Position numbers and translations under genes: made by a program
Notes under the pieces: model-generated
What the model was told of the DNA's origin: nothing
The model's input: the letters and a program-made list of their open reading frames with translations, nothing else
Database searches by the model: none
Part shown: positions 1 through 64,000 of the stretch, piece after piece
Layout of the letters: the number at the start of each line of letters is the position of its first letter
How positions within the stretch are numbered: position 1 is the first letter of the stretch
Source of the DNA: Gamaleyavirus AN24P2
Strand: one strand, 5' to 3'
Sequence record: OZ035810.1
DNA: 64,000 nt

Positions 1-1
1 T

Positions 2-445
2 GGGCAGCAACACTACATTGATTTTGAACTAAAACGCGGAAGCTCTAACCCAGTGCAGAGTGTTAAAGTTGAAATTCTCAGCACAGATACTACAGTTCTG
101 TACCTTCGCAGAATAATCCTTATCGATACAATCTCCCGGTGGCAAAGGGTAATATTACCATTTATCCCTTCGGTATCTGGTCAAGTAATTGTAAGATTCA
201 CTTCTTCCACTTTTATCGAGGGCTCTGCTACTAACTTCATAGTAGGTAATCTTAATGTTTATATAAACAATAACCCCATCAATACAGGGCACAATGGTGG
301 GTTAGGTGGAACTTGGTCTATTCAGCACACTGTGCGAGGTAATCGCCATGAATGGTATGATGCTTCAGGCAATTTACGTGCTAAAGTAGGTGCCCCAACT
401 TCAGCAACTGATGGAGTTATCATTAGTGCTAATCCTGTAATTTGA
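2..445 (+). CDS. virion structural protein, C-terminal fragment (5' end upstream of window); possibly tail fibre/appendage
   Basis: Frame of ORF 53..445 stays open back to position 2 with no stop; the 'M' at 53 is a GTG, not a credible start; Gly/Asn/Thr-rich composition; adjacent to lysis and head genes. Confidence 0.45.
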   Translation, partial: GQQHYIDFELKRGSSNPVQSVKVEILSTDTTVLYLRRIILIDTISRWQRVILPFIPSVSGQVIVRFTSSTFIEGSATNFIVGNLNVYINNNPINTGHNGGLGGTWSIQHTVRGNRHEWYDASGNLRAKVGAPTSATDGVIISANPVI

Positions 446-452
446 GGTGATT

Positions 453-707
453 ATGGCTCTAAAATTTACTTTTGACTTTAATGGTATTATGGTAACCGAT
501 GGGGTACTTACTGTAAGCAAACCCATGATTGATGAGGAATCTGGAACAATTACCTTTGGGCTACTGTTCCAAGCAACTAGTGCAGACCCGCTACTGAAAT
601 CAGTAACGCTTAGTTGTCCCTATGATCCTTTTGGAGCTGACCCATTCACTCAGGCATACGCCTATATAAAATCCTTACCAGATTATAAATCTGCCGAGGA
701 AATTTAA
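453..707 (+). CDS. hypothetical protein
   Basis: ORF 447..707 begins with GTG; first ATG at 453 after GAGGTGA; followed directly by a terminator hairpin. Confidence 0.45.
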   Translation: MALKFTFDFNGIMVTDGVLTVSKPMIDEESGTITFGLLFQATSADPLLKSVTLSCPYDPFGADPFTQAYAYIKSLPDYKSAEEI

Positions 708-708
708 T

Positions 709-734
709 AAAAGCCCCTTACGGGGCTTTTCTTC
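709..734 (+). terminator. rho-independent terminator
   Basis: aagcccc-ttac-ggggctt hairpin followed by ttttct. Confidence 0.6.
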
Positions 735-829
735 TACCCCACTCTACTATAAATAAGTATTATCTTTTGGTCAGACTCTTCTGATACGTCCCAAATGGGT
801 ATCATTAAAGAAACATTAAGGACTTTCTC

Positions 830-1162
830 ATGAGCGATGAATCGACTTCGGTTCTTCTTGCCCGATTGGAGGAAAGACTGGAAACATTATTTAAGAACCA
901 AGAAAAGGAGGAGCGTTCCAAAGATAAACTGGAACAAACTCTATCTGGTTTAAGGGAGTCTGTTCAGCAAATGGAAGGCAGACTTAAAAACGTAGAGGAT
1001 AGCCTTGCTAAGTCTGAACCTACTATCGAAGAGTTTATTACCATAAAGCATAAAGTTGCTGGTGCTGGAATTTTTGGTAAGTGGGTATGGGCTATAGCAG
1101 GTGCAATCATTGGTGTATTGGCTGCTGCAAGACGGGAGATATTCGCATGGTTCGCAGGTTAA
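830..1162 (+). CDS. coiled-coil protein with C-terminal transmembrane segment (holin/antiholin-like)
   Basis: 110 aa; charged helical N-terminus, then GAGIFGKWVWAIAGAIIGVLAAA hydrophobic segment; immediately upstream of endolysin. Confidence 0.5.
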   Translation: MSDESTSVLLARLEERLETLFKNQEKEERSKDKLEQTLSGLRESVQQMEGRLKNVEDSLAKSEPTIEEFITIKHKVAGAGIFGKWVWAIAGAIIGVLAAARREIFAWFAG

Positions 1163-1407
1163 AAAGAAAGATAGAGCTAGTACCTAATTGGAAGAAGTCC
1201 TGGAAATGGGCATCTGTTCAGATTAGTACGTTTGGTTTAATTCTGTTTTCTGCTGTAGATATCATCCAACCAATGGTGACGGGACTACCTCGTCACATCC
1301 TGGAAGATATTCCTCATGGTTCCAATATTGCAATCGCACTGTTTGCCTTAAACATCATGGGTAGATTGATACGATTCCGTCCAAAGGAAGATTCACATGA
1401 AAGCTAA
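1147..1407 (+). CDS. small two-TM membrane protein, holin-like
   Basis: Internal ATG (MVRRLKRK...) of ORF 1081..1407; two hydrophobic segments; overlaps upstream stop and downstream lysin start. Confidence 0.45.
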   Translation: MVRRLKRKIELVPNWKKSWKWASVQISTFGLILFSAVDIIQPMVTGLPRHILEDIPHGSNIAIALFALNIMGRLIRFRPKEDSHES

Positions 1408-2032
1408 ACAGAAACTTGCTGCAAAAGGTGGTGCAGTGGGAGGGGTTATCGCTGCTATTCTGGGGGCAGTGTTTTATATGGAAGGAGGGTATGTAAATAA
1501 TCCTCGTGACCCAGGTGGTGAAACTAATCATGGTATTACCCAAGCTGTAGCTAAATCCCATAAAGAAGTTCTGGCTACTGAGTATGGTTGGGATGGTTCT
1601 ATGAAGGGTTTATCTAAAGAGATGGCTGCTGAGATATACATTGATGACTACGTACTTAAGCCTAATTTCGTAGCCTTCGCTAATATATCTCCTGCTATAA
1701 CACACAAACTGGTTGATGCTGGTGTTAACACAGGTGTAACCAGACCAGCTAAGTGGTTGCAGCAATCCCTCAATGAAATGTCCCGTAATGGCAAAGACTA
1801 CCCTAAAATACAGGTTGATGGTAAAGTCGGTGCAAGTACTGTTAATGCATATAAAGCATTACAGAAAAAGCGAGGCAAAGTTGCAGCATGTCGGGTAATG
1901 ATTAAGTTACTTGATGCTAAACAACTGAACCATTACACCTCATTAAACATGCCGGATTTTACGTATGGTTGGGTAGCTAACCGAATTGGCAATGTGCCAC
2001 TGGAGGCATGTAATGAAGATGCTAATCTCTAA
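1397..2032 (+). CDS. endolysin, GH108-type N-acetylmuramidase
   Basis: 211 aa; EGGYVNNPRDPGGETNHGIT matches the GH108 signature; N-terminal hydrophobic segment (possible signal-anchor). Confidence 0.75.
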   Translation: MKAKQKLAAKGGAVGGVIAAILGAVFYMEGGYVNNPRDPGGETNHGITQAVAKSHKEVLATEYGWDGSMKGLSKEMAAEIYIDDYVLKPNFVAFANISPAITHKLVDAGVNTGVTRPAKWLQQSLNEMSRNGKDYPKIQVDGKVGASTVNAYKALQKKRGKVAACRVMIKLLDAKQLNHYTSLNMPDFTYGWVANRIGNVPLEACNEDANL

Positions 2033-2519
2033 AGGTTGGCCTTATCTTCTGGTGGTGGTCCTTGGGGCCACCATGTACTTTTGGGGTAATTCCAACGGAC
2101 AGTCTACTGTTCAAAAGAAGTGGGATGACCAAAAGGCTGAAGACCTAAAGACAACGCAAAAATTGCAGGATAAATACAATGCTCTCCAAAGAAACCATAG
2201 TTATGAAGTCGGGATACTCACTTCACGGTTGCAGACGGCTGAAAGTAATTACGCAAGCGAGCTTGCTCGCGTTAGCAGTGATTACGACAGCCGGATGCAA
2301 CAGTCTGAAAGACGAGCATCGGTATATAAACGTCAAGCCGAAGCCGGAACCCTTGAGTGCAGAAGTCTTGCAAGCTATGCAGCCAGACTCGACAACAGTC
2401 TTGAAGAAGGCAGACGTTTGGTTGAAGAACTCCAGGCAACTGTTAGACTCCGTGACAACCAACTAATTGAGTTGGGTAAACAAATTCAGGCTGACCGTAA
2501 ACTTTTTGAACAGGAATAA
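2013..2519 (+). CDS. i-spanin (Rz-like)
   Basis: ORF 1986..2519 opens with TTG; ATG at 2013 preceded by GGAGG; N-terminal TM segment then charged coiled-coil region. Confidence 0.55.
2203..2466 (+). CDS. o-spanin (Rz1-like lipoprotein) embedded in the Rz gene in another frame
   Basis: ORF 2179..2466 lies wholly inside the Rz ORF; signal peptide ending ...LAVITTAGC (lipobox-like Cys) and Pro-rich mature part (VKPKPEPL). Confidence 0.5.
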   Translation: MKSGYSLHGCRRLKVITQASLLALAVITTAGCNSLKDEHRYINVKPKPEPLSAEVLQAMQPDSTTVLKKADVWLKNSRQLLDSVTTN

Positions 2520-2521
2520 CT

Positions 2522-4792
2522 ATGGAACACCAAGACACTTTTAAGCCTTTACCAGACCCGGCTCAATCAGAGAAGTTAACGGACTGGAAGAAGGAACCAA
2601 GTATCCAATTACTGAAGGGTGATTTGGAATCAGCTAAACCTGCTCACGATGCAATCATGGCACAGATTCGTGAGTGGAATGATCTTATGGAAGTTAAGGG
2701 TAAGGCTAAGCCACCAAAGGTGAAGGGACGGTCACAAGTCCAACCTAGACTGGTTCGCCGTCAGGCAGAATGGAGATATGCTCCATTGTCTGAACCATTC
2801 CTCTCTTCTAACAAACTCTTTAAGGTAACTCCGGTTACTTTTGAAGATGAATTAGCTGCACGTCAAAATGAACTGGTTCTTAACTACCAATTCCGTACCC
2901 AGCTTAATAGAGTAAAGCTGGTAGATGATTACGTGCACAGTGTTGTGGATGATGGTACTGGTATTGCTCGTATTGGCTGGGAACGTAAGACTGTTAAGAT
3001 TAAAACAGAAACTCCAGTATTCCAGTTGTATCCAATTGAGAACCAGGAACAAGCAGATGTTCTTCAACAGGCTCTACAGCTTCAGGCAGAAAATCCCCGT
3101 GAGTATGACGAGACAATGCCAGAGGATATTAAGGAAGCTGTTAACTACTTTAATGAAACTGGTGAAGCTACTTATGCAATCCAGACTGGGGTTACTGAAG
3201 TAGAAGTAGAGAAAGCACTGGTTAACAGACCTACCGTTGAAATGCTTAATCCTAATAACGTAGTTATTGACCCAAGCTGTAATGGTGATTTGGATAAGGC
3301 TCTGTATGCAGTTATCTCCTTTGAGACATGCAAAGCAGACCTTATGAAAAACAAAGACCGTTATCACAACCTAGATAAAATTGACTGGGAAAGTTCTAGT
3401 CCTATTACTGACCCAGACCATGAAAGTAAAACCCCTAGCGACTTCCAGTTTAAGGATGCACTACGTAAGAAAGTAGTTGCTTATGAGTACTGGGGATTCT
3501 ATGACATTAATGATGACGGTTCACTGGAACCAATTGTTGCTACCTGGATTGGTTCTACTCTTATTCGTATGGAGAAAAACCCATTCCCTGATGGTAAGTT
3601 ACCTTTGGTAGTTGTTCCCTACATGCCCCGTAAACGTGAACTCTTCGGTGAAGCTGATGCTGAATTGTTAGGAGATAACCAAGCAATTCTCGGTGCAACT
3701 ATTCGTGGAATGATTGACCTGCTGGGTCGTAGTGCAAATGGTCAACGTGGTTATCCTAAGGGAATGTTAGATACACTTAACCGTCGTCGATATGATGATG
3801 GACAAGACTATGAATATAACCCAATGCAAGGTAACCCTAGTCAGGCCATTATGGAACATAAGTTCCCCGAGTTACCTCAATCAGCAATAGTAATGACTCA
3901 GATGCAGAACCAGGAAGCTGAATCACTAACTGGTGTTAAAGCATTTTCCGGTGGTGTAACTGGTTCAGCTTATGGTGATGTAGCTGCTGGTATTCGAGGT
4001 GCACTTGATGCAGCATCCAAACGGGAGATGGCAATTCTTCGTCGATTAGCTAAAGGTATGGCAGACATTGGTACTAAGATTTGTGCAATGAATGCTGTGT
4101 TTTTATCTGAGAAAGAAGTAGTACGTATTACCAATGAGCAGTATGTAGAAATTAATCGTGAAGACCTTAAAGGTAATTTCGACATTGAGGTTGATATTAA
4201 TACTGCTGAAATTGATAACCAGAAATCTCAGGATTTGAGCTTCATGGTTCAAACATTGGGTAATACGGTTGACCAAACTATTACATTATCTCTTGTAGCA
4301 AAGATTGCAGAGCTTAAACGTATGCCAGACCTTGCTCATGAGTTACGTAATTGGAAACCACAGCCAGATCCTATGGAAGAACAGCTTAAGCAGTTAGCAA
4401 TTCAGAAAGCACAACTAGAGAATGAAGAGTTGAAAAGTAAGATTGCACTTAATAATGCTAAGGCTAAAGAAGCTGCTTCCAGTGGTGACCTTAAAGATTT
4501 GGATTATCTGGAACAGGAATCTGGTACTAAACATGCCCGAGATATGGAAAAACAAAAAGCACAATCTCAAGGAAACCAAAACCTTCAGATAACTAAGGCA
4601 TTGACAACACCCGTTAAAGAAGGGGAAACTACCCCCAACATATCTGCTGCTGTTGGATATAATACTTTGACTAACGGGAACTCTATACCAGAACGTGATT
4701 TAGCTGCTCAACAAGACCCGGCTTACTCACTTAGTTCCCAATACTATGACCCTAGCCAAGACCCAGCATCGGCTCTTGGTATGAACCTATAA
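2522..4792 (+). CDS. portal protein
   Basis: 756 aa; size and position upstream of scaffold-like and major capsid genes match N4-type head module. Confidence 0.75.
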
Positions 4793-4805
4793 GGCAGACC
4801 TTCAC

Positions 4806-5150
4806 ATGAGTAAAGAATCAACAATCGCTGGACTGGAACATCGACTAGAAGCTGCTAAAGGTGCAGTTGCACATGCAGAAGATGTACGTAAACTTCTGGA
4901 GAATCCACTGTTCCGTAAAGTAATTCTTCGCCAATTCTGTGTAGAAGATTGTGCACGTTACGTACAAGAGTCTGGTGACCCACTGCTTGAACCTAATAAC
5001 CGTGCAGATGCACTAAACATGGCTCAGGCTGCTGGTCACTTACGTCGTTGGCTCGACCTCGCCATTCGTATGGGCGAAAACGAAGCTGACGTTATTCTAC
5101 AGGTAGAAGAAGAACTCGATGCAGTTCGTGCTGAACCTGAAGACGAATAA
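4806..5150 (+). CDS. hypothetical head-module protein
   Basis: 114 aa ORF tightly packed between portal and acidic scaffold-like gene. Confidence 0.55.
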   Translation: MSKESTIAGLEHRLEAAKGAVAHAEDVRKLLENPLFRKVILRQFCVEDCARYVQESGDPLLEPNNRADALNMAQAAGHLRRWLDLAIRMGENEADVILQVEEELDAVRAEPEDE

Positions 5151-5169
5151 TTAACCGGAGATATTTCCT

Positions 5170-6390
5170 ATGACTACGGAAGCTGCAACCACAGCTTCCG
5201 ACATTCTCGCAATGTCGGATGATGAGATTCTGAATATGGAAGCCCCAGCAGTTATCGCTGAGGAAGACACTTCCACTCAGAACAACCCTGAAACCAACGG
5301 CGTACAGACTCCTGATGAAGAAGTTGACCCACCTGCTGTTGAAGACCTACCAACCGAAGAAACCTCCCCAGAAGCCGAACCAGATGCAGAAGATTCAGCA
5401 AATACTTTAACTTCTGATAAAGTTGATGATAAAGTTATTGACACAGAAGTTGATAGTAACGGCGAGCCGATTACTAAAGCTGAACCTTCTACTACTGAAC
5501 CAGGCCAGGAACAGAAAGAAGAAGGCAAACAGTCTGAAGGTCTGCCTGCTGACTTCAACTATAAGGAAGGTTATGAGAAGTTGATGGCTCCTTTTAAAGC
5601 TAACGGCAAAATGATTACTCCCCGTTCACCGGAGGAGGCCATTAGCCTGATGCAGATGGGTGCTAACTATACTCGTAAGATGCAAGAACTTCAGCCATAC
5701 CGTAAGGTAATGCTGATGTTACAGAACAACGGCTTAATGGATGAGGACAAACTTTCTTTCCTGATTGATCTGGATAAAAAGAATCCGGAAGCCATTAAGA
5801 AGTTGCTCAAAGACTCTGGTACAGACCCTCTGGACTTTAACCCAGATGAGGAAATTAACTACCAGGGTGGCAATCACCGTGTTACCGACACCGAAGCAGA
5901 TTTTGCAACCGAAATTGACGACTTAAAGTCTACTCAAGAAGGACAAGCTACATTAGGTGTTATTAGTTCGACATGGGATGCTGCCAGTAAAGATGCTCTT
6001 TACCAGAACCGTGGCCTACTTCAGACTATTCACGAACAACGTGAGAATGGTATTTATGACACCATTGCAAACGAAGTGAATCGTCTCCAGATGTTAGGTC
6101 AGATTCCGGTTGGTACTCCGTTTATTCAGGCTTACAACCACGTCGGTAACCTTCTTGCACAGCAAGGAGCATTTAACCGAGTGGCTAAGCCTGAACCGGT
6201 ACAAACAGTTAAACCAGTGGTTCAGCCGGTAGTGCGTGTAGCACAGCCTAAGCAGACTCTGGCTAACAGTGAGCAAGCTAAGGCAGCTTCCCTTAATCGA
6301 GCTGCTACACGTAAAGCAACACCTATTGTAAACCCACTCGCTATGAGTGATGAAGATTTCGCTAAACTCCCAGTACCGGGTAGTCTTTAA
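5170..6390 (+). CDS. acidic head-assembly protein (scaffold-like)
   Basis: 406 aa; Glu/Asp/Pro/Thr-rich N-terminal third; RBS GGAG upstream; directly precedes major capsid gene. Confidence 0.55.
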   Translation: MTTEAATTASDILAMSDDEILNMEAPAVIAEEDTSTQNNPETNGVQTPDEEVDPPAVEDLPTEETSPEAEPDAEDSANTLTSDKVDDKVIDTEVDSNGEPITKAEPSTTEPGQEQKEEGKQSEGLPADFNYKEGYEKLMAPFKANGKMITPRSPEEAISLMQMGANYTRKMQELQPYRKVMLMLQNNGLMDEDKLSFLIDLDKKNPEAIKKLLKDSGTDPLDFNPDEEINYQGGNHRVTDTEADFATEIDDLKSTQEGQATLGVISSTWDAASKDALYQNRGLLQTIHEQRENGIYDTIANEVNRLQMLGQIPVGTPFIQAYNHVGNLLAQQGAFNRVAKPEPVQTVKPVVQPVVRVAQPKQTLANSEQAKAASLNRAATRKATPIVNPLAMSDEDFAKLPVPGSL

Positions 6391-6406
6391 ACAGGAATAA
6401 GATGAT

Positions 6407-7609
6407 ATGTTAAACTATAACGCTCCAGTTAACGGTCAGAAATCTAGCATTGATGGTGCTGGTTCCGACCAGATGAATACCTTTTATTGGCTGAAGAAAG
6501 CTATTATTCAGTCCCGTAAAGACCAGTACTTCATGCCACTGGCTAACACTATTAACATGCCTAAGAACTACGGTAAGACTGTTAAGGTGTATGAGTACGT
6601 TCCACTGCTTGATGATAAGAACATTAACGACCAGGGTATCGATGCTAATGGTGCTACCATCGTTAATGGTAACCTGTATGGTTCTTCTAAAGACGTCGGT
6701 AACATCACTTCTAAACTGCCTCTGCTGACAGAGAATGGTGGTCGTGTTAACCGTGTAGGTTTTACTCGTCTGTCTCGTGAAGGTTCCATCCATAAGTTCG
6801 GTTTCTTCTACGAATTTACTCAAGAGTCTCTGGACTTTGATTCCGATGACCAACTGAAAGAACATCTGTCACGCGAACTGATGAATGGTGCTGTGCAGTT
6901 GACTGAAGCCGTTCTCCAGAAAGACCTGCTGGCTGCTGCTGGTACTGTACTGTATGCAGGTGCTGCTACCTCCGATGCCACCATCACTGGTGAAACTTCT
7001 ACCCCGTCTGTAGTTTCTTATAAGAACCTGATGCGTCTTGACCAGATTCTCACTGAGAACCGTACCCCGACTCAGACTACTATCATCACTGGTTCTAAAC
7101 TGACTGATACTAAAGTACTTGGTGGTACTCGTGTAATGTATGTTGGTTCTGAATTGGTTCCAGAATTGAAAGCGATGAAAGACCTGTTCGGTAACAAAGC
7201 ATTCATTGAAATTCAGCACTATGCTGATGCTGGTACTCTGATGAATGGTGAAGTTGGTTGTATCGATAAGTTCCGTATTATCCAGGTTCCAGAGATGCTG
7301 CATTGGGCAGGTGCAGGTGCTCAAGCTACTTCTAACCCGGGCTACCGTTCCTCTATGGTTAATGGTCAGGAACACTACGACGTATTCCCGATGCTGGTAG
7401 TTGGTGATGATTCCTTCTCTACCATTGGCTTCCAGACTGACGGTAAGTCCGTTAAGTTCTCTATTATGACTAAGATGCCTGGTCGAGAAACTGCTGACCG
7501 TAATGACCCGTATGGTGAAACTGGCTTCAGTTCCATCAAGTGGTACTACGGTATCCTGGTTAAACGCCCAGAACGTCTGGCTATGATTAAGACTGTTGCT
7601 CCTCTGTAA
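6407..7609 (+). CDS. major capsid protein
   Basis: 400 aa; position after portal/scaffold; codon usage typical of a highly expressed gene; strong hairpin downstream. Confidence 0.8.
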
Positions 7610-7623
7610 TAGTCCGAAATAAA

Positions 7624-7652
7624 ACAAGGGGGACATTAGTCCCCCTCTTAAC
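7624..7652. terminator. stable hairpin after capsid gene (putative terminator)
   Basis: aagggggac-atta-gtccccct stem-loop; the U-tract is weak on + and better on -. Confidence 0.4.
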
Positions 7653-7682
7653 AAAATTAGTTGAACCACAGGAAATATTAAC

Positions 7683-8318
7683 ATGAGCATTAACGATAAA
7701 CCGACCGCTGGCGTAGACGTGAACGTGCAGGGCAACGAAGATACCGTTAACGATATTGCAATGCCTAGTGAACTTGAGGTTCTTAAGCAACGTGCAACAT
7801 TGATGAATATTAAGTTCTCTAACAACATCTCCGTTGAAAAACTCCGTGAGAAGATTGAAGCTGCACAAGCAAAAGATGAACCAGTAGTAGAAGAAGCTGC
7901 TATTAACCCATTGGGTGAAAAACAAGAAGCAGGTGTTAAGAAGATGACTCTGGGTCAGAAGATCCGTGCAGAACAGACTCGACTGATTCGTGTACGTATT
8001 CAAAACCTTGACCCTAAGAAGAAAGACCTGCCTGGTGAGATTATCACCGTAGCTAACGAATATATGGGTACTGTACGTAAGTTTGTACCGTTCGGTGAAG
8101 TCACTGACAACGGTTATCATATTCCGTACTGTATCTATGAGTTCCTTAAAGAGCGTAAGTTCATCAACATTACGACTCGCAAAGGTAAGAATGGCTTACC
8201 GGATATCCGTGCAACAGAAGCACGAGAGTTCTCCATTGAAGTACTGCCACCGCTGACTGAAGCAGAACTGGCTCAACTGGCTCAAGCACAGATTGCTGCT
8301 GGTAGCCTGAACGATTAA
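7683..8318 (+). CDS. virion-module protein
   Basis: 211 aa ORF with ATG start in structural gene run. Confidence 0.5.
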   Translation: MSINDKPTAGVDVNVQGNEDTVNDIAMPSELEVLKQRATLMNIKFSNNISVEKLREKIEAAQAKDEPVVEEAAINPLGEKQEAGVKKMTLGQKIRAEQTRLIRVRIQNLDPKKKDLPGEIITVANEYMGTVRKFVPFGEVTDNGYHIPYCIYEFLKERKFINITTRKGKNGLPDIRATEAREFSIEVLPPLTEAELAQLAQAQIAAGSLND

Positions 8319-8339
8319 CGTATAAGCTACAGTTCAACA

Positions 8340-8377
8340 CGGCTCACTGGGGTAACTCCGTGGGCCGTTTCTTTTTG
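8340..8377 (+). terminator. rho-independent terminator
   Basis: acggctcac...gtgggccgt stem followed by tttcttttt. Confidence 0.6.
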
Positions 8378-8394
8378 AACCAAGAGGAATGATT

Positions 8395-9231
8395 ATGTCT
8401 TGTTCTGCTGAGGTAGAAGCTAACCGACTCCTAGTAGAGTTAACTAAGGGTGATGACTTTACTCTGCCCAATGTTGATATGTCCGGTCCTGCATGGGATA
8501 TCCCAGGTGGAGATACTTCCCCAATCTTTGGTGCTATTGATAAAGTAACCAATGAGTCACTCACTACTCGTGAAGTAGGTGGTAGTGGTACGTTTGATGC
8601 ATTAATGGAATCTGCACACAATCATCTCAAAGCCGAGTTTAAAGCTAACCGTATTACTGGTGGTGAATATACCAAAGCGTACATTGCTATGATGGAAGCC
8701 TGTATGAGTAATGCTGTTCAGTTCTTACTTGGGCGTGACCAAGCATACTGGGCTGCTGCTATGGCACAGATTCAGGCAGTTACTGCACGTGTTGGTTTAG
8801 CAACGGCTAAGGCTCAGTTTGTACTTGCTAAGGTACAGGCACTGTCTACTAAGTCTGAGTATGCCTTAACTAAGCTGAAGCTCTCTAATGAGGGTCAAAA
8901 TTACTGTGCTGCAAAATTCAATGTGGATGAGATTCTTCCAGCTCAGGAACGTTTACTTAAAGAACAGTATGAAGTACAGCGTGCACAGACCATGGAAACA
9001 CGTTCAGACTCATTGCCTATTGCTGGTTCTATTGGTAAACAGAAAGAATTGTACTCTCAACAGATTACTTCTTATCAACGGGATGCAGAAGTGAAGGCAT
9101 CCAAGCTGTTTACTGATGCATGGATTACTCAGAAGACTATTGATGAAGGTTTGAATCCACCTAATGGTTTTACTAACGCAAGTATTGATACCATCTTGGA
9201 CAAGCTGAAATCTAACAACGGGCTGAACTAA
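8395..9231 (+). CDS. virion structural protein
   Basis: ORF 8389..9231; second ATG at 8395 has better spacing from AGAGGA. Confidence 0.5.
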
Positions 9232-9232
9232 T

Positions 9233-11887
9233 ATGGGCTTATTCAGTGGGAAGACTAAAGTATACGTAGCATCCTCTGTCTACAATATGGCAGGGGATAT
9301 ACATAAGCGTCCAAACTATATGAAGACTGTAGTTATCGGTAAGATTGTTGCTGATACTGGATTTACTATGGCAGATACTATCTCTGATAGTTACCTGAAC
9401 GGACCGGGTACTCGTATGCGATTGTTCTCTAGCTGGAGTAAGAATCACTATGACTCTATCGTTGGTATGGCTGGTTCCTCATTGGGTGTATTAGCCAAGA
9501 TTGACCCTGCTGTTATAGAGGGTCAAATTACCCCTCCTGCCGGGGAATCTGTCTATGTTCAGGCAGCAAATATTGGCTTTGCTGATTTTGAGCAGTGGTG
9601 TGACCAGTATCTTTATGAGAATGCCCCAAGTCGAATCATGGAACGATTCGACATAGACATTAACGAGGACACTAATGAAATTACTATGACCTCCTTAGAT
9701 GGAGGCTCTACTATTACATTTACACCTACCAACTTTGAACCAGGTGCTCTGTATCTCTATGCTGATTACACATTCTATAAGTCACCTACTACCTACCCAC
9801 CCGTAGAAGGTCCGACTACTGTCTATGATAATGAAGATGATTTACCGTCTACCTTGTTGTGGACTACTGTCTCCAGTGATACGACAGCTAATACAACTAA
9901 CCTTACTAAGACTATACAGACTCATTCGGTTTATTCTGACGGTAGACCGGATGAGGACAGTACTGTTACTGAACCAAGTGTGGATAACTGGAACTCTTAC
10001 GTTAAGGTTTATCGTAGGGGATTCACTGAGAAACCAGATGGTGTAACTGTAGTTGTATCTGACAGGGTAATGACTCATAAAAAGTTTGGTGAGATTCAAT
10101 CCAGTACTTCTGTAACTACTAATGTAGTTGATATAGGTAATGGTGTTACTCGTACAGATACGATCACCACTACTACTGAGACACTGGTTCGTAAGTATTC
10201 CTCCCAGACTACTCATACTGACACTGAAATGACTGCTGTTAGTACTCCCAAGATGCTCATCTATAAGCATAACTCTGGCAATACTGTACTAGACTCATTA
10301 TTTGAGACTGAAGCTACTGATAACCGATTCTATCCATTTATTCCAATCAGGAATGATAAACAATGGGTAGAGAATGACCCAATTTACCCACACTGTAAAA
10401 AGGCTCTTTATAAAGCCACTGGGGGTAAACTTAATAAAGTAACAGCAGAGCTTAAGAAAAATAATGATATAGGGGATATACAGTACATCTACGGTACATT
10501 TGGTGTATCTCTTAATACTCCAGAGGATACTGCTAAGGAATACATCTATCGTTTTTTTCAGATGGCTACCGAAGCGTTTCCACCTGACCCAACATACCCA
10601 ACTCTGGAATCAGTAATTGCAGGATACCAGGCAGCCAATGATGCAGTTGATGCATATGTAGAATGGTGGAACAGGCAGGAAGGTCATATTGTTGGAACAC
10701 CTCCCCCCTTGCCAGAATACCCTGTCATACCTAAGCGAGAGTTTAGGGTACATAGTAATAAGCAGTACAAATACGACATGACTATTAGCTGGAATTATGT
10801 ATTTGAAACTACTCACTCAGGTAAAGCATGGTCTGGTGCTAAACAAGGGCAACTTCGAGCCAGGTATGCAGGGGATATAACTCTTACACGCAAGAACATA
10901 CGTACAGCTAGTAACTCTGGTTCAGCTAAAAGATTAGAAGTTACTCCTACGTTTTACTCTATGCAGGAATATGAGTTGCTTTGGCAAGATGGTAATAACA
11001 CCTATCGTAAACTTAGGGTGCTGGGCTTACACCATAGCAACAGGGTTTATAAAAACAAGTCAGTGAATATTGATGTTGCTGAAGCTATGGGTGATGCAGA
11101 GGAGAGTGGATTCATAATCCCCCTACATACTAATATCTATCGTTCTATGTCACTGGTTCGTGGTACTCAGTTATCTACTGCTTGCTCCTACTTAGTGATG
11201 AACTCATACAAAAAGGTTAAGAAGAAGTGGTATCAAACTTCTGCCTTTAAGATTGTGGTGGTTGTGGTTGCTGTAGTTGCATCCGTATTTACTATGGGTG
11301 CAGGTGGTGCTGGTATTCTTGGAGCTTACGGTGCAGTCGGTGCATCACTCGGTTTTGTTGGATTGGCTGCCGTAATAGTAGGTGCTGTAGCAAACACCAT
11401 TGCTGCAATGATTCTGATATCCATCACTACTAAAGTAGCTACTTCACTGTTTGGCGATAAGCTAGGTTTTATCATTGCTGCTATTGCCTCGATGGTAGCC
11501 ATGAATGTTGGTACTGCTTTATCTACTGGTACGTCCTTATCTTCTCTAGCCGGTGAAATGATGAATGCCCAAAACATCATGCAGCTTACTAGTTCGGTTG
11601 GTAATGGTATTAGTCAGTATATTAATGCATCCACGGCTGCTACTATTCAGAAAGCTGAGAAAGTAATGCAGCAGTACAATACTGATATGATGGCAATCAA
11701 TAAGCAGTATGAAGAGATGTTTGGTACTGCTGGGCAGGGTGTAATTGACCCTATGCAATTCGTGTCAATGGAGTCGTTGGATTCATTCCTTTCACGTACT
11801 CTTATGACTGGTTCGGATATAGCTGACATGTCCTTAAGCATGATAGGTAACTACTCCGATATGACTCTCAATACTGACCTTGTTTAA
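9233..11887 (+). CDS. large virion protein with C-terminal Gly/Ala-rich multi-transmembrane region
   Basis: 884 aa; residues about 665-770 form consecutive hydrophobic GA-rich segments (VVVVVAVVASVFTMGAGGAGILGAYGAVGASLGFVGLAAVIVGAV...). Confidence 0.55.
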   Translation: MGLFSGKTKVYVASSVYNMAGDIHKRPNYMKTVVIGKIVADTGFTMADTISDSYLNGPGTRMRLFSSWSKNHYDSIVGMAGSSLGVLAKIDPAVIEGQITPPAGESVYVQAANIGFADFEQWCDQYLYENAPSRIMERFDIDINEDTNEITMTSLDGGSTITFTPTNFEPGALYLYADYTFYKSPTTYPPVEGPTTVYDNEDDLPSTLLWTTVSSDTTANTTNLTKTIQTHSVYSDGRPDEDSTVTEPSVDNWNSYVKVYRRGFTEKPDGVTVVVSDRVMTHKKFGEIQSSTSVTTNVVDIGNGVTRTDTITTTTETLVRKYSSQTTHTDTEMTAVSTPKMLIYKHNSGNTVLDSLFETEATDNRFYPFIPIRNDKQWVENDPIYPHCKKALYKATGGKLNKVTAELKKNNDIGDIQYIYGTFGVSLNTPEDTAKEYIYRFFQMATEAFPPDPTYPTLESVIAGYQAANDAVDAYVEWWNRQEGHIVGTPPPLPEYPVIPKREFRVHSNKQYKYDMTISWNYVFETTHSGKAWSGAKQGQLRARYAGDITLTRKNIRTASNSGSAKRLEVTPTFYSMQEYELLWQDGNNTYRKLRVLGLHHSNRVYKNKSVNIDVAEAMGDAEESGFIIPLHTNIYRSMSLVRGTQLSTACSYLVMNSYKKVKKKWYQTSAFKIVVVVVAVVASVFTMGAGGAGILGAYGAVGASLGFVGLAAVIVGAVANTIAAMILISITTKVATSLFGDKLGFIIAAIASMVAMNVGTALSTGTSLSSLAGEMMNAQNIMQLTSSVGNGISQYINASTAATIQKAEKVMQQYNTDMMAINKQYEEMFGTAGQGVIDPMQFVSMESLDSFLSRTLMTGSDIADMSLSMIGNYSDMTLNTDLV

Positions 11888-11900
11888 CAGGAGAATCCTC

Positions 11901-12344
11901 ATGGATTTGTCATTCTTTACGGGCAACCCAACTCCACAGCCAGCGGCTATGTCTTGGATGCCCAATAATAATCAGAACTTTAATACCCCTGCTATGAATT
12001 ACATCCCAGGTGCATCCATTGGTATGGGTACAAATGCAGGAGTATCTTCTCCTACTTCTTTCTTGTCTGGTTCAGCTAATCAGTTGGGAATGAACGTACC
12101 TACCTTCCAGTTAGGGCTTGGTGCACTTGGTTCATTGGCTAATATCTATAGTGGTTTCCAGGCCAATAAGTTAGCCAAAGACCAGTTGAACTTTGCTAAG
12201 AGTGTTACTAACACTAACCTGAATAACCAGATTAAGTCTTATAACACTGCTCTGGAAGATCGTGCTCGTAGCCGTGCTACAGCAGAGAACCGTGACCAGT
12301 CTACTGCTGATGCTTATATTGCAGCTAATAAATTAACTCGTTAA
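11901..12344 (+). CDS. virion-module protein
   Basis: ORF 11880..12344 opens with TTG; ATG at 11901 preceded by AGGAGA. Confidence 0.45.
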   Translation: MDLSFFTGNPTPQPAAMSWMPNNNQNFNTPAMNYIPGASIGMGTNAGVSSPTSFLSGSANQLGMNVPTFQLGLGALGSLANIYSGFQANKLAKDQLNFAKSVTNTNLNNQIKSYNTALEDRARSRATAENRDQSTADAYIAANKLTR

Positions 12345-12356
12345 TAGGAAACCATC

Positions 12357-14321
12357 ATGGCTCAAATTACATGGCGTAATGTTGATGCACCTAACTTCTC
12401 TGGAGTTGGTGACAGCATTCGCACATTTGGAAGCATGATTGGTAACGCCACCTCCGGCTTAAGTGATGCACTGGGTAATTTCCAGAACGCTGCCAAGCAG
12501 GAGGCTGGCAATGCCGTCATGATGAATGCTATGCAGTATCAAGACCCAACTGAGTATCGTAATGCTTTGGCGTCTGGTGCACTGTTTCAGGGTGTTGACC
12601 CTTCTCTGATAAGCCAACGTACTCTCCAGAATCTGGATGAACGAGCAGGTACATTATTGAGTCAGCAAGGTCAACAAGGAACCAATGACTACAATAACTA
12701 TCGTTTTGGTCGATTACAGAAAAATGATTCTGCGTTAGATAATGCTTCTCCCGCTATTCGTTTATTGTCTGAAGCTTACCAGTCTGGTGACCAGAATCGT
12801 ATTAATACTGCATTGGGTCAGACTCGTGAGGCATTATCTACGCTCCCAGCTGACCAACAGTTAGAATTGTTAGGTAGTTTACAAGGACAGGGTAGTGCTG
12901 CTATTAATCAGGCGAGCAATCGTTTTGATTTGGGTGTTGCTCAACGTAATGATGCCGATAGTCAGGCAGCTATGGGTGTAATGGCACAGATTACCCGTGG
13001 TGCTGAGAACCCTAATGATGCCCGTCTGTTGGCAGAAGCATACAGTAAGAACCTGTCTCCAGTTGCACAGGCACGCTTGCAGGGATTACTGGCTAATGCT
13101 TACCCGGGTGTTTACGGTAATGGTGTAGGTGCTACGTCTGCTCCTGGTACTGCTGGTACTCGTCAGGGTTCACCTTACGATGTTACTTATCAGTTTGCTG
13201 GTACATCTACTCCTATTACTCAAATGAGTATTGGTGATGTAATTAAACACCAGGATGGTATGAAATCGAACCAGGGTGCTTCCCCTGTTGGTGCATTCCA
13301 GATTAACCAAGCTACTCTGAAAGACTTCGCTCCCAAAGTTCTTGGTTCAGATTGGCAAAGCCAGCCTCTTTCTGCTGAGAACCAGGATAAGATTGGTAAG
13401 GCTATCTTCGAGTCTCGTAAGAATGGCAACCTTAAAGATACCTGGGCTGCTCTTCCTAACTCTACCCCAGGTGCTTATAAGGACATGACTTGGGAAGAGA
13501 TTAAACCTGTTATTGCCCAAGCTGAAGTAGGGGCTGACCCACTCGCTATGGTTCAGAATAATCAAGGCAATCAGGCAGTATCTACCTTGGCTCAGGGTAT
13601 GATTGGTACACGTTCTATGCAGGATAATACCGGTAGTCTTAATACTGACTTCCTTGGTACTGTCACTGATAATACCCCAGTAGGTGAGATTGCTAACCGT
13701 CTGTTGGAAGGTGATTTTAAAGGTGCTGACCGTAACTGGGTACTGAACCGACTGAACGATATTTCTCAACGTGGAAATATGTCACCAGCTATGGCTGCTG
13801 CTGTTATGCAACGTGCACAGACTGGTGTACCAGAAGGTTATATTAGTCGTGCTATTGATGCAGTTAACCCATTCATTACCAACGAAGCCGGTAATGGTAT
13901 GCGTCTTAATGACCGTCAGGTAGAACAGTTAATTGAGGGTGTGAAACGGGGAGAACCACTGGAAGGTAGTGTTCGTAACCTAGGTCGTGCTCAGGCTATG
14001 CAGAATATTCAGGCAGCACAGACTGCATATGATGCTGCTGTAGCTGCACTGACAAATACCCAGAATAAGATTAACACCGGGCAAAGTGGTCTTACTGCAC
14101 TGTTACCTGCACGTCAGGAAGCTGTTAATAAAGCTGCTGCAATGCTACAAGCTGCACAGGCACAAGTACAGGCTGACCCAGCTAACCTGGCTCCAAAAGG
14201 TTTTCGGTCACAGGCTAGTGTGGACAGGGCACGAGCAAAGGAAGATGAAGAACGTGCTGCACGTTACCTACGTCAGGCACAAGGATTGCCTGAGTATATG
14301 CAACCAAGACAAAATCGGTAA
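12357..14321 (+). CDS. virion-module protein (internal/ejection protein candidate)
   Basis: 654 aa; Gln/Ala/Asn-rich; immediately upstream of vRNAP gene. Confidence 0.5.
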   Translation: MAQITWRNVDAPNFSGVGDSIRTFGSMIGNATSGLSDALGNFQNAAKQEAGNAVMMNAMQYQDPTEYRNALASGALFQGVDPSLISQRTLQNLDERAGTLLSQQGQQGTNDYNNYRFGRLQKNDSALDNASPAIRLLSEAYQSGDQNRINTALGQTREALSTLPADQQLELLGSLQGQGSAAINQASNRFDLGVAQRNDADSQAAMGVMAQITRGAENPNDARLLAEAYSKNLSPVAQARLQGLLANAYPGVYGNGVGATSAPGTAGTRQGSPYDVTYQFAGTSTPITQMSIGDVIKHQDGMKSNQGASPVGAFQINQATLKDFAPKVLGSDWQSQPLSAENQDKIGKAIFESRKNGNLKDTWAALPNSTPGAYKDMTWEEIKPVIAQAEVGADPLAMVQNNQGNQAVSTLAQGMIGTRSMQDNTGSLNTDFLGTVTDNTPVGEIANRLLEGDFKGADRNWVLNRLNDISQRGNMSPAMAAAVMQRAQTGVPEGYISRAIDAVNPFITNEAGNGMRLNDRQVEQLIEGVKRGEPLEGSVRNLGRAQAMQNIQAAQTAYDAAVAALTNTQNKINTGQSGLTALLPARQEAVNKAAAMLQAAQAQVQADPANLAPKGFRSQASVDRARAKEDEERAARYLRQAQGLPEYMQPRQNR

Positions 14322-14327
14322 TACTAA

Positions 14328-14351
14328 TAAAAGCCCTTCGGGGCTTTTTTC
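14328..14351 (+). terminator. rho-independent terminator
   Basis: aagccc-ttcg-gggctt hairpin followed by tttttt. Confidence 0.65.
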
Positions 14352-14415
14352 TTACACTGGCTTACTGTAGAGTAAGCTTCTTATATACGATATAAGTTTG
14401 AACAGGAAACATGCT

Positions 14416-17400
14416 ATGTCAACATTTGACCGTCTGGCAGGTTTCGCAGACAGCATCACTAATGCTAAGCAAGTCGATGTCTCTACTGCTACCTCTCAGA
14501 AGCAAGCTGCACAAGGGCAAAGCCCTTTCCAATTAACCCCAGAGAATGCTTACAATCTCCAAACTGGACGAGTAGGTAATTTAGGAATCGGTGCGTTCGA
14601 ACCAGGTTCCCTCCAAGCTGATTTCACTCAGGCTTCCCCATTAGAAATTCTTAATAAATATGGTAATGAGCAAGGTCTACAGATTCTTAATAGCCGAGCT
14701 AATGCTGCTGATGCTGTACGTCAGGACTTATCTAAACAACGTACTAACGCAGAAGCATTTGGTGATACTCTTTCTGGTGTTGGTCTTGGTGTTGCTAATA
14801 CCCTGGGGGGCATTGCTGCTCTTGGCACAGGTTTGGTCAATGATAATGCCGGGGCATCCATTGCTTCCGGGATGGATTGGTTGAATGAAGGTGTGCACAA
14901 TCTCCAGTCTGATGCACTGAATGTTACCCGTAAGGTTGTTCAGAATCAGAACCAGATTTCTGCTCAAAAGAACCAGAAACTTTACGAACAAGACATCAAA
15001 AATGGGGAGAGCAGCTTGGTTGCCTCCCTGTCTCGCATTGGTCGTGATGCTTTTGATTCTGTTGCTAATACACTTGATAACGGTATGGCTGCTACTGATG
15101 GGCTAAGTGAAGGTGTTGGTTCCCTCTTTACTGGTGGTCCACTTATCCGTGGTGTATCTGCACTCGGCAAAGTAATGGTAGGTGGTGATAAAGCCGTTAA
15201 GGGTATTACCTTAGCTGCTGAGTTAGGTTCTCGTCCTGCACAGGTTGCATTGTCTGCTGGTCGTGTTGCTGCACCTGCTATTGCAATTGGTGGTATGGAA
15301 GCTGGTGGTGCATACCAACAGACTGCTTCTGAAATCATGAAGATGTCACATCAAGAATTAGCAAGTAAGTCTCCTGTTTATCAACAACATATTGCTGATG
15401 GTTTATCTCCTGATGAAGCTCGTCGTCAGACTGCATCTGAAACAGGTATCATTGCTGCTGGCTTAACTGCTCCGGTTGCTGCTGCTACTGGTCCACTGGT
15501 ATCTAAATTTGAACTTAATCCACTTAAGGTAGGTTCACTGGTTGGTGCTGGTTCTAACATGCTGCGTGAAACTGTAGAAGAAGGTATCCAGTCTGGTACT
15601 AGTCAGTTTGCACAGAACAAAGCAATTCAAGGTAATGTAGATGCTAAACGTGACTTGCTTAAAGGTGTTGGTGAACAAGCAGGTCTTGGTGCACTTTACG
15701 GCTTCGGTAGTGCTGGGGTTGCTCAAGCTCCAGGTGCAACTGTTAAAGCTGTTGGTGCTACTGCTGGTCCAGCCCTTCGTACTACTTTAGCCGGTGCTTC
15801 CCTGGTTGGTAGTGCACTAGCAAAAGCTGCATCTCCTCTTACTAACATCCTGGTTCAACGTGGTGAAGAAGTTGCTAAACGAAATGAACAAGCATCCCCT
15901 GTAGCTGATGCTACGGTTAATGCTGCTGCACAGGAAGCTGCTGCTCAGGCAGAACAAGCACAAGCAACTGTACAGGAAGCAGTAGATGCAATGGATATTT
16001 CTCCGGAAGAGAAAGCTGCTGCTACCCAGTATGCTGCTGACTTAACTCAGGCAATGAAGTTTGACCCGGTAGAATTGGAACAAACTAACCCAGCAATCCG
16101 TGAAGCTGTTTCTGGTTCCACTAACCGTGTTGAAGCTATTCAGAAGATGGCTGACCTGGTTAATACTGCTGAGGATCCTAACGTTCAAATGGAAGCTGCA
16201 ATCCAGATGTATGACAATATCATGTCTATGGATAGCTTCATTAACCGTGACCCGGGTGCTCTGGCTAATCTGGAACAAGGTTCTCCTGCTGCTGCGATTG
16301 TAGACCAGTTCTCCGGTCTGATGGCTAACGTACAGAATACTCCGAAGGTACTCCGTGCATTTCGTGCCATCCATTCCATGATTCAGGAACAGGCTGAAGC
16401 GGGTAAATTGAAAGCTACTGAAGAAGCTAACCAAGCTCAGGCAAACAACATTGCTATGGCTGCTGATGTGTCTCCAGAAGTTCTGGATGTAGAATCAGTG
16501 AACATGGTTCTGAAGCACGCAAGTGAAGGTAAGATTACATTAGGGAATCGTCAGCGTGCTGCCCTGCAATCTGCTGCTGCTCTATTGCAAGGAGCACGAG
16601 AATTTGACGCTAAAGCAGAAGAACTGGGCTTACGTCCTCAAGACATTGTTAGTAAACAAATTAAAACCGACGAATCTCGTTCTAATGAAGGCCAGTACTC
16701 TGCGTTGCAACATGCTAAACGCATTCGTTCTGCGTACAACTCTGGTAACTTCGATTTGGCTTCCGCTTATCTCGACGACTTTATGAAGTTCGCCCAGCAC
16801 ATGCAGAATAAGGTCGGAGCGTTGAATGAGCATTTGATTTCTGGGAATGCGGATAAGAATAAGTCTGTCCATTATCAGGCTCTTACTCCCTCCCGTGAAT
16901 GGGTACGTAGTCGTACTGGCCTCGGTGTCAATCCGTATGATACCAAGTCTGTTAAGTTTGCCCAGCAAGTAGGACTGGAGGCCAAAACCGTAGCTGATAT
17001 TGTTAATGCACTTGCTACGGCTTACCCGGAGCTTAATGTTTCTCATGTTAAAGTTACTCCATTAGATTCACGTCTGGACAAGCCTGCTGCCCAGGTGGTT
17101 AAAGAGTTCCGTCAGGGCAATCTTGATGCTGCTCAATCCCAACAGACCAATGAACCAGTGAATCAGGTTGATGAAACTCCTGTTACAAAACAGGAACCAG
17201 TTACCCCTACTGTACAGACTAAACCCTCTGTTAGTGAAGCTGTTAAAACAGAACCTACTATTAAAGAGTCTAAACCACAGTCTGTAAAAGAACCTGAGAA
17301 CCAGTCCGAAAAGCAGGATGCTGCCATCACTAATGAGGATACCACTCAGGAAGTAGCTGAAACTAAAACGGAAATGGAAGCAGTGTTCCCTGTCTATAAC

Positions 17401-20400
17401 AATGACAAGACACCGAGCCAGTTCCTTAAAGCATTTGCTCTGCCGGAAGAACCTAAGACTCGTACCATTGGTTCTGAATCTCCTTTGACTGATGTTAAGC
17501 AAGCACTGTCTTCTGCTGCTCGCTTTGAAGCATTCACACAAAAAGAAAATAACGCTCTCACAAGTGATGTGATGAAACGTTATCAGGACTTACTGGGCTT
17601 TGGTGAAACTCTGAAGACTACTCTTTCTGACCGTCTGGCTAAGTTCCTTGCTAACAAAAATGTTGGTAAACGTTTTGCAGAAGGTACTGAAGCTAACCGT
17701 TGGGTAGGTGGTAAACTGCTGAATATCGTTGAACAAGACGGTGACACCTTTAAGTTCAATGACCAGTTGTTAGAGACTGCTGTACTTGCTGGTCTGCAAT
17801 GGCGACTAACTGCTACACAGAATGCTGCTGTTAAAGACATGAAAGACATAGCTGCTATTACTGGTGTAGAAGCATCCCTGTTACCTGAAGGTATTCTGGC
17901 TGAATTTGAGAATGCTCAGACTCTGGTTGAAGCTACTAGCTCACTGGCTCAAAAGATTGAATCCTACTGGGGTTTGAATCGTAATCCTAATGCACCACTG
18001 GGCTATACCAAGGGTATCCCAATGGCAATGGCTACAGAGATTCTGTCTTCCCTTATTGAGATGGGTGAAGTTAAAGAGTCTATGCTGGATGTGTCTGAAA
18101 TTGACCCAGCCTCCGATAAGACTGTAGGTCTGTACACCATTGAGAAGCTGGATGATAACGATGCCATTAACAATTTCCCTACTGCTATTGAGGAAGCTGT
18201 CCTCGTAGAACCAGAAGAGAAAATGTACTTTGGTGATGATATTCCTTCCGTGGCTCAAACTCAGTTACGTAATCCGGCTGTTAAGAATACCCCTGAACAG
18301 AAAGCTGCTCTTAAAGCAGAACAGGCTACTGAGTTCCGTGTACACATGCCTATGGTTAACTTCTATGAAGCATTAGGTCGTGACAACATTCTGGAACTGA
18401 TGGGTGCTGGTACGCTTAATCCTGAACTACTGAACGTAAACACTGCTAAATCACTGGAAGGTAAGAACCTGTCAGTGTCTATGGCATATGATTCCTTGTT
18501 TGGGGTAATCAATCAGGTTCAGGAACAGGAGAATGGACTGGATACTCCTATTCACTATGGTTATAACATGACCCGTGTAGGTCGTATGCAGATGCTTGGT
18601 AAGAATAACCCACAATCCAGTAAGCTGGTGCGTGAAGCAATTCTGCCAACCTTCTCTACTATTGACTTGAGTAATGAAAACAGCCAAACGTTCTCAGACT
18701 TCCAGTTAGGTCTGGCTCAGGCATTAGGCATCAAGGTACATAACATGTCCCGTGAAGCTATGTCTGAAAAGCTGACTAAAGCTCTGGAAGGTAACCTGAA
18801 ACCTGCTGTTGATATGATGGTTGAGTTTGATAAGTCTGGTCACTTACCAGTTGATGCAGTGGATATTCTGAAGACGTCTCTTGGTGGCGATAAATCCTTC
18901 GTAGCTCTTATGGCTCTTATGGAATATGCCCGTTACCTGAACAGTGATGACCGTGCCAACTTTAATACCCCACTGTACGTTGAAGCCGATGGTGTAACTA
19001 ACGGACCAATCAACGCAATGGTATTAATGACGGGTGGTAAGTTCACTTCAGACTGGGTTAAGAATACTGCTAAAGGTGGTCTGTTCTTTGGTAAAGCTGG
19101 TAAGACTATGAATGAACACCGTTCACAGGATGACAGTGTTGACTTGTATGAAGCATCTACCAACAGTCTGCAACAAGCTCTGAATGAGTTACGTACTACT
19201 TACCGTAACAACGTTCCGGTTATGAACCAGATGAATCATCTCCAAAAGTTAATGGACCTGTTCATTAAAGACTTTAACCTGAACGAAGACGGTACTCTGG
19301 ACCTGAAGCGTGGTATCGCTAAAAACCCACTGACTATTACCATCTATGGTTCCGGTGCTCGTGGTATTGCAGGCAAGATGGTTAGTGCAATTACTGATAC
19401 CATCTATGAACGCTTCAGTGACGTTCTGCAAGCTCGCGCTGCTGACCCTAGCATTTCCCCAGCTATGGCAATGTTTGGTAAAGAGGCTGCGTCTGAGACT
19501 GATGCTCAGGCTATGCTGGATACTTTCCTTACATCTATGGAAGCACTGACTGGTAATGTTCCAGTTATGCGTAAAGGTGAGCTGTCTATTCAACAAGTAG
19601 AAGGTGCTCTGACTGGTAAGTTAGACCCCCAGAAGTTTACTGTATCTGGTAATGCTCTGAAGAACCTGCAAGAGAACATGCTTCACTTGTTCGTTGAACC
19701 AATGCGTACTGGTATTCGAAATACTGTTGGTGAAGGTCTAATGCACTCTACTGAGAACTTGCAGAAGGCTACCCAGATTCAGTCTCTGGTATTGCAAGAC
19801 ATGTTCCAGCAAGCAGTACAGACTAAGCTGGCAGAAAAAGAAAAAGACCCAACATGGAAGAAGGGTGATTTCTTAACTCAGAAAGAACTGAACGAAATCC
19901 AGGAATCATTGTCTCCACTGGCTCCAATGATTGAGACTGGTTCGCAGACTTTCTACATTGCTGGTAGTGAGAATACTGACGTTGCTAACCAAGTACTGGC
20001 TACCAACTTAGATGACCGTATGCGTGTGCCAATGAGCATCTATGCTCCTTCACAGGCAGGTGTTGCAGGTATTCCATTTATGACCATTGGTACTGGCGAT
20101 GGCATGATGATGCAGACCCTTTCTACTATGAAAGGTGCTCCGAAGAATACCCTGAAAATCTTTGATGGTATGAACATTGGTATCAATGACATCACTGATG
20201 CAAGTCGTAAAGCTAACGAGGCTGTATATACTTCCTGGCAGGGGAATCCTATCAAGAATGTTTATGACTCCTTTGCTAAGTTCATGAAGAACGTAGACTT
20301 CAGCAAACTGTCCGATGAAACTAAACAGGCTATCGCTAAGTCTGCTTTGGAATATGACCAGCGTGAGGGTGCTACTGATGCCTTATTACGTGCAGGTGCT

Positions 20401-23400
20401 GAACAGATTGAGCGTAACTTGCGTAACATTGCTCTTGGTGTAGATATTCGCCATAAAGTAATGAACCAGGTACAGACTACTGTTGACCAGATGGCTGCTG
20501 TAGGTGCTCCTTATGTGAACAACGGTAAAATCTCTCTGGAAGGTCTGACTGTAGACCAGCAAGTAGCTAAGCTGAACGAATTGTTTGATGCTGAATTAAA
20601 CAAACGTCGTGATGCAGTACGTGCTGCTAAAGCAGAACCAGTGAAAGAAGTACCAGCAATTGAGCAGGTTGGTCGTGTACTGAAGTCTGGTGTACGTCTG
20701 CTGTCTAATACTGCTATCTCTAAGCTGGCTAAAGAGATGTCTCAGGAACAACAAGCAGTACTGAAAGAAGTACAGAAATCCCCTGCTGCTAAAGACTACA
20801 AGGTTGTCTATGGTACACCTGCCCAACTGGATGCTTACGCTATTGAGAAGAACATTACTCGCCCAGCACCGGAAGATATTGAAGCTGCTGAAGCAGGTAA
20901 TGCATACGGCTGGACTAACTTCGAAGATAAGACCATTTATCTAGTTACCCCTTCCTTAGAAACTCTGGTTCATGAATTGGTACATGCTTCTACTTTTGAA
21001 TCTGTACTGACTCACTATGAAGGTACTCCTAATGAAGCAGTTCAGAACATTGAAGACCTGATGAACCAGTTCCGTGCTCTGGATGTTAAGGATGAATCTC
21101 CGGCAGTACGTGAAGCGTATGCTGATGCACTTAATACCATTAATGGTCACTTGTCCAATGGATTCATTGAGCCATCAATGGCTAAAGCTGCTGCACTTAA
21201 CGAGTACATGGCTTGGGGCTTAACCAACCGTGAACTGATTAGTAAGCAGAAGAAAACCACTGCACTTAAGACTATGGTTCAGGCTGTGTATGAAGCAATC
21301 AAGCGTCTGGTATTTGGGCGTAAGAAAGCACCAGCTAATGCAGATGATATGTTCTCCGGCTTACTGTTTAACTCTGCTGTAGTAATGCGAGGACAAGCTC
21401 CTACTGCTGCTGTAGCTAAAGATACTACCCTGTTCCATAACAAAGCATACGGTGATAATACTCGTCTGGAAGAATTAGGAAAAACCTTCGATAAGTTAAT
21501 TACTGACTACATTGGTTCAGAACCAGTACAACAAGTAATTCGTAAAGGTAAGTTCTCTGATGCAGTAGTGAATGCAACTAAAGTAACCCGTGATGTTCAG
21601 GCTCATGGCTTCGCTATGAATATGCAGGAACAGCGTCTCTTTACTAACATTGTTGCTGCTCTGGCTACTGAGGCTGCTATTAACCCTGCTGCTTTGGCTC
21701 GTGCACAGGAATACTACACGCATGTTACTAAGAACCTGACTGTTGAAGCATTTATGGCTGACCCAGATAGTACTAACCCTGCTGACCGTTATTACGCTCA
21801 ACAGAAGTTCGATACCATCATGGGTGCTAACAATATTGAGTTTGATGCACAGGGACGTTCTTCCTTACTGCCTACCTTTGTTGGGCTGGCAATGGTAAGT
21901 GAAGAAGTACGTAAGGTACTGGCTGATATTCCTGTTATGAAAGCAGATAAGCAATCCGGTAATACAGTTGATGCAATGCTGACTAACATTGGTACTGCTG
22001 CAATGGCTAGTCTGAATGCTCGTGTAGCAGGTGATACCAAAGCTACTAATGTACAGGAAGGTATGGATGCACTGGCTCAAACAATCATGCAGACTAGCCT
22101 TAATGCACAGTCCTTTTATGATTCTGTTGCTACTCCTAGTGGTAATGCTATTGACCGTGCTAACCAGTATCTGGTGGACTCTATTGATGTATTGTCTACC
22201 CGTGCTTTAGAAGGTGCTCGTGAAGTTGCAGCTAATACCAAGAACCCGTTGGTTAAAGGTGCTGCTCATGCTGCACAACTGATTGCTGCTATTGCTACAG
22301 AGAAGAATGGTGAAATCGTAGCCGAAGGAGTTATGGCTGCAATGAACCAGGGTAAGGTATGGCAACCTTTCCATGACCTGGTTAATGACTTAACTGGTCG
22401 TACTAAGAGCAATGCTTCTGTGTATGATTTGATTAAGGCAGTTCGTGCACAGGTACAGGCTGACCGTCAACAATTCCGTGAACATTTGCCTACTACTATC
22501 GCATCTAAGTTCAGCCGTAAGCTGACTAATGATGAGTGGAAAGCAATGCACACTGGCATGGGTAAAACTGACTTGGCTGTCCTGCGTGACACTATGTCTT
22601 TGGCTGAAATCCGTGATTTGCTGTCGGACCAAAAGATTGTTGACCGTGAAGTGAATAAGCTGGAAGCAGATTTGCAGAAGCAAGCTGGACGTAACTGGCC
22701 TCTGATTAGTCGTAAATCTAAGCAACTGGCTCAGTTTATGATTAATGGTACAGTTGGTAATAACTTGCTGCGTAATGCTACTGCAATTTCTCGTTTACTG
22801 GGTGAACGTAAGACTACTAGTTCTATTGTAGATGTAGCTAAACTGGATAAACTGATTACCCTGTATGCACTGGAAGCAATGAGTAATACTGACCGTGAGA
22901 TGCTATCTTCACTGGCTCAAACAGAAGTTGATGGGATTGATTTTGCTACTTCTTACCTGGTTGGTCAGCGTAAAGATGAAATGGCTAAAGCTAAGTCTGA
23001 CATGCGTGCAACCCTGAACCAGTACAAAGGTTACATTCCTGGTGAGACTAAACAAGGTGTTAACCTGATTGTTGCTGAAGACAGTCAATTTGCTGATTTG
23101 ATTGAGAAGTCCTATGTGCGACTGGGTACTTATCAGGGTAGCTCTGCTAATCGTGGTCCAGCACGTAGTTACTACTTTGCACCAGTACAGGCACAGGCTC
23201 CATTCTCACAGGGTATCTTACAGAACGTTCGTAATACTGCTGGTGGTGTAGACCTTGGTACAGGCTTTACGATGGGTACAATGGTAGCTGGTCGTATCAC
23301 TGACAAGCCTTCCGTAGACCGTATCACTAAAGCACTGGCTCGTGGTGAACGTGGTAATGAACCACTGCTGCCTGTGTATGATGACAAAGGTAATGTAGTT

Positions 23401-24774
23401 GCCTATGAGCAATCTATTGACCCTAACATGCTGAAGCACATTGAGGGTGAGAACCATCTTGCTCGTGCAATTGGTGTATGGCGTGGTCGTCAGGTAGAGG
23501 AAGCTAAGGCCCAGCGTTTCAACGATATGCTGATTGAAAATCTGCATAGCATGTACGAGAACGACATTAAAATGTCTGCCTCTAATAAGTCCCAGTATGT
23601 GAACCTTCTTGGTTCTAAACTGGACCCAGTAACTGCTGATGCTCTTAAACTGATGAACACTGAAACACGTCAGAAAGCAGAAAGCCTGTTTGGACCCGGT
23701 GAACTGTGGGTTCGTCGTGATATGCTGAATGATGCACTAGGCTATCGTGCAGCTTCTGTAGGTGATGCCTGGTCTGGCAATTCTCGTTGGTCCCCAGAAA
23801 CACTGGATACCTTCAAGAAAGCTATGTTAGGTGTATTTGGCAACCGTGCTTACAAGTACGTAATGGGTGGTGAGAACCTGGTTCAGAACTTAGTTAAAGA
23901 AGCTAAGACTCTGATTGTAGTTAAGTCAGTAGTTGTACCTGCTGTTAACTTCTTAGCTAACCTTTACCAGATGGTTGGTCGTGGTGTACCTGTTAAGAAC
24001 ATTGCTAAGAGCATTCCACAGAAGACTGCTGAGATTAACCAGTACCTGAAATCTCGTCTGCGTCAGGTAGATGCAGAAGCAGAATTACGAGCAGCTACTA
24101 ATCCGAACCAGATTCGTAAACTTAAAGCTGAGATTCAGTCCATTACTGATAGTCATAAGCGTATGAGTATCTGGCCTCTATTAGAAGCTGGGGAGTTCTC
24201 TTCAATTGCAGATGCTGGTATTGGACGTGATGATATCCTGATTACTGAGGGTAAACTCCATGAATACATGGATAAGCTGGCTGATAAGTTACCTAAGTCA
24301 GTACGTACTGCTGGTCGTTATGCACTTATCACTAAGGATACTGCTTTGTTCCAGGGTATCCAGAAAACGGTTGAGTACTCTGACTTTATCGCTAAAGCAA
24401 TCATCTATGATGACTTAACTCAGCGTAAAGGTAAGACACGTGAAGAAGCACTTGGACGTGTAACTGAAGAGTTCATTAACTATGACCGTCTGCCGGGACG
24501 TTTCCGTGGCTATATGGAAAGTGTTGGTCTTATGTGGTTCTACAACTTTAAGATTCGTTCTGCAAAAGTTGCAGTGTCCATGATTCGTAATAACCCGGTC
24601 CATGCAGCAATGGCGATGTTGGCTCCAACTCCTACCATGTTTGGTAACGTTGGCTTACCTATTCAGGACAACATCTTTAGCATTGCTGCTAAGGATAGTC
24701 TGGATTACTCTTGGGGCTTTGGACAAGGGCTTCGTGCTCACAACCTGAACCCTTGGATGAACCTGGTAAACTAA
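14416..24774 (+). CDS. virion-encapsidated RNA polymerase (giant vRNAP)
   Basis: Single ORF of about 10.3 kb; track start 14398 is TTG, first ATG at 14416 preceded by AGGAAA; a protein of this size in this position is diagnostic of N4-like phages. Confidence 0.85.
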   Translation: MSTFDRLAGFADSITNAKQVDVSTATSQKQAAQGQSPFQLTPENAYNLQTGRVGNLGIGAFEPGSLQADFTQASPLEILNKYGNEQGLQILNSRANAADAVRQDLSKQRTNAEAFGDTLSGVGLGVANTLGGIAALGTGLVNDNAGASIASGMDWLNEGVHNLQSDALNVTRKVVQNQNQISAQKNQKLYEQDIKNGESSLVASLSRIGRDAFDSVANTLDNGMAATDGLSEGVGSLFTGGPLIRGVSALGKVMVGGDKAVKGITLAAELGSRPAQVALSAGRVAAPAIAIGGMEAGGAYQQTASEIMKMSHQELASKSPVYQQHIADGLSPDEARRQTASETGIIAAGLTAPVAAATGPLVSKFELNPLKVGSLVGAGSNMLRETVEEGIQSGTSQFAQNKAIQGNVDAKRDLLKGVGEQAGLGALYGFGSAGVAQAPGATVKAVGATAGPALRTTLAGASLVGSALAKAASPLTNILVQRGEEVAKRNEQASPVADATVNAAAQEAAAQAEQAQATVQEAVDAMDISPEEKAAATQYAADLTQAMKFDPVELEQTNPAIREAVSGSTNRVEAIQKMADLVNTAEDPNVQMEAAIQMYDNIMSMDSFINRDPGALANLEQGSPAAAIVDQFSGLMANVQNTPKVLRAFRAIHSMIQEQAEAGKLKATEEANQAQANNIAMAADVSPEVLDVESVNMVLKHASEGKITLGNRQRAALQSAAALLQGAREFDAKAEELGLRPQDIVSKQIKTDESRSNEGQYSALQHAKRIRSAYNSGNFDLASAYLDDFMKFAQHMQNKVGALNEHLISGNADKNKSVHYQALTPSREWVRSRTGLGVNPYDTKSVKFAQQVGLEAKTVADIVNALATAYPELNVSHVKVTPLDSRLDKPAAQVVKEFRQGNLDAAQSQQTNEPVNQVDETPVTKQEPVTPTVQTKPSVSEAVKTEPTIKESKPQSVKEPENQSEKQDAAITNEDTTQEVAETKTEMEAVFPVYNNDKTPSQFLKAFALPEEPKTRTIGSESPLTDVKQALSSAARFEAFTQKENNALTSDVMKRYQDLLGFGETLKTTLSDRLAKFLANKNVGKRFAEGTEANRWVGGKLLNIVEQDGDTFKFNDQLLETAVLAGLQWRLTATQNAAVKDMKDIAAITGVEASLLPEGILAEFENAQTLVEATSSLAQKIESYWGLNRNPNAPLGYTKGIPMAMATEILSSLIEMGEVKESMLDVSEIDPASDKTVGLYTIEKLDDNDAINNFPTAIEEAVLVEPEEKMYFGDDIPSVAQTQLRNPAVKNTPEQKAALKAEQATEFRVHMPMVNFYEALGRDNILELMGAGTLNPELLNVNTAKSLEGKNLSVSMAYDSLFGVINQVQEQENGLDTPIHYGYNMTRVGRMQMLGKNNPQSSKLVREAILPTFSTIDLSNENSQTFSDFQLGLAQALGIKVHNMSREAMSEKLTKALEGNLKPAVDMMVEFDKSGHLPVDAVDILKTSLGGDKSFVALMALMEYARYLNSDDRANFNTPLYVEADGVTNGPINAMVLMTGGKFTSDWVKNTAKGGLFFGKAGKTMNEHRSQDDSVDLYEASTNSLQQALNELRTTYRNNVPVMNQMNHLQKLMDLFIKDFNLNEDGTLDLKRGIAKNPLTITIYGSGARGIAGKMVSAITDTIYERFSDVLQARAADPSISPAMAMFGKEAASETDAQAMLDTFLTSMEALTGNVPVMRKGELSIQQVEGALTGKLDPQKFTVSGNALKNLQENMLHLFVEPMRTGIRNTVGEGLMHSTENLQKATQIQSLVLQDMFQQAVQTKLAEKEKDPTWKKGDFLTQKELNEIQESLSPLAPMIETGSQTFYIAGSENTDVANQVLATNLDDRMRVPMSIYAPSQAGVAGIPFMTIGTGDGMMMQTLSTMKGAPKNTLKIFDGMNIGINDITDASRKANEAVYTSWQGNPIKNVYDSFAKFMKNVDFSKLSDETKQAIAKSALEYDQREGATDALLRAGAEQIERNLRNIALGVDIRHKVMNQVQTTVDQMAAVGAPYVNNGKISLEGLTVDQQVAKLNELFDAELNKRRDAVRAAKAEPVKEVPAIEQVGRVLKSGVRLLSNTAISKLAKEMSQEQQAVLKEVQKSPAAKDYKVVYGTPAQLDAYAIEKNITRPAPEDIEAAEAGNAYGWTNFEDKTIYLVTPSLETLVHELVHASTFESVLTHYEGTPNEAVQNIEDLMNQFRALDVKDESPAVREAYADALNTINGHLSNGFIEPSMAKAAALNEYMAWGLTNRELISKQKKTTALKTMVQAVYEAIKRLVFGRKKAPANADDMFSGLLFNSAVVMRGQAPTAAVAKDTTLFHNKAYGDNTRLEELGKTFDKLITDYIGSEPVQQVIRKGKFSDAVVNATKVTRDVQAHGFAMNMQEQRLFTNIVAALATEAAINPAALARAQEYYTHVTKNLTVEAFMADPDSTNPADRYYAQQKFDTIMGANNIEFDAQGRSSLLPTFVGLAMVSEEVRKVLADIPVMKADKQSGNTVDAMLTNIGTAAMASLNARVAGDTKATNVQEGMDALAQTIMQTSLNAQSFYDSVATPSGNAIDRANQYLVDSIDVLSTRALEGAREVAANTKNPLVKGAAHAAQLIAAIATEKNGEIVAEGVMAAMNQGKVWQPFHDLVNDLTGRTKSNASVYDLIKAVRAQVQADRQQFREHLPTTIASKFSRKLTNDEWKAMHTGMGKTDLAVLRDTMSLAEIRDLLSDQKIVDREVNKLEADLQKQAGRNWPLISRKSKQLAQFMINGTVGNNLLRNATAISRLLGERKTTSSIVDVAKLDKLITLYALEAMSNTDREMLSSLAQTEVDGIDFATSYLVGQRKDEMAKAKSDMRATLNQYKGYIPGETKQGVNLIVAEDSQFADLIEKSYVRLGTYQGSSANRGPARSYYFAPVQAQAPFSQGILQNVRNTAGGVDLGTGFTMGTMVAGRITDKPSVDRITKALARGERGNEPLLPVYDDKGNVVAYEQSIDPNMLKHIEGENHLARAIGVWRGRQVEEAKAQRFNDMLIENLHSMYENDIKMSASNKSQYVNLLGSKLDPVTADALKLMNTETRQKAESLFGPGELWVRRDMLNDALGYRAASVGDAWSGNSRWSPETLDTFKKAMLGVFGNRAYKYVMGGENLVQNLVKEAKTLIVVKSVVVPAVNFLANLYQMVGRGVPVKNIAKSIPQKTAEINQYLKSRLRQVDAEAELRAATNPNQIRKLKAEIQSITDSHKRMSIWPLLEAGEFSSIADAGIGRDDILITEGKLHEYMDKLADKLPKSVRTAGRYALITKDTALFQGIQKTVEYSDFIAKAIIYDDLTQRKGKTREEALGRVTEEFINYDRLPGRFRGYMESVGLMWFYNFKIRSAKVAVSMIRNNPVHAAMAMLAPTPTMFGNVGLPIQDNIFSIAAKDSLDYSWGFGQGLRAHNLNPWMNLVN

Positions 24775-24775
24775 A

Positions 24776-24810
24776 ATAAAAAAGCCCCTCTATGAGGGGC
24801 TTTGCTTTTA
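24776..24810. terminator. bidirectional terminator at convergent late/early boundary
   Basis: gcccctc-tat-gaggggc hairpin flanked by A-run upstream and tttgctttt downstream. Confidence 0.6.
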
Positions 24811-24814
24811 GAAG

Positions 24815-25045
24815 TTAAGGTGTTTTCCACATTTTAGGCTTACGCCCTTCACTTAAAAATTTACCAGTCTCCTTAATCTTTCGTAGTGTTTCTTCAGATG
24901 GGAACCACAGGAATGCGAAGTAAAGCTTCTTAGCTACGTAACGAGTTACTCCTAACTTCTCTGCGATTTCATCAAATGAATATGTACGAACGGTATTGTT
25001 GAGAATGGCTTCACGAACAACAGAGGTAATAGATACTTGTGCCAT
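24815..25045 (-). CDS. small helix-turn-helix-like protein
   Basis: 76 aa; segment FDEIAEKLGVTRYVAKKL resembles an HTH. Confidence 0.45.
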   Translation of the reverse strand: MAQVSITSVVREAILNNTVRTYSFDEIAEKLGVTRYVAKKLYFAFLWFPSEETLRKIKETGKFLSEGRKPKMWKTP

Positions 25046-25066
25046 GCTATTTTCCTATAAATGAGA

Positions 25067-25098
25067 AAGCCCTCACTAAGAGGGCTTGTTTTGTTTTG
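25067..25098. terminator. hairpin with T-rich tail
   Basis: gccctc-actaa-gagggc followed by ttgttttgtttt. Confidence 0.4.
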
Positions 25099-25167
25099 GC
25101 TTCTAGAGCCTTACCACTTGTCGGGTAGTTTGATACCTTTCGGTAAAAACTACCTTATACCTATTTA

Positions 25168-25548
25168 TTAAATGGTGCAACCACCACCGTCACAGGTGTT
25201 GTTTTCTGCAAAGGAAGCTAAAGCCTTAGCAGTTTCTTCTTTTTCATGCAGTGCCTGACGTAGCAGGTAACCCTCCAATTCCCAAATCTTATTGAATGCA
25301 TTTTCATATGCATATTGACGACCCTTCTGCTCATCATAGATAGTCGGGTCAACACAGGCAGATACACCTTCAATTTTGAAGCCGTTTTCCAGGATAATAA
25401 CGCAATGGGTTACCAGACCCAGGTTAGCCAAATCGTCTGCAGGTAGTGCAGAAGGGTTAACGAAGGCAGATTTCACTGCATCAGCACCATTGAAATAGTA
25501 GACGCTCTTAATCTTAGCTTCAATTGATTCTTTACTTACTGTTGCCAT
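25168..25548 (-). CDS. conserved phage protein, function unknown
   Basis: 126 aa ORF, C-terminal CDGGGC motif. Confidence 0.45.
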   Translation of the reverse strand: MATVSKESIEAKIKSVYYFNGADAVKSAFVNPSALPADDLANLGLVTHCVIILENGFKIEGVSACVDPTIYDEQKGRQYAYENAFNKIWELEGYLLRQALHEKEETAKALASFAENNTCDGGGCTI

Positions 25549-25717
25549 TATTAGCCTCGTAGAGTGGTTTGAGTTTGTATTTAAACATGACTGCGTTGTT
25601 ATAGGCTACGCTACCTGCAAACACCAAAGACTTACGTCCTCGGTTATCCGTTACCTCATAGGCATACGGGGTTAGGATTAAGTCAATCATATGAATCGTC
25701 CAATAAATAGTTCTCAA
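25532..25717 (-). CDS. hypothetical small protein
   Basis: 61 aa ORF overlapping upstream gene end. Confidence 0.3.
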   Translation of the reverse strand: MRTIYWTIHMIDLILTPYAYEVTDNRGRKSLVFAGSVAYNNAVMFKYKLKPLYEANNGNSK

Positions 25718-25756
25718 ATAAAAAAGTCCCCCAGAGTGGCGGCTCTGAGGGACTTA
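25718..25756 (-). terminator. rho-independent terminator closing the tRNA-like transcription unit
   Basis: agtccc...cagag/ctctg...gggact extended stem with A-run on + (U-tract on -). Confidence 0.55.
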
Positions 25757-26000
25757 GTGCTATTTACCCATAGCTGGGAGGCTTGTATGAACTTTATGAG
25801 TACCAGGTTCAGGTAAGCTTAACTGGTGTGCTACTTGGATTGATAGTCCACTCATATTGCTCAGGCTAGGATTTAAGGAGTTCCTATTCTCCAGCGAAAT
25901 TCCCGTCGAGGGGAATAACAATACATTAGCAGCCACTGGACTGTCTTACCAGTGTTGTCTTTAGAGTGCTATGCAATCAGGACTATGTTACTGCTGAATG

Positions 26001-26077
26001 GGTGTCCACTACTGGATTTGAACCAGTGACTTTCCGATTATTAGTCGGTTGCTTTCCCCGTCTAAGCTAAGTGGACT
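26001..26077 (-). tRNA. tRNA gene, isotype unresolved
   Basis: Hand fold of reverse complement: 7-bp acceptor GTCCACT/AGTGGAC, D-stem GCTT/AAGC with GG loop, T-arm ACTGG-TTCAAAT-CCAGT, 73-nt body; anticodon loop CTAATAA gives unusual anticodon AAT; CCA not fully encoded. Confidence 0.5.
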
Positions 26078-26083
26078 TATTAT

Positions 26084-26159
26084 GGTTACCCAGGCAGGAT
26101 TCGAACCTGCGTCCTAGTTGGTTTACTAGTGGGGCTTTACCACTAAGCCTACTGGGTAT
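26084..26159 (-). tRNA. tRNA-like gene with aberrant anticodon arm
   Basis: 7-bp acceptor TACCCAG/CTGGGTA, D-arm GGCT-TAGTGGTAA-AGCC, T-arm GCAGG-TTCGAAT-CCTGC, encoded CCA, 76 nt; anticodon arm folds only as CTAGT/ACTAG with a 6-nt loop. Confidence 0.4.
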
Positions 26160-26671
26160 TAATAGGGGAGTCATGCCAGGCTTTAACTGGCTCCTTCTTC
26201 GCAATCCTTACATACCCCTACATAATTATTGCGTTAAGCTTTTTTGTTTAAGTTTAAGTGAAGGCGTTCTTGCTGACTCATTGTTTGGTTTCCTGATTAC
26301 ATGGGCTTCCACCATATCATGACGAGTTTGAGTCCGTGGAGCGACTTCCTCAGTGCAGTTACCTGCCACCTGTAAACAGGCGTTCTTTGGTCCATCGTCT
26401 TCAACCATACTGTCTTAACCATATAGGGATTCAGGCAGTTCTGGCGGTAATCAGGAAATCTGGTTTGAGATGGGAGTCCGAGTCCTGTACAGCCTTACCG
26501 TCTCCACATTGGCAGCGTATCTAGAATAGCACTTCCGGGTACGGATTTAACTGTTACATCTCAAATGTGGTAGGGGCGTCCAGAGGTTTCATCTGATACT
26601 TACGCCGTCGTATGGTTACGACTTACCCCCATAATTCTTACAATTCAGAGTAGCACTGTTGCAGTCGTCAC

Positions 26672-26752
26672 TGCCCATAGGTAAGGATTCGAACCTTACA
26701 ATACCGTTAGTTTGCAACGTCGCTGTACCATTTCGCGTTCTATGCAATGCTA
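26672..26752 (-). tRNA. degenerate tRNA-like element
   Basis: Canonical T-arm TAAGG-TTCGAAT-CCTTA, but I could not pair an acceptor stem or find a U33/R37 anticodon loop. Confidence 0.25.
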
Positions 26753-26757
26753 CTTTG

Positions 26758-26824
26758 AATTGGTTCCGGCGTCTGGACTCGAACCAGAACACTCACGTTT
26801 GTGCACAACGCTAGTACCTACACC
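26758..26824 (-). tRNA. truncated tRNA-like element
   Basis: Acceptor TCCGGTG/CGCCGGA, T-arm TCTGG-TTCGAGT-CCAGA and encoded CCA, but only about 67 nt with no room for a D-arm; hairpin loop GTGCACA. Confidence 0.3.
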
Positions 26825-27720
26825 GGAATTAATTGCCAGGGATTCCACCTGGCTCCATCTGTTTTTATAGTCACTCAGATATCGTCTGGACTTTAATAGT
26901 ACAACCTATCAAAGAGTACACTAAGCACAGGTAGCTACCCTGCCGTCTTCTCTATCTACACCGGCTACAGTATAAACCTCCGCACGTTAGCCTAATGTAC
27001 TCATTGATAGGATGTCATAATAGGGGAGGGAGGACGAGTCCCTCTTTACCCTATGGTTTAGTTTACGTGTAAGACCTAACATCTCGATGCTGGATGAATA
27101 GCGTAATGAACTATCCGACATTATTGGTTAATATTGTGCTCAACATGAGCGTTAGTTGATAAGGGATCTGAAGCCTTATCCCGAAGATACTAACCTTTGG
27201 GGTATAGCCTAAGATTCAGAAATGGCCCCTATAGGGAGAGGCCATTGATTAACCCGAATGTTGCTTTACATTTTCTGAGATAACCCATTCTTAAAATAGT
27301 CTGACTGACGGATGGGAGCCAACCCTAGCGTCAGTGCCATACGGCAAAGATTAAGTTAAGAAAGGTTATGATAGGAGTTCCTATCTCAAAGGATTCTAAC
27401 AGAACCCTTCACGATATTAACTACCCACTATGGAATAATTTATTTTTTACAACAGGCACCGCGCCCAAGAAAAAGCTAATTTTCCACTTAGTTTAGATTG
27501 AACCAATGGACTGGGGAGAGTATTCCAATCCACTGGTTCGGTTGTTGTTGTTACTCTGGCGGCTTGTCACCACCTTGTTTACCACTGCATTTCCACAGGA
27601 TAATGACAGTGATGATAAAAGCTATGTATGGAGCCGACACGTCTATAATCCTGACCAGTAGTAGCATCAGGACTATAAACACTACCACACCTAGCAGCAG
27701 CTTCTGAGCCACCTACCAGA

Positions 27721-28164
27721 TTAACTACGTTTGAGGCCAGCGAACAGTGAAGGCTTAGCAGCAGGTTTCTCTGCTGGTTCTTCAGCCTTAACTTCTTCCT
27801 GCACAATTTCTTCTTGTGCTTCTGGTTCAGTCACTGCTTCTTCTTCAGGTTCCGACGTAGAACTCTCGTTCACTCCACCAGTAGAGGTCTGGGTTTCTTC
27901 TACCTTTACCTCTTCAACTACATCTTCCGGCTCTGGTTCTACCGGACGGTGTTTAGCTTCCTGAGGGTTCTTACGAGAACGACGTGTCTTCTTCTCTACC
28001 AAGGGTGGAGTATCATCGTTATGACTTACCTCTTCATTAATACCAACGGAGGCTGTACCATCTGCATTGATGACAATACTAACATCACCAGCAAGATTGA
28101 TTTGATCATCGACATAAGCTTGTACAGCAGCTTCTACTTCGGACTGGTTCAAAATGATTTGCAT
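27721..28164 (-). CDS. hypothetical protein with acidic/basic C-terminal tail
   Basis: 147 aa ORF; C-terminal half rich in E/P/K. Confidence 0.45.
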   Translation of the reverse strand: MQIILNQSEVEAAVQAYVDDQINLAGDVSIVINADGTASVGINEEVSHNDDTPPLVEKKTRRSRKNPQEAKHRPVEPEPEDVVEEVKVEETQTSTGGVNESSTSEPEEEAVTEPEAQEEIVQEEVKAEEPAEKPAAKPSLFAGLKRS

Positions 28165-28165
28165 A

Positions 28166-28720
28166 TTACGCCTTTAATAACTTAATTAGGTTCTGGAAAG
28201 CTGGGAGATTTACACCAGCGTGGATTGCACCGATTGCATCAGCTAAATGCTCATTCTTATTCAGAAGTTTGCCCTTCTTATCTGTGAGCCAGTTGGCTTC
28301 AGGATAGATGGCATGAGCAGCACGAATCATCGTGTCCTTGGATGCAGTTTTATCGCCTACCAGTGCAAGTTTGTTTTCAATTGGGGATACTTCAAAGATT
28401 GGACAACCCAATGCACGAAATGCACCTATTAATCCTACGCATACTCCATAGGATTTCATACCGTTAGCAGACTGAGAGCCTACTGGTACTTCTACGAATA
28501 CTGCTTTAGCAGACCGTAACCATTCCTCACAACCAAGAAACAAATCATGAGCGGCTTGTATATCTTTGGAGTTGGTTCGAACTTGTTTGTTGTGGTCAAC
28601 TTCAGTTTGAACCAGTTTAAGTTCGACCTGCTCGAAGACGCCGGAATCAATGTCCAGCATCCCACGAGCTAAACCCCAATTGCGGAGACTAACGTCTGCA
28701 CCGACAATTGGGATTTTCAT
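28166..28720 (-). CDS. RuvC-like Holliday junction resolvase (putative)
   Basis: 184 aa; N-terminus MKIPIVGADVSL resembles RuvC-fold start; adjacent to SSB-like gene. Confidence 0.45.
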   Translation of the reverse strand: MKIPIVGADVSLRNWGLARGMLDIDSGVFEQVELKLVQTEVDHNKQVRTNSKDIQAAHDLFLGCEEWLRSAKAVFVEVPVGSQSANGMKSYGVCVGLIGAFRALGCPIFEVSPIENKLALVGDKTASKDTMIRAAHAIYPEANWLTDKKGKLLNKNEHLADAIGAIHAGVNLPAFQNLIKLLKA

Positions 28721-29517
28721 TAACGTTTACCGAACAGTGATTTACCACCAGCAGGAGTAGTACCTGTGCCAGCACCTGGTTTAGGAGGCAAGCCACCTTT
28801 GCCATTACCACCAGCAGAACTCTTGGTCTTGTCGCGAGTTTTGCCTTTGTTCTTTTCTAACCATGCTGCATAGAATACTGCCAGTTCCGGGGTCAGTTCT
28901 TTCTCAGCCTTCTCTGCTTCCTGAGCCTCAACGACTGTGACCAGCAGTTCCGGGTGAAACACTTTCTGAATCTCGTTTACTTCACGAGTTTCACCGGAGT
29001 CAACGTAACCATTGTCACCTTTAACCTGCTTAGCTTCCAGAATCTTTTCCAGAGCAAAGGTAACGGTCTGTCCAACCAGTTCAACTGGAACCATGACAGA
29101 CTTATTAACTTCTGCTTTAGCATCGAAATCGTAGACTTTAACAATCTTCTCTTCGAAATCTGCTTCAGGCAGTTCAGTACCAGTTGCCATCAGCATCATG
29201 TCATTAATGGCAGTGTAGCCAGGCAGGAAGTACTCTTTACCGTTCTTCTCGTAAGTTGGCTTGTTGCCTTTAGCATTACCGGAAGTGAAGTACACCTGAG
29301 CACGAAACTCACCAGCAGGTACACCATCTGAGTTCTTCAAGTCTTCAATAATTAACTGCATCCAGTCTGCACCGGAGTCAGCTTTACCTACATAAGCTAC
29401 TTTTACAGTACCGGTGTAGATATCTGACTCCTTTGCACCGAAGCCACCACCACCAAGGGAGTCTTTTACAGCTTCAACGTTTTTGGTTTTTTCTTTCAAG
29501 TTACTGAACAGGGACAT
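28720..29517 (-). CDS. single-stranded DNA-binding protein (N4 SSB-like, putative)
   Basis: 265 aa; Gly-rich segments and basic Gly/Pro-rich C-terminal tail; position in replication block. Confidence 0.5.
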   Translation of the reverse strand: MSLFSNLKEKTKNVEAVKDSLGGGGFGAKESDIYTGTVKVAYVGKADSGADWMQLIIEDLKNSDGVPAGEFRAQVYFTSGNAKGNKPTYEKNGKEYFLPGYTAINDMMLMATGTELPEADFEEKIVKVYDFDAKAEVNKSVMVPVELVGQTVTFALEKILEAKQVKGDNGYVDSGETREVNEIQKVFHPELLVTVVEAQEAEKAEKELTPELAVFYAAWLEKNKGKTRDKTKSSAGGNGKGGLPPKPGAGTGTTPAGGKSLFGKR

Positions 29518-29557
29518 AATATTTTTCCTAATAAGTGATTAACAACCAGGCAAACGC

Positions 29558-30310
29558 TTAAGCGTAGTATTCAGCCAGATGGTCTAAGAGTTTCTGGGCA
29601 TCATTATCAATGTAAGTCTCAGACTTATCGAACATACCCATTGGGGAACGCAGACGTTTACCAACAGACTTCTTGGTTGGGCGAGTCTGGAATACGTGCT
29701 TATAGCCTAAGTCACGTTCTTCTTCCGTAATTTCAAGCATCTTGTTGCCATACTTCTCCAGTTCTTTAATGTCTACACGCTCTGCGTAAACCACTGTAGA
29801 GAAGTAAGCCTCGAGGCCATTGTTCTTCAGAGAGCCTTTCACTGGGATAAATGTTTTAATCACACCAGCAGCTTCGTCGAGTTCATCTTTGGCATGAGCA
29901 GTAATGATTACTGGCTTACCAAACTTAACAACTTTCTGTTGCAACAGTATCTTAAAGAACTGTGCAAAATCCCCCCATGCTTTCTGGGTATTAGCAGATG
30001 GCAGTACATACTGGGATTCCAGCATATCCATCATGAAAGTAGCAGAGTCGATAATGATACCATCAACATCGTCTGCCATTTCTCCTCCTGGGGATGCAAC
30101 ATCAAACGCTTCCCAAATCTGATATGGGTCTTCAATGTTGTAGGTATTAAATTTGTTACGGAAAGGTAGACGTTTACCTGCTTCTGTATTCAGATAGAGC
30201 CAGCGTTCCTGGTTCCTGATATTACGTAATGATGCTGATTTACCACTTGCTGAGAATCCTGCAATCAGGATTAGCTGAGTGTTCATATCATTAGAGATTT
30301 CTTCGGACAT
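29558..30310 (-). CDS. P-loop NTPase (RecA-like replication/recombination ATPase candidate)
   Basis: Walker A GFSASGKS and Walker B-like IIIDSATFMMD. Confidence 0.5.
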   Translation of the reverse strand: MSEEISNDMNTQLILIAGFSASGKSASLRNIRNQERWLYLNTEAGKRLPFRNKFNTYNIEDPYQIWEAFDVASPGGEMADDVDGIIIDSATFMMDMLESQYVLPSANTQKAWGDFAQFFKILLQQKVVKFGKPVIITAHAKDELDEAAGVIKTFIPVKGSLKNNGLEAYFSTVVYAERVDIKELEKYGNKMLEITEEERDLGYKHVFQTRPTKKSVGKRLRSPMGMFDKSETYIDNDAQKLLDHLAEYYA

Positions 30311-30366
30311 TATTTTTCCTCGTTTAATTTAGGAGTCCTTCAAACCAAAGAAAGACTCCTGTTTAC

Positions 30367-32577
30367 TTATTTGCCAGCGTAGCGTTTAGCCACGGTGACC
30401 ATTACGGTTGCATTCAATTCATCATCTGGTAATGGATTAGCCAGTTTCTTATTGAATGTATGGACGGCTTGCTGTACTTGAGCAAAGTCCCAACCACTGT
30501 CCACTAACGCCAGTGCGTACTTAATCATTTGATTATTACGATTACCGGAGGCAATACGACTAGCGAACCAACGCTCCAGGTTATCCAGTGACTGTACTTC
30601 CTTCATCTGGTTCTGGAACTGCTCGTTTTTACTAGTACGAGGAATAAAGTCACGCACGTCCAACAGATTTGCTTCAAGATTGTAATGATAAGAACCAGTC
30701 TCACAGGACATCCACTTCTTAGCTCGTTGGTTAGCTGACTCATCCGTTTCAAATGGTAGCCAAGCCATAACGTTATTCATGAACTCTTTATACTCCTCAG
30801 TGTCGAGGTGTAACTCATAGTTCATTGGAATAATCAGACGGAAGCGGTTCTCCTCATCAGTATGACGCTTGGTAGTATAGGTCATGAACTTATATTCCTT
30901 CATCAGTTCATGGCACGTATGCAGAGGTACTCCACCGTCACAATCAATAACAATCATGTTAAATCCTGGGATAACGTTCTCTTCGGAACGATGCCCATTC
31001 TTCGTGTGATGGTTTACCCAGTGCATACCGGGAGCTTGGGTTAATACATGCAACTGGTCGAACGGTACGCGTTCACCAATGTAGTCATAAGCAAAGCTAT
31101 CACTATACGCCACAATCATCTCATTGATGTCAGTCTCTTTAAGAGTCTCACCTCGGAAGAACTCAATACCCTCATTGAAGGTCTTCTTAATGATGATGTG
31201 CTGTTTGTAACCCCATGCAGTAGCAAGAGTCATCATCTCATTGCGAGCTGCATTACCACTCTTATAGAATGGTAAAGACTCTACCAAGTCGGCATGGGTT
31301 ACTTCTTTACCTACAGAAGCAATGTACTTAGCCAGCTTCACATAAGCTTTCTCACGATTGAGGATTGTCTGAAATGCTGCTCCAGATTCTTCTACAAGCA
31401 GAATTGCTTGTTTAAGGTGAGTCATCTCAATGAATGAACTCTGGTCAACAAATGCCAGTGCACCTGCCAGCTTAAGTGCTTTGAAATAACGATGGGAGAT
31501 TTCAGCCTTACGAATTTCTTCGTGGTCAGCCATAGCTTCTGCTTGTTTCTCACAATCAATTTTGTAAGCAATCAGAGCAATACCCACTGCATCTTCTACA
31601 ACCATCCTAAAACCAAACAAGTTTGGGTCAGCCAGACTATGGAAATGGTTAGCCCACTTACCAAGAGTCTGTACGTTATCTTGTTTAATCAGGTTACGGT
31701 AGATTTCTTCTGGGGTTAGTGTTGCATGTGCTCTCTTGTCTAAGTGACCAGTGGCAAACAGACATCGACGTGCATACCCTATATCAAGAAAGCCATAGAA
31801 TTGGTCCTCAGTCTGACCACCATCCAGTAGCTTACTTGGTGTACCAAACAGCAGCAGATTGGTTGGAGTTTTACCATCCAATTCTTCGCCACGAATGCTT
31901 TCAGCAGTATTCTTGGTTAGCTTTTGTTTTACTTTCCCCTGGTCATACAACTCCAGGAACAGGGTTAGTACATCCATGTTAGCCAACAGGTTTGAACCAA
32001 TTTCATCAATCTGAAGATTGATTGAACCACACCCAGCCATTAACAGCTTATGGCGTAGTTGTTTAACTGCTGGTGGAGTACCTGAGTCAAACGTAAACGG
32101 ATATGCCCCGGCACGTTTATACTCTGCTTCAACTTTATCAAACTCTTCCTGTTGGTCAGTACCCTGACGAGCAGAACGTTCATTAGCAATTTTCCACAGA
32201 CGGTCATTTGCAATGACGGGCATGGTGTCTTCCATAAAACGTTTACGGAAGCCAGTCATGAACCCGTCTTCGATAATATTTACTGAGTGACCTTTACCGA
32301 AACCAGACGTAGCCAACGCTATAGCGTAGATGTTTACCGGCAGGTCACCACGGTCTTTAGTTACAATGGTTGCACCCATGCAGGATGCCATTTTAGCCAA
32401 GAAATAGGCTACTTCGACACGGAAGAATCCCCTGTCATTATTCTGGGTTTTATTGCAGAGCACATCTACGATTTCTTCAATCGCCTGATGATGCACTACT
32501 CCGGTAAGGTCAATACTCATGATGTAAAATATCTCTCTCTTTGTTTGCAAATAGACGCGACAGGGCAGTACAGACAA
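30367..32577 (-). CDS. putative DNA primase (large replication protein)
   Basis: About 720-736 aa ORF in replication block; alternative ATG at 32520 overlaps upstream stop as ATGA; C-terminal IVIDCDGG motif. Confidence 0.45.
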   Translation of the reverse strand: MSVLPCRVYLQTKREIFYIMSIDLTGVVHHQAIEEIVDVLCNKTQNNDRGFFRVEVAYFLAKMASCMGATIVTKDRGDLPVNIYAIALATSGFGKGHSVNIIEDGFMTGFRKRFMEDTMPVIANDRLWKIANERSARQGTDQQEEFDKVEAEYKRAGAYPFTFDSGTPPAVKQLRHKLLMAGCGSINLQIDEIGSNLLANMDVLTLFLELYDQGKVKQKLTKNTAESIRGEELDGKTPTNLLLFGTPSKLLDGGQTEDQFYGFLDIGYARRCLFATGHLDKRAHATLTPEEIYRNLIKQDNVQTLGKWANHFHSLADPNLFGFRMVVEDAVGIALIAYKIDCEKQAEAMADHEEIRKAEISHRYFKALKLAGALAFVDQSSFIEMTHLKQAILLVEESGAAFQTILNREKAYVKLAKYIASVGKEVTHADLVESLPFYKSGNAARNEMMTLATAWGYKQHIIIKKTFNEGIEFFRGETLKETDINEMIVAYSDSFAYDYIGERVPFDQLHVLTQAPGMHWVNHHTKNGHRSEENVIPGFNMIVIDCDGGVPLHTCHELMKEYKFMTYTTKRHTDEENRFRLIIPMNYELHLDTEEYKEFMNNVMAWLPFETDESANQRAKKWMSCETGSYHYNLEANLLDVRDFIPRTSKNEQFQNQMKEVQSLDNLERWFASRIASGNRNNQMIKYALALVDSGWDFAQVQQAVHTFNKKLANPLPDDELNATVMVTVAKRYAGK

Positions 32578-33497
32578 CGCTTAACCTGCCCCTCCACGAC
32601 CTTGATAGCACCCTTGCCACCTTTCTCAGCCATGAAGATACGAGCAGATGCCATATCGTCAAAGTTTTTGGTACTTCTGGCTCCAGGCACATCTACCTTA
32701 GAAGCATCAGAGAAGTATTTGAACTGTGGTTCTGTTCGCCACAACTCCTCGTCAGTACATTCAGGGATTTGCTCTTCAGGAGCATCCCAGTACTTCTCAA
32801 TGAGGTGAATCTTTTCTTCTACCCAACGTTCAGTCTTCTCGACAGATAGCAACGGAATATCCTTATGCATAATACGATTAGCAGGATAGTTTGGATTGCT
32901 ATTAGCCATATGCTTCATGAAGTCAGTGAAGATGTAGTTAATACGAATTACATCCTCGGTAATGATGTCGTTGTGAATCCAACGGTACAAGCTGCCTTGC
33001 ATCTTGTGTTCATCATCACGGGAACCAGCAACCCAGGAATAGGTTGAGGTAGATTTGAAGTCTTGCAACAGACCTTCTGTTACGATGTCGAACTTACCAC
33101 CAATAGTCCAACCCTTAACTACTCTGGTTCCACGCTGTTCAATGTAGATTGGGATAAGGTCTGGATTAGCATCAAAGTCTGCTTTGGTTGGGTTAATGAC
33201 TACTGCATCAATGACTCGCTGAGGATAACCCAATTTATTCAATGCAGTTTTATGGCCCAGCTTCCAGGCTTTCTCGATAGAATCATGTAAGCCAGTACCC
33301 ATTGATGTGGATACGAAATCCATAACATCAATTGACTGGTCACTGAAATCTACACGATGTTTCATGACTATTTGCTTAAGTGGCTTAAGCAGTGTGGTAG
33401 CAGACAGATACTTAGGATTGTCTACGTAATCATACTCATCGTGTAGTAGCCATACAGCCAGGGCCAGTGAGACATCATGGTTATTGGTTATCTTCAT
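32517..33497 (-). CDS. PD-(D/E)XK-type nuclease with C-terminal Cys cluster (putative exonuclease)
   Basis: 326 aa; GKFDIVTEG...QDFK segment and C-terminal CLYCPVASIC. Confidence 0.4.
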   Translation of the reverse strand: MKITNNHDVSLALAVWLLHDEYDYVDNPKYLSATTLLKPLKQIVMKHRVDFSDQSIDVMDFVSTSMGTGLHDSIEKAWKLGHKTALNKLGYPQRVIDAVVINPTKADFDANPDLIPIYIEQRGTRVVKGWTIGGKFDIVTEGLLQDFKSTSTYSWVAGSRDDEHKMQGSLYRWIHNDIITEDVIRINYIFTDFMKHMANSNPNYPANRIMHKDIPLLSVEKTERWVEEKIHLIEKYWDAPEEQIPECTDEELWRTEPQFKYFSDASKVDVPGARSTKNFDDMASARIFMAEKGGKGAIKVVEGQVKRCLYCPVASICKQRERYFTS

Positions 33498-33970
33498 TAG
33501 TAGGTAATCCTATAACGATAAATATCTGCCCAGTTAATAGACAGCAGCTGTGGTTCCTTTGGAAAGCATGTGTAGGTTGTACAATGGTTTTTGTACTCAT
33601 AATCAAGCTTTTTCCACTTACGCATGAAGGATGGTCTTTCGTTACTGTAAACCCAATCCGTATTGGATTCTTCCAACTTAACTACTTCACCACTATCCTT
33701 AGAATCAAGGTAAGCTTTAGCAAGTAGACGATTAGCGTAATGAACAAGCTTCTCACAATCATACACTGGAGTATTTCCAGGTTTACCATTACCCATACGG
33801 GCAGCAGCATTTCGCCATAGAGCTTTAAAGGCACAACCTTCATCGAAGGTCATGCCCAGTGCTTGGATAATATCTTCACACTCTGCTTGGTATGGCTCCT
33901 GCTCTTTCCGTTGGGGGTTCTTAACCGGTACTACATACCAGTTATTTAATCCACCGGAGAGCTTAGTCAT
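33497..33970 (-). CDS. hypothetical protein
   Basis: 157 aa ORF, start overlaps upstream stop. Confidence 0.45.
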   Translation of the reverse strand: MTKLSGGLNNWYVVPVKNPQRKEQEPYQAECEDIIQALGMTFDEGCAFKALWRNAAARMGNGKPGNTPVYDCEKLVHYANRLLAKAYLDSKDSGEVVKLEESNTDWVYSNERPSFMRKWKKLDYEYKNHCTTYTCFPKEPQLLSINWADIYRYRITY

Positions 33971-34275
33971 TATTCCCCCTTGGGAATCATGTTTGCTTGG
34001 AACTCAGGTTCAGACATCAGACCCAGGTTGTTAATAGACAGATAAACAATGTCTTTCAAATCAACCGAAGTGTCGAAACGCTGGTCCAGACTAATCTTCA
34101 AGGAATGATTGGCACGGGCCAAGTCTTTATAGGTCACATGAGGTTCGTCAGTGAGCAACATTGTGTTCATGGTAAGCAGAGAGCCATCATCCACTTTAGG
34201 AAGCTGGAAGATTACCTGTGCTGCTATCATCCAATGATGTTTTCTGACGACGGTTTCTTTAGTACTTTTAGTCAT
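33970..34275 (-). CDS. hypothetical protein
   Basis: 101 aa ORF coupled to DNA polymerase gene end. Confidence 0.45.
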   Translation of the reverse strand: MTKSTKETVVRKHHWMIAAQVIFQLPKVDDGSLLTMNTMLLTDEPHVTYKDLARANHSLKISLDQRFDTSVDLKDIVYLSINNLGLMSEPEFQANMIPKGE

Positions 34276-36851
34276 GCGAATGCCTTTTGAATTGTTTGAT
34301 GAACTTCTTCTGGGGTAGCGTGATTTGGAATTTCAATCTCGTTAGCCCACGTTGGGTAGAACAAGGATAGTTCCCCACCCAAACCAACTTCTGGATGAGC
34401 AATATCAGGATGGTCTTGCCAGTTAACAGCCTCAACCAAGTGCTTGTTCGTATACTGCAGGGTATCCATGTTGTCACGAATCATGAAGTATTGGGCATCA
34501 TGAATGTGAATACAAGGGCGTATATCTAACCTGAACTCACTGGTTCTGACTTTACGCATAAACTCTGAGCCAGCACGGTTATTCAGTAGACACCAGCTTT
34601 GACCTAATGCATTACCAGCAGTCCTGCCTTCAGCTTCTGCTTCATACGGAGTCTTACATGTCCCACGTAAAACCTGAGCCAGTAAAGGAGTACGCACTCT
34701 CAAACCAAATGCAGCAGTTACATAACCAGTCTTAGCAGCTTCATCTAGCTTAGCCTGAACCCACATATCACTAACTACATAGAGATCGTGATAACGTTTC
34801 TCTGTGAGCTTTGCTTTCTCTTCCGGGAAGCCACAGTTTTTCATTAAGCCCATATAAGTACCACCATAGGTAAGCAGGAAGGTTGGAGCCTTCGAGTCAC
34901 TACGTAATGATTTGTACTTATGCTGAATGGAGTTAATAGATTCTACAGTGTCTTCTATATCTGGCATCTGCTCACCGAAGTAAGCATACGCACGAAGACT
35001 GTGCCCATCATAGCCATCGGTATACACCTTAAGCTTCTGTGGGTCTTTGGTAGTTAAAGCTGAGATACGGTCTTCAAGGCTTGCAAAGTCCAGTCCACAA
35101 AATATCCAACCTGGTGGTGCTTCGAAGCATTTCTTAATCTTCTTGGCGTATTTGGAACCACTGGGGATGGTCTGTAGATTAGGCTCGGACGCTGAGAGAC
35201 GTCCTGATACTGTGCCTCCAAGATTGAGGTTACCGAACAGGTAGTGCCATCCATCTGGTCCAGGTTGTGCATTACGGAAAGCTGGGATGAATGAAGTGAT
35301 AATCTTATCCACGAGCTTATAGTCGATAAGTGCATTGAGCAGTTCCTTAACATCTTCACTCTGCGTATGTGTACGTAGTGCTTTAATAGTGTCACCGTCA
35401 GTAGCAGGTTGCTTGCTCTTAGTAAGACCAAGAACCGGTAAGCCGATATAATCAAATAACAACTTCTGTAGTTGTGGACCAGAGTTAGGATTAAACTCTA
35501 TGTCACAATCAGCCAATGTTACCTGCTTCTTCTTAAGCTTAGCATTCTTATCATCTACCCATTCCTGACGAAGCATCTGAGTGAAGTTCTTCATGAGATT
35601 GGACTCACGAATAGTTTTCAGAGCCTGGTTCCTGTCAGTTTCCATTTCTTCAGCTACTTGGTTAACGGTTTCCATATTCATGGGCATACCGGTTAACTGC
35701 ATCTGAATAATGTCTTCACAGGCTGGTTTAAAGATGTTGTTATAAACATCTAGTTGGTTATCAGCTATCAGGGTATCCCAGTGCTTCTCATAGGTGTACC
35801 AAGTACACAAACCGTCAATGAGGTTGTAACGTAATAGCTGCTCATTAGGAATAAGACGAATGTCTTTAATGTCATCCTGAGCATAGTTACCAGCATATTC
35901 CTGAGCCTGGTCTTTCAGACTAAGGTGATTGCCAGCACAACTGTTAGTAGCCAGATAGGTAATTAACTTAGTACAGTCCCAGTTACGAAGCATAATGTCC
36001 ATGCCATGCAGCAGTCCTTCTGTATCAATCAGGTTATCCATAAATAACTGATAGATAAGTATGTATACGTCATAGCTAATGTTGTGATACATCTGCCGTT
36101 GAGTGTACTTAATGAAGAACTCACGTAACAGGTTTCGAACAATATCATTCCTGTTGATACGCCCATAGGGTGCTTCAGTAGCACCCTTAATTGGCTCGTA
36201 GTCCACATTAAAGGCTATGCCTTGTGTCTTACTCCAACAGAACGTAATTGTTCCTATACCTGCGTTATAGTGCTTTAAACCGAATGCTTCAATGTCTATA
36301 GCCAAGGGCTTATTCATCTCAAGCAACTGGTCTAGCCAGGCTTTAATCTTCTCTGGAGTATCCGGATAGGCTTCAAACTCAATGATTCCCTGACCTGGTT
36401 CAGCATACTGTCCTCGTATGTGGTTAAGCAATGCATCCATACCTTGAGCAATCTTGGCTCTCACTACAGGTGGGTCATAAAAGACCTGTCTGTAGTTAGG
36501 CGTATAGATAACCTTCTGTTTACCCCATACTGAGTCACAAACATAGCCTAGGTTGGCCTCTGCTTTAGCTTCTTTAGTCAGTATTTTGAAGTAATCAGAA
36601 TCGGTACAGATGATGTACTGAGTCTCTGCATCATCCAGTACTTGTTGCAATTCCTGCTGTATGAACTCCTTAATCTCCCTTGCAGGAGTCTTCTTCTTGC
36701 CAGGGGCAGAATGAAGCTCAATGAAGATGAAATCTTCCATGCTTAGGTCATAAGGCAGCAGGTAGGTTTTAATCATCTCCTCCCTTCGGATTTGATGACC
36801 AAGGATAGCAATAGGATACTTACCCGTATCTTGAGAGGTGATGTAACGCAT
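34272..36851 (-). CDS. DNA polymerase, family A, with 3'-5' exonuclease domain
   Basis: 859 aa; exo motif AIDIEAFG; Pol A motifs LDFASLEDR (motif A), RSDSKAPTFLLTYGG (motif B), IHIHDAQYF (motif C). Confidence 0.85.
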   Translation of the reverse strand: MRYITSQDTGKYPIAILGHQIRREEMIKTYLLPYDLSMEDFIFIELHSAPGKKKTPAREIKEFIQQELQQVLDDAETQYIICTDSDYFKILTKEAKAEANLGYVCDSVWGKQKVIYTPNYRQVFYDPPVVRAKIAQGMDALLNHIRGQYAEPGQGIIEFEAYPDTPEKIKAWLDQLLEMNKPLAIDIEAFGLKHYNAGIGTITFCWSKTQGIAFNVDYEPIKGATEAPYGRINRNDIVRNLLREFFIKYTQRQMYHNISYDVYILIYQLFMDNLIDTEGLLHGMDIMLRNWDCTKLITYLATNSCAGNHLSLKDQAQEYAGNYAQDDIKDIRLIPNEQLLRYNLIDGLCTWYTYEKHWDTLIADNQLDVYNNIFKPACEDIIQMQLTGMPMNMETVNQVAEEMETDRNQALKTIRESNLMKNFTQMLRQEWVDDKNAKLKKKQVTLADCDIEFNPNSGPQLQKLLFDYIGLPVLGLTKSKQPATDGDTIKALRTHTQSEDVKELLNALIDYKLVDKIITSFIPAFRNAQPGPDGWHYLFGNLNLGGTVSGRLSASEPNLQTIPSGSKYAKKIKKCFEAPPGWIFCGLDFASLEDRISALTTKDPQKLKVYTDGYDGHSLRAYAYFGEQMPDIEDTVESINSIQHKYKSLRSDSKAPTFLLTYGGTYMGLMKNCGFPEEKAKLTEKRYHDLYVVSDMWVQAKLDEAAKTGYVTAAFGLRVRTPLLAQVLRGTCKTPYEAEAEGRTAGNALGQSWCLLNNRAGSEFMRKVRTSEFRLDIRPCIHIHDAQYFMIRDNMDTLQYTNKHLVEAVNWQDHPDIAHPEVGLGGELSLFYPTWANEIEIPNHATPEEVHQTIQKAFA

Positions 36852-36860
36852 AGCTTTACC

Positions 36861-37391
36861 TTAGAAAATCAGATGGGAAGCTGCATAGTACTCAATAGAA
36901 GGAAGAATCTTCTCATACTGTTTGATTGCCATAGCATCACCAGCAAGAGTCCAGGCTGCTTCACGAGTACGTGGCAGTTCCTTGTACTTACCAGTTTGGT
37001 CCTGGGCTACCAGACATTCAGGTAAAGCATCACGTACATCCTGATAGGACATACAACCCCGAACCAGGCGATATACAGTCTGGTTCACAAGGTGTACTTC
37101 CATGATCAGACGACTGGAGGCTTTCAGATACTTGTCTATTGCAGGCCATAGTTCTGGATTAAGTGTTAATCGTTCACCGTAGGTTGGGGGTCTGGTAGCA
37201 TTAGAACGCTGATAGAACTCCCCTTGATAAAGGAATCCAGCCGATACATCAATACCATTGATACGGTCGTTCTTATCAATGATACCGTTTAACACACTAT
37301 CAAGACGAACCAGTTCTGCTAAGAACAGGTGTTTGACTATCTCACTGCTATTGGCAACCTGACCAATAGTCGTTGAACCAATCTGAGGCAT
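36861..37391 (-). CDS. hypothetical replication-module protein
   Basis: 176 aa ORF between helicase and polymerase. Confidence 0.45.
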   Translation of the reverse strand: MPQIGSTTIGQVANSSEIVKHLFLAELVRLDSVLNGIIDKNDRINGIDVSAGFLYQGEFYQRSNATRPPTYGERLTLNPELWPAIDKYLKASSRLIMEVHLVNQTVYRLVRGCMSYQDVRDALPECLVAQDQTGKYKELPRTREAAWTLAGDAMAIKQYEKILPSIEYYAASHLIF

Positions 37392-37401
37392 ATATCCTCC
37401 C

Positions 37402-38712
37402 TTAGAAAGTTAGACCACCATACTTACTGGCAAGATTGCCATAGAACACTACTCGCTTACGTGCACGAGACACAGCGACGTAAAGCAGACGGGCAACCAT
37501 ATCAGGTTGGCGACAGCTTGAGAGGTCATTTGCATCAATGAAGATTGTGTCGTAAGTAGAGCCTTGTGATTTATGGACAGTACATGCATGAGTAGCACGC
37601 AGATCTGGAATGGTTTCTTTAAGACGGAAGTAAGGTTCCCAGTTCTTCTCTTTACCCAGCCACTTAACCAAGCGGTTAAAGTAGTCTGGGTCAGTAGGTA
37701 CTGGAACCTCACTTACGATACCACCATAGCCAAGGTCAAGAGTACTATCACGAACTTCCAGTTCCAGGTCACCTGTAACCTTAACCATGCGAGTACTACT
37801 ATCCTGGTCAATGAGTTTTACGTCTTGCTCAATAGACAGACGATTATCCACACCTAAGCGAACAGCAGAGTTAGATACTAGTTGTTCACCAATGGAGTAC
37901 TCACCCACGTAGCCATTGGCTTCACGAATGTAGTTATTGTAATTAATAACCTGGTCATTTGTGTAAGCAACAATACGGCTATTGGTGGGTTGAGTGAAGT
38001 GACTGAGAACCAGTTTCTCCATCTCTTCCCCTTGTACCCAGTCAATGATGCCTGGAATACACTTAATAGGCAGGAAGCCTGTCTTACCTTCCACCGTATC
38101 ACGCAATTGCTGGTGCAATGCTTTGAGTTCCGGTGCATCGGTACGCATCTGTTCAGTCAGATAGTGTGTTGGGATATTACCTGCATATACCGGAGACTTA
38201 TTCTCTTTAACAGGCAGAAGCTGAGAAGCATCGCCTACGAATACCAGCTTACACTGGTGAGTGCCTTCACGAGCATACTTAAGTAACTGACGGTCAATCA
38301 TGGATGCTTCATCTACGAAGATGATTTTGTTCTTCTTAATATTGAATGATTTGGACGGTACGACATTAGCCTCGCCAGTCTTAAAGTCATTCTTAACAAT
38401 CAGTCCCTGGAAGGAATGATAGGTAGATGTTGGACGTCCAGTAGCCTGAGCCAGAACTTCAGCAGCTTTGTTCGTGGTCGCAGTCATAACAACCTCGTTA
38501 TACAGAGGCTTGGTTCCCATAAGGGAGCAAGTTTCCATATATGCAGGCATAGTGTCATCAATGAGGTGCGACATCAGGAATGTCTTACCAGTACCACCTG
38601 GGCCTGAAATTCCAAATTCGGTAGCATTAGGGTCGAGCAGGAAGTCGAAGAACTCCTTCGCAACCGCTTCTTGCCCCTTGTTCAGTGGGGCTTTGGTAGG
38701 TTTGGAAAACAT
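37402..38712 (-). CDS. SF1 DNA helicase (RecD/Pif1-like)
   Basis: 436 aa; Walker A GPGGTGKTF, Walker B IIFVDEASM, C-terminal VAVSRARKRVVFYG. Confidence 0.7.
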   Translation of the reverse strand: MFSKPTKAPLNKGQEAVAKEFFDFLLDPNATEFGISGPGGTGKTFLMSHLIDDTMPAYMETCSLMGTKPLYNEVVMTATTNKAAEVLAQATGRPTSTYHSFQGLIVKNDFKTGEANVVPSKSFNIKKNKIIFVDEASMIDRQLLKYAREGTHQCKLVFVGDASQLLPVKENKSPVYAGNIPTHYLTEQMRTDAPELKALHQQLRDTVEGKTGFLPIKCIPGIIDWVQGEEMEKLVLSHFTQPTNSRIVAYTNDQVINYNNYIREANGYVGEYSIGEQLVSNSAVRLGVDNRLSIEQDVKLIDQDSSTRMVKVTGDLELEVRDSTLDLGYGGIVSEVPVPTDPDYFNRLVKWLGKEKNWEPYFRLKETIPDLRATHACTVHKSQGSTYDTIFIDANDLSSCRQPDMVARLLYVAVSRARKRVVFYGNLASKYGGLTF

Positions 38713-38723
38713 TAAAATCTCCA

Positions 38724-38748
38724 GTAAAAAACCCTCCGTAGAGGGTTA
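38724..38748 (-). terminator. rho-independent terminator
   Basis: accctc-cgta-gagggt hairpin with A-run on + strand. Confidence 0.5.
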
Positions 38749-39213
38749 GATGTAATGGGTTAAATCCGGGGGAGTGTAGTCTTTCCCTTTCATAACTTTC
38801 TTATTCTCATTAAAGACAGGTTCTCCATCTTCAAACTTAGAATAGTTTGAGCGATTGACCTCAGCCAATGCTCCGGGGACATTCATCCCAAGGAAAGTAC
38901 CGACGCCAGTTGCTGTAACAATCTGGTCAGCCAGTGAATCCAGAAAAGCTAAGCGATTGCTTTTTGCTGGGAAGATCGCCATGTGGTTTGTTTTCATCAG
39001 CAGTGATAATTTACCCAAAGCAGCCTGTGCATCGGCTAGCACTTGTATACTTTCCTCACAGGATGGGGTCAACTCATCTAACATTTCACATACTTCTTCC
39101 AGATGGCAACCAATCTGGGTACTAATGTTCTTACTCGTCGGATTTGCTACTGCTTTCCGGAACCAGGCTTCCGTATTTGCCAGCGTACAAACGGATGAAC
39201 TTTTCATGCTCAC
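38746..39213 (-). CDS. MazG-like nucleotide pyrophosphohydrolase (putative)
   Basis: 155 aa; HLEEVCEMLDE resembles MazG E-x2-E-x3-E/D metal motif; start overlaps upstream gene. Confidence 0.35.
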   Translation of the reverse strand: MSMKSSSVCTLANTEAWFRKAVANPTSKNISTQIGCHLEEVCEMLDELTPSCEESIQVLADAQAALGKLSLLMKTNHMAIFPAKSNRLAFLDSLADQIVTATGVGTFLGMNVPGALAEVNRSNYSKFEDGEPVFNENKKVMKGKDYTPPDLTHYI

Positions 39214-39526
39214 TCTCTTGGTTAAGGCGGCGATTATTATATGCCTCCAGAATCAAGTCTCTTACATATGAGCGAATCTCATAAGCAGGGCCAACTTGTT
39301 CTGACAGCCAATCAGCCACATGGGTTGGTAAAGGACGTAATACGTTTTCCATGAACGTCCGACGTGTGTCGGCTGGTTCAATATTTAAAGAACGCAATCG
39401 CAGAGTAACTGTAGTGGGGTGAACCCCCAACGTCTTAGCGATAGTTGCGAGGGACAGACCAACAGCATTCATACGAATGATGTCTTCATCAGTTGCTTTG
39501 CGATTACTTCTGAATACTTTAGACAT
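39131..39526 (-). CDS. HTH DNA-binding protein
   Basis: 131 aa; LSLATIAKTLGVHPTTV helix-turn-helix-like segment. Confidence 0.5.
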   Translation of the reverse strand: MSKVFRSNRKATDEDIIRMNAVGLSLATIAKTLGVHPTTVTLRLRSLNIEPADTRRTFMENVLRPLPTHVADWLSEQVGPAYEIRSYVRDLILEAYNNRRLNQESEHEKFIRLYAGKYGSLVPESSSKSDE

Positions 39527-39588
39527 AGCTTATTTCCTCTTCAAAGATAGCCTCACTTTATTATAAGTGAGGCTATTTGAACAGGCTA

Positions 39589-41634
39589 TTACTTAGCAGC
39601 TTTGACCAGCTTGGTAGCTAACTTAGCTTCTTCTTCAGTCAGACCCATTGCAGTGAATGACTTCTTGGCATGACGCTTATAGTCTTGCAGAGCATGACCT
39701 TTCTGATAGTCAGAGTACGTCGTATCGTTCAGTATGCTACGCAGATTATCAGCATGTTTACCAGACGGAGCTACTTTAGAGGCAGTAGCAGAACGCATAG
39801 GTTTAGTTTTCTTCACTGACTTAGCTTTTGGTGCAGGAATACGAGTACTACGAATAGTAGCAATTGCATCCACCACATCGGAACTAACTCCTAAAGCAGC
39901 CCATGGCTTACGAGCCTTGCCTCGCATTTCCACAAGTAAATCAGCAGCAGCTAACTTATCTTCTGGTGTTGTTGCATTGAGGAACTCTCTAATCAGTTCC
40001 TGGATTTGTTCTTTCACAGTAGGAGCCTTCTTAGTAACAGGTTTGAGGTCAGTAGCCTTCACTGGTTCAGCAGCTACAGCTTCATTCAGTGACTCTTCCA
40101 TGTTCAGTGCTTCTTTACTAGCAACTGTACGGAATTGTTCTACAGAACCAGATGTGAGATTAGTGTATTTGAGGTTAGTACCACGATGTCCACCAACCAT
40201 AATAAGTGTGGTAGGTGAACTATGGTTCCCAACGATGGCATCATTAAGCAGTTTCTTACCTACTTCTGTTTTAGACAGGTAGATACCGTTGTTAACGTTA
40301 TTACGTTCTTCTTCCGGCAGTTCAGCAATAATATGATATGCAGATACACGCATCTTATTGGTGCTGTACTGAGGAACAGCAAATACATCTTCCGGTGCTA
40401 CTTTACCAAGGATAGTTACGTTACCGCCGAAGCTACGGATATAGCTCATGGATGCTACATGCAAACCGTTAGAGCAGTCCTGACGACGGTCAGGGTCTAC
40501 CAGGTCTTCACGTACCTGCACTTTACAGCCTACCCATTGACGAATGTTGCCTGAGTGACAATCAACGAATACACGTTTACCATCTTCTTTATCTTTATAC
40601 TGAAGACGTTTCAGGAACAGGATTGAACCATCATCAGCAATAGGTAGCTCAGCAGTTTCCATGAACTTCATCAGATCTTCTACTGAGTGCAGGCGGTCTT
40701 TAATAACCGGAGCCAGACGCTCAAGGAACTTGGTAAATCCCTTGTAGTCTTTCAGCTGGGCAGACTGACGCAAGTGACGCTGTAGGTTTTCAACTCCAGG
40801 TATAACCCCATTGTTGGTAACAGCAACAACCACTTCATCTTCTTTCACTTCAGTGTGGAAGTTAGCGTCATCGGTACTAATAGCACCCAATGCAGCTAAC
40901 TTATCAGAGACGGCAGCCAGCTTATCCTGGTTCGTAACTTTAACCTCTTCTACATATGGAAATGGCGTTACATCACGACTGGTAAATACAATGTGTACTC
41001 CTTTGATGTGCTTGGCTTGTTTAATAAACTCACCCATTTCATCATCGGATACTGCACGGATTCCAATAGGCCATTCCCGTGCAAGGATGCGATTAGTATG
41101 GTCATAGCCCCAACCCAGTACGTCGTTAATAAAACGAACCAGTGCAGGATGGTTATGGTCCTTACCCCAGCCAGTAACCCACATCAGATTGTCACGTCTG
41201 TCGTAAAAACCATCAGATACTATTACTTCTGGTTCATTAGCCTGTACAGCCAGGAAAGTATCCATAGCTTTAGATACTAATGTCTTAGTAGGATTACCCA
41301 GCTTAATATCTGAAACGATACGGGCAGGAGGAGCACCTGTACCATCTTCGAAGAACTCTTTGAGTTTAGCTTTAGCTACCTTGAAGAAACGGACGAATCC
41401 GTTAGTGTTCTTCTCTGCTTCCAAGTATTCAGTACGCAGAGCTACTTCTGGTGCAATGTTTACTTCTATCTGGTCTTTGGTAGTTCCCAGACCTTTGGTT
41501 TGTGCTTCAGATACAATGCGAGCAACCCGTAGGTCGCTCTGAGGATATACAATCGTGGAGCCATCAGGCTTCCACAGTGTAAGGTTACGACTGTCAACTG
41601 CCAGTGCGATGATAGAAATCAATTCGATTTTCAT
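39589..41634 (-). CDS. rIIB: rIIB-like protein (putative)
   Basis: 681 aa ORF immediately downstream of rIIA-like gene; assignment by synteny only. Confidence 0.45.
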   Translation of the reverse strand: MKIELISIIALAVDSRNLTLWKPDGSTIVYPQSDLRVARIVSEAQTKGLGTTKDQIEVNIAPEVALRTEYLEAEKNTNGFVRFFKVAKAKLKEFFEDGTGAPPARIVSDIKLGNPTKTLVSKAMDTFLAVQANEPEVIVSDGFYDRRDNLMWVTGWGKDHNHPALVRFINDVLGWGYDHTNRILAREWPIGIRAVSDDEMGEFIKQAKHIKGVHIVFTSRDVTPFPYVEEVKVTNQDKLAAVSDKLAALGAISTDDANFHTEVKEDEVVVAVTNNGVIPGVENLQRHLRQSAQLKDYKGFTKFLERLAPVIKDRLHSVEDLMKFMETAELPIADDGSILFLKRLQYKDKEDGKRVFVDCHSGNIRQWVGCKVQVREDLVDPDRRQDCSNGLHVASMSYIRSFGGNVTILGKVAPEDVFAVPQYSTNKMRVSAYHIIAELPEEERNNVNNGIYLSKTEVGKKLLNDAIVGNHSSPTTLIMVGGHRGTNLKYTNLTSGSVEQFRTVASKEALNMEESLNEAVAAEPVKATDLKPVTKKAPTVKEQIQELIREFLNATTPEDKLAAADLLVEMRGKARKPWAALGVSSDVVDAIATIRSTRIPAPKAKSVKKTKPMRSATASKVAPSGKHADNLRSILNDTTYSDYQKGHALQDYKRHAKKSFTAMGLTEEEAKLATKLVKAAK

Positions 41635-41638
41635 CAGA

Positions 41639-44206
41639 TTAGTTACCTTTCAGTTTATTTAGACGATTACGGTAGAGGGACTTAAACCCAGGAATATCCT
41701 CTGGATTCTTCTTGAGATGTTTAACTAAACTACCTAAGTCCAGCGTCTGTAGGATGTCATTTTCATACCAGCTATAACTGAATAATTCTTTGTAATCATT
41801 AAGTATTTTAAAGTACTTATGATTACGTGGATTAGTCATCACTATATATGGCTCTAGGTCATCAACTGACTTAATACAACCCATTTCAACAAGTTTTTCT
41901 TCGTTGTCGTGTGGTCGATTTCGTAAAAAGTCATATGCCCATTCATATTCTGGTTTAAAAATCAGATTCTGTAATGGTTTGAATGTTAGACCAAGAATAT
42001 CTAGGATTTCCCAATACTCTCTGTCATCTAGTCCTACGTATTCCAGAATACCAATACGGTGTTCAGTGACATACTTCTTGAATCCCTTACTGGTAATGAC
42101 TGACATCAGTTCCCTAAAGCGAACATCATCAATGTGGATAGCACCCCGTCGTTTGGCCTTGTTAGCTTCGATTTGATTGCGGCAGACAACTGTCTCTGCT
42201 TTCATCTCATCGGACAACTCATACCATTTCCACATGGTTCCAATACTGGCAGTTACTGGGCTACCTGAACCAACCTGATTAGCCAGTACATAGTACTTTG
42301 GCTTCTCTACTTCAACGAAACCAGATTTATCATGGCGGCTTGGGTCAGCAAACTCCTTCTGAATATAAGGCTTAGATAACCAATCACCATTTTTATCCCG
42401 TACAATAGTAGTACCATTAACTGCATTCAATGAAATCAGAGCATTAGTTTTACCTCCTGCTTTGGTTTTATTGGTAGCTATTGTCTTAGCTCGTTTCTCA
42501 GCAGCTATCTTAGCCTGTTCCCTACGGAAGTTAGTTGGTTTGTCCCACTCATTGTATTGAGTAAGGTCAATTACCCGATAACCCATAGCAGTGAACTTAG
42601 CTACAGCTTCCTCTGCCGCACCCTTCTTAGGTCCAACGACGTGAACAAAAGCTGTACGCTCCAAGTCACCTCTGTTGTACTCAGGGAAGTATGAGAAGGA
42701 ATCTGCACAGTCAGATAAACGTCGTGTAACTACAACGTTCTTGGTGGTGAATATGCCAATACTCTGGTGGGAGTTATGGTAAATTCTAAAGTAGTCAGTA
42801 AGTTTACCTTTTACCAGGTCTACAGAGTTACCCTGGTTCATTATGTAACCAGACCACTTAATACCAGTAGCTTTTAAAGCAGCAAGCTGGGGTAAGTGCA
42901 GATGACGATATACAAATTCCTGGAATGGGGAATATGTATTTTCCTCACGGGTATCCTTAAGAGCACGCATAGCCTTACCATACAGTTTCTTAAGTCCTGT
43001 ATATTCAGGGCGAGCTAATAATGCCTTATTAGATAAGTTGCGCCAGTGTTTTATGCAATGCTTACGTTGCTTAGCCCACAAGCTAGAGGACATATAGCGT
43101 TGAACAATGGGGTCTGTAACAGCACCCAGAAAAGACGGATAGGTCCAGAAGCGAACAGATGCTTGAGAGGCATATTCTTCAATCTGCTTAACAGCTTCAG
43201 GAATCTTGGCCTTAATCTCCTTCTCCATACGGTCTACTAAATCTACACACAGAGTAGTAATACCATCGTCGGTTAACTTCTGGTTAGACAGCGTTTCTCG
43301 ACTAGGGGCAATAGCTAAGGTGTCTGGTGCAGCCTGAACTACTAAATTGACAGCACCGATGATATTCATGAAGTTGAGAATAAGACCTACAGCTTCTTCA
43401 CTAGCTGGACTAGATACTATTGGGTACATTACGTTACCGTAGCGAATGAATATGTTACTGTTACCCATATAACCCTTATACCAGCTATCAGACATATCAT
43501 ATGAACCGGGTTCAAATGACATACCTAACGTATCCAGTAGGATGTAGTCACCTTGTTGAATACTATTGCCTTCCTCTATTCTAACTAGTTTAGGAATACT
43601 AAGCTCAGCCTTAATTTCACCGTTAAATACGATTGATGTGATGTAATGTACAAAGGTATTTATATCATGCTTGCCTAACTGGAATTTAACTTCCAGACCA
43701 GATTCCTCAGTGGGAATATTAGTAACAATAGGAACAATACCCGGTTTACCGTCATTCTCAATCGCAGCCTTAGCTACGTTATATACCGACATCTTTCCTT
43801 GGTTCCATGAAGTAACCTGGAAACTATCTGTATAAGCGAATGGGGATTTACATCCCAGACCAAAGCCACCAGTAACACTACTGTTGGACTTTTTAGTTGA
43901 TGCACCATAGACACCGTAAATGGAACCAATGAGTTCATCCGGGATGCCGTTACCGTAGTCACGGAAGGTAATAAAATTGTCTTTATCAATGGTGATACGA
44001 ATAGGGGTATCAGTCTTACCTGCTTCAATATGAGCATCCCAACTATTACAGATAGTCTCACGGACTACTGCCAGAGTAGGATTGTTATACAGGGATGTAC
44101 TTAATACATGGAAGAATGCCGGGTCATCGGAGATGCCAAAGGCAATTGTTTCTTTGCCACCCAGTGTCGCTGAGGTAGCTACTTCATTGGTATCTGCAAC
44201 TAACAT
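41639..44206 (-). CDS. rIIA: rIIA-like protein with N-terminal GHKL/HATPase domain
   Basis: 855 aa; N-terminal region (ICNSWDA...FRDYGNGIPDE...GLGCKSPF) matches GHKL ATPase-fold motifs. Confidence 0.6.
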   Translation of the reverse strand: MLVADTNEVATSATLGGKETIAFGISDDPAFFHVLSTSLYNNPTLAVVRETICNSWDAHIEAGKTDTPIRITIDKDNFITFRDYGNGIPDELIGSIYGVYGASTKKSNSSVTGGFGLGCKSPFAYTDSFQVTSWNQGKMSVYNVAKAAIENDGKPGIVPIVTNIPTEESGLEVKFQLGKHDINTFVHYITSIVFNGEIKAELSIPKLVRIEEGNSIQQGDYILLDTLGMSFEPGSYDMSDSWYKGYMGNSNIFIRYGNVMYPIVSSPASEEAVGLILNFMNIIGAVNLVVQAAPDTLAIAPSRETLSNQKLTDDGITTLCVDLVDRMEKEIKAKIPEAVKQIEEYASQASVRFWTYPSFLGAVTDPIVQRYMSSSLWAKQRKHCIKHWRNLSNKALLARPEYTGLKKLYGKAMRALKDTREENTYSPFQEFVYRHLHLPQLAALKATGIKWSGYIMNQGNSVDLVKGKLTDYFRIYHNSHQSIGIFTTKNVVVTRRLSDCADSFSYFPEYNRGDLERTAFVHVVGPKKGAAEEAVAKFTAMGYRVIDLTQYNEWDKPTNFRREQAKIAAEKRAKTIATNKTKAGGKTNALISLNAVNGTTIVRDKNGDWLSKPYIQKEFADPSRHDKSGFVEVEKPKYYVLANQVGSGSPVTASIGTMWKWYELSDEMKAETVVCRNQIEANKAKRRGAIHIDDVRFRELMSVITSKGFKKYVTEHRIGILEYVGLDDREYWEILDILGLTFKPLQNLIFKPEYEWAYDFLRNRPHDNEEKLVEMGCIKSVDDLEPYIVMTNPRNHKYFKILNDYKELFSYSWYENDILQTLDLGSLVKHLKKNPEDIPGFKSLYRNRLNKLKGN

Positions 44207-44233
44207 TTATTTACTCTCCAGATTAAATGTTGC

Positions 44234-44425
44234 TTACATTAGGACTTGTTTACATTTATCAAAAATAGCCTTACGAAGTTCAGCTTCTTCCCGTGGCTCA
44301 TCATTAGGATGGTGACCCAGTGGACTATTTTGAAAAGCATTCATTAGGAATAAGACCTGATACTCGGTTAAACCATTAATCTGAATGTTATACGTTTTCT
44401 CTGAGGCGATATTTACATTAGCCAT
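44234..44425 (-). CDS. hypothetical small protein
   Basis: Internal ATG of ORF 44234..44497 chosen to avoid overlap. Confidence 0.35.
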   Translation of the reverse strand: MANVNIASEKTYNIQINGLTEYQVLFLMNAFQNSPLGHHPNDEPREEAELRKAIFDKCKQVLM

Positions 44426-44747
44426 TGCGTTTACCTGCCATTGCTTGTAGTACAAATACAGCCAGATCTGCTGCTTGGTCATCACTAACTGGATCATTAC
44501 CGTGCCCTAATTGAATGTGACCTTCATCATCCCATTCATCAAGCATACGCTGTACTTCGGACAAACCGGCTTGAACCATTTCCTTGCTTGGTTCCAGCCA
44601 TAACTTACGCTCTTCTGCCAGTGCAGCAATGCACATACATAGAGAGGCAATGTTAGCTGGACAAGCAGCAATATCCCCAGTTACTGCAATCTCACTAAGT
44701 GGGACAGCTTTACCGGTTTTACTATGAATTACTTCAGGGTTAATCAT
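44418..44747 (-). CDS. hypothetical protein
   Basis: ORF 44418..44795 trimmed to ATG at 44747. Confidence 0.4.
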   Translation of the reverse strand: MINPEVIHSKTGKAVPLSEIAVTGDIAACPANIASLCMCIAALAEERKLWLEPSKEMVQAGLSEVQRMLDEWDDEGHIQLGHGNDPVSDDQAADLAVFVLQAMAGKRNG

Positions 44748-44952
44748 GAATTTGCTCCAGGTTGTGGGCAGGAATAGGGAAGCATGGATAGTCACCGGTA
44801 GGGTCCAGTGTTACTGATACATGCAGTGTATTTGTCATTTGGGTTAGCATCTGAGCAGCATTGAAATCATCCTGTATACAGGCATATACAATGTCACCCT
44901 TCTCACCCTCACACATTACGGGTGTGTCTTTGATACGGTATTTAGCAGGCAT
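44740..44952 (-). CDS. hypothetical small protein
   Basis: 70 aa ORF. Confidence 0.4.
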   Translation of the reverse strand: MPAKYRIKDTPVMCEGEKGDIVYACIQDDFNAAQMLTQMTNTLHVSVTLDPTGDYPCFPIPAHNLEQIHD

Positions 44953-44961
44953 ATTGTTTCC

Positions 44962-45216
44962 TTATTTTTTACTGATAATGGGGTTTTTGTAATTCCAGGC
45001 TCTATTAAGCTTTTCCAGCTTAAATCCTGCATACCCTGTTTCTTTAGACAGGATTTCTTCCGCAGTGTCTATTGCGTTAATTTTGCATAAACGCCCATCT
45101 ATACAGATGTTTTTAAAACTGCCTGTAGATTCTCTGTATATTCCATTGGAATCTTTCTCCAGCATAGTTGCATACCAACTTGCCATAAGTCCTCCTGGGA
45201 CAGTAATTGAAACCAA
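44962..45216 (-). CDS. hypothetical small protein
   Basis: 84 aa ORF followed upstream by terminator. Confidence 0.4.
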   Translation of the reverse strand: MVSITVPGGLMASWYATMLEKDSNGIYRESTGSFKNICIDGRLCKINAIDTAEEILSKETGYAGFKLEKLNRAWNYKNPIISKK

Positions 45217-45242
45217 AAAAAGACCTCCCGGAGGAGGTCTTA
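45212..45242 (-). terminator. rho-independent terminator
   Basis: agacctcc-cgga-ggaggtct hairpin with 7-A run on + (U-tract on -). Confidence 0.65.
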
Positions 45243-45245
45243 GGT

Positions 45246-45485
45246 TTACTTACTATTCTCTTCAATGAAGCGTCTCATACGTTCCTTTGCTTCATCATGT
45301 TCACGAATTGCTTCATAGTCACGAGCAAAGTAGTAAACACACCACAAACCAATTTCACTTACAAAGAACAGAATACTAGCTCGAATGAACTGCATATCTG
45401 TTTCTACGACAAAGGCAACTTTGTATGCGTAGGTTAGTGTAAGTAAGGTACTAATTAGCATTGCGTACAGAGCTAGTTTTTTCAT
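45246..45485 (-). CDS. small membrane protein
   Basis: 79 aa with two hydrophobic segments; ATGA overlap with thyX stop. Confidence 0.5.
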   Translation of the reverse strand: MKKLALYAMLISTLLTLTYAYKVAFVVETDMQFIRASILFFVSEIGLWCVYYFARDYEAIREHDEAKERMRRFIEENSK

Positions 45486-46426
45486 TCAGTAATAGTCTCA
45501 CCGGGGATTAATTTACGGAATTGGATAAAGTGAAGCAGGTTACCTGAGTACAGATTTCCTTCTTTATCCATGGATGTAACACCTTGTTCCCATGTAACTG
45601 GGTTCATGTTATTTATATACTTCCCACCAATATTCATAGGCGTAGCCTGATGTTCCGTTGGGGAAGCATGAATAGGTTGGTTTTCCACTAGCTTAGCAAA
45701 TAAGCCAAGATCTTCTTCTATAGTAGATGGACGTCCCTCAAAGTTGTTATAGGAAGCACGGGCACAGCGTGCAGCACTTACTTTGAGAAGTAAGCCATAC
45801 ACTTCTGCACCACTTGGTTCATCACGTGTAATTCGATTGTGTTTGCAGAAATCGTAAGCAGCAAAACGGTCATTAGCAGTGATATACGGCAAATGCCAGT
45901 GTCCTTGTATGAGTTTAGATGGAACACTTTCTTCGTGTGCCTTACGCATTGCCTGAGCCAGTTCACGAATTTCCGGTTGTGCATCTTTGTGGTCACGTAA
46001 GCCATAGAAATTAGCCCAGCTAGTTGAAGTTACCACTACACGGATATGTGTGAAGGGTTCCAGAATACGGTTAACAATCTGCTTATGTACTTGTCCACGA
46101 CGTAGCATTTCTGCATAGGTAGCAACACTGGATGCAGCCTGTTCCCAGATAAAGATTGCATCACTGCGTTGGTCTTCAGACAGTTCTTCAAATGCTTGCA
46201 TACCTTTCTGGTTCTTACCCCAGTGACTTGGCATCACTGGTTCATTACGAACTTGTTCGATGAACTTAGCGGTGGGAATAGCACGACTGCTTGAAGCATT
46301 GCGGTTGAATACACGGTGGGTCATAAACTCACTGTGAATGAATCGGGGATAAACCAATTCAAAAGTAGTAATACGAGTTCCTGTTTCTGGGTGAACGGAA
46401 TCTGCAATGACAGTTGCCTTAATCAT
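45482..46426 (-). CDS. thyX: flavin-dependent thymidylate synthase ThyX
   Basis: 314 aa; ThyX signature region SEFMTHRVFNRNASSSRAIP. Confidence 0.8.
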   Translation of the reverse strand: MIKATVIADSVHPETGTRITTFELVYPRFIHSEFMTHRVFNRNASSSRAIPTAKFIEQVRNEPVMPSHWGKNQKGMQAFEELSEDQRSDAIFIWEQAASSVATYAEMLRRGQVHKQIVNRILEPFTHIRVVVTSTSWANFYGLRDHKDAQPEIRELAQAMRKAHEESVPSKLIQGHWHLPYITANDRFAAYDFCKHNRITRDEPSGAEVYGLLLKVSAARCARASYNNFEGRPSTIEEDLGLFAKLVENQPIHASPTEHQATPMNIGGKYINNMNPVTWEQGVTSMDKEGNLYSGNLLHFIQFRKLIPGETITE

Positions 46427-46869
46427 TAGAATGACCTTAAATAGTTGGTGATACCACTTCTCGTCTCTGTGATTCTCTTAACCTGAACGTATACCAGCTT
46501 AAACTCACTACGAGGTAGTTCTTGTAATACTGCCACACCTTCAGTAAGAGCCACAGAACACGCTACAGCGGTTTCTTCTTTAAAGGAGTACAAGTCTTCA
46601 TACATGAGGGCTTCATACTCTTTACGGAGCATACAGAGAGCATGTCTTGCTTTATCACTTACTTCTTGTGAACCAGCAGACATAGCTAAGCTGTATATGA
46701 TAAAGACTTGTTCAAAAACAAAGTCCAGTAATCTATCAGGGGTATTAGTACCCATGAATAATTTTGTTGTGTAGGAACGAGCTTTACGGTTGAGTTCATA
46801 CTCATCCTCTATGCCTTTATTATAAAGAACAGGATTTCGTTCCCTTTTTCTTAGGAATGGGATACGCAT
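46426..46869 (-). CDS. hypothetical protein
   Basis: 147 aa ORF coupled to thyX. Confidence 0.45.
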   Translation of the reverse strand: MRIPFLRKRERNPVLYNKGIEDEYELNRKARSYTTKLFMGTNTPDRLLDFVFEQVFIIYSLAMSAGSQEVSDKARHALCMLRKEYEALMYEDLYSFKEETAVACSVALTEGVAVLQELPRSEFKLVYVQVKRITETRSGITNYLRSF

Positions 46870-47255
46870 TAGTATTTACTACCTCTTCTATACCAGGGGT
46901 AGTGGTGAGTAGTGCTTTTACCCTTGAACAAGTCACGAGTAATGGGATTCTTTCGTAACTGCTCCAGGTATAGGTACATGTGACCTTCTCCCGGATATGC
47001 CCAGAACTTATCTATGATTTGGTCTACCTTAGATTTCAGATGAGGTTCTGGGGGAATGTATGAGGTGGTATTAAAAGGTCTTCCAGTAGTCCATCCTTTC
47101 TGAACAAGAACCTGCATTGTTGTATAAAGATCTAATTCACTTTCATTCTCTACTTGGTCATGAATAGTTTTACCCAAAGTAAGCATTGCAGTTTGTTCCA
47201 GCTTACTTAAGTCCAGCCCATACAAGATAGACTTACCATTTCGTCTGTTTGACAT
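46869..47255 (-). CDS. hypothetical protein
   Basis: 128 aa ORF. Confidence 0.45.
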   Translation of the reverse strand: MSNRRNGKSILYGLDLSKLEQTAMLTLGKTIHDQVENESELDLYTTMQVLVQKGWTTGRPFNTTSYIPPEPHLKSKVDQIIDKFWAYPGEGHMYLYLEQLRKNPITRDLFKGKSTTHHYPWYRRGSKY

Positions 47256-47269
47256 ACGAGTACCTGTAA

Positions 47270-47298
47270 TTAAAAAAGCCCACGGGTTAGGTGGGCTT
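47270..47298 (-). terminator. rho-independent terminator
   Basis: agcccac-gggttag-gtgggct hairpin with A-run on +. Confidence 0.5.
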
Positions 47299-47370
47299 GG
47301 ATTAGGAGAAGGATAAGCAATGAGCTGGAAGCAACTTCCAGAAGTACCCTCTTATGGATACTTCGGTTAG

Positions 47371-47649
47371 TTACTCTGCTTTACTGCCACCATTGGTTTG
47401 AACAACAGTTACATTTGTAACCTGGTTCTGACCTTTGTTGGACAGTGACCAAATCAGTGCCACTACCCAGAATACCAGTGACCAGCCTAATACGATATTA
47501 AGCACACCAATACCCCACTTAGAGGCATGGCCTCGTGCAAAAGCAATGATAGTAGGGATAAGGTACACAGCTAATACAAATAACAGAACAAGGATTGCTG
47601 CTAAAGATTCCATGATGGTTCCTATGTGAGGTTGAGTTAGTTTCTTCAC
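47371..47649 (-). CDS. small membrane protein
   Basis: 92 aa; hydrophobic segments LAAILVLLFVLAVYLIPTIIAF and VLNIVLGWSLVFWVVALIW. Confidence 0.5.
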   Translation of the reverse strand: MKKLTQPHIGTIMESLAAILVLLFVLAVYLIPTIIAFARGHASKWGIGVLNIVLGWSLVFWVVALIWSLSNKGQNQVTNVTVVQTNGGSKAE

Positions 47650-47686
47650 AAATAGCCCAACTATGCTGGGCTATTTAGGCAGCTAC

Positions 47687-47890
47687 TTACTCAGAATCTT
47701 TGCTTGCAGGAGCAATGGCTTTTTTCAGGTAACCACGTACAGAACGATAGCTTTCTTTTACTGGCACAGTACGACCATCAATCAGATGGATTACAGCACC
47801 GACCGATGTTTCATCTACGTCTACTACGTTAGATGCAACAATAGTTTTACGCACGGTACTGCCAACAGGAGTTACTTGAAATACTGACAT
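47687..47890 (-). CDS. hypothetical small protein
   Basis: 67 aa ORF. Confidence 0.4.
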   Translation of the reverse strand: MSVFQVTPVGSTVRKTIVASNVVDVDETSVGAVIHLIDGRTVPVKESYRSVRGYLKKAIAPASKDSE

Positions 47891-47920
47891 GTTGTTTCCT
47901 TAATTAAGCCGGATAGCCTT

Positions 47921-48427
47921 TTATTTTGAAGGTCTAGCGGCTACTGGTTTGTTTTCCTGGTCCTGATACTTGCCATTGTAATTAGCAGGTTCCTGAACCA
48001 GATGAAATAATACTTGAGCTATCCCAGCACCAGCCGGGATATGCAATTTCTTACGACCATGATAGACCAGTTCGAGAGTAAGATACCCTTTCCATCCTGG
48101 TTCTATTACAGTATTGAACACTGATAATGCACGTCTTGCCCAGGTAGACTTATCGTGAACGATAGCTACACAGGACGGGGACATGTTGAACTTCTCAATT
48201 GCTGAAGCCAAGGCGAACTTACCGAGATGGCGTGATACTTGATTCCCATCAATGACTTTCACCATTGGAATCAACCCAAATAAGCGATAGAAGGTAATAT
48301 CTTGTTTGATACGAATATCGTAACCAGCTTCACCCAATCCATAGCTTACGCCATGCTCTGATACCTTACGGTCTGGGACATCCAGCAACTGAGATGAACG
48401 GTATAGGGAATTACCATTAACAACCAT
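47921..48427 (-). CDS. dcd: dCTP deaminase (dUTPase-fold)
   Basis: 168 aa; IEPGWKGYLTLELVYHG and KYQDQENKP parallel E. coli Dcd IDPGWSGCIVLEFYNSG and KYRNQQG. Confidence 0.6.
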   Translation of the reverse strand: MVVNGNSLYRSSQLLDVPDRKVSEHGVSYGLGEAGYDIRIKQDITFYRLFGLIPMVKVIDGNQVSRHLGKFALASAIEKFNMSPSCVAIVHDKSTWARRALSVFNTVIEPGWKGYLTLELVYHGRKKLHIPAGAGIAQVLFHLVQEPANYNGKYQDQENKPVAARPSK

Positions 48428-49602
48428 TATTTCATTCCTTTAGGGATATGAACTACCTCCCCAAAAGGTACGGTAGCATTGGGATTATTCAGAACACACC
48501 AGATGACGGGGATATCAAATGGTAATTCTTCCATTGGATGAACATACATATCAGAGAATATGATTGCAGCGGTTGGCTTATTCTTAATAATCCAATCGCG
48601 TACTGGTTCTAGGTTTGTACCACCCCGACCGGTAATCTTAATTTCCTCAAAAGTATCTTCTTCAGTGATGTCTATTTCTTCCTGGATAACATCGTCGAAG
48701 GTAATTAGGGACATCTTCTTAGGGTTGAATTGGCTCTTAACGTAGGCAACCTCTGAGTTAAAACGCAGAGAGTCTGCACTACTAATAGAACCAGATACAT
48801 CTTCAAAGTAAGCCAAGTGTCGTAAACGTCCTTCATCATCTTCCATGGAAGGTAGGTAGATGTCAGTGTAACGACGGTTAGGTCTGGCCCACGTATAATG
48901 AGTATCGTCGATGTCAGTAAAGAAGTTCATCAGGACTTCTTGCCAAGGAACTACTGGTTTAAGGAATTGGGTAATAACCTCTTCCATACGCCCAGCACCT
49001 TTACCGGGCATCATTCCACCAGCCATCTTCTGGCTTTGCATCGCACGTACTACGTTGTTGACGACAGCACCCTGGGACTGCCCCGAAGAGGGGGATTTCA
49101 TGTCGCCAGCAAGACCTGCTCCAGCACCCCCTGACGGCTTCTGCCTTTTCTGAGGATTCTTCATCAGGTCATCGTAGATGTCTTCTTCGACCCATCCTTT
49201 ATATTGGGGGTCTTTGCAAATGCCTTCATTGATACCAGTGAACTTGTAACCATCTTCTTCTAACTGAAGGTTAATGAAGTGGTCACATGCCTGGTTCCAG
49301 ACTTCTGGGTCACGGCTTCCACGACGAATGCCATGCAGATATGCCACATGCCAGAGTTCGTGCATTAACACTGTTTCTCTGGCATCTGGACACATCCAGA
49401 TAAAGAAATCTGGATTGAAATGGAGTTCTATCCCATCAGTACATGCAGTGGGGCAATCCTCACGTTTCCATGAGAACTTAAGGCTACATAGTAATGAACC
49501 AAAGAACGCAGCAGACTTGCCTAGGAAAGCCTGAGCTTGAATACGATCATATTCGCGCATTAGTTGTTCATCACTAAGGGAGTGCTGAGGAAATTGGTTC
49601 AT
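48427..49602 (-). CDS. VWA-domain protein with N-terminal HExxH metallopeptidase-like domain
   Basis: 391 aa; HELWHVAYLHG motif N-terminal; partner of adjacent MoxR-type ATPase. Confidence 0.55.
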   Translation of the reverse strand: MNQFPQHSLSDEQLMREYDRIQAQAFLGKSAAFFGSLLCSLKFSWKREDCPTACTDGIELHFNPDFFIWMCPDARETVLMHELWHVAYLHGIRRGSRDPEVWNQACDHFINLQLEEDGYKFTGINEGICKDPQYKGWVEEDIYDDLMKNPQKRQKPSGGAGAGLAGDMKSPSSGQSQGAVVNNVVRAMQSQKMAGGMMPGKGAGRMEEVITQFLKPVVPWQEVLMNFFTDIDDTHYTWARPNRRYTDIYLPSMEDDEGRLRHLAYFEDVSGSISSADSLRFNSEVAYVKSQFNPKKMSLITFDDVIQEEIDITEEDTFEEIKITGRGGTNLEPVRDWIIKNKPTAAIIFSDMYVHPMEELPFDIPVIWCVLNNPNATVPFGEVVHIPKGMK

Positions 49603-49606
49603 TGTT

Positions 49607-50659
49607 TTATCCGTGAATGTAGCGAGAGATGTTAGCAGCAGCCTTACGCCATTCAGGGGTAGCCTGAAGTTCTGGTAATGCTCTGCCTACTGTACGGAAG
49701 TACAGAATCTTATGGGTGAACGTTTTAAAACGCTCAATGTACTGAAGAACATCAGCGAAGTTTTCTTCAGTGGTTTTGTTAGCCAGATGGTTAACGGTAG
49801 CCCAACACAGGTTATTATCTTCCGGTAGTGCACAGCCCAGCGGGTCTTTGACTACTTTCTCAATCGTAATCATACGATTATACACCTGTGTAAACTGAAC
49901 AAACTCTGTAGCCTTACCGGCAGTAACGTGGCCTGCATAGTAGATAGAATCTTCATCTGGCAGAGCACCTTCAGGACGGTTCTTGAGGTCTTTGTTAACA
50001 AAGTCCCAGGTACGAGGGCAGCAGAACGTTTTGTTCTTATGGGCTGGGTCGAAGTCATGCAGATAACCAGGGTTAGCATGTAGGAATGCAACCAGACGTT
50101 CATCCCATTCTTGAGGAATCATTACGTCTTCAACAAAGATGTCGAAGTTAAGTTCCATTTCGAAGTGGACAACACGAGACTGCATTGCAGTACCCAGTGG
50201 GTTAACAATTGCACGGTCAGTAGCTTTGTTACCTGCACAGATAATCATCACATTAGGATGAAGTTTTTTCTGACCAGTCATACGGTCTAGAATCAGTTTG
50301 TATGCAGCAGCTATTACTTCTTTGCGAGCAGATGGGAACTCGTCAAGGAATAAGAGCCAGCCATTATACCCTTCTGGTATTTCATCCCCCTCAATAGGGA
50401 ATAAGTCAGCGAATGGGATAAACTCTGCACGGTCACCATTACGGAATGGTAAACCAGATAAGTCTTCCGGGGCAGAAGTAGACAGACGATGGTCTATCAG
50501 CTTCATACCAAATTCTTCTGCAACAGAACGAATAATTGCAGATTTACCCATGCCTGGTGATGAAGTCAGGAACGGTACGTTACCTGCTTGTAGGGCACGA
50601 ATAATAAAGTTACGGGCCTGACGTGTATTACATACGGTCAGTGAGTCAATGCTCGCCAT
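49607..50659 (-). CDS. AAA+ ATPase, MoxR-like
   Basis: 350 aa; Walker A SSPGMGKSA, Walker B LFLDEF. Confidence 0.7.
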   Translation of the reverse strand: MASIDSLTVCNTRQARNFIIRALQAGNVPFLTSSPGMGKSAIIRSVAEEFGMKLIDHRLSTSAPEDLSGLPFRNGDRAEFIPFADLFPIEGDEIPEGYNGWLLFLDEFPSARKEVIAAAYKLILDRMTGQKKLHPNVMIICAGNKATDRAIVNPLGTAMQSRVVHFEMELNFDIFVEDVMIPQEWDERLVAFLHANPGYLHDFDPAHKNKTFCCPRTWDFVNKDLKNRPEGALPDEDSIYYAGHVTAGKATEFVQFTQVYNRMITIEKVVKDPLGCALPEDNNLCWATVNHLANKTTEENFADVLQYIERFKTFTHKILYFRTVGRALPELQATPEWRKAAANISRYIHG

Positions 50660-50693
50660 TTACTTACTCTCCTAAAGTTAATGGAATTATTAA

Positions 50694-51020
50694 TTAAGAT
50701 TTAATACATGGGTATGCTGTATCAATCGCCAACAGAACCATGTCTGATGGTACTTTTACTGCATTAACCTTTCGGTCGTACAGAATAATAGTGGCTACTT
50801 TGTCAAAGACATTTCCCAGCTTCATATTATCTGGTACGCAGTTTTTACCTGCTTCTACACCCATAGTAACCATACCCATGAAGTAACCCTGGTTCACAAA
50901 GTTTGAATTATTAGCTTTGTAGTCAGCAGCAGCTTCCAACAAAGTTGCACGACTGGATGCTTGAGCACCGAATGACAAAACTGATAAAGCTACTAGGACA
51001 ACAGCAATTAAAGTTTTCAT
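50694..51020 (-). CDS. secreted small protein (signal peptide)
   Basis: 108 aa; N-terminus MKTLIAVVLVALSVLSFGAQA is a signal peptide. Confidence 0.5.
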   Translation of the reverse strand: MKTLIAVVLVALSVLSFGAQASSRATLLEAAADYKANNSNFVNQGYFMGMVTMGVEAGKNCVPDNMKLGNVFDKVATIILYDRKVNAVKVPSDMVLLAIDTAYPCIKS

Positions 51021-51205
51021 TTAGTTACCTTTGATTCGTTGAGTTGAAGTACTCCGGTAGGGGTTAATGACCACCCAATACCAGTATTGAATTGCACTAA
51101 GCCCAGTTTTTTAAGAGACTGTGCGGTTTTGTTATTACGGTTGCTGGTGGCAGAACCACCTTGAACCATACGAAGGAAGATTGCTTGGGACTGAGTAAGT
51201 TTCAA
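51017..51205 (-). CDS. hypothetical small protein
   Basis: 62 aa; 4-nt overlaps with both neighbours. Confidence 0.4.
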   Translation of the reverse strand: MKLTQSQAIFLRMVQGGSATSNRNNKTAQSLKKLGLVQFNTGIGWSLTPTGVLQLNESKVTK

Positions 51206-51411
51206 AGATAGTATCCTTCCAGGTTTATTGGAGTTACAAATGTACTTGCTGACAGACAGAAAGACTTGCCAGTCTCTACAGCAACAGCAGCAGGTTTACC
51301 ATCAGGTAAGGTAACTTTTAGGCATACCGTCTGCATATAAATAAAACCATTGGCAGGTTGTACATCGCCAAAAGTTACCTCATTGTTTTCAGAACGATTT
51401 GTTACTTTCAT
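51202..51411 (-). CDS. hypothetical small protein
   Basis: 69 aa; translationally coupled. Confidence 0.4.
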   Translation of the reverse strand: MKVTNRSENNEVTFGDVQPANGFIYMQTVCLKVTLPDGKPAAVAVETGKSFCLSASTFVTPINLEGYYL

Positions 51412-51596
51412 TTCTTCTCCGGTACGAACTGCATTACGCAGTTTTGATTACGAGGGATATTCAATTCACATTCATGCTTGAGGGTTTGCGTTACAGAATT
51501 TGGTGTAGAACCAAAGTAGGTATTAGAAATAGCTACAAATCCTGCACCTATTAAACCACCCAGTAAGAATGAGAAGAATGCAATCTCTTTATACAT
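51408..51596 (-). CDS. small membrane protein
   Basis: 62 aa; hydrophobic segment IAFFSFLLGGLIGAGFVAI. Confidence 0.4.
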   Translation of the reverse strand: MYKEIAFFSFLLGGLIGAGFVAISNTYFGSTPNSVTQTLKHECELNIPRNQNCVMQFVPEKK

Positions 51597-51619
51597 TTCC
51601 TGGTTCCAGAATGTTTAAG

Positions 51620-51653
51620 CCAAAAAAAGACCTCCCTTCAATAGGGAGGTCAA
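51620..51653 (-). terminator. rho-independent terminator
   Basis: gacctccc-ttcaata-gggaggtc hairpin with 7-A run on +. Confidence 0.6.
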
Positions 51654-51700
51654 TAGATATCAAAGGAATGTTATGGGTTTTATCAACCCAAATAAAGCAA

Positions 51701-52015
51701 TCAGGATTGCGTAGCAAGCCAATCCAGATATTCTTCTGGGTCATCGAAGTATTCATTACCATCTTCATAGAACCAGTCAACCCAACGGTCTTCTAGTTCC
51801 ATATCGACTAGGTCTTGGTCAGTGAGGGACTCATCCCACATCTCAATACCGTTAGCATTAGCATAATCGCCTTTGACATTGTTCTCATACTGAAATAGGT
51901 CATAGTCTGCTAATGCATTCTTAATCTTAACAGCTTCCTGAAGACTGTCTGTTTCTACATGAAATGCCTTCATTGGCACTTGAGGAATGTGCCATACACG
52001 CAATTTTTGTGTCAT
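51701..52015 (-). CDS. acidic hypothetical protein
   Basis: ORF 51701..52090 trimmed to ATG at 52015 preceded by AGGAGAG; Asp/Glu-rich. Confidence 0.45.
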   Translation of the reverse strand: MTQKLRVWHIPQVPMKAFHVETDSLQEAVKIKNALADYDLFQYENNVKGDYANANGIEMWDESLTDQDLVDMELEDRWVDWFYEDGNEYFDDPEEYLDWLATQS

Positions 52016-52079
52016 TTTTACTCTCCTATAAATACAAGAAGCCCTCACAAGGAGGGCTTTAACCAAATAAAGACTACTA

Positions 52080-52913
52080 TTATTCTGCAACAGTAATAGC
52101 GATGGTTACATCGACCTTACCATTGGTAACTACTACAGAAGTAGCTTCCCCAGCAGCCACAGGTTTAACTGTTAGTACGTTACCAGCAATTGTAGCTGTA
52201 GCACGGGCAGAATCCGGAGCAGTCTTGATAGACAAAGTACCAGCAGAAGAACCAACAGGCATAGTAGCAATGGTTACAGTCTTACCGGCAGCAGTATCAG
52301 CAGCAACAGACAGAGCCAGTGAATCTGGGGTAGCTACCAGAGAGCTTGCTTCGTAGTAGCCTACAGCCAGCAGTGACTCATCTTCTACCGTGGTTCCATT
52401 AGCATCAGTAACAATCACTTTATAAGTACCAGCAGAAGCAGCTGTTACGTTATTAAGTGTCAATGTTGCAGTAGCAGCAGATGCGTTATCACCAGAATCA
52501 ATATCAGTGAATACTGCACCAGCAGTATCAGCTTTGAATTGCCATTTATAAGTAAATGGAGCTTTACCACCTGCTACATCAACATGCCAGTTAACATCTT
52601 CACCTTCGATAGTGGAGACTAAACGAGGCAGTTTGGTAGCAATAGTCAGTTGTGGAGTAGCTTTCATATCAATAGAGATGGCTTGCATATCCACAATGTT
52701 GTTAGGCCAGAAGCCTGCTTTAGAAGGGTCTTTAGCAGAACGTTTGTACAGCAGATCACGAACCCCATGAAAGATAACTAAGCTATCTGGGTAAGTGGCA
52801 TCTGGATGTACAAAAGTACCTACTTCTACTGAACCACCTGGAATAGAACCACCTGCATCCAGTACAGTTGCAACATTGGTGGTTTTGTTAAAACCTACTT
52901 TTAAAGTTGGCAT
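52080..52913 (-). CDS. Ig-like domain protein (capsid decoration protein candidate)
   Basis: 277 aa; repeated beta-rich Thr/Ala/Val segments (TATLTLNNVTAASAGTYKVIVTD...) typical of Ig-like folds; lies just after RNAPII genes. Confidence 0.5.
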   Translation of the reverse strand: MPTLKVGFNKTTNVATVLDAGGSIPGGSVEVGTFVHPDATYPDSLVIFHGVRDLLYKRSAKDPSKAGFWPNNIVDMQAISIDMKATPQLTIATKLPRLVSTIEGEDVNWHVDVAGGKAPFTYKWQFKADTAGAVFTDIDSGDNASAATATLTLNNVTAASAGTYKVIVTDANGTTVEDESLLAVGYYEASSLVATPDSLALSVAADTAAGKTVTIATMPVGSSAGTLSIKTAPDSARATATIAGNVLTVKPVAAGEATSVVVTNGKVDVTIAITVAE

Positions 52914-52957
52914 ATGAATTTCCTCTTAAGTAAATAGCAGGGTTAGTATACACGATG

Positions 52958-52990
52958 GGTAAAAATAAAAACCCTCCATTAGGAGGGTTA
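52958..52990 (-). terminator. rho-independent terminator
   Basis: aaccctcc-atta-ggagggtt hairpin with A-run on +. Confidence 0.55.
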
Positions 52991-53170
52991 GATAATTACA
53001 TAGTAGATAGCAAAAGCTATCCATCCTGCCATTACAAAGCAGCCAAGTGAGTATGCTCCATAGTAACAGTAAGCAAACTTAGACTTGTGGGCACGAACTA
53101 TCGTAGCCAGAACCAGTACAGATAAAACTATCAGTATTATCTGAGAGATTACTTCAAAAGGGATTAGCAT
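52988..53170 (-). CDS. small membrane protein
   Basis: Internal ATG of ORF 52988..53254 preceded by GGAGGT; two hydrophobic segments. Confidence 0.4.
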   Translation of the reverse strand: MLIPFEVISQIILIVLSVLVLATIVRAHKSKFAYCYYGAYSLGCFVMAGWIAFAIYYVII

Positions 53171-53355
53171 AGTTATTACCTCCAAGCAAAAAATAAAGCC
53201 CCACTCCCGAAGGAATGAGGCTAGTTTATTAATACACTTGCACAGTCCAGCCATTGTAAGAATCTACAAAGACAATCCAGTCATCTTCTGCCCATAGTCT
53301 AGAACAAACTCCTGGGACTTTGAATCTGTATAAACCTTGTCTATAAGCTTCTTTT

Positions 53356-54573
53356 TTAGCTAAGGGCATAATCGGCCTCCAGAATGTCTTGCCAGAGGCT
53401 GTCATCCAGCTTACCAGCAGAGAACTCTTGTCCAAGTACCTGGGACAGGATGAATCCCAGTAGGTCACTCTTCGCAATGTCAGACAGAATCTGATTGTAC
53501 TGACGACGTAGGTCATTACCATAGTTAGGGTGGCAACGGAAGCAGTCATGTACAGTCATTACAGGGAATGGCTTCTTAGGCATAGTGTCAATCATATCTG
53601 CTACTACTTGACGGTCTACCAATGCAATAGTATTCGGGTCAAGGAAGTCTAGGATAGACAGCGACAGGAATCCAGATTTCTCATAATGATTCCAGATTTC
53701 CATAGTTTTCTCTTGGTTCCCTTCAATAACAGGGTATTCACTTGGTCCGATATCGCACAGTTCACGTACATAGGCAACCAGTTTAGGATCGAAGTTACAA
53801 CGACGCAGCATCTCACGTACCACCATTCCATCAATAGAGTGAGTGATGTTAGCAGAAAGCATACGGGTCTTCTCTTCAGTACCCTGAACCATACGAGTGA
53901 TGTCAAATGGCTTACCTAAGAAGTTAACAGTTTGTACTTCTGGAACCATGACCTTAATGACAGCATGGAAGTTGTCAGGTAATACCCATACGTAACGGTT
54001 AGCATCCGGGTTACCACATTGCAGTAAGAACTTGTTCAATGCCCAAGGACCACTAGCAACAGTTTCCATTACATTCTCAAAAGTCTTGAGACGAATACCT
54101 TCACCGAATACTTCTTTAGGCTTGGCTTCTGAACCGTAGAATGCAGTCATAACTGCCTGCTTAGTGTCACTACGTTTAATACGAGATGCTTCACCAAGGA
54201 TGTCCAGCATCTTATGATAGATAACTGTATAAGCATCACGACGTAATGGCTTACCATTCTCTCCCATGTAATTAACTACGTTACACAGTTCAGCAGCAGA
54301 ACGGTCACCAGTCAGGCAAGCCAGTAACTGCAATCCTGACGATGTAGCATCCAGAGCCACGGCATACCCAATAGGCTTACCTGCTTTCATGTCTTTCCAT
54401 GCGTTTAAGCCAGCATAGAACAGTGCAGATTCTTCAGCTTCATCTACCAGATTAAGTAGGTTAGCCTCATTCTCATCGAACCAAGTAATACGTTCATCCC
54501 AGGTCTTTTTATCCAGACCATAGTTATTGGCGATGTCTACTTTCAAGTATTCTTTAGCGGTTAACAGTTGCAT
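53356..54573 (-). CDS. RNA polymerase II large subunit (C-terminal part of a split T7-like RNAP)
   Basis: 405 aa; T7 RNAP motif A-like DATSSGLQLLA and motif C-like VHDCF. Confidence 0.75.
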   Translation of the reverse strand: MQLLTAKEYLKVDIANNYGLDKKTWDERITWFDENEANLLNLVDEAEESALFYAGLNAWKDMKAGKPIGYAVALDATSSGLQLLACLTGDRSAAELCNVVNYMGENGKPLRRDAYTVIYHKMLDILGEASRIKRSDTKQAVMTAFYGSEAKPKEVFGEGIRLKTFENVMETVASGPWALNKFLLQCGNPDANRYVWVLPDNFHAVIKVMVPEVQTVNFLGKPFDITRMVQGTEEKTRMLSANITHSIDGMVVREMLRRCNFDPKLVAYVRELCDIGPSEYPVIEGNQEKTMEIWNHYEKSGFLSLSILDFLDPNTIALVDRQVVADMIDTMPKKPFPVMTVHDCFRCHPNYGNDLRRQYNQILSDIAKSDLLGFILSQVLGQEFSAGKLDDSLWQDILEADYALS

Positions 54574-54630
54574 CTTATGTTCCTTTTGCTTCTTGGCTCC
54601 TCACTATGGAGAGCCTGCTTATTGGATGAA

Positions 54631-54870
54631 TTAGCCAGCATTAAATGATGACAATACTATTCCTGGTTCCACACCTTCGGTGGCAATACCTAGGTACTCG
54701 ATGTGCACTCTCTCAGGAGAGGAACACCAGGCGGAAGACAGATTCCATTCTCCGTCTGGATTAATAAGGCGAGCTTCTTCTTTAGTTTTGGCCGCTACAA
54801 CGGCAGAATCGTATGTATCCCACCCTGTGTTCTCTTCCTGGCTAATAAGCCATAGTTTTAATCTACTCAT
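54631..54870 (-). CDS. hypothetical small protein between the two RNAPII subunit genes
   Basis: 79 aa ORF. Confidence 0.4.
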   Translation of the reverse strand: MSRLKLWLISQEENTGWDTYDSAVVAAKTKEEARLINPDGEWNLSSAWCSSPERVHIEYLGIATEGVEPGIVLSSFNAG

Positions 54871-55681
54871 CGTTTACTAACTCCTTATTAGCGAACTCCA
54901 GTACAGCTTTGTTGTAGCTGGTTCCCTGATAGTTAATGTGATAGCCCTGAGCGTAAGTACGCCCACGTTTGTCATATTTGTGACCTAGTGAGAAGTTATT
55001 ACCTTCTTTGGACACTAACTCCATTACTTCCTTAGCAGTACGGCTGTACTTCTCAAAGGCTTTAACACGTTTCTCATAATCCTGACGGGTTTCGCCCTCT
55101 TTGGGCTTATCCATATTAGGACGGGAGTCTTTTACATAGTTAGCAACGTCCCAGTTAATGCTTAGACGTTGATTATTCATACGGTTGATGTGGTCAAGAC
55201 AGACATCCATCTCATGATGGTTCTTCTTGAGGATGATACTTCCTCTGCTCTCGTAGTAACCTGTATCACGGTTACACAGAACAGGCTTAGGAGCACTTAC
55301 GATAGGTAATGGATATTGGAATGCTTCCAGTTCCATCTGTACATCTTCACTAATCTCATAGATAACACCGAATTTGTCGATGGTAGGGTCATAGTTGAAG
55401 CAGTCATTCTCTGCCATTTTATACAGACAGTCGGCGATGTACTGAGCATCATCTGAGTGGTTCATGAGAGAGCCAATCATAGTCTGAAGGTCAGCACGTT
55501 TATGTAGGGCAATCTGCACCATTGCATCAATGAGCAGCTTATAATCAATTTCCAAATAGGCAGCGAATGCCTTAAAGTCAATTTCTTCGGAGTCCTCAAA
55601 TTCCTTCCTCATACGAGGGAGTAACTGGCATTTATTAAACAGTGTTTCTAAAGTCTTTTGATGCTCAATGGATGCGTACAT
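54863..55681 (-). CDS. RNA polymerase II small subunit (N-terminal part of a split T7-like RNAP)
   Basis: 272 aa; KYDKRGRTYAQGYHINYQG parallels T7 RNAP DWRGRVYAVSMFNPQG region. Confidence 0.7.
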   Translation of the reverse strand: MYASIEHQKTLETLFNKCQLLPRMRKEFEDSEEIDFKAFAAYLEIDYKLLIDAMVQIALHKRADLQTMIGSLMNHSDDAQYIADCLYKMAENDCFNYDPTIDKFGVIYEISEDVQMELEAFQYPLPIVSAPKPVLCNRDTGYYESRGSIILKKNHHEMDVCLDHINRMNNQRLSINWDVANYVKDSRPNMDKPKEGETRQDYEKRVKAFEKYSRTAKEVMELVSKEGNNFSLGHKYDKRGRTYAQGYHINYQGTSYNKAVLEFANKELVNDE

Positions 55682-55704
55682 AGCTTCTTTCCTATATGAG
55701 TTAA

Positions 55705-56181
55705 TTATTTACCGTGATTCGGATGATAGCCGAGAAGATACATAGCTCTTTCTCGTGCTTTACTGGCTTCTTCTATAGTATCGAAGTAGCCTAGGTGTTT
55801 TAGCTTACCGTCTATACTTATTCGTGCACTCCACTTCTGTAACTTTGCATACCACCCGACACCAGTAACACCGGATTTGTTTCTTTTATCTTTGGATTTA
55901 TTCTTCATGTTTCCTGCATGAGTGGTTAAATTAAGATTACTTAGTAGATTGTTGGCTCTGTTCCTGTCGTCATGGTCTATTACCATTCCAGGAGGAACTG
56001 GGCCATTATGCATCTCCCATATGATTACATGGACACGGTATTGCTTTGCTTTATACATGAAGGTGAGATAGCCGGTATGATGCATACTTCCTGCTTCATC
56101 CCCTATTTTTACTCGTACTGCTGGTTTAATCTTCCAGTATATTCTGCCATTGGCATACTCAAAGATTTCATGCCAATTCAT
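55705..56181 (-). mobile_element. free-standing HNH homing endonuclease with AP2 DNA-binding domain
   Basis: 158 aa; HNH motif MVIDHDDRNRANNLLSNLNLTTHAGNMKN; AP2-like segment SGVTGVGWYAKLQKWSARISIDGKLKHLGYFDTIEEASKARERA. Confidence 0.75.
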
Positions 56182-56234
56182 CGCATATTCTCCTAAATGT
56201 GATTAATAACCAAAAGCTGCGGAGCAGCTATTAC

Positions 56235-56510
56235 CTAACGTTTAGTCCAAAAGGTAATACGAATACTGTTCTCTTGACCAAGGTAGTCAATACGTACATA
56301 TAAACCATTACCGCTAAACTCGTTATTTTTCTTCTGGTAAGGCCATACCAGACTACGCATAGGTATTTTAATTAAACCAGATATATGACCTAGTTTAGTA
56401 CGACCCTTTAGTTCGTTTTGTAATGCACAATAGATATCATGCCGTGTAAGTGCCCTGGCTCTGACTTGAGCAGCCCATAGTTCTTCATATGTCATTTGGT
56501 AGTCTCCCAA
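56235..56510 (-). CDS. hypothetical early protein
   Basis: 91 aa ORF. Confidence 0.4.
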   Translation of the reverse strand: MGDYQMTYEELWAAQVRARALTRHDIYCALQNELKGRTKLGHISGLIKIPMRSLVWPYQKKNNEFSGNGLYVRIDYLGQENSIRITFWTKR

Positions 56511-56851
56511 TAGTTGAAGGCATCACCTAAGTGTTTACGCCATGCTTCAGGTAACAATACGTTGCCTGTAACATTAATGAACTGATATGGGTCTAGATAG
56601 TCATTACTCATGACTTTGAAATCCCATTGTGGATTGGCAGATGCATAGGCAATGAAGCCTTCAATGAAGCCATAGATAGCACCCTCTTTGATACGGTTAC
56701 CATTGCCATCTCTTACTGGGATAGCAAAGCTATTACCATAATGACCATAGGCCATACCCCAACGAGCACCGTGCTTCTTATAAGCTAACTTGGCAGCAGC
56801 ATTGGTATGCTGACCTAATGTGTTAGTAGTGAATACTAAGATTTCTTTCAT
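56492..56851 (-). CDS. hypothetical early protein (possible Rossmann-like nucleotide-binding fold)
   Basis: 119 aa; N-terminal ILVFTTNTLGQHTNAAAKLAYKKHGA pattern. Confidence 0.4.
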   Translation of the reverse strand: MKEILVFTTNTLGQHTNAAAKLAYKKHGARWGMAYGHYGNSFAIPVRDGNGNRIKEGAIYGFIEGFIAYASANPQWDFKVMSNDYLDPYQFINVTGNVLLPEAWRKHLGDAFNYWETTK

Positions 56852-57048
56852 TTACACGCCTCTCTATTGTAAGTATAAGCAGCTTGTGGAGTCATATTGT
56901 TATATGTACAAGTCATTTCTAAATAAGTAAGAGCATACTCATGATCACGTTGTTCCTTCTTGGTTCGACAATGACCACATTTACCATCCCATTGGGATAC
57001 ATGACCCTTACCACACTTGCATTGTTTATCCATTTGAATTCTCCACAA
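56848..57048 (-). CDS. Cys-rich zinc-binding small protein
   Basis: 66 aa; CKCGKGH...CGHC. Confidence 0.4.
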   Translation of the reverse strand: MWRIQMDKQCKCGKGHVSQWDGKCGHCRTKKEQRDHEYALTYLEMTCTYNNMTPQAAYTYNREACK

Positions 57049-57406
57049 AATAGTTATACATAGCCTTCACTAGCTTCTCTTTAATAACCTCACCATGACA
57101 TGGTTTTGGATAACAGAAGCATTGTAAGGCTAGTCCTTTTTCATCAATGGCTTTATTACCCAGACGATTCAGTTCATCCAGTACAACTGGATTACCTTTA
57201 TCAATCTGCTCCTGTAACCAGACCTTATACTTAGCAATTACTTGCTCTCTGGTTCCATGTTTACCAATGACGAATGGATTGCCTAATGGTGATCCACGTC
57301 CAATATACTCACCGGATTTACCGTGATGTTTATTAACAATAGTAATAGGACGTGCAGATACACCTAGCAAAGCATTGGTGTCATCACCTAATTGGATAGT
57401 CTTCAT
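57026..57406 (-). CDS. DUF4326-like protein
   Basis: 126 aa; YIGRGSPLGNPF and CFCYPKPCHG motifs as I recall them for DUF4326. Confidence 0.45.
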   Translation of the reverse strand: MKTIQLGDDTNALLGVSARPITIVNKHHGKSGEYIGRGSPLGNPFVIGKHGTREQVIAKYKVWLQEQIDKGNPVVLDELNRLGNKAIDEKGLALQCFCYPKPCHGEVIKEKLVKAMYNYFVENSNG

Positions 57407-57717
57407 GGTTTAAGTACCTGAAATGCGAACACAGGACGTTTACTACGCCACTGGTTCATAGCTAATTCACTAGTTTCAGAACCATCATGTAAGTCATAAA
57501 TAAATGAGATTACATAGTCTGGTTCTTCCGGGAAGTTCTCTGTAGAGAATGGTAAACCTGATTCCTTAAGGATAGGAACCAGAGGAGATTCAGCATTACA
57601 GTAGAGAGTAAACTCTTCATTGAATGCCTGGCTTGTTTGAGATACATAATCAATATTACGCATCATCTTATCTACATCAGTAAATGTAGAATCATGAACT
57701 ACTAGAATAGTTTTCAT
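57403..57717 (-). CDS. hypothetical early protein
   Basis: 104 aa ORF, 4-nt overlap with neighbour. Confidence 0.4.
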   Translation of the reverse strand: MKTILVVHDSTFTDVDKMMRNIDYVSQTSQAFNEEFTLYCNAESPLVPILKESGLPFSTENFPEEPDYVISFIYDLHDGSETSELAMNQWRSKRPVFAFQVLKP

Positions 57718-57968
57718 ACCTTTCTCAATGTCCCATAAATGTTATTATCGACAATACTCAAATCACAGAAACCAATCTCTTCTTGTCTCCCAGAGGATAC
57801 CCAGATATTGTTTTCTGTTAGCTTAGGTTTCTTAGAGAATCCTATTAATGAGGTATTAGCACTCTTATACTGTCGAGTATATAGAGCTATATACTTAACC
57901 CAGTGAGGTACTTGGATAGTATGTCCCATATATTCCACATTCTTGCCTGTAGGATATGTAATAATCAT
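57714..57968 (-). CDS. hypothetical early protein
   Basis: 84 aa ORF. Confidence 0.4.
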   Translation of the reverse strand: MIITYPTGKNVEYMGHTIQVPHWVKYIALYTRQYKSANTSLIGFSKKPKLTENNIWVSSGRQEEIGFCDLSIVDNNIYGTLRKV

Positions 57969-58325
57969 TTAGTACCTCACAACATATACAGGTTTATTAA
58001 GTTTATTCATGATATCAATCATGTGCTTGGTTCCTTTGGAATTGCCATCCCAGAAGCATACAGCAGCATCTGCAAATTCACCCATTTCCTGGTTACGTCT
58101 AAAACCAGCAGATTTTCCATATTTATCCCAGTTTGCTGGGAAATTATGAATAGGCATTTTGTTATTAGCCCATAGACTATATGCAAGCATATCTGCTCCA
58201 CGAGCCATACCACATACAAGTTCAGGTGAATCGGTTATTTCACCGGATTCTACTAACTTTTGTAATTCAGCAATCATACGATTGGTGTCAGTGAAATCAC
58301 GTCCACCAGCTATAATTAGTTTCAT
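57969..58325 (-). CDS. SLOG/DprA-like Rossmann-fold nucleotide-binding protein
   Basis: 118 aa; IIAGGRDF, CGMARGADMLAYSLWA and WDGNSKGT motifs. Confidence 0.5.
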   Translation of the reverse strand: MKLIIAGGRDFTDTNRMIAELQKLVESGEITDSPELVCGMARGADMLAYSLWANNKMPIHNFPANWDKYGKSAGFRRNQEMGEFADAAVCFWDGNSKGTKHMIDIMNKLNKPVYVVRY

Positions 58326-58543
58326 TTCTGATACCCCTGTATATAGTTAATACGGCGAATACGTTGAGTAGATGCCTTAACAGCCATCTGTTGATTTTCT
58401 TCTTTATACTGATTAGTCAGTATCTTATCCCATTCTTTCTGATTCCTTTGTTTCTGTAATATACGACTACACTTCTTATGATTAGCAATTCCCCTTCCTT
58501 TATTGCAAATTGGGCAAATACCATAATTAGTGCTGTACATCAT
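58322..58543 (-). CDS. zinc-ribbon small protein
   Basis: 73 aa; CPICNKGRGIANHKKC. Confidence 0.4.
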   Translation of the reverse strand: MMYSTNYGICPICNKGRGIANHKKCSRILQKQRNQKEWDKILTNQYKEENQQMAVKASTQRIRRINYIQGYQK

Positions 58544-58848
58544 TGGCTTAAAGCCTCCATTAATATTTTACGAATAACGTTAACATCAGATTCAGTACCA
58601 ATTAAACCAACAGGTTTACCTGTACTATCCGTTACAAATCCAGCAATTCTTTCCATTTCTGCTGTAATTAATTTGTCACCATTGATAAGACGATTACGAA
58701 GGTAAGCCTCATAAGCTACCTCTATATCTTCTACCGTGGTTCTTTCATTACGAGCAAATGGATTACTTAATGGGAAGGGTAAATGTACCCGTATATTCCT
58801 GTCAGCTACCTTAGCTTGGTGAGGAAGTATACATACTATTTCATTCAA
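58540..58848 (-). CDS. hypothetical early protein
   Basis: 102 aa ORF. Confidence 0.4.
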   Translation of the reverse strand: MNEIVCILPHQAKVADRNIRVHLPFPLSNPFARNERTTVEDIEVAYEAYLRNRLINGDKLITAEMERIAGFVTDSTGKPVGLIGTESDVNVIRKILMEALSQ

Positions 58849-58892
58849 GATTACTTCTCCTATTTAAATGCATATCTAACTACTCAAAAATA

Positions 58893-58924
58893 AAAAATAG
58901 GAGCCTCCTAATGGAGGACTCCTT
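58893..58924 (-). terminator. rho-independent terminator
   Basis: Bulged hairpin gagcctcc-taat-ggagg(a)ctc with long A-rich run on +. Confidence 0.5.
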
Positions 58925-58925
58925 A

Positions 58926-59144
58926 CTATTTGATACATGGATGATTGAAAGTTACGATACGAGCTTTACTTTGTTTAAGCCCTGCATCAATGAACTCTTG
59001 CAGTTGTTCATTAGTCATTACTGGTTTAAGGCGAGCACTTTGTTTAGCACGACGCTTAATAACATCTTCTTTGGTTCCCATGATTAGTGACTTACGCATG
59101 TTTAGTACTCCACATAAAGTTAAAAGGTTTATTGTTACGTACAA
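58926..59144 (-). CDS. hypothetical early protein
   Basis: 72 aa ORF. Confidence 0.4.
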   Translation of the reverse strand: MYVTINLLTLCGVLNMRKSLIMGTKEDVIKRRAKQSARLKPVMTNEQLQEFIDAGLKQSKARIVTFNHPCIK

Positions 59145-59466
59145 TTCTTACAACCATTTGATAGCCATTGAGTTGCACAACACCATAGTGTCGTTTCTGT
59201 ACACCAGTGTGATATCTACGAAAGATACACTCTTCAATGGCATCCTCAATGTTAGTGAATATCACTGGTTCCTCCGTAATATTGGCAGTTAAGCACAGGT
59301 GAATAACGTTTACACATCTCCACCTGGTTCATCTCTACCACGAGCATCACTCGCTACGGACGTGAACATACCAATAACTATGCCTACAGCTAATAACCAC
59401 GGGAATGCAGCTACCAGCAGTATCATTAATAAAGTACACAGAATCTCTGCTAGTAGCTTCATAGCA

Positions 59467-59871
59467 TTATCCTTCCAGTTGTTTAGGCAACATTGCCATT
59501 AGTTGTTTAGCCATAGATTCACATTCATCGGTGCAATATTGTTCATCTCGCCATACTCCCTCTGAGTACATATGCAATCCTTCCAGCGGAGTACCTTTAT
59601 ACTTCTCTGGGCATTTCATTAAGTCACCATAGTGAGCACAATCAAAACCGATAACGATTTTATCTTCTAATTGAGGAAGTGCATCCTGATAGGTAACACC
59701 ACCATGAACTGAGATACATACTTCTGAGCCAAAATTTATGAAGTCTTTTTCTACTAAGTCAGCAGGCAATGCTACGTAACCACAATGGTGAGAACCATCA
59801 TTCACTAACAGGATTACAGCAGGTAAACCAGCTTCAGTAGTCCAGCTTTTTACAATTTTATGAGTAGTCAT
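59467..59871 (-). CDS. hypothetical protein with conserved His/Cys motifs
   Basis: 134 aa; HHCGY, SVHGG, GFDCAHYGD and CTDEC motifs. Confidence 0.45.
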   Translation of the reverse strand: MTTHKIVKSWTTEAGLPAVILLVNDGSHHCGYVALPADLVEKDFINFGSEVCISVHGGVTYQDALPQLEDKIVIGFDCAHYGDLMKCPEKYKGTPLEGLHMYSEGVWRDEQYCTDECESMAKQLMAMLPKQLEG

Positions 59872-59872
59872 C

Positions 59873-60064
59873 TTATTTGGTTCCTTTGTGAAGTTTACGG
59901 ATTTGTTTACGAGTAGGTTTAGCTACAAAGAAGTGGTCATAATGCTGACCATTCTTATCTTCTACAGATACCTGCCAACGGGCATTCAGTGACATCTTAC
60001 TGCCCCAAGGTTGCAACATATTGATCATCTTCTGAGAGTTATAACGGTTACATACTGTACGCAT
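59873..60064 (-). CDS. hypothetical small protein
   Basis: 63 aa ORF. Confidence 0.35.
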   Translation of the reverse strand: MRTVCNRYNSQKMINMLQPWGSKMSLNARWQVSVEDKNGQHYDHFFVAKPTRKQIRKLHKGTK

Positions 60065-60157
60065 ATTGGTTACTCCTTCATCTAATATAAATCTATATCT
60101 ACCTGGTTACAGTTTCAGTACCCTTCGTCTAAAGATACTCAAAAAGTAGAAATAGCT

Positions 60158-60188
60158 TATCGTCTAGTTAAAAATAAAAGACTCCCCG
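60158..60188 (-). terminator. rho-independent terminator
   Basis: gactccc-cgaa-gggagtc hairpin with A-rich run on +. Confidence 0.6.
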
Positions 60189-60207
60189 AAGGGAGTCCAG
60201 TTGTTGA

Positions 60208-60588
60208 TTAGAAAGTCAGTTTACGAGCATATTTATTCTCGTCTGCTGGGATGTCAGCAACCTCTGCTTTCACACGACGAAGTTGAACTTGCAGGTTAAT
60301 GATACCTTCTTCACCTGGTTCCAGGTTCTGAGCATACTCAATTAACTGTTCCAGCAAGTCATTCTGTGCACAACGCATAGCACGGAAGTCAGCATTGCTG
60401 CTATTAGTAGGCAGTGGCTCCTGAGTATCCAGTGGAATACCAGTAGGCAGAGAGATGAACTTCTCTTCTTCAGAGCCTTCATTAGCTACATAACCAATGT
60501 TCAACCAGAACTGAGCTTTTGGTTTATCAGTTTTAGCAGTGGTAGCAGCAGCGTTAGATTGACCGAAAGTGAATTTTTGAATAGACAT
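60208..60588 (-). CDS. hypothetical early protein
   Basis: ORF 60208..60687; hydrophobic extension dropped in favour of internal ATG ([10 protein letters not shown]...). Confidence 0.4.
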
Positions 60589-60722
60589 TTTGTACTCTCC
60601 AGATAAATGATTATTTGATTGATGGGTTTGTCTGTCGGTGACTAAACCCAAGAAAAGACTTAAGATTTCAATGATTAGTGGATGCATTTACATCATCCAT
60701 AAGACGCGGAGCGTCCTGGTTT

Positions 60723-61082
60723 TTAAGACAAACGTTTAAGCAATTCTGCCTTGGCAGATTTATACTCTGAGTAAACTTCATCGAATGATTTGTCTGAGAC
60801 ACCATAGTTAAGTATGTCTGATTGGTAATTGCTTACAGCATCTACAGCAGCTTCAAAGCGTCCAAGCAGTTCTTCTTTATCTGGTTCTCCCTCACAGGAT
60901 TCCCATTCCCATACATAATCAGTTAGTGGAACCATTTCTCCTTCCACAAAGTAAGGATTGTTGTCAGCATTTCTGACAGTAGAGTCTTCGGTAAGACGTA
61001 TACGTTCTCCTTCCAATTCTCCTACGATAATTGTTCCAACAGGAACATCAGCAGAACCTTTGATACAACGGAATTTAGTCAT
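60723..61082 (-). CDS. acidic early protein
   Basis: 119 aa, Asp/Glu-rich. Confidence 0.45.
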   Translation of the reverse strand: MTKFRCIKGSADVPVGTIIVGELEGERIRLTEDSTVRNADNNPYFVEGEMVPLTDYVWEWESCEGEPDKEELLGRFEAAVDAVSNYQSDILNYGVSDKSFDEVYSEYKSAKAELLKRLS

Positions 61083-61142
61083 GATTTTCTATCCTTAAAG
61101 TAGATATTTATCTACTTTTGTCTATCTATCTAATGTTTATAA

Positions 61143-61168
61143 AAGGAGACTCCGAAGAGCCTCCTAGG
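61143..61168 (-). terminator. rho-independent terminator
   Basis: ggagactc-cgaa-gagcctcc hairpin (one G-T pair), TTTTAT on - strand. Confidence 0.45.
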
Positions 61169-61172
61169 TGAC

Positions 61173-61496
61173 TTAGTCTTTAGTCAGGATGTCAATTACT
61201 TTTGAATATTCTGCGTTATAGATACGAGCGTTCTCAGAATCCTTACAGAATTCCTCAATACTTTTCTTACGCAGAGTCTCAGTCATAGCTGTTTCTTCAG
61301 CTAATTTGTTTACGAATGTATGCATTTCTAATTTAGTACGAATGGCTTGTTTCTCTGCCATAGTACTTACATATGAGTTAAGCATACCAACTGCTTTAGT
61401 AGCAGTACCAAATGTATCTGCAACAGTAGTAGCAGCAGAGTTAACAGTACCAAGTAAAGTTCCTGCGGTCATACGTACAGTAGCTTGAGTAGTCAT
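61173..61496 (-). CDS. hypothetical early protein
   Basis: 107 aa ORF downstream of a structured 200-bp intergenic region. Confidence 0.45.
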   Translation of the reverse strand: MTTQATVRMTAGTLLGTVNSAATTVADTFGTATKAVGMLNSYVSTMAEKQAIRTKLEMHTFVNKLAEETAMTETLRKKSIEEFCKDSENARIYNAEYSKVIDILTKD

Positions 61497-61697
61497 GATG
61501 ATAGCTCCAATAGTTGATGATAGGACGACATGTCCATAACATGCGGAGCATGTGTAACGTGTAGGGTGGGGTAGGGTAGCGGCTACACCGTCAACATACC
61601 GGGGGGGCTAGTTGAGTGTAATGGTGTAGCCTCAGCCACACCACTGTAGCTGTACATAGCTATGACCAAAATGGTATGCAAAAATATGATAGCTATC

Positions 61698-62024
61698 CTA
61701 CTTATAAGCAGTTAAATAGGAGGAGGGAATCTGAGAGAGGATGTAGTCATAGTAATAGCAGTATGCTTCACTATTAGTAGAATTTATGGGCATACCTATA
61801 TAATCAAATACCCACAAACAGAAGTGGTTGAGCTCGTGAATAAGTGTATGTAAATGTTCACTAAAGATACCGATTAATACACGACTACCTGAGTAAGCAG
61901 TATACCCTCTACAACCTGCCAAGTCTGGTTCATGCCCTTTAAGTTTCTTGTACTTTTTGATGAAGGCATCCCGATCGAATACTACCTCTAACTGTACTGG
62001 GTAGGGGGATGTGTTTAGTTTCAT
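61698..62024 (-). CDS. small HExxH-motif protein (putative mini metallopeptidase)
   Basis: 108 aa; HTLIHELNHF contains HExxH. Confidence 0.4.
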   Translation of the reverse strand: MKLNTSPYPVQLEVVFDRDAFIKKYKKLKGHEPDLAGCRGYTAYSGSRVLIGIFSEHLHTLIHELNHFCLWVFDYIGMPINSTNSEAYCYYYDYILSQIPSSYLTAYK

Positions 62025-62371
62025 AGAGATACCTTTGGATAAATGGTGCGTACTCTTTTAAAATCTTTATTAGGTCTACCATCTATAGTAAGCCCAACAA
62101 ACCCTTCTTCTATCCTTGGTTCAAAGAACAAGAATGCGGATTCACCAGCAGGTATCCTTACGGATTCCCCTGGATTAAGGATGGTTAACTTAGCTGGACT
62201 ATTAAGAAGAAGGATGGAACCACGGGTACTATCTGCTGTCTCACCAGGTAGCATGAGCATATGACAGTCTTGCGGGAGTAACCACTCAATAGCTTTATTG
62301 ATATTATCGTAGTAAACAGAGACTTCATCGGTATACTGATGTAGGTACAGTACTCTATTCATAAGGCACAC
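62021..62371 (-). CDS. hypothetical early protein
   Basis: 116 aa ORF, 4-nt overlap with neighbour. Confidence 0.4.
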   Translation of the reverse strand: MCLMNRVLYLHQYTDEVSVYYDNINKAIEWLLPQDCHMLMLPGETADSTRGSILLLNSPAKLTILNPGESVRIPAGESAFLFFEPRIEEGFVGLTIDGRPNKDFKRVRTIYPKVSL

Positions 62372-62682
62372 TCGTCGCTAGATAAATATGAGGTAGAAGG
62401 GTAAAGGGTGATAAGCCTACCGGTTAGAGTTGTAACTACCATAGGTTCAGCAGTGGATAGGATGTATACCCTTGCAAACTCAGATACCTCAATTGATGTA
62501 TCTATCTTAGTGAATGTAATGGGTATACCTAACATTAGACATGTACCTATAAACTCATCAGCCTCTTCACTTGGTTCATATAGGATAGTAGCTCCATTCA
62601 GCTTACCATTTAAACAATCTTGTTTAGTTACTTTACTGCGATAGCAGCTTGTACTTAGTGCAACTAATGAGTAGAAGTACAT
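62359..62682 (-). CDS. hypothetical early protein
   Basis: 107 aa ORF. Confidence 0.35.
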   Translation of the reverse strand: MYFYSLVALSTSCYRSKVTKQDCLNGKLNGATILYEPSEEADEFIGTCLMLGIPITFTKIDTSIEVSEFARVYILSTAEPMVVTTLTGRLITLYPSTSYLSSDECAL

Positions 62683-62685
62683 AAC

Positions 62686-63003
62686 TTACTTCCTTACATA
62701 GTAGTAACGATATTCCCCATTCTCATAGCGACTATCCCATTGGTAGTCATCGGATACCATCATGAATGGGATGGGGTCATTAGCGTTATAGTTGGTATAG
62801 ACAGAAGGTGGAATAATACATACAACCTTGCGGTCATTACCTGCTAAGAATAGTTGACCCCTTACTTCATGGTAGTCCTCTAAGGTAGGAACCAGGATTA
62901 CTTGATGAGGATTACTACTCATAACTTCTTCTAAAGAGAAGTCTGTTGTGTACATGGAACCCTCAGTTTCAGCAAAACTGGGGATGGTCATTATGAATTT
63001 CAT
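62686..63003 (-). CDS. hypothetical early protein
   Basis: ORF 62686..63066; ATG at 63003 preceded by AAGGAAGGA. Confidence 0.35.
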   Translation of the reverse strand: MKFIMTIPSFAETEGSMYTTDFSLEEVMSSNPHQVILVPTLEDYHEVRGQLFLAGNDRKVVCIIPPSVYTNYNANDPIPFMMVSDDYQWDSRYENGEYRYYYVRK

Positions 63004-63367
63004 GATTGATTTTCCTTCCTTTAGGAATAGGTCTGAAGTAAATGGAAAGGGTTTTATTAAAGACATTATGGGCAGCTATCAATTCCCAACCGGGTACTTT
63101 ATAGAAACGTATACCAGGGAAGAACTCATTGAATCCGTCATAACGAGTGAGATCATATACCTTTGGTTCAGTAAGTATCTCGGTATTGAGTTGTAGGTTT
63201 GATAAGAACAAAGAGCCAACAATCTCATGGGACTCTTCGCAGTTAGGTAAGAACACAGATTGCCATGGAGCAATGAACTTACTTACTGCTTCTGGTTCCC
63301 CTAGTAGATAAGGTTCCTGCTTACGAAGTACTCCAGTAATATCAATATCAAAAGCGTAGATGCTCAT
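62969..63367 (-). CDS. hypothetical early protein
   Basis: 132 aa; RBS AGGAGG upstream, preceded by a hairpin. Confidence 0.4.
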   Translation of the reverse strand: MSIYAFDIDITGVLRKQEPYLLGEPEAVSKFIAPWQSVFLPNCEESHEIVGSLFLSNLQLNTEILTEPKVYDLTRYDGFNEFFPGIRFYKVPGWELIAAHNVFNKTLSIYFRPIPKGRKINHEIHNDHPQFC

Positions 63368-63567
63368 ATTTGCATACCTCCTGAAAAAGAAATGGGGTAG
63401 AGCCTCTCGACCCTACCCCTTACCGTTTTCTATCACGGGTCAGTTCATCACCCTAGATACATGTGTATCGTTAGCCTACTAGGTAGGAAAGGAGCCGGGT
63501 AACCCTGACTGTAGAAGTTATTAACTCTTTACGAGTACCGCCACTGTCTACTAGGCGGCATGACTAA

Positions 63568-63858
63568 TCACATCGTCACCATCATCCGAACGCCGTCTTT
63601 GTCTCGTCTGACAGAAACACTATGAGGTAATTTTGTGAATAACACAAGAGTAGATGCCTTCTTTTCTAAAGAGTAACTTTCTCTTGGTTCTAAAATCTTA
63701 ATGCCTGGGCGATTCTCTAATAGCATCATCCCAGCTAATTCATGGTAGGTATCTTCATTGTGTGTGATGATAATATCATCAGGAAGAATACCAGCTTTGG
63801 TATGGTCTACCTCTGCGTATTCATCCTTAGAGTCGTGGACTCTCATATAGATTCTCAA
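63568..63858 (-). CDS. hypothetical early protein
   Basis: 96 aa ORF near window end. Confidence 0.4.
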   Translation of the reverse strand: MRIYMRVHDSKDEYAEVDHTKAGILPDDIIITHNEDTYHELAGMMLLENRPGIKILEPRESYSLEKKASTLVLFTKLPHSVSVRRDKDGVRMMVTM

Positions 63859-64000
63859 AGGTTACTCCTTTTGGGAATAGGGTCATCGGAACATTACATA
63901 CTATTTAGTATCATGAACTTTTTCTATATCATGACTAAAGTGTAACTGTATGGTATGGTTTCTACAAGGGGTATCTCACCCCAAGAAAAGAATCTTCTTT

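What the first reader, a model, noticed from the sequence alone, without database searches (positions are those of the whole stretch)
48427..50659. MoxR-type AAA+ ATPase paired with a VWA protein carrying an HExxH metallopeptidase-like domain
These tightly linked genes form a chaperone-like module of unknown role in phage infection. The HELWH motif suggests proteolytic or metal-dependent activity coupled to ATPase remodelling, which could act in virion maturation or host takeover.
Basis: partly seen in the sequence, partly recalled or inferred. Interest (0 to 1): 0.55.

Follow-up and report, generated by a model that had tools for sequence, protein, structure and literature searches.

The report
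Known N4-type ATPase/VWA-peptidase gene pair
These two adjacent genes are the conserved gp24/gp25 pair of N4-like phages, whose function is still unknown: an ATP-driven motor and a partner that fuses a protein-binding VWA domain to a zinc-protease-like domain. The same pair also sits on conjugative plasmids, so it more likely works inside the infected cell than in building virus particles.

Summary
On the minus strand, 49607-50659 encodes a 350-aa AAA+ ATPase. Its nearest folds are dynein, midasin, CbbQ and NorQ, which places it in the MoxR/AAA_5 clade. 48427-49602 encodes a 391-aa protein with Pfam DUF2201_N (zincin-like, HELWH) and DUF2201 (a VWA fold with a complete MIDAS motif).

The window is a Gamaleyavirus (Schitoviridae). 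The genes are orthologues of coliphage N4 gp24/gp25, two of the 14 published core genes of N4-like phages, expressed as middle genes. The same architecture has already been described in jumbo phages. The feature is therefore already known; only its function is open.

What this analysis adds:
- The pair also occurs in rV5-like and jumbo phages, on about 100 large plasmids, and in bacterial chromosomes.
- In the plasmid and chromosomal copies it is usually a three-gene module, with a DUF3150-like gene in the middle. It lies beside type IV secretion, ssb, primase, RecT, ParB, methyltransferase and PRTRC genes.
- ATPase, MIDAS and metal-ligand residues are nearly universal. The catalytic Glu is lost in one bacterial clade.

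I favour an intracellular capture-remodel-cleave machine that serves the establishment or replication of mobile elements, with an unknown substrate, over virion maturation. No experiment yet settles this. Interest is modest.

The parts
49607..50659 (-). gp24-like AAA+ ATPase of the MoxR/AAA_5 clade, 350 aa. It has an AAA+ core (about residues 26-190) and a family-specific C-terminal helical domain (about residues 191-350).
50540..50554 (-). Walker A motif, GMGKS (K39/S40).
   Evidence: K39 is conserved in 43/44 homologues, with one alignment gap.
50444..50497 (-). Conserved insert motif IDHRLSTSAPEDLSGLPF between strands beta2 and beta3 (the helix-2 insert region).
   Evidence: D56, H57, R58, T61, P64, D66, G69 and P71 are invariant. 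The motif aligns with the equivalent midasin segment. The loop has low confidence in the model.
50339..50344 (-). Walker B motif, DE (D106/E107).
50669..50673 (-). Shine-Dalgarno AGGAG, 9 nt upstream of the ATPase ATG.
48427..49602 (-). gp25-like protein, 391 aa: an N-terminal zincin-like domain, a linker, and a C-terminal VWA domain.
   Evidence: ORF. Pfam DUF2201_N plus DUF2201. N4 gp25 orthologue. AF2 model pLDDT 78.
48844..49554 (-). DUF2201_N putative metallopeptidase domain (residues 17-253).
   Evidence: Pfam 7e-57. A domain-only profile hits an M48 peptidase (3c37, E=0.0023), the MJ1213 minigluzincin (0.005), and BepA, HtpX and Ste24.
49348..49362 (-). HELWH (H81, E82, H85). H90 (49333-49335) and D107 (49282-49284) are further conserved candidate metal ligands.
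48871..48891 (-). WARPNRR, the family signature motif (WxRPNRR) in the segment between the peptidase core and the VWA domain. Its role is unknown.
   Evidence: The motif residues are conserved in 53-59 of 59 homologues (R240 is the least conserved, 53/59). The segment has low pLDDT (residues 232-256). Coordinates verified.
48445..48816 (-). VWA-like domain (DUF2201, residues 263-386).
48787..48801 (-). MIDAS motif DVSGS (D268, S270, S272), completed by T329 (48616-48618) and D351 (48550-48552).
   Evidence: D268, S270 and S272 are conserved in 59/59 homologues. Coordinates verified.
51629..51651 (-). Terminator-like hairpin upstream, marking the start of the transcription unit that holds the pair.
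   Evidence: A terminator is annotated at the equivalent place in PhAPEC7.
47276..47298 (-). Terminator-like hairpin downstream. The unit it closes contains four small genes (the last Tai4-like), the ATPase, the VWA-peptidase, dCTP deaminase, a 67-aa ORF and an Imm-like gene.

Best explanation
The two genes are the orthologues of coliphage N4 gp24 and gp25.

gp24 is an AAA+ ATPase of the MoxR/dynein-midasin/CbbQ-NorQ clade and presumably forms a ring. gp25 is its VWA-domain partner.

By analogy with the characterised MoxR-VWA pairs (CbbQ-CbbO, NorQ-NorD, midasin), I propose this sequence of events:
1. The MIDAS site of gp25 captures an acidic residue of a target protein.
2. ATP hydrolysis by gp24 remodels or extracts that target.
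3. The N-terminal zincin-like domain, fused to the adaptor, cleaves the target or a neighbouring chain.

I place this activity inside the infected cell during the middle (replication) phase, not in the virion. I regard it as a general establishment or replication function of mobile elements. Its most likely substrate is a host or element protein that sits on, or acts on, the incoming or replicating DNA.

What is shown: domain identities, intact catalytic motifs, tight gene coupling, core-gene status, and distribution on phages and conjugative elements.

What is inferred: complex formation, peptidase activity, timing in this particular phage, and the class of substrate.
For: Identity:
- Orthology and synteny with N4 gp24/gp25.
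- Listed among the 14 core genes and described as middle transcripts (PMC4193335).

ATPase:
- Sequence hit to the midasin ring.
- Sub-threshold AAA_5, bpMoxR and AAA_3 matches.
- K39, N144, R162 and R216 are kept in every aligned homologue of 44. Walker B D106 is kept in 43/44 (one Glu). E107 is Glu in 37 and Asp in 7.

gp25:
- DUF2201_N plus DUF2201.
- MIDAS 59/59; H81, H85, H90 and D107 in about 95%.
- Zincin relationship to M48 peptidases and minigluzincins.

Coupling:
- 4-nt gap between the genes, in one terminator-bounded unit.
- The ATPase lies upstream on the same strand in nearly all of 61 genome loci.

Non-virion role:
- Both proteins hit about 95-134 plasmid records at 26-31% identity over more than 90% of their length.
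- A three-gene module with a DUF3150-like middle gene is present in 34/69 loci.
- It lies next to T4SS and PRTRC genes, and next to ssb, RecT, toprim, DUF4942 and cytosine methyltransferase, and ParB genes.
- None of the four middle-region virion proteins that RPP1/RLP1 mass spectrometry identified near the gp24/gp25 homologues has an N4 homologue.

Indispensability:
- Homing-endonuclease/intron insertions at the two most conserved ATPase motifs in relatives. This is typical of indispensable genes.
Against: - I found no biochemical or genetic data for any member. The CRISPRi-ART study did not screen N4 genome-wide, and the literature searches found nothing functional.
- The jumbo-phage orthologue of the ATPase (phAPEC6 gp265c) appears in a virion mass-spectrometry list, and the pair there lies among structural genes.
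- The catalytic Glu is replaced by T, L or A in 9 bacterial homologues while the metal ligands stay. Proteolysis is therefore not universal in the family.
- The plasmid homologues are only about 27-30% identical and carry a third gene that phages lack, so their function may differ.
- I did not map the oriT-relative position of the module on the plasmids.
Confidence: 0.5

Rival explanations
1. A virion-assembly chaperone plus maturation protease. The MoxR-VWA pair would help fold or assemble structural proteins, and the zincin domain would process them. This is the proposal of Iyer et al. 2021 for jumbo phages and one of the first reader's two options.
For: - Published proposal, with the precedent of a MoxR-vWA system required for tail development in Acidianus two-tailed virus (PMC7824862; PMC7159879).
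- In Asteriusvirus the pair lies between genes annotated as structural.
- phAPEC6 gp265c (MoxR ATPase) was detected in virion mass spectrometry with 6 peptides and 19% coverage.
Against: - The same mass-spectrometry list contains thymidylate synthase, so carry-over of abundant non-structural proteins is likely. The excerpt of the list returned for jumps from gp262c to gp265c, so gp264c (the gp25 homologue) does not appear in it.
- In N4-like phages the genes are middle transcripts, lie next to dCTP deaminase and ThyX, and are far from the late structural block.
- The four middle-region virion proteins reported near the gp24/gp25 homologues in RPP1/RLP1 are other proteins, with no N4 homologue.
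- The module is common on conjugative plasmids and ICE-like elements that have no virion genes nearby.
Confidence: 0.2
2. A dedicated counter-defence effector. The machine would recognise and destroy a host immunity protein, such as a restriction or abortive-infection component. This would resemble the metalloprotease-bearing plasmid anti-restriction protein ArdC (recalled from memory, not tested here).
For: - The neighbours in the window are host-interaction genes: a Tai4/Rap1a-like gene and an Imm-like gene, with rIIA/rIIB nearby in relatives.
- The plasmid neighbours include orphan methyltransferases, ssb and ParB-like genes, which are typical of establishment regions.
- MoxR-vWA-peptidase ternary systems are an established theme in conflict systems (PMC7159879; PMC12839542).
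Against: - Counter-defence genes are normally variable accessory genes. This pair is a family-wide core gene set with strongly conserved sequence, and it is found across many bacterial phyla.
- No PADLOC hit.
- It is not mentioned among leading-region anti-defence genes in PMC11541004.
Confidence: 0.15
3. A metal-cofactor delivery or insertion machine rather than a protease. The His/His/His/Asp site of the N-domain would hold a metal ion that the MoxR-VWA pair inserts into a client enzyme, as NorQ-NorD, CoxD-CoxE and CobS-CobT do.
For: - The metal ligands H81, H85, H90 and D107 are kept in about 95% of homologues. The general-base Glu is replaced (HTxxH in all 7 Desulfobacter-type loci, plus HLxxH and HAxxH).
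- The closest solved ATPase relatives include NorQ and CbbQ, and VWA_CoxE is a secondary Pfam hit in 4/30 members.
- The pair sits next to genes for metalloenzyme-dependent nucleotide metabolism.
Against: - Glu82 is invariant in all 30 Schitoviridae sequences and in the rV5-like, jumbo-phage and plasmid members.
- The domain is homologous to true peptidases, covering the edge strand and the HExxH helix of M48 peptidases and minigluzincins.
- There are no CobS, CobT or chelatase family matches.
- No conserved candidate client enzyme co-occurs across phages and plasmids.
Confidence: 0.1

Closest known systems
Coliphage N4 gp24 (AAA ATPase) and gp25 (vWFA protein), core genes of N4-like phages (Schitoviridae)
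   Same: Orthologues. They share gene order (ATPase, VWA protein, dCTP deaminase), sizes, and position between the RNAPII genes and the ThyX/rII region. They are listed as core genes 24 and 25, with function 'unknown' / 'vWFA domain' (PMC4193335; PMC2784036).
   Different: Nothing essential differs. This window is a Gamaleyavirus copy, 100% identical to AN24P2.
MoxR AAA+ plus metallopeptidase-vWA pair of group 2.2 jumbo phages (Iyer et al. 2021, PMC7824862)
   Same: The same two-gene architecture and the same interpretation as a chaperone-cochaperone pair with a fused N-terminal metallopeptidase. Jumbo-phage members are detected directly with the window proteins.
   Different: The jumbo-phage proteins are longer (441 and 474 aa) and lie among structural genes. 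The authors did not discuss N4-like phages or plasmid copies in the passages I retrieved.
CbbQ-CbbO, NorQ-NorD and midasin (characterised MoxR/AAA_5-VWA remodelling systems)
   Different: Those VWA partners carry no peptidase domain, and their clients are defined (Rubisco, NO reductase, pre-60S factors). The window ATPase does not reach the curated thresholds of AAA_3 or AAA_5 and has its own C-terminal helical domain.
vWA-MoxR-VMAP / iSTAND ternary conflict systems (Kaur et al. 2020, PMC7159879; PMC12839542)
   Same: MoxR, plus a vWA protein fused to a peptidase effector, plus a third component. The bacterial and plasmid version of the present family also has three genes.
   Different: Here the third gene is DUF3150-like, not VMAP or iSTAND, and it is absent from the phage. 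The peptidase is an N-terminal zincin rather than a trypsin or caspase. The carriers are mobile elements, not cellular defence islands.
M48-family and minigluzincin zinc peptidases (3c37, BepA, HtpX, Ste24, MJ1213)
   Same: These are the only solved relatives found for the N-domain by profile search. The alignment covers the strand before the HExxH helix and the helix itself.
   Different: The similarity is weak (E 0.002-0.25). The third-ligand arrangement here is HExxHxxxxH followed by WNxAxDxxIN, which is specific to DUF2201_N. The match was not confirmed by a fold search, because whole-protein searches were dominated by the VWA domain.
Animal CLCA proteins (zincin domain followed by VWA). 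This resemblance is recalled from memory.
   Same: The same domain order. The CLCA1 VWA domain is the top Foldseek hit.
   Different: CLCA proteins are secreted, cleave themselves and have no AAA+ partner. I did not test the relationship between the peptidase domains.

Membership tests
N4 gp24/gp25 orthologous pair (Schitoviridae core genes) | Sequence similarity to N4 gp24 and gp25, with conserved order and position in an N4-like genome. | tested here: met
   92-95% nucleotide identity to Gamaleyavirus genomes. PhAPEC7 annotation notes 'similar to gp24/gp25 from N4' with the same flanking genes. The giant vRNAP ORF 14371-24771 is in the same window (ORF list).
MoxR-type AAA+ ATPase (helix-2-insert clade; Pfam AAA_3/AAA_5) | AAA+ core with Walker A, Walker B, sensor 1 and arginine residues. 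| tested here: met
   GMGKS, DE, N144, R162 and R216 are invariant.
MoxR-type AAA+ ATPase (helix-2-insert clade; Pfam AAA_3/AAA_5) | Nearest structural relatives are MoxR, CbbQ, NorQ, dynein or midasin modules. | tested here: met
MoxR-type AAA+ ATPase (helix-2-insert clade; Pfam AAA_3/AAA_5) | Insert between beta2 and beta3 (the helix-2 insert) with a conserved motif. | tested here: inconclusive
   There is a segment of about 40 residues (59-99) with the invariant motif DHRxSTxxPxDxxGxP, which aligns with midasin. The model is low-confidence there (pLDDT below 50 for residues 66-80), so the hairpin geometry is not established.
MoxR-type AAA+ ATPase (helix-2-insert clade; Pfam AAA_3/AAA_5) | Reaches the curated score of a MoxR-family model (Pfam AAA_3/AAA_5, or NCBIfam). 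| tested here: not met
   AAA_5 scores 14.9 bits against a cut-off of 22. AAA_3 matches 5/30 members, with a best E-value of 0.006. No NCBIfam hit. It is a distinct family within the clade, phrog_1297.
MoxR-type AAA+ ATPase (helix-2-insert clade; Pfam AAA_3/AAA_5) | Encoded next to a VWA-domain partner. | tested here: met
   4-nt gap in the window. The pairing is kept in nearly all loci. Distant DUF2201 proteins pair with a PGAP-named 'MoxR family ATPase' on Synechocystis pSYSA.
VWA domain with MIDAS | Rossmann-like VWA fold. | tested here: met
VWA domain with MIDAS | The DxSxS...T...D metal-ion-dependent adhesion site. | tested here: met
   D268, S270, S272, T329 and D351 are present. They are conserved in 59/59, 59/59, 59/59, 58/59 and 55/59 homologues respectively.
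Zincin metallopeptidase (Pfam DUF2201_N) | HExxH on a helix preceded by an edge strand, and homology to known zincins. | tested here: met
   Pfam 7e-57. HELWH lies in helix 72-87. Profile hits to M48 peptidases and minigluzincins.
Zincin metallopeptidase (Pfam DUF2201_N) | An identified third zinc ligand. | tested here: inconclusive
   H90 (HExxHxxxxH) and D107 are both conserved in about 95% or more of homologues. Which of them binds the metal cannot be decided without coordinates or a solved relative.
Zincin metallopeptidase (Pfam DUF2201_N) | Peptidase activity. | not testable with these tools
   I found no biochemical data. The catalytic Glu is lost in 9 bacterial homologues.
vWA-MoxR ternary conflict system | A third component (VMAP or iSTAND) encoded with the pair. 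| tested here: not met
   There is no third gene in the window, and no homologue of the bacterial middle gene anywhere in the 64 kb. The bacterial middle gene is DUF3150-like.
HNH endonuclease (the label of phrog_1314 and of many GenBank records) | An HNH/His-Me finger domain. | tested here: not met
   Only DUF2201_N and DUF2201 are found in 30/30 members, with no HNH family even at E<=5. The label probably comes from homing endonucleases inserted next to or within these genes in some relatives.
Cobaltochelatase CobS/CobT | Matches to CobS/CobT family models. | tested here: not met
   None in Pfam or NCBIfam.

The most novel reading that the evidence does not exclude
The gp24-gp25 module could be one ancient, universal 'establishment' machine shared by lytic phages (N4-like, rV5-like, jumbo) and conjugative plasmids/ICEs. 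In the conjugative elements it has a DUF3150-like third subunit. On this reading it uses ATP-driven remodelling plus a zinc site to remove or cleave a conserved protein that blocks the use of newly entered mobile DNA. That would make it a new functional class common to transduction-independent phage infection and conjugation.
Probability: 0.25. Interest if true: 0.7.

Novelty: already known. Interest (0 to 1): 0.3.

Why it matters
gp24 and gp25 are two of only 14 genes shared by all N4-like phages, and no function has been assigned to them. The peptidase-VWA family is also very large: about 22,000 clusters at 50% identity, 15,031 of them with E<=1e-10.

Learning what the machine acts on would fill a gap in the N4 infection cycle. 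If the plasmid copies do the same job, it would also reveal a function common to phages and conjugative elements.

There is a practical point too. Many database records label the gp25 homologue 'HNH endonuclease', which is wrong.

For this window itself, the finding is an ordinary instance of a known, annotated gene pair.

Tried and rejected
- **NCBIfam and PADLOC scans:** no hits.
- **Single-sequence and profile searches of PDB sequences:** only weak midasin, PspF and integrin hits.
- **Search for the bacterial middle gene (c2, DUF3150-like) in the window:** nothing.
- **Literature:**
  - The term DUF2201 occurs in only four papers. Judging by their titles and abstracts, none is a functional study, and I did not open them.
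  - DUF3150 is named only in one speculative preprint.
  - No N4 gp24/gp25 genetics were found.
  - CRISPRi-ART screened T4, T5, SUSP1 and PTXU04 genome-wide, but not N4.
  - The 2026 N4 virion study has no held supplements and does not mention gp24 or gp25.
  - The leading-region anti-defence paper mentions neither VWA nor related terms.
- **HNH endonuclease label:** rejected, as there is no HNH domain.
- **CobS/CobT chelatase identity:** rejected, as there are no family matches.
- **Promoters:** sigma-70-like promoter hits in the region are fewer than in shuffled controls (7 against 19), so they were not used.
- **Reinterpreted hits:**
  - A 'plasmid' hit in Acinetobacter (NZ_CP110465) is an N4-like phage genome, not a plasmid context.
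  - The best-scoring MAG hits on roughly 69-75 kb contigs (L002, L005, L008) are probably binned phage contigs.
Full report
**1. The observation**

The window region 48427-50659 holds two minus-strand ORFs, exactly as described.
- 49607-50659 encodes a 350-aa protein.
- 48427-49602 encodes a 391-aa protein.

They are separated by 4 nt (TAA aaca ATG). The second gene's stop overlaps the start of a dCTP deaminase gene (TAATG). A good Shine-Dalgarno sequence (AGGAG) precedes the first gene.

Terminator-like hairpins at 51629-51651 and 47276-47298 bracket one minus-strand unit that contains the pair. This matches the terminators annotated in the relative PhAPEC7.

**2. Which genome and which genes**

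The stretch is 100% identical to Gamaleyavirus AN24P2 and 92-95% identical to about 55 G7C/PhAPEC7-type coliphages (Schitoviridae, Enquatrovirinae). In PhAPEC7 the two genes are annotated as similar to coliphage N4 gp24 and gp25, with the same neighbours. RNAPII subunits lie upstream, and dCTP deaminase, ThyX and rIIA/rIIB lie downstream.

Comparative genomics lists N4 genes 24 ('unknown') and 25 ('vWFA domain') among the 14 core genes of all N4-like phages and calls them middle transcripts (PMC4193335; PMC2784036).

**3. The ATPase**

Curated models see only a generic AAA domain (PF00004, 26 bits). AAA_5, bpMoxR and AAA_3 match below threshold, in 26, 8 and 5 of 30 family members respectively. 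NCBIfam and PADLOC give nothing.

Sequence searches of solved structures also find the midasin ring, with an alignment that runs through the conserved segment HRLSTSAPEDLSG. Walker A (GMGKS), Walker B (DE), N144, R162 and R216 are invariant among 30 relatives. In 44 distant homologues they change only conservatively: Ser/Thr at position 40 and Asp/Glu in Walker B.

'MoxR-type' is therefore right at the level of the clade. The protein is nonetheless its own family (phrog_1297), with a private C-terminal helical domain of about 160 residues.

**4. The partner protein**

Pfam finds DUF2201_N ('putative metallopeptidase', 7e-57) and DUF2201 ('VWA-like', 1e-33).

The MIDAS residues D268, S270, S272, T329 and D351 are all present.

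A profile of the N-domain alone, built from phage, plasmid and chromosomal members, weakly matches an M48 peptidase (E=0.0023), the minigluzincin MJ1213 (E=0.005), and BepA, HtpX and Ste24. The match runs across the strand and the HExxH helix.

The family signature is HExxHxxxxH...R...WNxAxDxxIN, plus a near-universal WxRPNRR motif before the VWA domain.

The frequent database label 'HNH endonuclease' (phrog_1314 and many GenBank records) has no support. No HNH domain is detected in any of 30 members.

**5. Distribution**

tblastn finds the partner protein in 689 phage records and the ATPase in 823. Most are Schitoviridae. Others are:
- rV5-like phages, where the two genes are about 4 kb apart near rIIA/rIIB;
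- Asteriusvirus and other jumbo phages, where they are adjacent;
- PVP-SE1-like, phiTE-like and Aeromonas phages.

A profile search of 1.84 billion representative proteins returns 21,950 hits with E<=0.001 and 15,031 with E<=1e-10. This is a very large family.

In one-genome-per-species bacterial contigs, 61 loci were recovered. In nearly all of those with enough upstream sequence, the gp24-like ATPase lies upstream on the same strand.

In 34 of 69 loci, a third gene of 300-350 aa lies immediately upstream of the peptidase-VWA gene, usually between it and the ATPase gene. UniRef names several of its relatives 'DUF3150 domain-containing'. DUF3150 is also the only Pfam family that recurs among its members: 6 of 17, with a best E-value of 5.6e-5. 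The window has no homologue of this gene.

**6. Context outside phages**

The two proteins hit 95 and 134 plasmid records respectively. The hosts include Burkholderia, Paraburkholderia, Cupriavidus, Rhodococcus, Streptomyces and Synechocystis. Of the 95 records with the peptidase-VWA protein, 30 are typed conjugative and 28 mobilisable.

| Element | Context of the module |
|---|---|
| pBMC401 and a Cupriavidus megaplasmid | The trio lies between a PRTRC cassette and VirB/Tra type IV secretion genes |
| Metagenomic contigs | The trio abuts VirB11-, VirB3-, VirB4- and TrbL-like genes |
| A Simplicispira conjugative plasmid | It is embedded among PD-(D/E)XK nuclease, RecT, ssb, toprim, DUF4942 and cytosine methyltransferase genes |
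| A Rhodovastum plasmid | It lies next to a DUF3991-toprim gene, a zeta toxin and ParB |
| Synechocystis pSYSA | A distant DUF2201 protein is paired with a PGAP-named 'MoxR family ATPase' |
| Acidobacterial and Bryobacteraceae chromosomes | Neighbours include an SNF2-like helicase, a DUF4942-methyltransferase and a Mom-family protein |

None of these contexts contains virion genes.

**7. Residue conservation across the whole family**

- MIDAS residues D268, S270 and S272 are kept in 59/59 homologues.
- H81, H85, H90 and D107 are kept in about 95%.
- The ATPase residues K39, N144, R162 and R216 are kept in every aligned homologue. Walker B varies only between Asp and Glu.
- The catalytic Glu of HExxH is Thr in all seven Desulfobacter-type loci, and Leu or Ala in two others. 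The Desulfobacter-type loci also lack the middle gene.
- All phage and plasmid members keep the Glu.

**8. What it most likely does**

The anatomy is that of a MoxR-VWA remodelling pair in which the adaptor carries its own zincin domain. By analogy with CbbQ-CbbO, NorQ-NorD and midasin, the MIDAS site would bind an acidic residue of a client. The ATPase ring would supply mechanical work. The zincin site would then cut the client or a neighbouring chain.

The new information here bears on where this happens. Four observations argue for an intracellular function tied to the establishment or replication of mobile DNA rather than to virion construction:
- The genes have middle-gene placement beside nucleotide-metabolism genes.
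- None of the four middle-region virion proteins that RPP1/RLP1 mass spectrometry found near the gp24/gp25 homologues has an N4 homologue.
- The module recurs on conjugative elements, beside ssb, primase, RecT, ParB, methyltransferase and T4SS genes.
- The pair is a core gene set, and mobile introns or homing endonucleases have inserted at the two most conserved motifs of the ATPase gene in relatives. This suggests an indispensable role rather than an accessory counter-defence role.

I give this reading about 0.5. The substrate is unknown. Complex formation, protease activity and timing in this phage are all inferred.

**9. Rival explanations**

- **Virion assembly or maturation (about 0.2).** This is the proposal of Iyer et al. 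2021. It is supported by the archaeal-virus precedent, the structural-gene neighbourhood in Asteriusvirus, and detection of the phAPEC6 ATPase in a virion mass-spectrometry list. That list also contains thymidylate synthase, so carry-over is possible.
- **A dedicated counter-defence protease (about 0.15).** This fits the neighbourhood but not the core-gene status.
- **A metal-insertion machine without proteolysis (about 0.1).** This is suggested by the loss of the Glu while the ligands are retained in one clade. It is contradicted by the invariant Glu in phages and by homology to true peptidases.

**10. Novelty and interest**

The feature is real but already known:
- The genes are annotated in close relatives.
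- They are recognised as N4 gp24/gp25.
- Their domains are in Pfam.
- The combined architecture has been described and interpreted in the literature.

The wider observations made here are leads for the open question of function. They are the DUF3150-like third gene, the conjugative-element contexts and the clade lacking the catalytic Glu. They do not change the classification of this window. I score interest at 0.3.

Noticed in passing
L079:1977-3911 (Escherichia phage U1G) and L078:1501-3421 (Shigella phage pSb-1): In close relatives the ATPase gene is split by mobile insertions at its two most conserved motifs. In U1G the split is at Walker B (the exon-1 ORF ends WLLFL|N), followed by an annotated 'HNH homing endonuclease # Phage intron'. 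In pSb-1 the split comes after STSAPEDL in the insert motif, with a sub-threshold Rfam group I intron hit at L078:2220-2509 (26.8 bits against a gathering score of 50, E=0.0013). tblastn still recovers the whole protein in two pieces, so these look like splicing elements rather than gene decay. The window copy is uninterrupted.
   Followed up: partly
window 50694-51020 (-): The gene just upstream of the ATPase encodes a 108-aa protein with a signal peptide. It has a weak Rap1a/Tai4 match (type VI secretion amidase immunity; Pfam E=0.0012, below cut-off) and is annotated 'tai4' in several relatives. A phage-borne T6SS immunity protein would be an unusual host-protection gene.
   Followed up: no
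window 47371-47649 (-): A small membrane protein matches the PHROG 'immunity to superinfection' family (phrog_1039, 3.7e-31). It is the last gene of the same transcription unit.
   Followed up: no
window 48427-49602 (-) and many GenBank relatives: phrog_1314 and many deposited genomes label the gp25 homologue 'HNH endonuclease'. No HNH domain is detectable in any of 30 members. The label probably spread from homing endonucleases inserted nearby in some genomes.
   Followed up: yes
L022, L027, L028, L034, L035, L047, L054 (Desulfobacter/Desulfobacula); also L019 and L020: In these bacterial homologues the HExxH glutamate is replaced (HTxxH, HLxxH, HAxxH), while all metal-ligand and MIDAS residues stay. 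The Desulfobacter clade also lacks the DUF3150-like middle gene and mostly has a private downstream gene of about 160 aa.
   Followed up: partly
window 48871-48891 (-): The motif WxRPNRR, between the peptidase core and the VWA domain, is conserved in 53-59 of 59 homologues from phages, plasmids and chromosomes (R240 is the least conserved). It falls in a low-confidence part of the model (residues 232-256). It may be a docking or regulatory segment.
   Followed up: partly
L064 (NZ_CP110465.1, Acinetobacter baumannii 'plasmid' pRBH2-3, 75 kb): This PLSDB 'plasmid' carries an N4-type RNA polymerase gene, the ATPase and the VWA protein with small genes and an HNH endonuclease between them. Its size is that of a Presley-like N4 phage. 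It looks like a phage genome deposited as a plasmid.
   Followed up: no
L002 (MAG 'archaeon isolate PL23a_bin.95', 69 kb contig); L005 and L008 (73-75 kb contigs): Contigs of N4-like genome size, with gp24/gp25 at 32-78% identity to the window, are filed under archaeal or bacterial MAGs or isolates. They are probably phage contigs that were binned or co-assembled with cellular genomes.
   Followed up: no
L075:1066-3890 (phAPEC6 gp264c/gp265c): The jumbo-phage ATPase orthologue (gp265c, 'MoxR ATPase') is in the published phAPEC6 virion mass-spectrometry list (6 peptides, 19% coverage). The returned excerpt of the list jumps from gp262c to gp265c, so the adjacent gp25-like gp264c does not appear in it. 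Thymidylate synthase is also listed, so this may be carry-over.
   Followed up: partly
L079:795-1969 (Escherichia phage U1G): The gp25 homologue is annotated as two overlapping CDSs (167 and 224 aa, both labelled 'HNH endonuclease'). This suggests a frameshift or a sequencing error in that record.
   Followed up: no

What the first reader, a model, noticed from the sequence alone, without database searches (positions are those of the whole stretch)
50694..51596. Translationally coupled four-gene cassette encoding membrane, small and secreted proteins
Four short ORFs with 4-nt overlaps are bracketed by terminators; the first encodes a membrane protein and the last a signal-peptide protein. This looks like a small envelope-targeted module, possibly for superinfection exclusion or host envelope modification.
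Basis: inference. Interest (0 to 1): 0.45.

Follow-up and report, generated by a model that had tools for sequence, protein, structure and literature searches.

The report
Phage carries swappable cell-wall immunity gene
The four small genes are real and conserved in G7C-type coliphages, but they are a mixed bag at the start of a longer operon; the last one encodes a secreted protein with the fold of the bacterial "immunity" proteins that block cell-wall-cutting toxins, and different versions of it have been swapped between otherwise near-identical phages, which suggests an arms race.

Summary
The window is a Gamaleyavirus (G7C-like, N4-like coliphage; 100% identical to AN24P2). The four ORFs exist on the minus strand with 4-nt overlaps (ATGA, TTGA, ATGA), and A, C and D are under purifying selection. 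Only the upstream terminator is real. The next minus-strand terminator lies 3.4 kb downstream, so the ORFs head an operon running through gp24, gp25 and a T4-Imm-like gene.

They are not one envelope module:
- A (G7C gp17.1) is a 62-aa single-pass membrane protein with a conserved two-cysteine tail.
- B is an optional insert, found in 19 phage records.

D is 34–92% identical among phages whose flanking genes are 86–100% identical, and nucleotide identity collapses exactly inside D. No other window gene co-varies with it across four genomes.

Best reading: D is an orphan periplasmic inhibitor of an incoming Tae4/Ssp1-type cell-wall amidase, delivered either by a bacterial T6SS or by a rival phage. 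Some GenBank records already label it Tai4/Rap1a, but I found no paper on it.

The parts
51629..51651 (-). Intrinsic terminator that ends the preceding GP17-like gene, 32 nt upstream of A's start
   Evidence: 9-bp stem with 6 GC pairs, 5-nt loop, then T7. It folds as predicted in the 104-nt intergenic RNA, -28.3 kcal/mol, z = -2.5. Annotated as a stem_loop at the same place in G7C.
51408..51596 (-). A = G7C gp17.1: 62-aa single-pass membrane protein. Gly/Ala/Ser-rich transmembrane segment at residues 5-23, and a conserved C-terminal tail with two cysteines (ECELNIPRNQNCVMQFVPEKK).
   Evidence: Kyte-Doolittle maximum 2.28. phrog_7508, E 1.3e-33. 84-100% identical in most Gamaleyaviruses. The tail is kept in Klebsiella phage KP8 with 10 synonymous versus 2 non-synonymous codon differences. 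Found in 99 phage records. Topology is inferred, not tested.
51202..51411 (-). B: 69-aa acidic soluble protein of unknown function, an optional module inserted between A and C
   Evidence: phrog_18793, E 1.6e-48. No hydrophobic segment, pI 5.05. Present in only 19 phage records. Absent from G7C, PBM-3, phiG17, Moonfish and Bas96.
51017..51205 (-). C = G7C gp17.2: 62-aa very basic (pI 11.3) winged-helix protein, probably cytoplasmic and nucleic-acid-binding. TTG start.
50694..51020 (-). D = G7C gp17.3: 108-aa pre-protein with a signal peptide of residues 1-21 (predicted cleavage AQA|SS). The mature 87-aa five-helix protein has the Rap1a/'Tai4a' fold with Cys61 and Cys105. It is a hypervariable allele cassette.
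49607..50659 (-). gp24 AAA-type ATPase, starting 34 nt after D with no terminator between; co-transcribed by inference
   Evidence: ORF and AGGAG ribosome-binding site. Annotated as ATPase, similar to N4 gp24, in G7C. 95-99% identical across Gamaleyaviruses.
48427..49602 (-). gp25 VWA-like / DUF2201 protein, next gene in the same unit
   Evidence: ORF. G7C annotation. The homologue in L010 carries PF13203 and PF09967.
47371..47649 (-). T4-Imm-like superinfection immunity membrane protein, last gene of the unit
   Evidence: PF14373 Imm_superinfect, 61.4 bits against a cut-off of 27.9. Annotated gp27.1 in G7C.
47276..47298 (-). First terminator-like hairpin on the coding strand downstream of the cassette
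   Evidence: 8-bp stem with 5 GC pairs, followed by a T-run.

Best explanation
The four ORFs are the first genes of a middle-gene operon (A-B-C-D-gp24-gp25-dCTP deaminase-...-Imm). The operon lies in the plastic gp17-gp24 zone of a G7C-like (Gamaleyavirus) N4-type coliphage. They are independent modules joined at NTGA stop/start overlaps, not one machine.

The informative gene is D. I propose the following steps:
1. D is exported by the Sec pathway and its signal peptide is cut after AQA.
2. It is oxidised to a Cys61-Cys105 disulfide and folds as a five-helix Rap1a ('Tai4a')-type protein, probably a dimer through its conserved helix 2.
3. Like Rap1a, it binds and sterically blocks a papain-like peptidoglycan amidase/endopeptidase of the Tae4/Ssp1 type that reaches the periplasm of the infected cell from outside.
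4. This keeps the cell wall intact until the phage has finished its cycle.

The surface that contacts the effector in Rap1a is the part that varies. Whole alleles have been exchanged by recombination between otherwise near-identical phages. This is the pattern expected if the target is a diverse set of enzymes encoded outside the phage. The most likely source is T6SS effectors of competing Enterobacteriaceae; less likely, wall-degrading enzymes carried by rival phages.

The other three products: A is a small membrane protein with a conserved, probably periplasmic, disulfide-loop tail and unknown function. C is a small winged-helix nucleic-acid binder. B is an optional gene of unknown function.

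Shown: gene structure, conservation, folds, family relationship, allele swapping. Inferred: export, disulfide, dimer, inhibition, and the identity and origin of the target.
For: Identity of the phage: 100% match to Gamaleyavirus AN24P2, with synteny to G7C gp17.1-17.3.

Fold and family of D:
- AF2 model with pLDDT above 90 in the mature domain.
- The top 7 Foldseek PDB hits are all Tai4 or Rap1a, probability 0.82-1.0.
- A profile of D homologues searched against 1.84 billion proteins reaches proteins that score 56-72 bits on Pfam Rap1a.
- hhalign of the D family against those proteins: 99.4% probability, E 3.5e-21. Their profile hits PDB Tai4 and Rap1a by sequence.
- Two invariant cysteines 44 residues apart, one in the helix2-helix3 loop and one near the C-terminus. 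This matches the Rap1a Cys78-Cys122 disulfide (PMC3852654).

Allele swapping:
- Protein identities are A 84-100%, C 86-95%, gp24 95-99%, but D 34-92%.
- Nucleotide identity falls from 90-98% to 43-52% exactly between 51020 and 50720, and recovers in the last ~30 nt of D.
- At least 5 allele classes exist among 117 cluster representatives.
- Selection within classes is purifying, dN/dS about 0.18.

Variable surface:
- Positions mapped from Rap1a's Ssp1-contact residues have mean entropy 0.75, against 0.33 elsewhere (permutation p = 0.015). Helix 2, which forms the dimer interface in Rap1a, is the most conserved element.

Target is external to the phage:
- D is the only window ORF with the class I/class IV identity pattern across four complete genomes.
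- Pfam finds no NlpC/P60 or Tae4-like domain in the virion proteins scanned, and the endolysin is a GH108 muramidase.

Precedent: orphan Rap/Tai4 genes are proposed to protect against foreign Tae4 effectors in an arms race (PMC3852654).
Against: - No biochemical or genetic data exist for any phage copy.
- D alone scores below Pfam's Rap1a cut-off (19.8 against 27.7 bits). Neither D nor its family profile hits a PDB sequence directly.
- No effector gene lies next to D, so the usual effector-immunity pairing is absent.
- The D clade is confined to N4-like phages. I found no close bacterial relatives in E. coli genomes, plasmids or GTDB species representatives. The alleles were therefore not recently captured from bacterial T6SS loci.
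- The closest bacterial Pfam-Rap1a members I examined are themselves orphans with no amidase nearby. The family may have roles other than T6SS immunity.
- It is not obvious that a virulent phage with a short cycle gains much from T6SS protection.
- The interface mapping rests on a cysteine anchor rather than a structural superposition. Its enrichment is modest and not register-specific.
Confidence: 0.45

Rival explanations
1. Spackle-like superinfection exclusion. D inhibits a peptidoglycan-degrading enzyme carried on the virions of competing phages, so a second phage cannot breach the wall of an already infected cell. It would act alongside the Imm-like protein encoded at the end of the same operon.
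For: - T4 Spackle is a small periplasmic early protein that binds and inhibits the gp5 tail lysozyme (PMC7677548). T4 uses it together with Imm, and an Imm homologue (PF14373) ends this operon.
- Phage-phage arms races would explain the hypervariable alleles.
- The D clade is phage-specific and old within Schitoviridae, which fits a phage-directed role.
Against: - D does not have the Spackle fold. The known partners of its family are T6SS amidases.
- The Schitoviridae ejection apparatus has no reported peptidoglycan hydrolase (PMC11445570). None was found by Pfam in the virion proteins here, so self-exclusion by this route is unlikely.
- No virion gene co-varies with D.
- No target enzyme in other coliphages has been identified.
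Confidence: 0.2
2. D tunes the host's own wall metabolism or the timing of lysis. It would bind an E. coli NlpC/P60-type endopeptidase (MepS, MepH, NlpC or YafL) or another periplasmic enzyme, stabilising the sacculus of the infected cell or delaying lysis.
For: - Tae4/Ssp1 belong to the papain-like NlpC/P60 superfamily, which includes host endopeptidases (established knowledge, not tested here).
- D is expressed with middle genes, upstream of the replication functions.
- N4-type phages regulate lysis timing (PMC12642591).
Against: - Host enzymes are conserved, so they do not explain why D alleles differ by more than 60% between phages infecting the same species.
- The N4 rapid-lysis mutants mapped so far lie in the lysis cassette, the vRNAP gene and the terminal repeats, not in this region.
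Confidence: 0.1
3. One reading: the four proteins act together as one envelope module. For example, A anchors or partners D in the periplasm while B and C act as accessories, giving exclusion or envelope modification.
For: - The overlapping stop/start codons suggest co-expression.
- A-C-D order is conserved in all 14 Gamaleyavirus loci examined.
- A and D are both likely to expose cysteine-containing parts to the periplasm.
Against: - C has a MarR-type winged-helix fold and pI 11.3, so it is not an envelope protein.
- B is optional.
- A is 100% identical in phages whose D alleles are only 36-38% identical, so there is no co-variation between them.
- In a more distant N4-like contig C and D are kept but A is missing.
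- In Klebsiella phages A and C occur without D, and in phage P184 they lie about 6 kb apart.
Confidence: 0.08
4. D reuses the Rap1a fold for an unrelated job, for example binding a receptor, a porin, a bacteriocin or a defence sensor in the periplasm. It would have nothing to do with peptidoglycan hydrolases.
For: - Small helical bundles are versatile.
- Sequence similarity to characterised members is low: 9-16% in the structural alignments.
- Bacterial relatives are often orphans.
Against: - The family-defining disulfide and helix-2 core are preserved.
- The variable positions coincide with the effector-contact region of Rap1a.
- No alternative partner is suggested by any data.
Confidence: 0.15

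Closest known systems
Rap1a ('Tai4a') of Serratia marcescens, immunity protein to the T6SS amidase Ssp1 (PDB 3zfi, 4bi8; Pfam PF18602)
   Same: - About 100-aa periplasmic pre-protein with a signal peptide.
- Cysteine in the helix2-helix3 loop paired with a cysteine near the C-terminus, 44 residues apart.
- Conserved helix 2, which forms the dimer interface in Rap1a.
- Variable segment after the first cysteine, where Rap1a contacts Ssp1.
   Different: - Encoded by a virulent phage, not in a T6SS cluster, with no adjacent effector gene.
- Only about 10% identity in the structural alignment, and below Pfam's cut-off as a single sequence.
- Exists as several deeply divergent alleles exchanged between near-identical genomes.
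- Binding and inhibition are untested.
Tai4 of Agrobacterium tumefaciens (PDB 6ije; complex with Tae4 6ijf)
   Different: 14-16% identity. It is a chromosomal effector-immunity pair, whereas the phage gene is an orphan.
Orphan Rap/Tai4 immunity genes (Rap1b, Rap2b; the Cronobacter orphans), proposed to protect against foreign Tae4 effectors
   Same: An immunity-type gene without a cognate effector, with an arms-race logic (PMC3852654, section 3.7).
   Different: Those are bacterial chromosomal genes that protect the bacterium permanently. Here the gene would act only during a lytic infection and would benefit the phage.
Phage T4 Spackle (gp61.3)
   Same: Works-like analogy: a small periplasmic phage protein that blocks a wall-degrading enzyme arriving from outside. 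In T4 it acts alongside an Imm protein, and an Imm homologue is present in this operon.
   Different: Spackle structures did not appear among the top PDB matches. Its target is a lysozyme domain, not a papain-like amidase. No homology is claimed.
MarR-type winged helix-turn-helix domains (for protein C)
   Different: Only the about 60-aa winged-helix core is present, without the MarR dimerisation helices. There is no significant sequence match to any Pfam family, and DNA binding is untested.

Membership tests
Rap1a / 'Tai4a' immunity proteins (Pfam PF18602) | Compact five-alpha-helix fold of Rap1a | tested here: met
Rap1a / 'Tai4a' immunity proteins (Pfam PF18602) | Sequence membership: score above Pfam's gathering threshold | tested here: not met
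   D alone scores 19.8 bits (E 0.0012) against a cut-off of 27.7. Membership is supported only at profile level: hhalign 99.4%, E 3.5e-21, to proteins scoring 56-72 bits on PF18602. D is best called a divergent phage clade of the superfamily.
Rap1a / 'Tai4a' immunity proteins (Pfam PF18602) | Disulfide between a cysteine in the helix2-helix3 loop and a cysteine in the C-terminal region (Rap1a Cys78-Cys122) | tested here: met
   Cys61 (loop 58-67) and Cys105 are invariant in all D alleles and in the bacterial relatives. The spacing is 44 residues, as in Rap1a. Actual oxidation was not tested.
Rap1a / 'Tai4a' immunity proteins (Pfam PF18602) | N-terminal signal peptide and periplasmic location | tested here: met
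   MK + 15-residue hydrophobic core + AQA|SS, and pLDDT below 55 for residues 1-20. The signal peptide is conserved in all alleles. This is a prediction from sequence only; no SignalP run or experiment.
Rap1a / 'Tai4a' immunity proteins (Pfam PF18602) | Encoded next to its cognate Tae4/Ssp1-type amidase effector | tested here: not met
   The neighbours are A, B, C and the gp24 ATPase. No amidase is annotated in G7C. Pfam finds no such domain in the virion proteins scanned. D is an orphan.
Rap1a / 'Tai4a' immunity proteins (Pfam PF18602) | Homodimer that binds and sterically blocks the effector active site, giving protection from the effector | not testable with these tools
   This needs binding, inhibition and competition assays. 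The only indirect support is conserved helix 2 and variability at the mapped contact positions.
Main Tai4 family (Rap2a, EcTai4, StTai4; the name used in some GenBank records) | Rap2a/EcTai4-type fold with a protruding loop that enters the effector active site | tested here: not met
   No Pfam match other than Rap1a was returned at E <= 1. The structural hits are Rap1a and A. tumefaciens Tai4 only. PMC3852654 states that the Rap1a fold is distinct from conventional Tai4. 'Tai4' in GenBank should be read as 'Tai4a/Rap1a-type'.
T4 Spackle-type superinfection exclusion proteins | Homology or shared fold with Spackle, and inhibition of a tail lysozyme | tested here: not met
   No Spackle entry appears among the top PDB matches. 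No sequence match to any PDB chain. The resemblance is functional analogy only.
   The upstream terminator at 51651-51629 is present. No terminator lies between D and gp24. The next one is at 47298-47276.
MarR-like winged-helix DNA-binding proteins (protein C) | Winged helix-turn-helix fold | tested here: met
MarR-like winged-helix DNA-binding proteins (protein C) | Sequence membership and the MarR dimerisation helices | tested here: not met
   No Pfam family scores above threshold; the only hit is Ribosomal_S19e at E 0.17. The protein is only 62 aa, which is the winged-helix core alone.

The most novel reading that the evidence does not exclude
Virulent N4-like coliphages carry a recombination-swappable 'immunity cartridge'. 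This would be a phage-specific clade of Rap1a-type proteins that transiently makes the infected cell resistant to cell-wall amidases fired by neighbouring bacteria's type VI secretion systems. The phage would thereby protect its replication host from interbacterial killing, and the allele classes would track the effector repertoires of the local community.
Probability: 0.25. Interest if true: 0.75.

Novelty: new variant of a known kind. Interest (0 to 1): 0.5.

Why it matters
If D really neutralises incoming wall-degrading enzymes, lytic phages would be taking part in interbacterial warfare. An infected cell would temporarily gain an immunity it does not encode itself. That would link two fields usually studied apart, phage infection and T6SS competition.

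It would also explain why this one gene is replaced wholesale between phages that are otherwise about 95% identical.

In practical terms, Gamaleyaviruses are being developed for therapy against UPEC and APEC strains. A gene that changes how infected cells fare in mixed communities, or against other phages in a cocktail, is worth knowing about.

Even if the T6SS idea is wrong, the sharply bounded allele cassette marks D as a contact point with something variable in the environment. It is also cheap to test.

Tried and rejected
- Direct sequence searches of D against PDB, NCBIfam and PADLOC gave nothing. The D-family profile against PDB gave only spurious signal-peptide matches.
- I looked for a cognate enzyme in the phage. 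A Pfam scan of the gp51-gp55, gp57 and gp58 homologues, the endolysin and other proteins found no NlpC/P60, CHAP or Tae4 domain.
- A covariation scan of all window ORFs against four complete genomes found no gene that tracks the D allele class. About 7 kb of the genome, including the tailspike and terminase genes, lies outside the window and was not scanned.
- Searches for D-like genes in bacteria were negative: no blastn match in 5,426 complete E. coli genomes, no tblastn match in 72,556 plasmids, and no confirmed relative in 185,579 GTDB species genomes using class-I motifs.
A scan with a bacterial Rap1a member gave three uninformative loci.
- The contexts of bacterial Pfam-Rap1a members P0118 and P0123 showed no adjacent amidase. 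They neither support nor contradict the immunity reading.
- Literature searches pairing Tai4 or Rap1a with N4-like, Gamaleyavirus or Schitoviridae found no paper. The paper describing the UE-S5/UE-M phages, whose GenBank records carry the 'Tai4' label, never mentions it.
- I did not identify a promoter for the cassette. The sigma-70 scan found fewer sites than in shuffled sequence. The papers I read give no N4 middle-promoter consensus, so read-through versus a dedicated middle promoter remains open.
- I considered A as a lysis-inhibition factor (SAR-like transmembrane segment). The N4 lysis preprint implicates only the lysis cassette, the vRNAP gene and the terminal repeats, so this stays a speculation.
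Full report
**1. What the window is**

The 1.5 kb around the finding is 100% identical to Gamaleyavirus AN24P2 and 88-94% identical to many Escherichia phages of the genus Gamaleyavirus (G7C-like, N4-like; Schitoviridae). In G7C the same place holds gp17.1, gp17.2 and gp17.3. These lie between the Hoc-like decoration gene gp17 and the ATPase gp24.

**2. The observation**

All four ORFs are on the minus strand:
- A: 51596..51408, 62 aa
- B: 51411..51202, 69 aa
- C: 51205..51017, 62 aa, TTG start
- D: 51020..50694, 108 aa

The three junctions are 4-nt stop/start overlaps: ATGA, TTGA, ATGA. A has one strongly hydrophobic stretch at residues 5-23. D has a textbook signal peptide ending in AQA|SS. 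A strong intrinsic terminator (9-bp stem, then T7) lies at 51651..51629, 32 nt before A's start.

The downstream 'terminator' is not there. D's stop and gp24's start are 34 nt apart, and that gap holds only a ribosome-binding site. The next terminator-like hairpin on the coding strand is at 47298..47276, after a T4-Imm-like gene. By inference the transcription unit is A-B-C-D-gp24-gp25-dCTP deaminase-small ORF-Imm.

The genes are real. Each matches a PHROG family at E 1e-33 to 1e-54. Mean dN/dS within allele classes is 0.14-0.32 for A, C and D, against 0.05 for gp24.

**3. The cassette is modular, not a unit**

Across 14 Gamaleyavirus loci the core order is A-C-D. B is present in only 19 phage records. 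A different 86-aa ORF can sit in the same slot.

The first codon of C is ATG when it follows A, TTG when it follows B, and GTG when it follows the 86-aa ORF. Modules are therefore joined exactly at the NTGA overlap. This also validates the unusual TTG start here. The C/D overlap in this window comes from a 1-nt indel that changes C's last five residues. Relatives have TAA directly followed by ATG.

A homologues occur in 99 phage records and C homologues in 81, including Klebsiella and Erwinia N4-like phages. D occurs in 56, nearly all Escherichia or Shigella phages.

In Klebsiella phage KP8 the C-like gene comes before the A-like gene. The slot before gp24 holds an unrelated 119-aa secreted protein. 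In a more distant N4-like contig (gp24 74% identical), C and D are kept next to each other but A is missing.

**4. Protein C**

**5. Protein A**

The transmembrane segment (IAFFSFLLGGLIGAGFVAIS) is rich in Gly, Ala and Ser. It is followed by a 38-residue tail with two cysteines. The transmembrane half diverges: pSb-1, Jgk1 and KP8 are only about 50% identical overall. The tail ECELNIPRNQNCVM(Q/R)FVPEK is kept, with 10 synonymous against 2 non-synonymous codon differences between this phage and KP8.

The tail is therefore the constrained part. A periplasmic, disulfide-looped orientation is plausible but untested, and no family or function could be assigned.

**6. Protein D**

As a single sequence, D gives only a sub-threshold Pfam hit to Rap1a: 19.8 bits against a 27.7-bit cut-off. 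It has no PDB sequence hit. Three independent lines nevertheless place it in the Rap1a ('Tai4a') superfamily.

(ii) Profiles. An HMM of D homologues, searched against 1.84 billion representative proteins, finds 19 proteins at E <= 1e-3. The more distant ones score 56-72 bits on Pfam Rap1a. hhalign between the two sets gives 99.4% probability, E 3.5e-21. The bacterial set hits PDB Tai4 and Rap1a by sequence.

(iii) Hallmarks. Rap1a is a 26-residue-signal, five-helix periplasmic dimer. It is held together by a Cys78-Cys122 disulfide running from the helix2-helix3 loop to the C-terminal region (PMC3852654). D has five helices after its signal peptide and invariant Cys61 (in loop 58-67) and Cys105, the same 44-residue spacing. 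Its most conserved element is helix 2 (QGYFMGMV), which forms the dimer interface in Rap1a.

Some GenBank records already call the gene 'Tai4' or 'Rap1a': PBM-3, the UE-S5/UE-M phages, 24-32N and Moonfish. I found no paper that discusses it.

**7. D is a sharply bounded hypervariable cassette**

| Gene | Identity to this window among Gamaleyaviruses |
|---|---|
| A | 84-100% (about 50% in pSb-1) |
| C | 86-95% |
| gp24 | 95-99% |
| gp25 | 92-98% |
| D | 34-92% |

IME11 and ECBP1 have A 100% identical to this phage, yet their D is only 36-38% identical.

In pairwise DNA alignments, identity is 90-98% through A, B, C and gp24. It falls to 43-52% from about 51020 to 50720 and recovers in the last ~30 nt of D.

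Among 117 cluster representatives there are at least five allele classes. These are the G7C type, phiG17, P0104, Moonfish/Jgk1-like, and the IME11/ECBP1/Bp4/pSb-1 type. Still more distant D-like genes lie at or near the same genomic position in other N4-like contigs.

Within classes selection is purifying. Between classes synonymous sites are partly saturated. These are therefore old alleles moved by recombination, not a burst of recent positive selection.

Within the G7C class the most variable sites are 70, 65, 90, 39, 66, 71, 59, 25 and 64. I mapped Rap1a's Ssp1-contact residues (Y50, K58, R62, S81, Q82, Q84-T87, E90, E94, R119) onto D through the cysteine anchor. Those positions have mean entropy 0.75 against 0.33 for the rest (permutation p = 0.015). 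This is suggestive only. The mapping is not a structural superposition, and shifting the register changes the value little.

**8. Where is the partner?**

- No amidase is annotated in G7C.
- Pfam finds no NlpC/P60-, CHAP- or Tae4-type domain in the virion and ejection proteins scanned. The endolysin is a GH108 muramidase.
- The Schitoviridae ejection apparatus (outer-membrane pore, periplasmic tunnel, vRNAP) has no reported wall hydrolase (PMC11445570).
- I compared every window ORF with four complete genomes, two of each D class. D is the only gene that is about 90% identical in one class and 36-38% in the other.

The variable partner is therefore probably not encoded by the phage. The caveats are the small number of genomes and the roughly 7 kb of the genome outside the window.

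D-like sequences were not found in complete E. coli genomes, in plasmids, or with class-I motifs in GTDB species genomes. The clade is therefore phage-specific. The two bacterial Pfam-Rap1a members I inspected are orphans in ordinary chromosomal contexts.

**9. Interpretation**

The best-supported mechanism is that D is exported, oxidised, and acts like Rap1a as a stoichiometric steric inhibitor. Its target would be a papain-like peptidoglycan amidase/endopeptidase that enters the infected cell's periplasm from outside.

The allele pattern fits a diverse external target. The Rap1a paper itself proposes that orphan Rap/Tai4 genes protect against foreign Tae4 effectors in an arms race.

I rate T6SS effectors of competing Enterobacteriaceae as the likeliest source. 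A Spackle-like role against wall-degrading enzymes of rival phages is second (PMC7677548); note the Imm homologue in the same operon. Modulation of host endopeptidases or lysis timing, and a non-hydrolase partner, cannot be excluded. None of the functional steps was tested.

**10. Verdict**

- D is a divergent, phage-specific, orphan and hypervariable variant of a known immunity-protein family. The family label already appears in a few database records, but the context and the allele-swapping pattern appear to be undescribed.
- Interest is moderate. It would be considerably higher if protection against T6SS or phage-borne hydrolases were shown.

Noticed in passing
window 51701..52015 (-), with hairpins at 52059..52039 and 51651..51629: The gene just upstream of the cassette matches Pfam PF17420 'GP17' (P22 gene-17-like, labelled 'superinfection exclusion') at E 6.6e-46. 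Unlike the cassette, it is flanked by terminator-like hairpins on both sides. It is present in PGN829.1, IME11, U1G, ST4 and St11Ph5, but absent from G7C, PBM-3, ECBP1 and Bp4.
   Followed up: partly
window 47371..47649 (-): A T4-Imm-like superinfection immunity membrane protein (PF14373, 61 bits) is the last gene before the first downstream terminator (47298..47276). It therefore probably shares a transcript with the cassette.
   Followed up: partly
window 51205 (start of C); loci L001-L019: The start codon of C is ATG, TTG or GTG depending on whether A, B or the 86-aa ORF lies upstream. Optional genes are spliced in exactly at the NTGA stop/start overlap, which looks like a recurrent recombination joint.
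   Followed up: yes
window 51408..51473 (-) (C-terminal tail of A); L034 3498..3689 (KP8 gp030): A's tail ECELNIPRNQNCVM(Q/R)FVPEK is almost invariant from E. coli to Klebsiella N4-like phages, with 10 synonymous against 2 non-synonymous codon changes. The transmembrane half diverges freely. This is a conserved two-cysteine peptide of unknown function on a Gly/Ala/Ser-rich, SAR-like anchor.
   Followed up: partly
L034 3872..4231 (Klebsiella phage KP8 gp032): In KP8, downstream of the A-like gene and upstream of gp24 (with two further small ORFs in between), there is an unrelated 119-aa protein with a signal peptide and no similarity to the D or Rap1a profiles. Different secreted proteins seem to occupy this zone in different genera.
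   Followed up: partly
L011 1120..2204; L020 3573..4654; L021 651..1723: In other N4-like metagenomic contigs the D-like gene directly follows, and overlaps or abuts, a ~250-aa AAA ATPase (PF00004/PF07724). That ATPase is distinct from gp24. This is a recurring D-ATPase neighbourhood of unknown meaning.
   Followed up: no
L014 2562..4496 (U1G); L019 2508..4428 (pSb-1); L018 (Bp4): The gp24 ATPase gene is split by an HNH homing-endonuclease insertion in U1G and pSb-1. In Bp4 it is annotated in two pieces. The window's copy is intact.
   Followed up: no
window 26001..26076 (-) and 26083..26158 (-): ARAGORN finds a tRNA-Ile (anticodon AAT) and an adjacent odd tRNA-like gene with a two-base anticodon call. 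They lie in the long non-coding stretch between the vRNAP gene and the replication genes.
   Followed up: no
window 12357..14321 (+), 33497..33970 (-), 25168..25548 (-): Other mosaic genes turned up in the four-genome comparison. The gp51 (periplasmic-tunnel) homologue is 94-95% identical in three genomes but 62% in ECBP1. ORF 33497-33970 gives 61/97/85/62%. ORF 25168-25548 gives 94% in PGN829.1, 43% in IME11 and 95% in ECBP1. None tracks the D allele class.
   Followed up: partly
L004 1245..1505 (IME11_54); L010 4839..5108; L034 2619..2888 (KP8 gp027): An 86-89-aa two-TM membrane protein (MRKIA...GIV.FD.K.FSRA...) is another optional gene of the gp17-gp24 zone in IME11, Bp4, KP8 and a metagenomic contig. 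It is absent from this window.
   Followed up: no

Follow-up and report, generated by a model that had tools for sequence, protein, structure and literature searches.

The DNA analysed here is a stretch of 64,000 nt (hereafter, the window), and the region of interest within it is 100% identical to the deposited sequence of Gamaleyavirus AN24P2, which is an N4-like phage of E. coli (Gamaleyavirus, Schitoviridae). The window contains a 3458-aa ORF of the size of a virion RNA polymerase (vRNAP) at 14398..24774, and its relatives show gp12/gp14/gp17 synteny; a giant vRNAP together with N4-like synteny is the mark of an N4-like phage. A preliminary description of this DNA had reported neighbouring ORFs of 272, 79 and 405 aa, and we confirmed all three, on the minus strand, within the locus summarised in Table 1.

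Table 1. Features of the RNAPII locus, listed in the predicted direction of transcription; positions are those of the window.
Feature	Position	Strand	Evidence or description
Predicted early promoter for virion RNA polymerase	56212..56232	-	DNA hairpin TAGCTGC-TCC-GCAGCT, then TTTGG
Free-standing HNH_3 + AP2 homing endonuclease gene, 158 aa	55705..56181	-	Pfam, PHROG 99
RNAPII small subunit, gp15-like, 272 aa	54863..55681	-	PDB 6DT7_A, PHROG 2166
79-aa accessory gene, PHROG 5444 member	54631..54870	-	Profile match, dN/dS, stop/start overlap
Hairpin GGCTCTCC-ATA-GTGAGGAGCC, ~20 nt upstream of gp16 start codon	54595..54615	-	Folding
RNAPII large catalytic subunit, gp16-like, 405 aa	53356..54573	-	PDB 6DT7_B, PF00940, PHROG 2051
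Terminator-like hairpin, predicted	53197..53222	-	Consensus scan only

The 272- and 405-aa ORFs had been interpreted as the N- and C-terminal halves of a heterodimeric T7-like RNA polymerase (RNAPII), and full-length matches to the two chains of PDB 6DT7 bear this out. The 272-aa product matched chain A (N4 'RNAP1', gp15) over residues 3–269 (E 2.6e-117) and PHROG 2166 (1.4e-114); the 405-aa product matched chain B (gp16) over residues 1–405 (E 2.7e-189), PHROG 2051 (1.5e-174) and Pfam RNA_pol PF00940 (8.5e-14). The catalytic motifs noted earlier in the 405-aa product are likewise present, at residues 73–84 (ALDATSSGLQLL) and 340–345 (TVHDCF), and both DATSSGLQ (motif A, D-x-S-x-S-G-x-Q) and VHDCF (motif C, H-D-x-F) are kept in the alignment to 6DT7_B. 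The gp15-like subunit corresponds to the N-terminal, thumb and DX2GR part of T7-like RNAP (PMC4496689), and the gp16-like subunit spans the palm and fingers, including motifs A, B and C. When we aligned the two ORFs to unsplit RNAP, they fell on non-overlapping, contiguous segments, as complementary halves of a single-subunit enzyme. On the PHROG 414 RNAP profile (816 positions), gp15-like residues 118–270 aligned to positions 228–424 and gp16-like residues 6–150 to positions 427–596; in unsplit homologues (loci L073-L095), the match to gp15 residues 208–272 and that to gp16 residue 6 adjoin each other (gap 0). The matches in these homologues thus leave no room for a missing middle segment of the ancestral RNAP, and we rejected this role for the 79-aa ORF.

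The homology to N4 RNAPII (gp15 + gp16; PDB 6DT7, 6DT8, 6DTA) extends over the full length of both subunits, with 65–68% identity and near-equal lengths (272/405 aa here, 269/404 aa in N4), and gene order, split point and catalytic motifs are all shared. The two loci differ in their accessory genes: the N4 spacer is 47–50 nt long and has no ORF, whereas here the 79-aa gene lies between the subunit genes and an HNH gene lies upstream. Based on the identity to the characterised N4 enzyme (PMC4496689), the gp15-like and gp16-like products would form a heterodimer that transcribes the middle genes. The polymerase itself is already known, in that the sequence is deposited, a close homologue has been solved and spacer genes are documented.

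The HNH gene sits between the predicted promoter and the gp15-like gene and is a precise ORF-sized insertion relative to phage UE-S5b. Its product matched Pfam HNH_3 (3.3e-17), Pfam AP2 (8.5e-5) and PHROG 99 (5.8e-61). The window contains three GCTCCGC sites, all on the minus strand of the early region and all within perfect palindromes. The hairpin at the upstream end of the locus is shaped like the putative KP8 promoters P1–P4 (PMC6950046 Table 1), and may act as an early promoter for vRNAP. A hairpin at the position upstream of gp16 is found also in N4, Kaypoctavirus and other Gamaleyavirus, with differing stems (AGCC/GGCT, GGGC/GCCC, GGTT/AACC and GAGCC/GGCTC in relatives). We rejected this hairpin as a vRNAP promoter because the GC-TCC-GC loop common to the three promoter-like hairpins is missing from it. 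We found no enrichment of the ATCCAAWAAG motif. The terminator-like hairpin lies ~130 nt past the gp16 stop codon and has an 11-bp stem followed by a T run.

The interposed ORF exists as the preliminary description had reported it, and it is coding in relatives. It has orthologues in 13 Gamaleyavirus records, with a median pairwise dN/dS of 0.13 (7 orthologues), as compared with 0.06 for gp15 and 0.14 for gp16. Its ATG overlaps the gp15 stop codon (ATGAGTAG), giving an overlap of 8 nt, and its start is preceded, at a distance of 10 nt, by an AAGGAG Shine-Dalgarno sequence. The dN/dS value, together with membership of the PHROG 5444 family described below, rules out a spurious or chance ORF. 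We conclude that it is a genuine protein-coding early gene that is translationally coupled to gp15.

The organisation in which this gene is found is common. N4-like phages as a rule carry genes between those of the two subunits, so the interposed ORF is not the oddity that the preliminary description implied. This 'G7C-type' organisation of RNAP genes has been published (Amgarten et al. 2017, PMC5418858; Wittmann et al. 2014, PMC3915230), with 0–8 spacer genes and with HNH endonucleases in the spacer (PMC5418858). Our survey of 80 related loci reproduced the published pattern of two subunit genes spaced by unrelated genes: spacers ranged from −9 to >3,200 nt, contained from 0 to >10 ORFs, and included at least three kinds of homing endonuclease. 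The spacer of Bp4 has a 53-aa ORF, that of IME11 a 53-aa and a 79-aa ORF, that of UE-S5a a 168-aa HNH gene, and those of further loci EndoVII-like or HNH genes. The published descriptions differ from ours in being without a characterisation of the 79-aa PHROG 5444 cargo or of the cassette boundaries.

These boundaries can be seen by comparing UE-S5a and UE-S5b, two phages that share a host for growth (PMC11927229). Their flanks are 98.5% identical on both sides of the spacer, with the 168-aa HNH gene in one and the 79-aa gene in the other; UE-M3 and UE-M6 are natural siblings that, like UE-S5a, carry HNH. The whole spacer, including the hairpin type, has been swapped as one block with sharp boundaries, and the last ~100 nt of gp15, beside the cassette, are diverged or recoded. 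We also found recombination scars: in IME11, 26 nt of the gp15 3' end are repeated ahead of the 79-aa ORF, and at locus L009, the stretch downstream of its HNH gene includes a remnant encoding the final 21 residues of gp15. The occurrence of either an HNH or a 79-aa gene in near-isogenic phages, the diverged 3' end of gp15 and the remnant copies indicate natural cassette exchange. We conclude that these alignments show a hypervariable spacer, one that is rewritten repeatedly by recombination and homing-endonuclease traffic, and that provides a clean natural case of cassettes being exchanged where an essential gene is split.

In T4-like phages, genes are split or flanked by free-standing homing endonucleases, as in Aeh1, where nrdA is split by mobE. 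The RNAPII locus resembles the Aeh1 case in having an essential gene in two pieces with homing endonuclease genes at the junction, a diverged or recoded flank, and a remnant of the target left behind. It differs in that the RNAPII split is ancient and fixed in the family, and in that the present cargo is not an endonuclease. The data fit a scenario in which homing endonucleases created the split and go on reshaping it.

The 79-aa gene was present in only 13 of 59 matching records, with ~78% of Gamaleyavirus records lacking it, and was not found in N4, in the other N4-like loci surveyed, or in some Kaypoctavirus loci. Where it occurs, it occupies the same slot of the RNAPII spacer in two genera, Gamaleyavirus and Kaypoctavirus; the copies in the two genera are 37% identical, a figure that applies to short proteins whose ranking is asymmetric. 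Judging from its presence in 13 of 59 records and from the UE-S5a/UE-S5b pair, the 79-aa gene is dispensable. The tie to the polymerase that the preliminary description implied was not borne out, since the gene is optional and occurs mostly in phages without a split RNAP nearby.

The protein is acidic (12 Asp/Glu and 6 Lys/Arg, read from the sequence), has a predicted alpha/beta fold of the order strand-strand-helix-strand-strand, and carries a conserved polar patch formed by Q11, D18, T19, D21, S22, S75 and N77. A Pfam search gave no match at E <= 10, and searches of NCBIfam and the PADLOC defence library gave none. We also considered a free-standing homing endonuclease, and found no HNH, GIY-YIG, EndoVII or LAGLIDADG domain and no fold match to a nuclease. 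A match to PDB 6xi1 ('flagellin hook IN motif'; E 2.9e-9) was an artefact of four identical repeats, which score 8.7 bits each with an individual E of 24.

Residues 4–79 of the protein matched PHROG 5444 end to end (positions 1–82 of 82; E 4.9e-24). PHROG 5444 comprises 6179 clusters at 50% identity, and has a conserved core, LxLISQ ... DTYDSAVVAA ... EEAR ... P ... W, that is present in the window protein. All but one of 265 members (264/265) stop exactly after S-F-N-A-G; the window protein ends ...SSFNAG and, having all of the conserved residues as well as this terminus, is a typical member. For the family, we found no Pfam or NCBIfam model and no solved structure or fold relative, and in the literature no paper in which phrog_5444, or SFNAG with this meaning, is mentioned; where members are longer, their N-terminal extensions contain no informative domain. 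PHROG 5444 also occurs in jumbo, T7-like, Mu-like, Rhizobium, Acinetobacter and Rhodococcus phages. A single-pattern scan of the genomes of 185,579 species gave 14 matches, mostly in MAGs, and the family is apparently virus-restricted. Among >90 other PHROG 5444 loci searched, no homologue of gp15 or gp16 lay within 4 kb, the only two loci with one being Gamaleyavirus, and no neighbour family recurred in more than six of 79 IMG/VR loci. As far as gene neighbourhoods can tell, PHROG 5444 outside the N4-like phages has no link to RNA polymerase genes.

We propose that the locus is an ordinary N4-like RNAPII operon in which the 79-aa gene is exchangeable, probably host-directed cargo and not part of the polymerase, a reading that we consider likely. 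The early 'RNAPII operon' is predicted to begin with the hairpin promoter for injected virion RNA polymerase, followed by the HNH homing endonuclease, the gp15-like gene, the 79-aa gene, the conserved hairpin, the gp16-like gene and the terminator. The gp15-like and gp16-like products would assemble into the heterodimeric T7-like RNA polymerase for middle genes, and the 79-aa gene would be cargo in a hypervariable spacer that serves as a recombination hotspot. We infer that the 79-aa protein does not belong to the polymerase as a subunit. It is probably host-directed, and would be a stand-alone accessory factor acting on a host target, in host takeover or counter-defence, with the polar patch and the fixed C-terminus as its working parts.

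It is very unlikely, in our view, that the 79-aa protein is instead a lineage-specific cofactor or regulator of RNAPII, whether as a third subunit, an aid to heterodimer assembly, or an analogue of N4 gp1, gp2 or the promoter-melting protein 'X', with the placement of its gene between the subunit genes keeping the three co-expressed in fixed proportion. N4-like RNAPII does need small, lineage-dependent cofactors (PMC7145618; PMC4496689), and the 79-aa protein resembles N4 gp2 and LUZ7 Drc (PMC7145618) in being a small early, lineage-specific protein of N4-like phages. The translational coupling to gp15, the predicted early transcription unit shared with the subunit genes, and the common slot in Gamaleyavirus and Kaypoctavirus also favour a cofactor. 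However, the gene is not kept wherever the cognate RNAPII lineage occurs, being missing from N4, from most Gamaleyavirus records and from other N4-like loci including some of Kaypoctavirus. Moreover, the near-isogenic UE-S5a and UE-S5b differ by this gene and yet both grow on one host (PMC11927229), and the great majority of phages with a PHROG 5444 gene have no RNAP gene close to it. The net acidic charge of the protein would argue against DNA binding, unlike the basic, ssDNA-binding Drc, and the fold search returned no Drc-like fold. When family members are ranked from Gamaleyavirus, those of Kaypoctavirus come at 230–265 of 277, such that common descent within the slot is unproven.

A further possibility is that selfish-element traffic carries the 79-aa gene along as a passenger of no benefit to the phage, its arrival or persistence being due only to gene conversion, driven by homing endonucleases, that moves whole spacer cassettes between co-infecting phages. 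The block-wise exchange of spacers with their hairpins, the HNH and EndoVII genes that fill the same slot in relatives, and the leftover copies of the gp15 3' end are all consistent with such traffic. Nonetheless, purifying selection on the 79-aa gene is as strong as on gp16, the protein is without nuclease motifs, and PHROG 5444 counts its members in the thousands, with some residues near-invariant and the C-terminus invariant; we therefore regard a benefit-free passenger as unlikely. The size of the family and its near-invariant residues indicate that the protein clearly does something. Since the passenger reading accounts for movement and not for conservation, it complements the host-directed cargo reading and does not compete with it.

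The invariant C-terminus also bears on a reading that we find barely credible, namely that the 79-aa protein acts as a small tag conjugated through its C-terminus, or is acted on by carboxylate-amine ligases (in the manner of Pup, ubiquitin or S6, the RimK substrate), with ...NAG-COOH as the ligation site. Besides the near-universal S-F-N-A-G ending, this reading draws on P0032 (L181), a 64%-identical member whose gene is flanked by an Amidoligase_2 gene and a RimK-like ATP-grasp gene and also adjoins GATase and COOH-NH2 ligase genes. This amidoligase/ATP-grasp neighbourhood was not reproduced at the other PHROG 5444 loci examined. It would similarly be a long shot for PHROG 5444 to be an unrecognised phage-wide effector class whose free C-terminus, ...SFNAG-COOH, is the working end, either ligated as a Pup/ubiquitin-like tag or plugging a host enzyme. 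In the former case, a carboxylate-amine ligase would join the protein to a target or a small molecule. If such a class exists, the repeated presence of the gene in RNAPII spacers, in two genera of N4-like phages, would be explained by selection for expression that is very early and coordinated with that of the subunits. In a milder version, PHROG 5444 could be a new widespread anti-defence or host-takeover protein.

As by-products, the spacer exchange and the PHROG 5444 family are of modest value. The commonness and conservation of PHROG 5444 make it a reasonable target for anti-defence or host-takeover screens, and UE-S5a and UE-S5b are a ready-made natural pair for comparison.

Over its entire right-hand 24 kb, with the 3.4 kb around the locus included, the window is 100% identical to the deposited Gamaleyavirus AN24P2 genome (OZ035740), and the same region is 90–94% identical to many Escherichia phages of Gamaleyavirus (Schitoviridae, Enquatrovirinae). 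In size, a 3458-aa ORF at 14398..24774 fits the giant virion RNA polymerase, a marker of N4-like phages. The preliminary description placed three ORFs in 53356..55681, which lie there on the minus strand just as described, and read the outer two as separate genes for the N- and C-terminal parts of an RNA polymerase, as in N4 RNAPII. N4 RNAPII has been published as a two-part T7-like single-subunit RNAP (PMC4496689). This reading was correct: the 272-aa product matches PDB 6DT7 chain A (N4 "RNAP1", gp15, 269 aa) over residues 3–269 (E = 2.6e-117), and the 405-aa product aligns end to end with chain B (gp16, 404 aa; E = 2.7e-189), with the previously quoted motifs DATSSGLQLL and VHDCF conserved in the alignment. 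The large subunit also matches Pfam RNA_pol (PF00940). On the 816-position RNAP profile PHROG 414, the small subunit corresponds to positions 228–424 and the large subunit to positions 427–596; in 14 distantly related RNAPs that are not split (within loci L073–L095), the segment matching gp15 residues 208–272 is followed, at a gap of 0, by the segment that matches from gp16 residue 6 onwards. Based on the profile positions and the zero-gap junction, we conclude that the two ORFs are halves of a T7-like single-subunit RNAP that complement each other.

The unsplit single-polypeptide homologues (loci L073–L095, IMG/VR contigs) were recovered with the gp16 profile and are ~27% identical to gp16. 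With their gp15-like and gp16-like segments contiguous, they are a useful outgroup for dating the RNAPII split. The gp16 homologue of Shigella phage pSb-1 (loci L011 and L029, 4001–5214) appears as two overlapping matches with a stop or frameshift inside; either the sequence is in error here or the large-subunit gene is disrupted.

The small interposed ORF, previously described as having no known function, is a genuine gene. It is an end-to-end match to PHROG 5444 ("unknown function"; E = 4.9e-24), has orthologues with 79–100% identity in 13 Gamaleyavirus records, and has a median pairwise dN/dS of 0.13 among seven orthologues, with values of 0.06 for gp15 and 0.14 for gp16 in the same genomes. 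The gene is missing from ~78% of Gamaleyavirus records. At the junction with gp15 (coding strand, AAGGAGTTAGTAAACGATGAGTAG), the ATG follows an AAGGAG Shine-Dalgarno sequence at a distance of 10 nt and lies, with the gp15 stop codon, within an 8-nt overlap. A Shine-Dalgarno sequence with a stop/start overlap is the usual layout for translational coupling.

We compared the gp15/gp16 region across 80 related loci from IMG/VR. Spacer length varies from -9 to >3,200 nt, and the number of ORFs inside from 0 to >10. In N4 (L004) it is 47 nt long and holds no ORF; in Bp4 and ECBP1 it holds a 53-aa ORF (PHROG 15352), and in IME11 (L002) that 53-aa ORF is followed by the 79-aa ORF. A 168-aa HNH endonuclease occupies the spacer in UE-S5a, UE-M3, UE-M6 and two further loci (L009 and L012), and a 193–204-aa EndoVII-like endonuclease occupies it in locus L007 and pSb-1. 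Kaypoctavirus spacers contain a 98-aa ORF together with nothing else, a 74-aa ORF, a 169-aa HNH gene or a PHROG 5444 member. From these comparisons, the spacer is a variable slot rather than a special feature, and the 79-aa ORF is interchangeable cargo there. This finding is already known in kind: the variable spacer was described by Amgarten et al. (PMC5418858), and insertions of small genes at this position were also noted by Wittmann et al., 2014 (PMC3915230).

The exchange of cargo is seen in UE-S5a (L003) and UE-S5b (L198), two near-isogenic phages from one study that were reported to be >98% similar (PMC11927229). Both flanks are 98.5% identical, and a 278-nt cassette in UE-S5b, containing the 79-aa gene and its hairpin, is replaced as a block by a 541-nt HNH cassette in UE-S5a. 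Identity drops over the last ~100 nt of gp15, beside the swap, and recovers sharply ~12 nt 5' of the gp16 ATG. As this pair of phages shows, a working RNAPII does not need the 79-aa gene. Loci L009 and L020 (3782–3844) retain a remnant of the last 21 gp15 codons downstream of the HNH gene, and IME11 carries the gp15 3' end a second time, as a diverged 26-nt copy (ATAAGGAGCTAGTAAACGATGAGTAG) just upstream of the 79-aa ORF, such that gp15 3'-end sequences flank the 53-aa ORF. The 53-aa ORF is absent from the window, where the gp15 C-terminus is ...NDE, not ...NED. The remnants suggest that inserted cargo enters within the 3' end of gp15 and supplies a substitute for the end it displaces. The swap boundaries and the scars are the marks expected if spacer cassettes are exchanged there, as they would be through recombination and through gene conversion driven by endonucleases.

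A profile built from 40 diverse homologues, searched against 1.84 billion proteins, recovered 6179 cluster representatives of the PHROG 5444 family at E <= 1e-3 and 3708 at E <= 1e-10, nearly all of them stand-alone proteins of 78–110 aa. GenBank phages with members include Erwinia and Salmonella jumbo phages, Acinetobacter, Rhizobium and Rhodococcus phages, one Mu-like Vibrio phage and one T7-like Proteus phage. A scan of genomes of 185,579 species with one exact pattern gave only 14 matches, mostly in MAGs, and the family therefore looks virus-restricted. The family had no match in Pfam, NCBIfam or PADLOC. AlphaFold2 models the 79-aa protein confidently (mean pLDDT 88) as a small alpha/beta fold of the order strand-strand-helix-strand-strand. 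This fold has no convincing solved relative, a Foldseek search of the PDB having given nothing; structure matches in BFVD were to uncharacterised viral proteins only. The most conserved residues are the polar Q11, D18, T19, D21, S22, S75 and N77, plus W48 and P38, and the protein in the window reads as acidic (12 Asp/Glu versus 6 Lys/Arg).

Could the 79-aa protein be a polymerase cofactor? In two Klebsiella Kaypoctavirus phages, a member with 37% identity sits in the corresponding position, directly 5' of gp16. However, N4 and most Gamaleyavirus records lack the gene, as do other Kaypoctavirus loci and all remaining N4-like loci surveyed, and in the >90 non-Gamaleyavirus loci searched that bear a family member, no homologue of gp15 or gp16 lies within 4 kb. 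Across 79 loci, the neighbours are small, tightly packed, same-strand genes, with no neighbour family recurring at more than six. Seen from Gamaleyavirus, the Kaypoctavirus copies rank only 230–265 of 277 family members, and Vibrio and Rhizobium phage members are closer (54–55% identity), so that independent capture at a hotspot is as possible as common ancestry of the copies in the slot. We consider a cofactor role highly unlikely; on this survey PHROG 5444, a phage family that is very large and uncharacterised, is not generally associated with RNA polymerase.

A reading of the protein as a C-terminal tag draws on the sequence S-F-N-A-G, which is the exact C-terminal end in 264 of 265 motif-bearing proteins from a 277-sequence set (246 SFNAG, 13 SYNAG); the Kaypoctavirus copies end in SFNAA. 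This invariant end makes the setting of one 64%-identical member intriguing: P0032, on a JGI contig from a non-N4 phage (3300010375; locus L181, 1–4813), lies between Amidoligase_2 and RimK-like ATP-grasp genes, with GATase and COOH-NH2 ligase genes also adjoining. No second such neighbourhood was found, and we give the tag reading only a very slight chance. Our best estimate, by inference, is that the 79-aa protein is a dispensable host-directed accessory protein; the family and the natural UE-S5a/UE-S5b pair could repay experimental follow-up.

Features at and around the RNAPII locus
Feature	Position	Strand	Description
gp16-like gene, 405 aa	53356..54573	-	match to 6DT7 chain B
Hairpin, 8–9 bp stem	54595-54615	-	~20 nt 5' of gp16 ATG
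79-aa ORF	54631..54870	-	match to PHROG 5444
gp15-like gene, 272 aa	54863..55681	-	match to 6DT7 chain A
HNH_3 + AP2 homing endonuclease gene, 158 aa	55705..56181	-	directly 5' of gp15-like gene
Promoter-like hairpin 1	56212-56232	-	GCTCCGC palindrome
Promoter-like hairpin 2	~60700-60722	-	GCTCCGC palindrome
Promoter-like hairpin 3	~61537-61557	-	GCTCCGC palindrome
Terminator-like hairpin, strong	53197-53222		3' of gp16

The only GCTCCGC sites in the window are three perfect minus-strand palindromes (stem-GC TCC GC-stem followed by T(A/T)TGG). The hairpin form agrees with that of the virion-RNAP promoters, derived from N4, in a published list for phage KP8 (PMC6950046 Table 1), and we infer that the three are putative early promoters of the N4/KP8 type. 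Hairpin 1 lies immediately 5' of the HNH gene. Compared with UE-S5b, this gene has been inserted precisely, as a segment of ORF size, between gp15 and the predicted early promoter. Hairpin 1 and the terminator-like hairpin 3' of gp16 point to an early transcription unit of promoter, HNH gene, gp15, 79-aa gene, gp16 and terminator, with the 79-aa ORF as a predicted early gene.

The hairpin upstream of gp16 lacks a GCTCCGC-type promoter loop. Its position is common to three genera, in N4, Kaypoctavirus and other Gamaleyavirus (loci L004, L013, L020–L026 and L036), and its flanks, ATGC and AAGA.GC, are conserved, but the stems differ (AGCC/GGCT, GGGC/GCCC, GGTT/AACC, GAGCC/GGCTC), and the hairpin type travels with the cargo cassette. 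Beyond gp16, an 88-aa ORF (52988..53254, minus strand) contains the terminator-like hairpin in its 5' extension; translation probably begins at a Met further inside, and the product would then be a 60-aa protein (PHROG 12530, "gp16.1" in relatives) in which two segments are hydrophobic.
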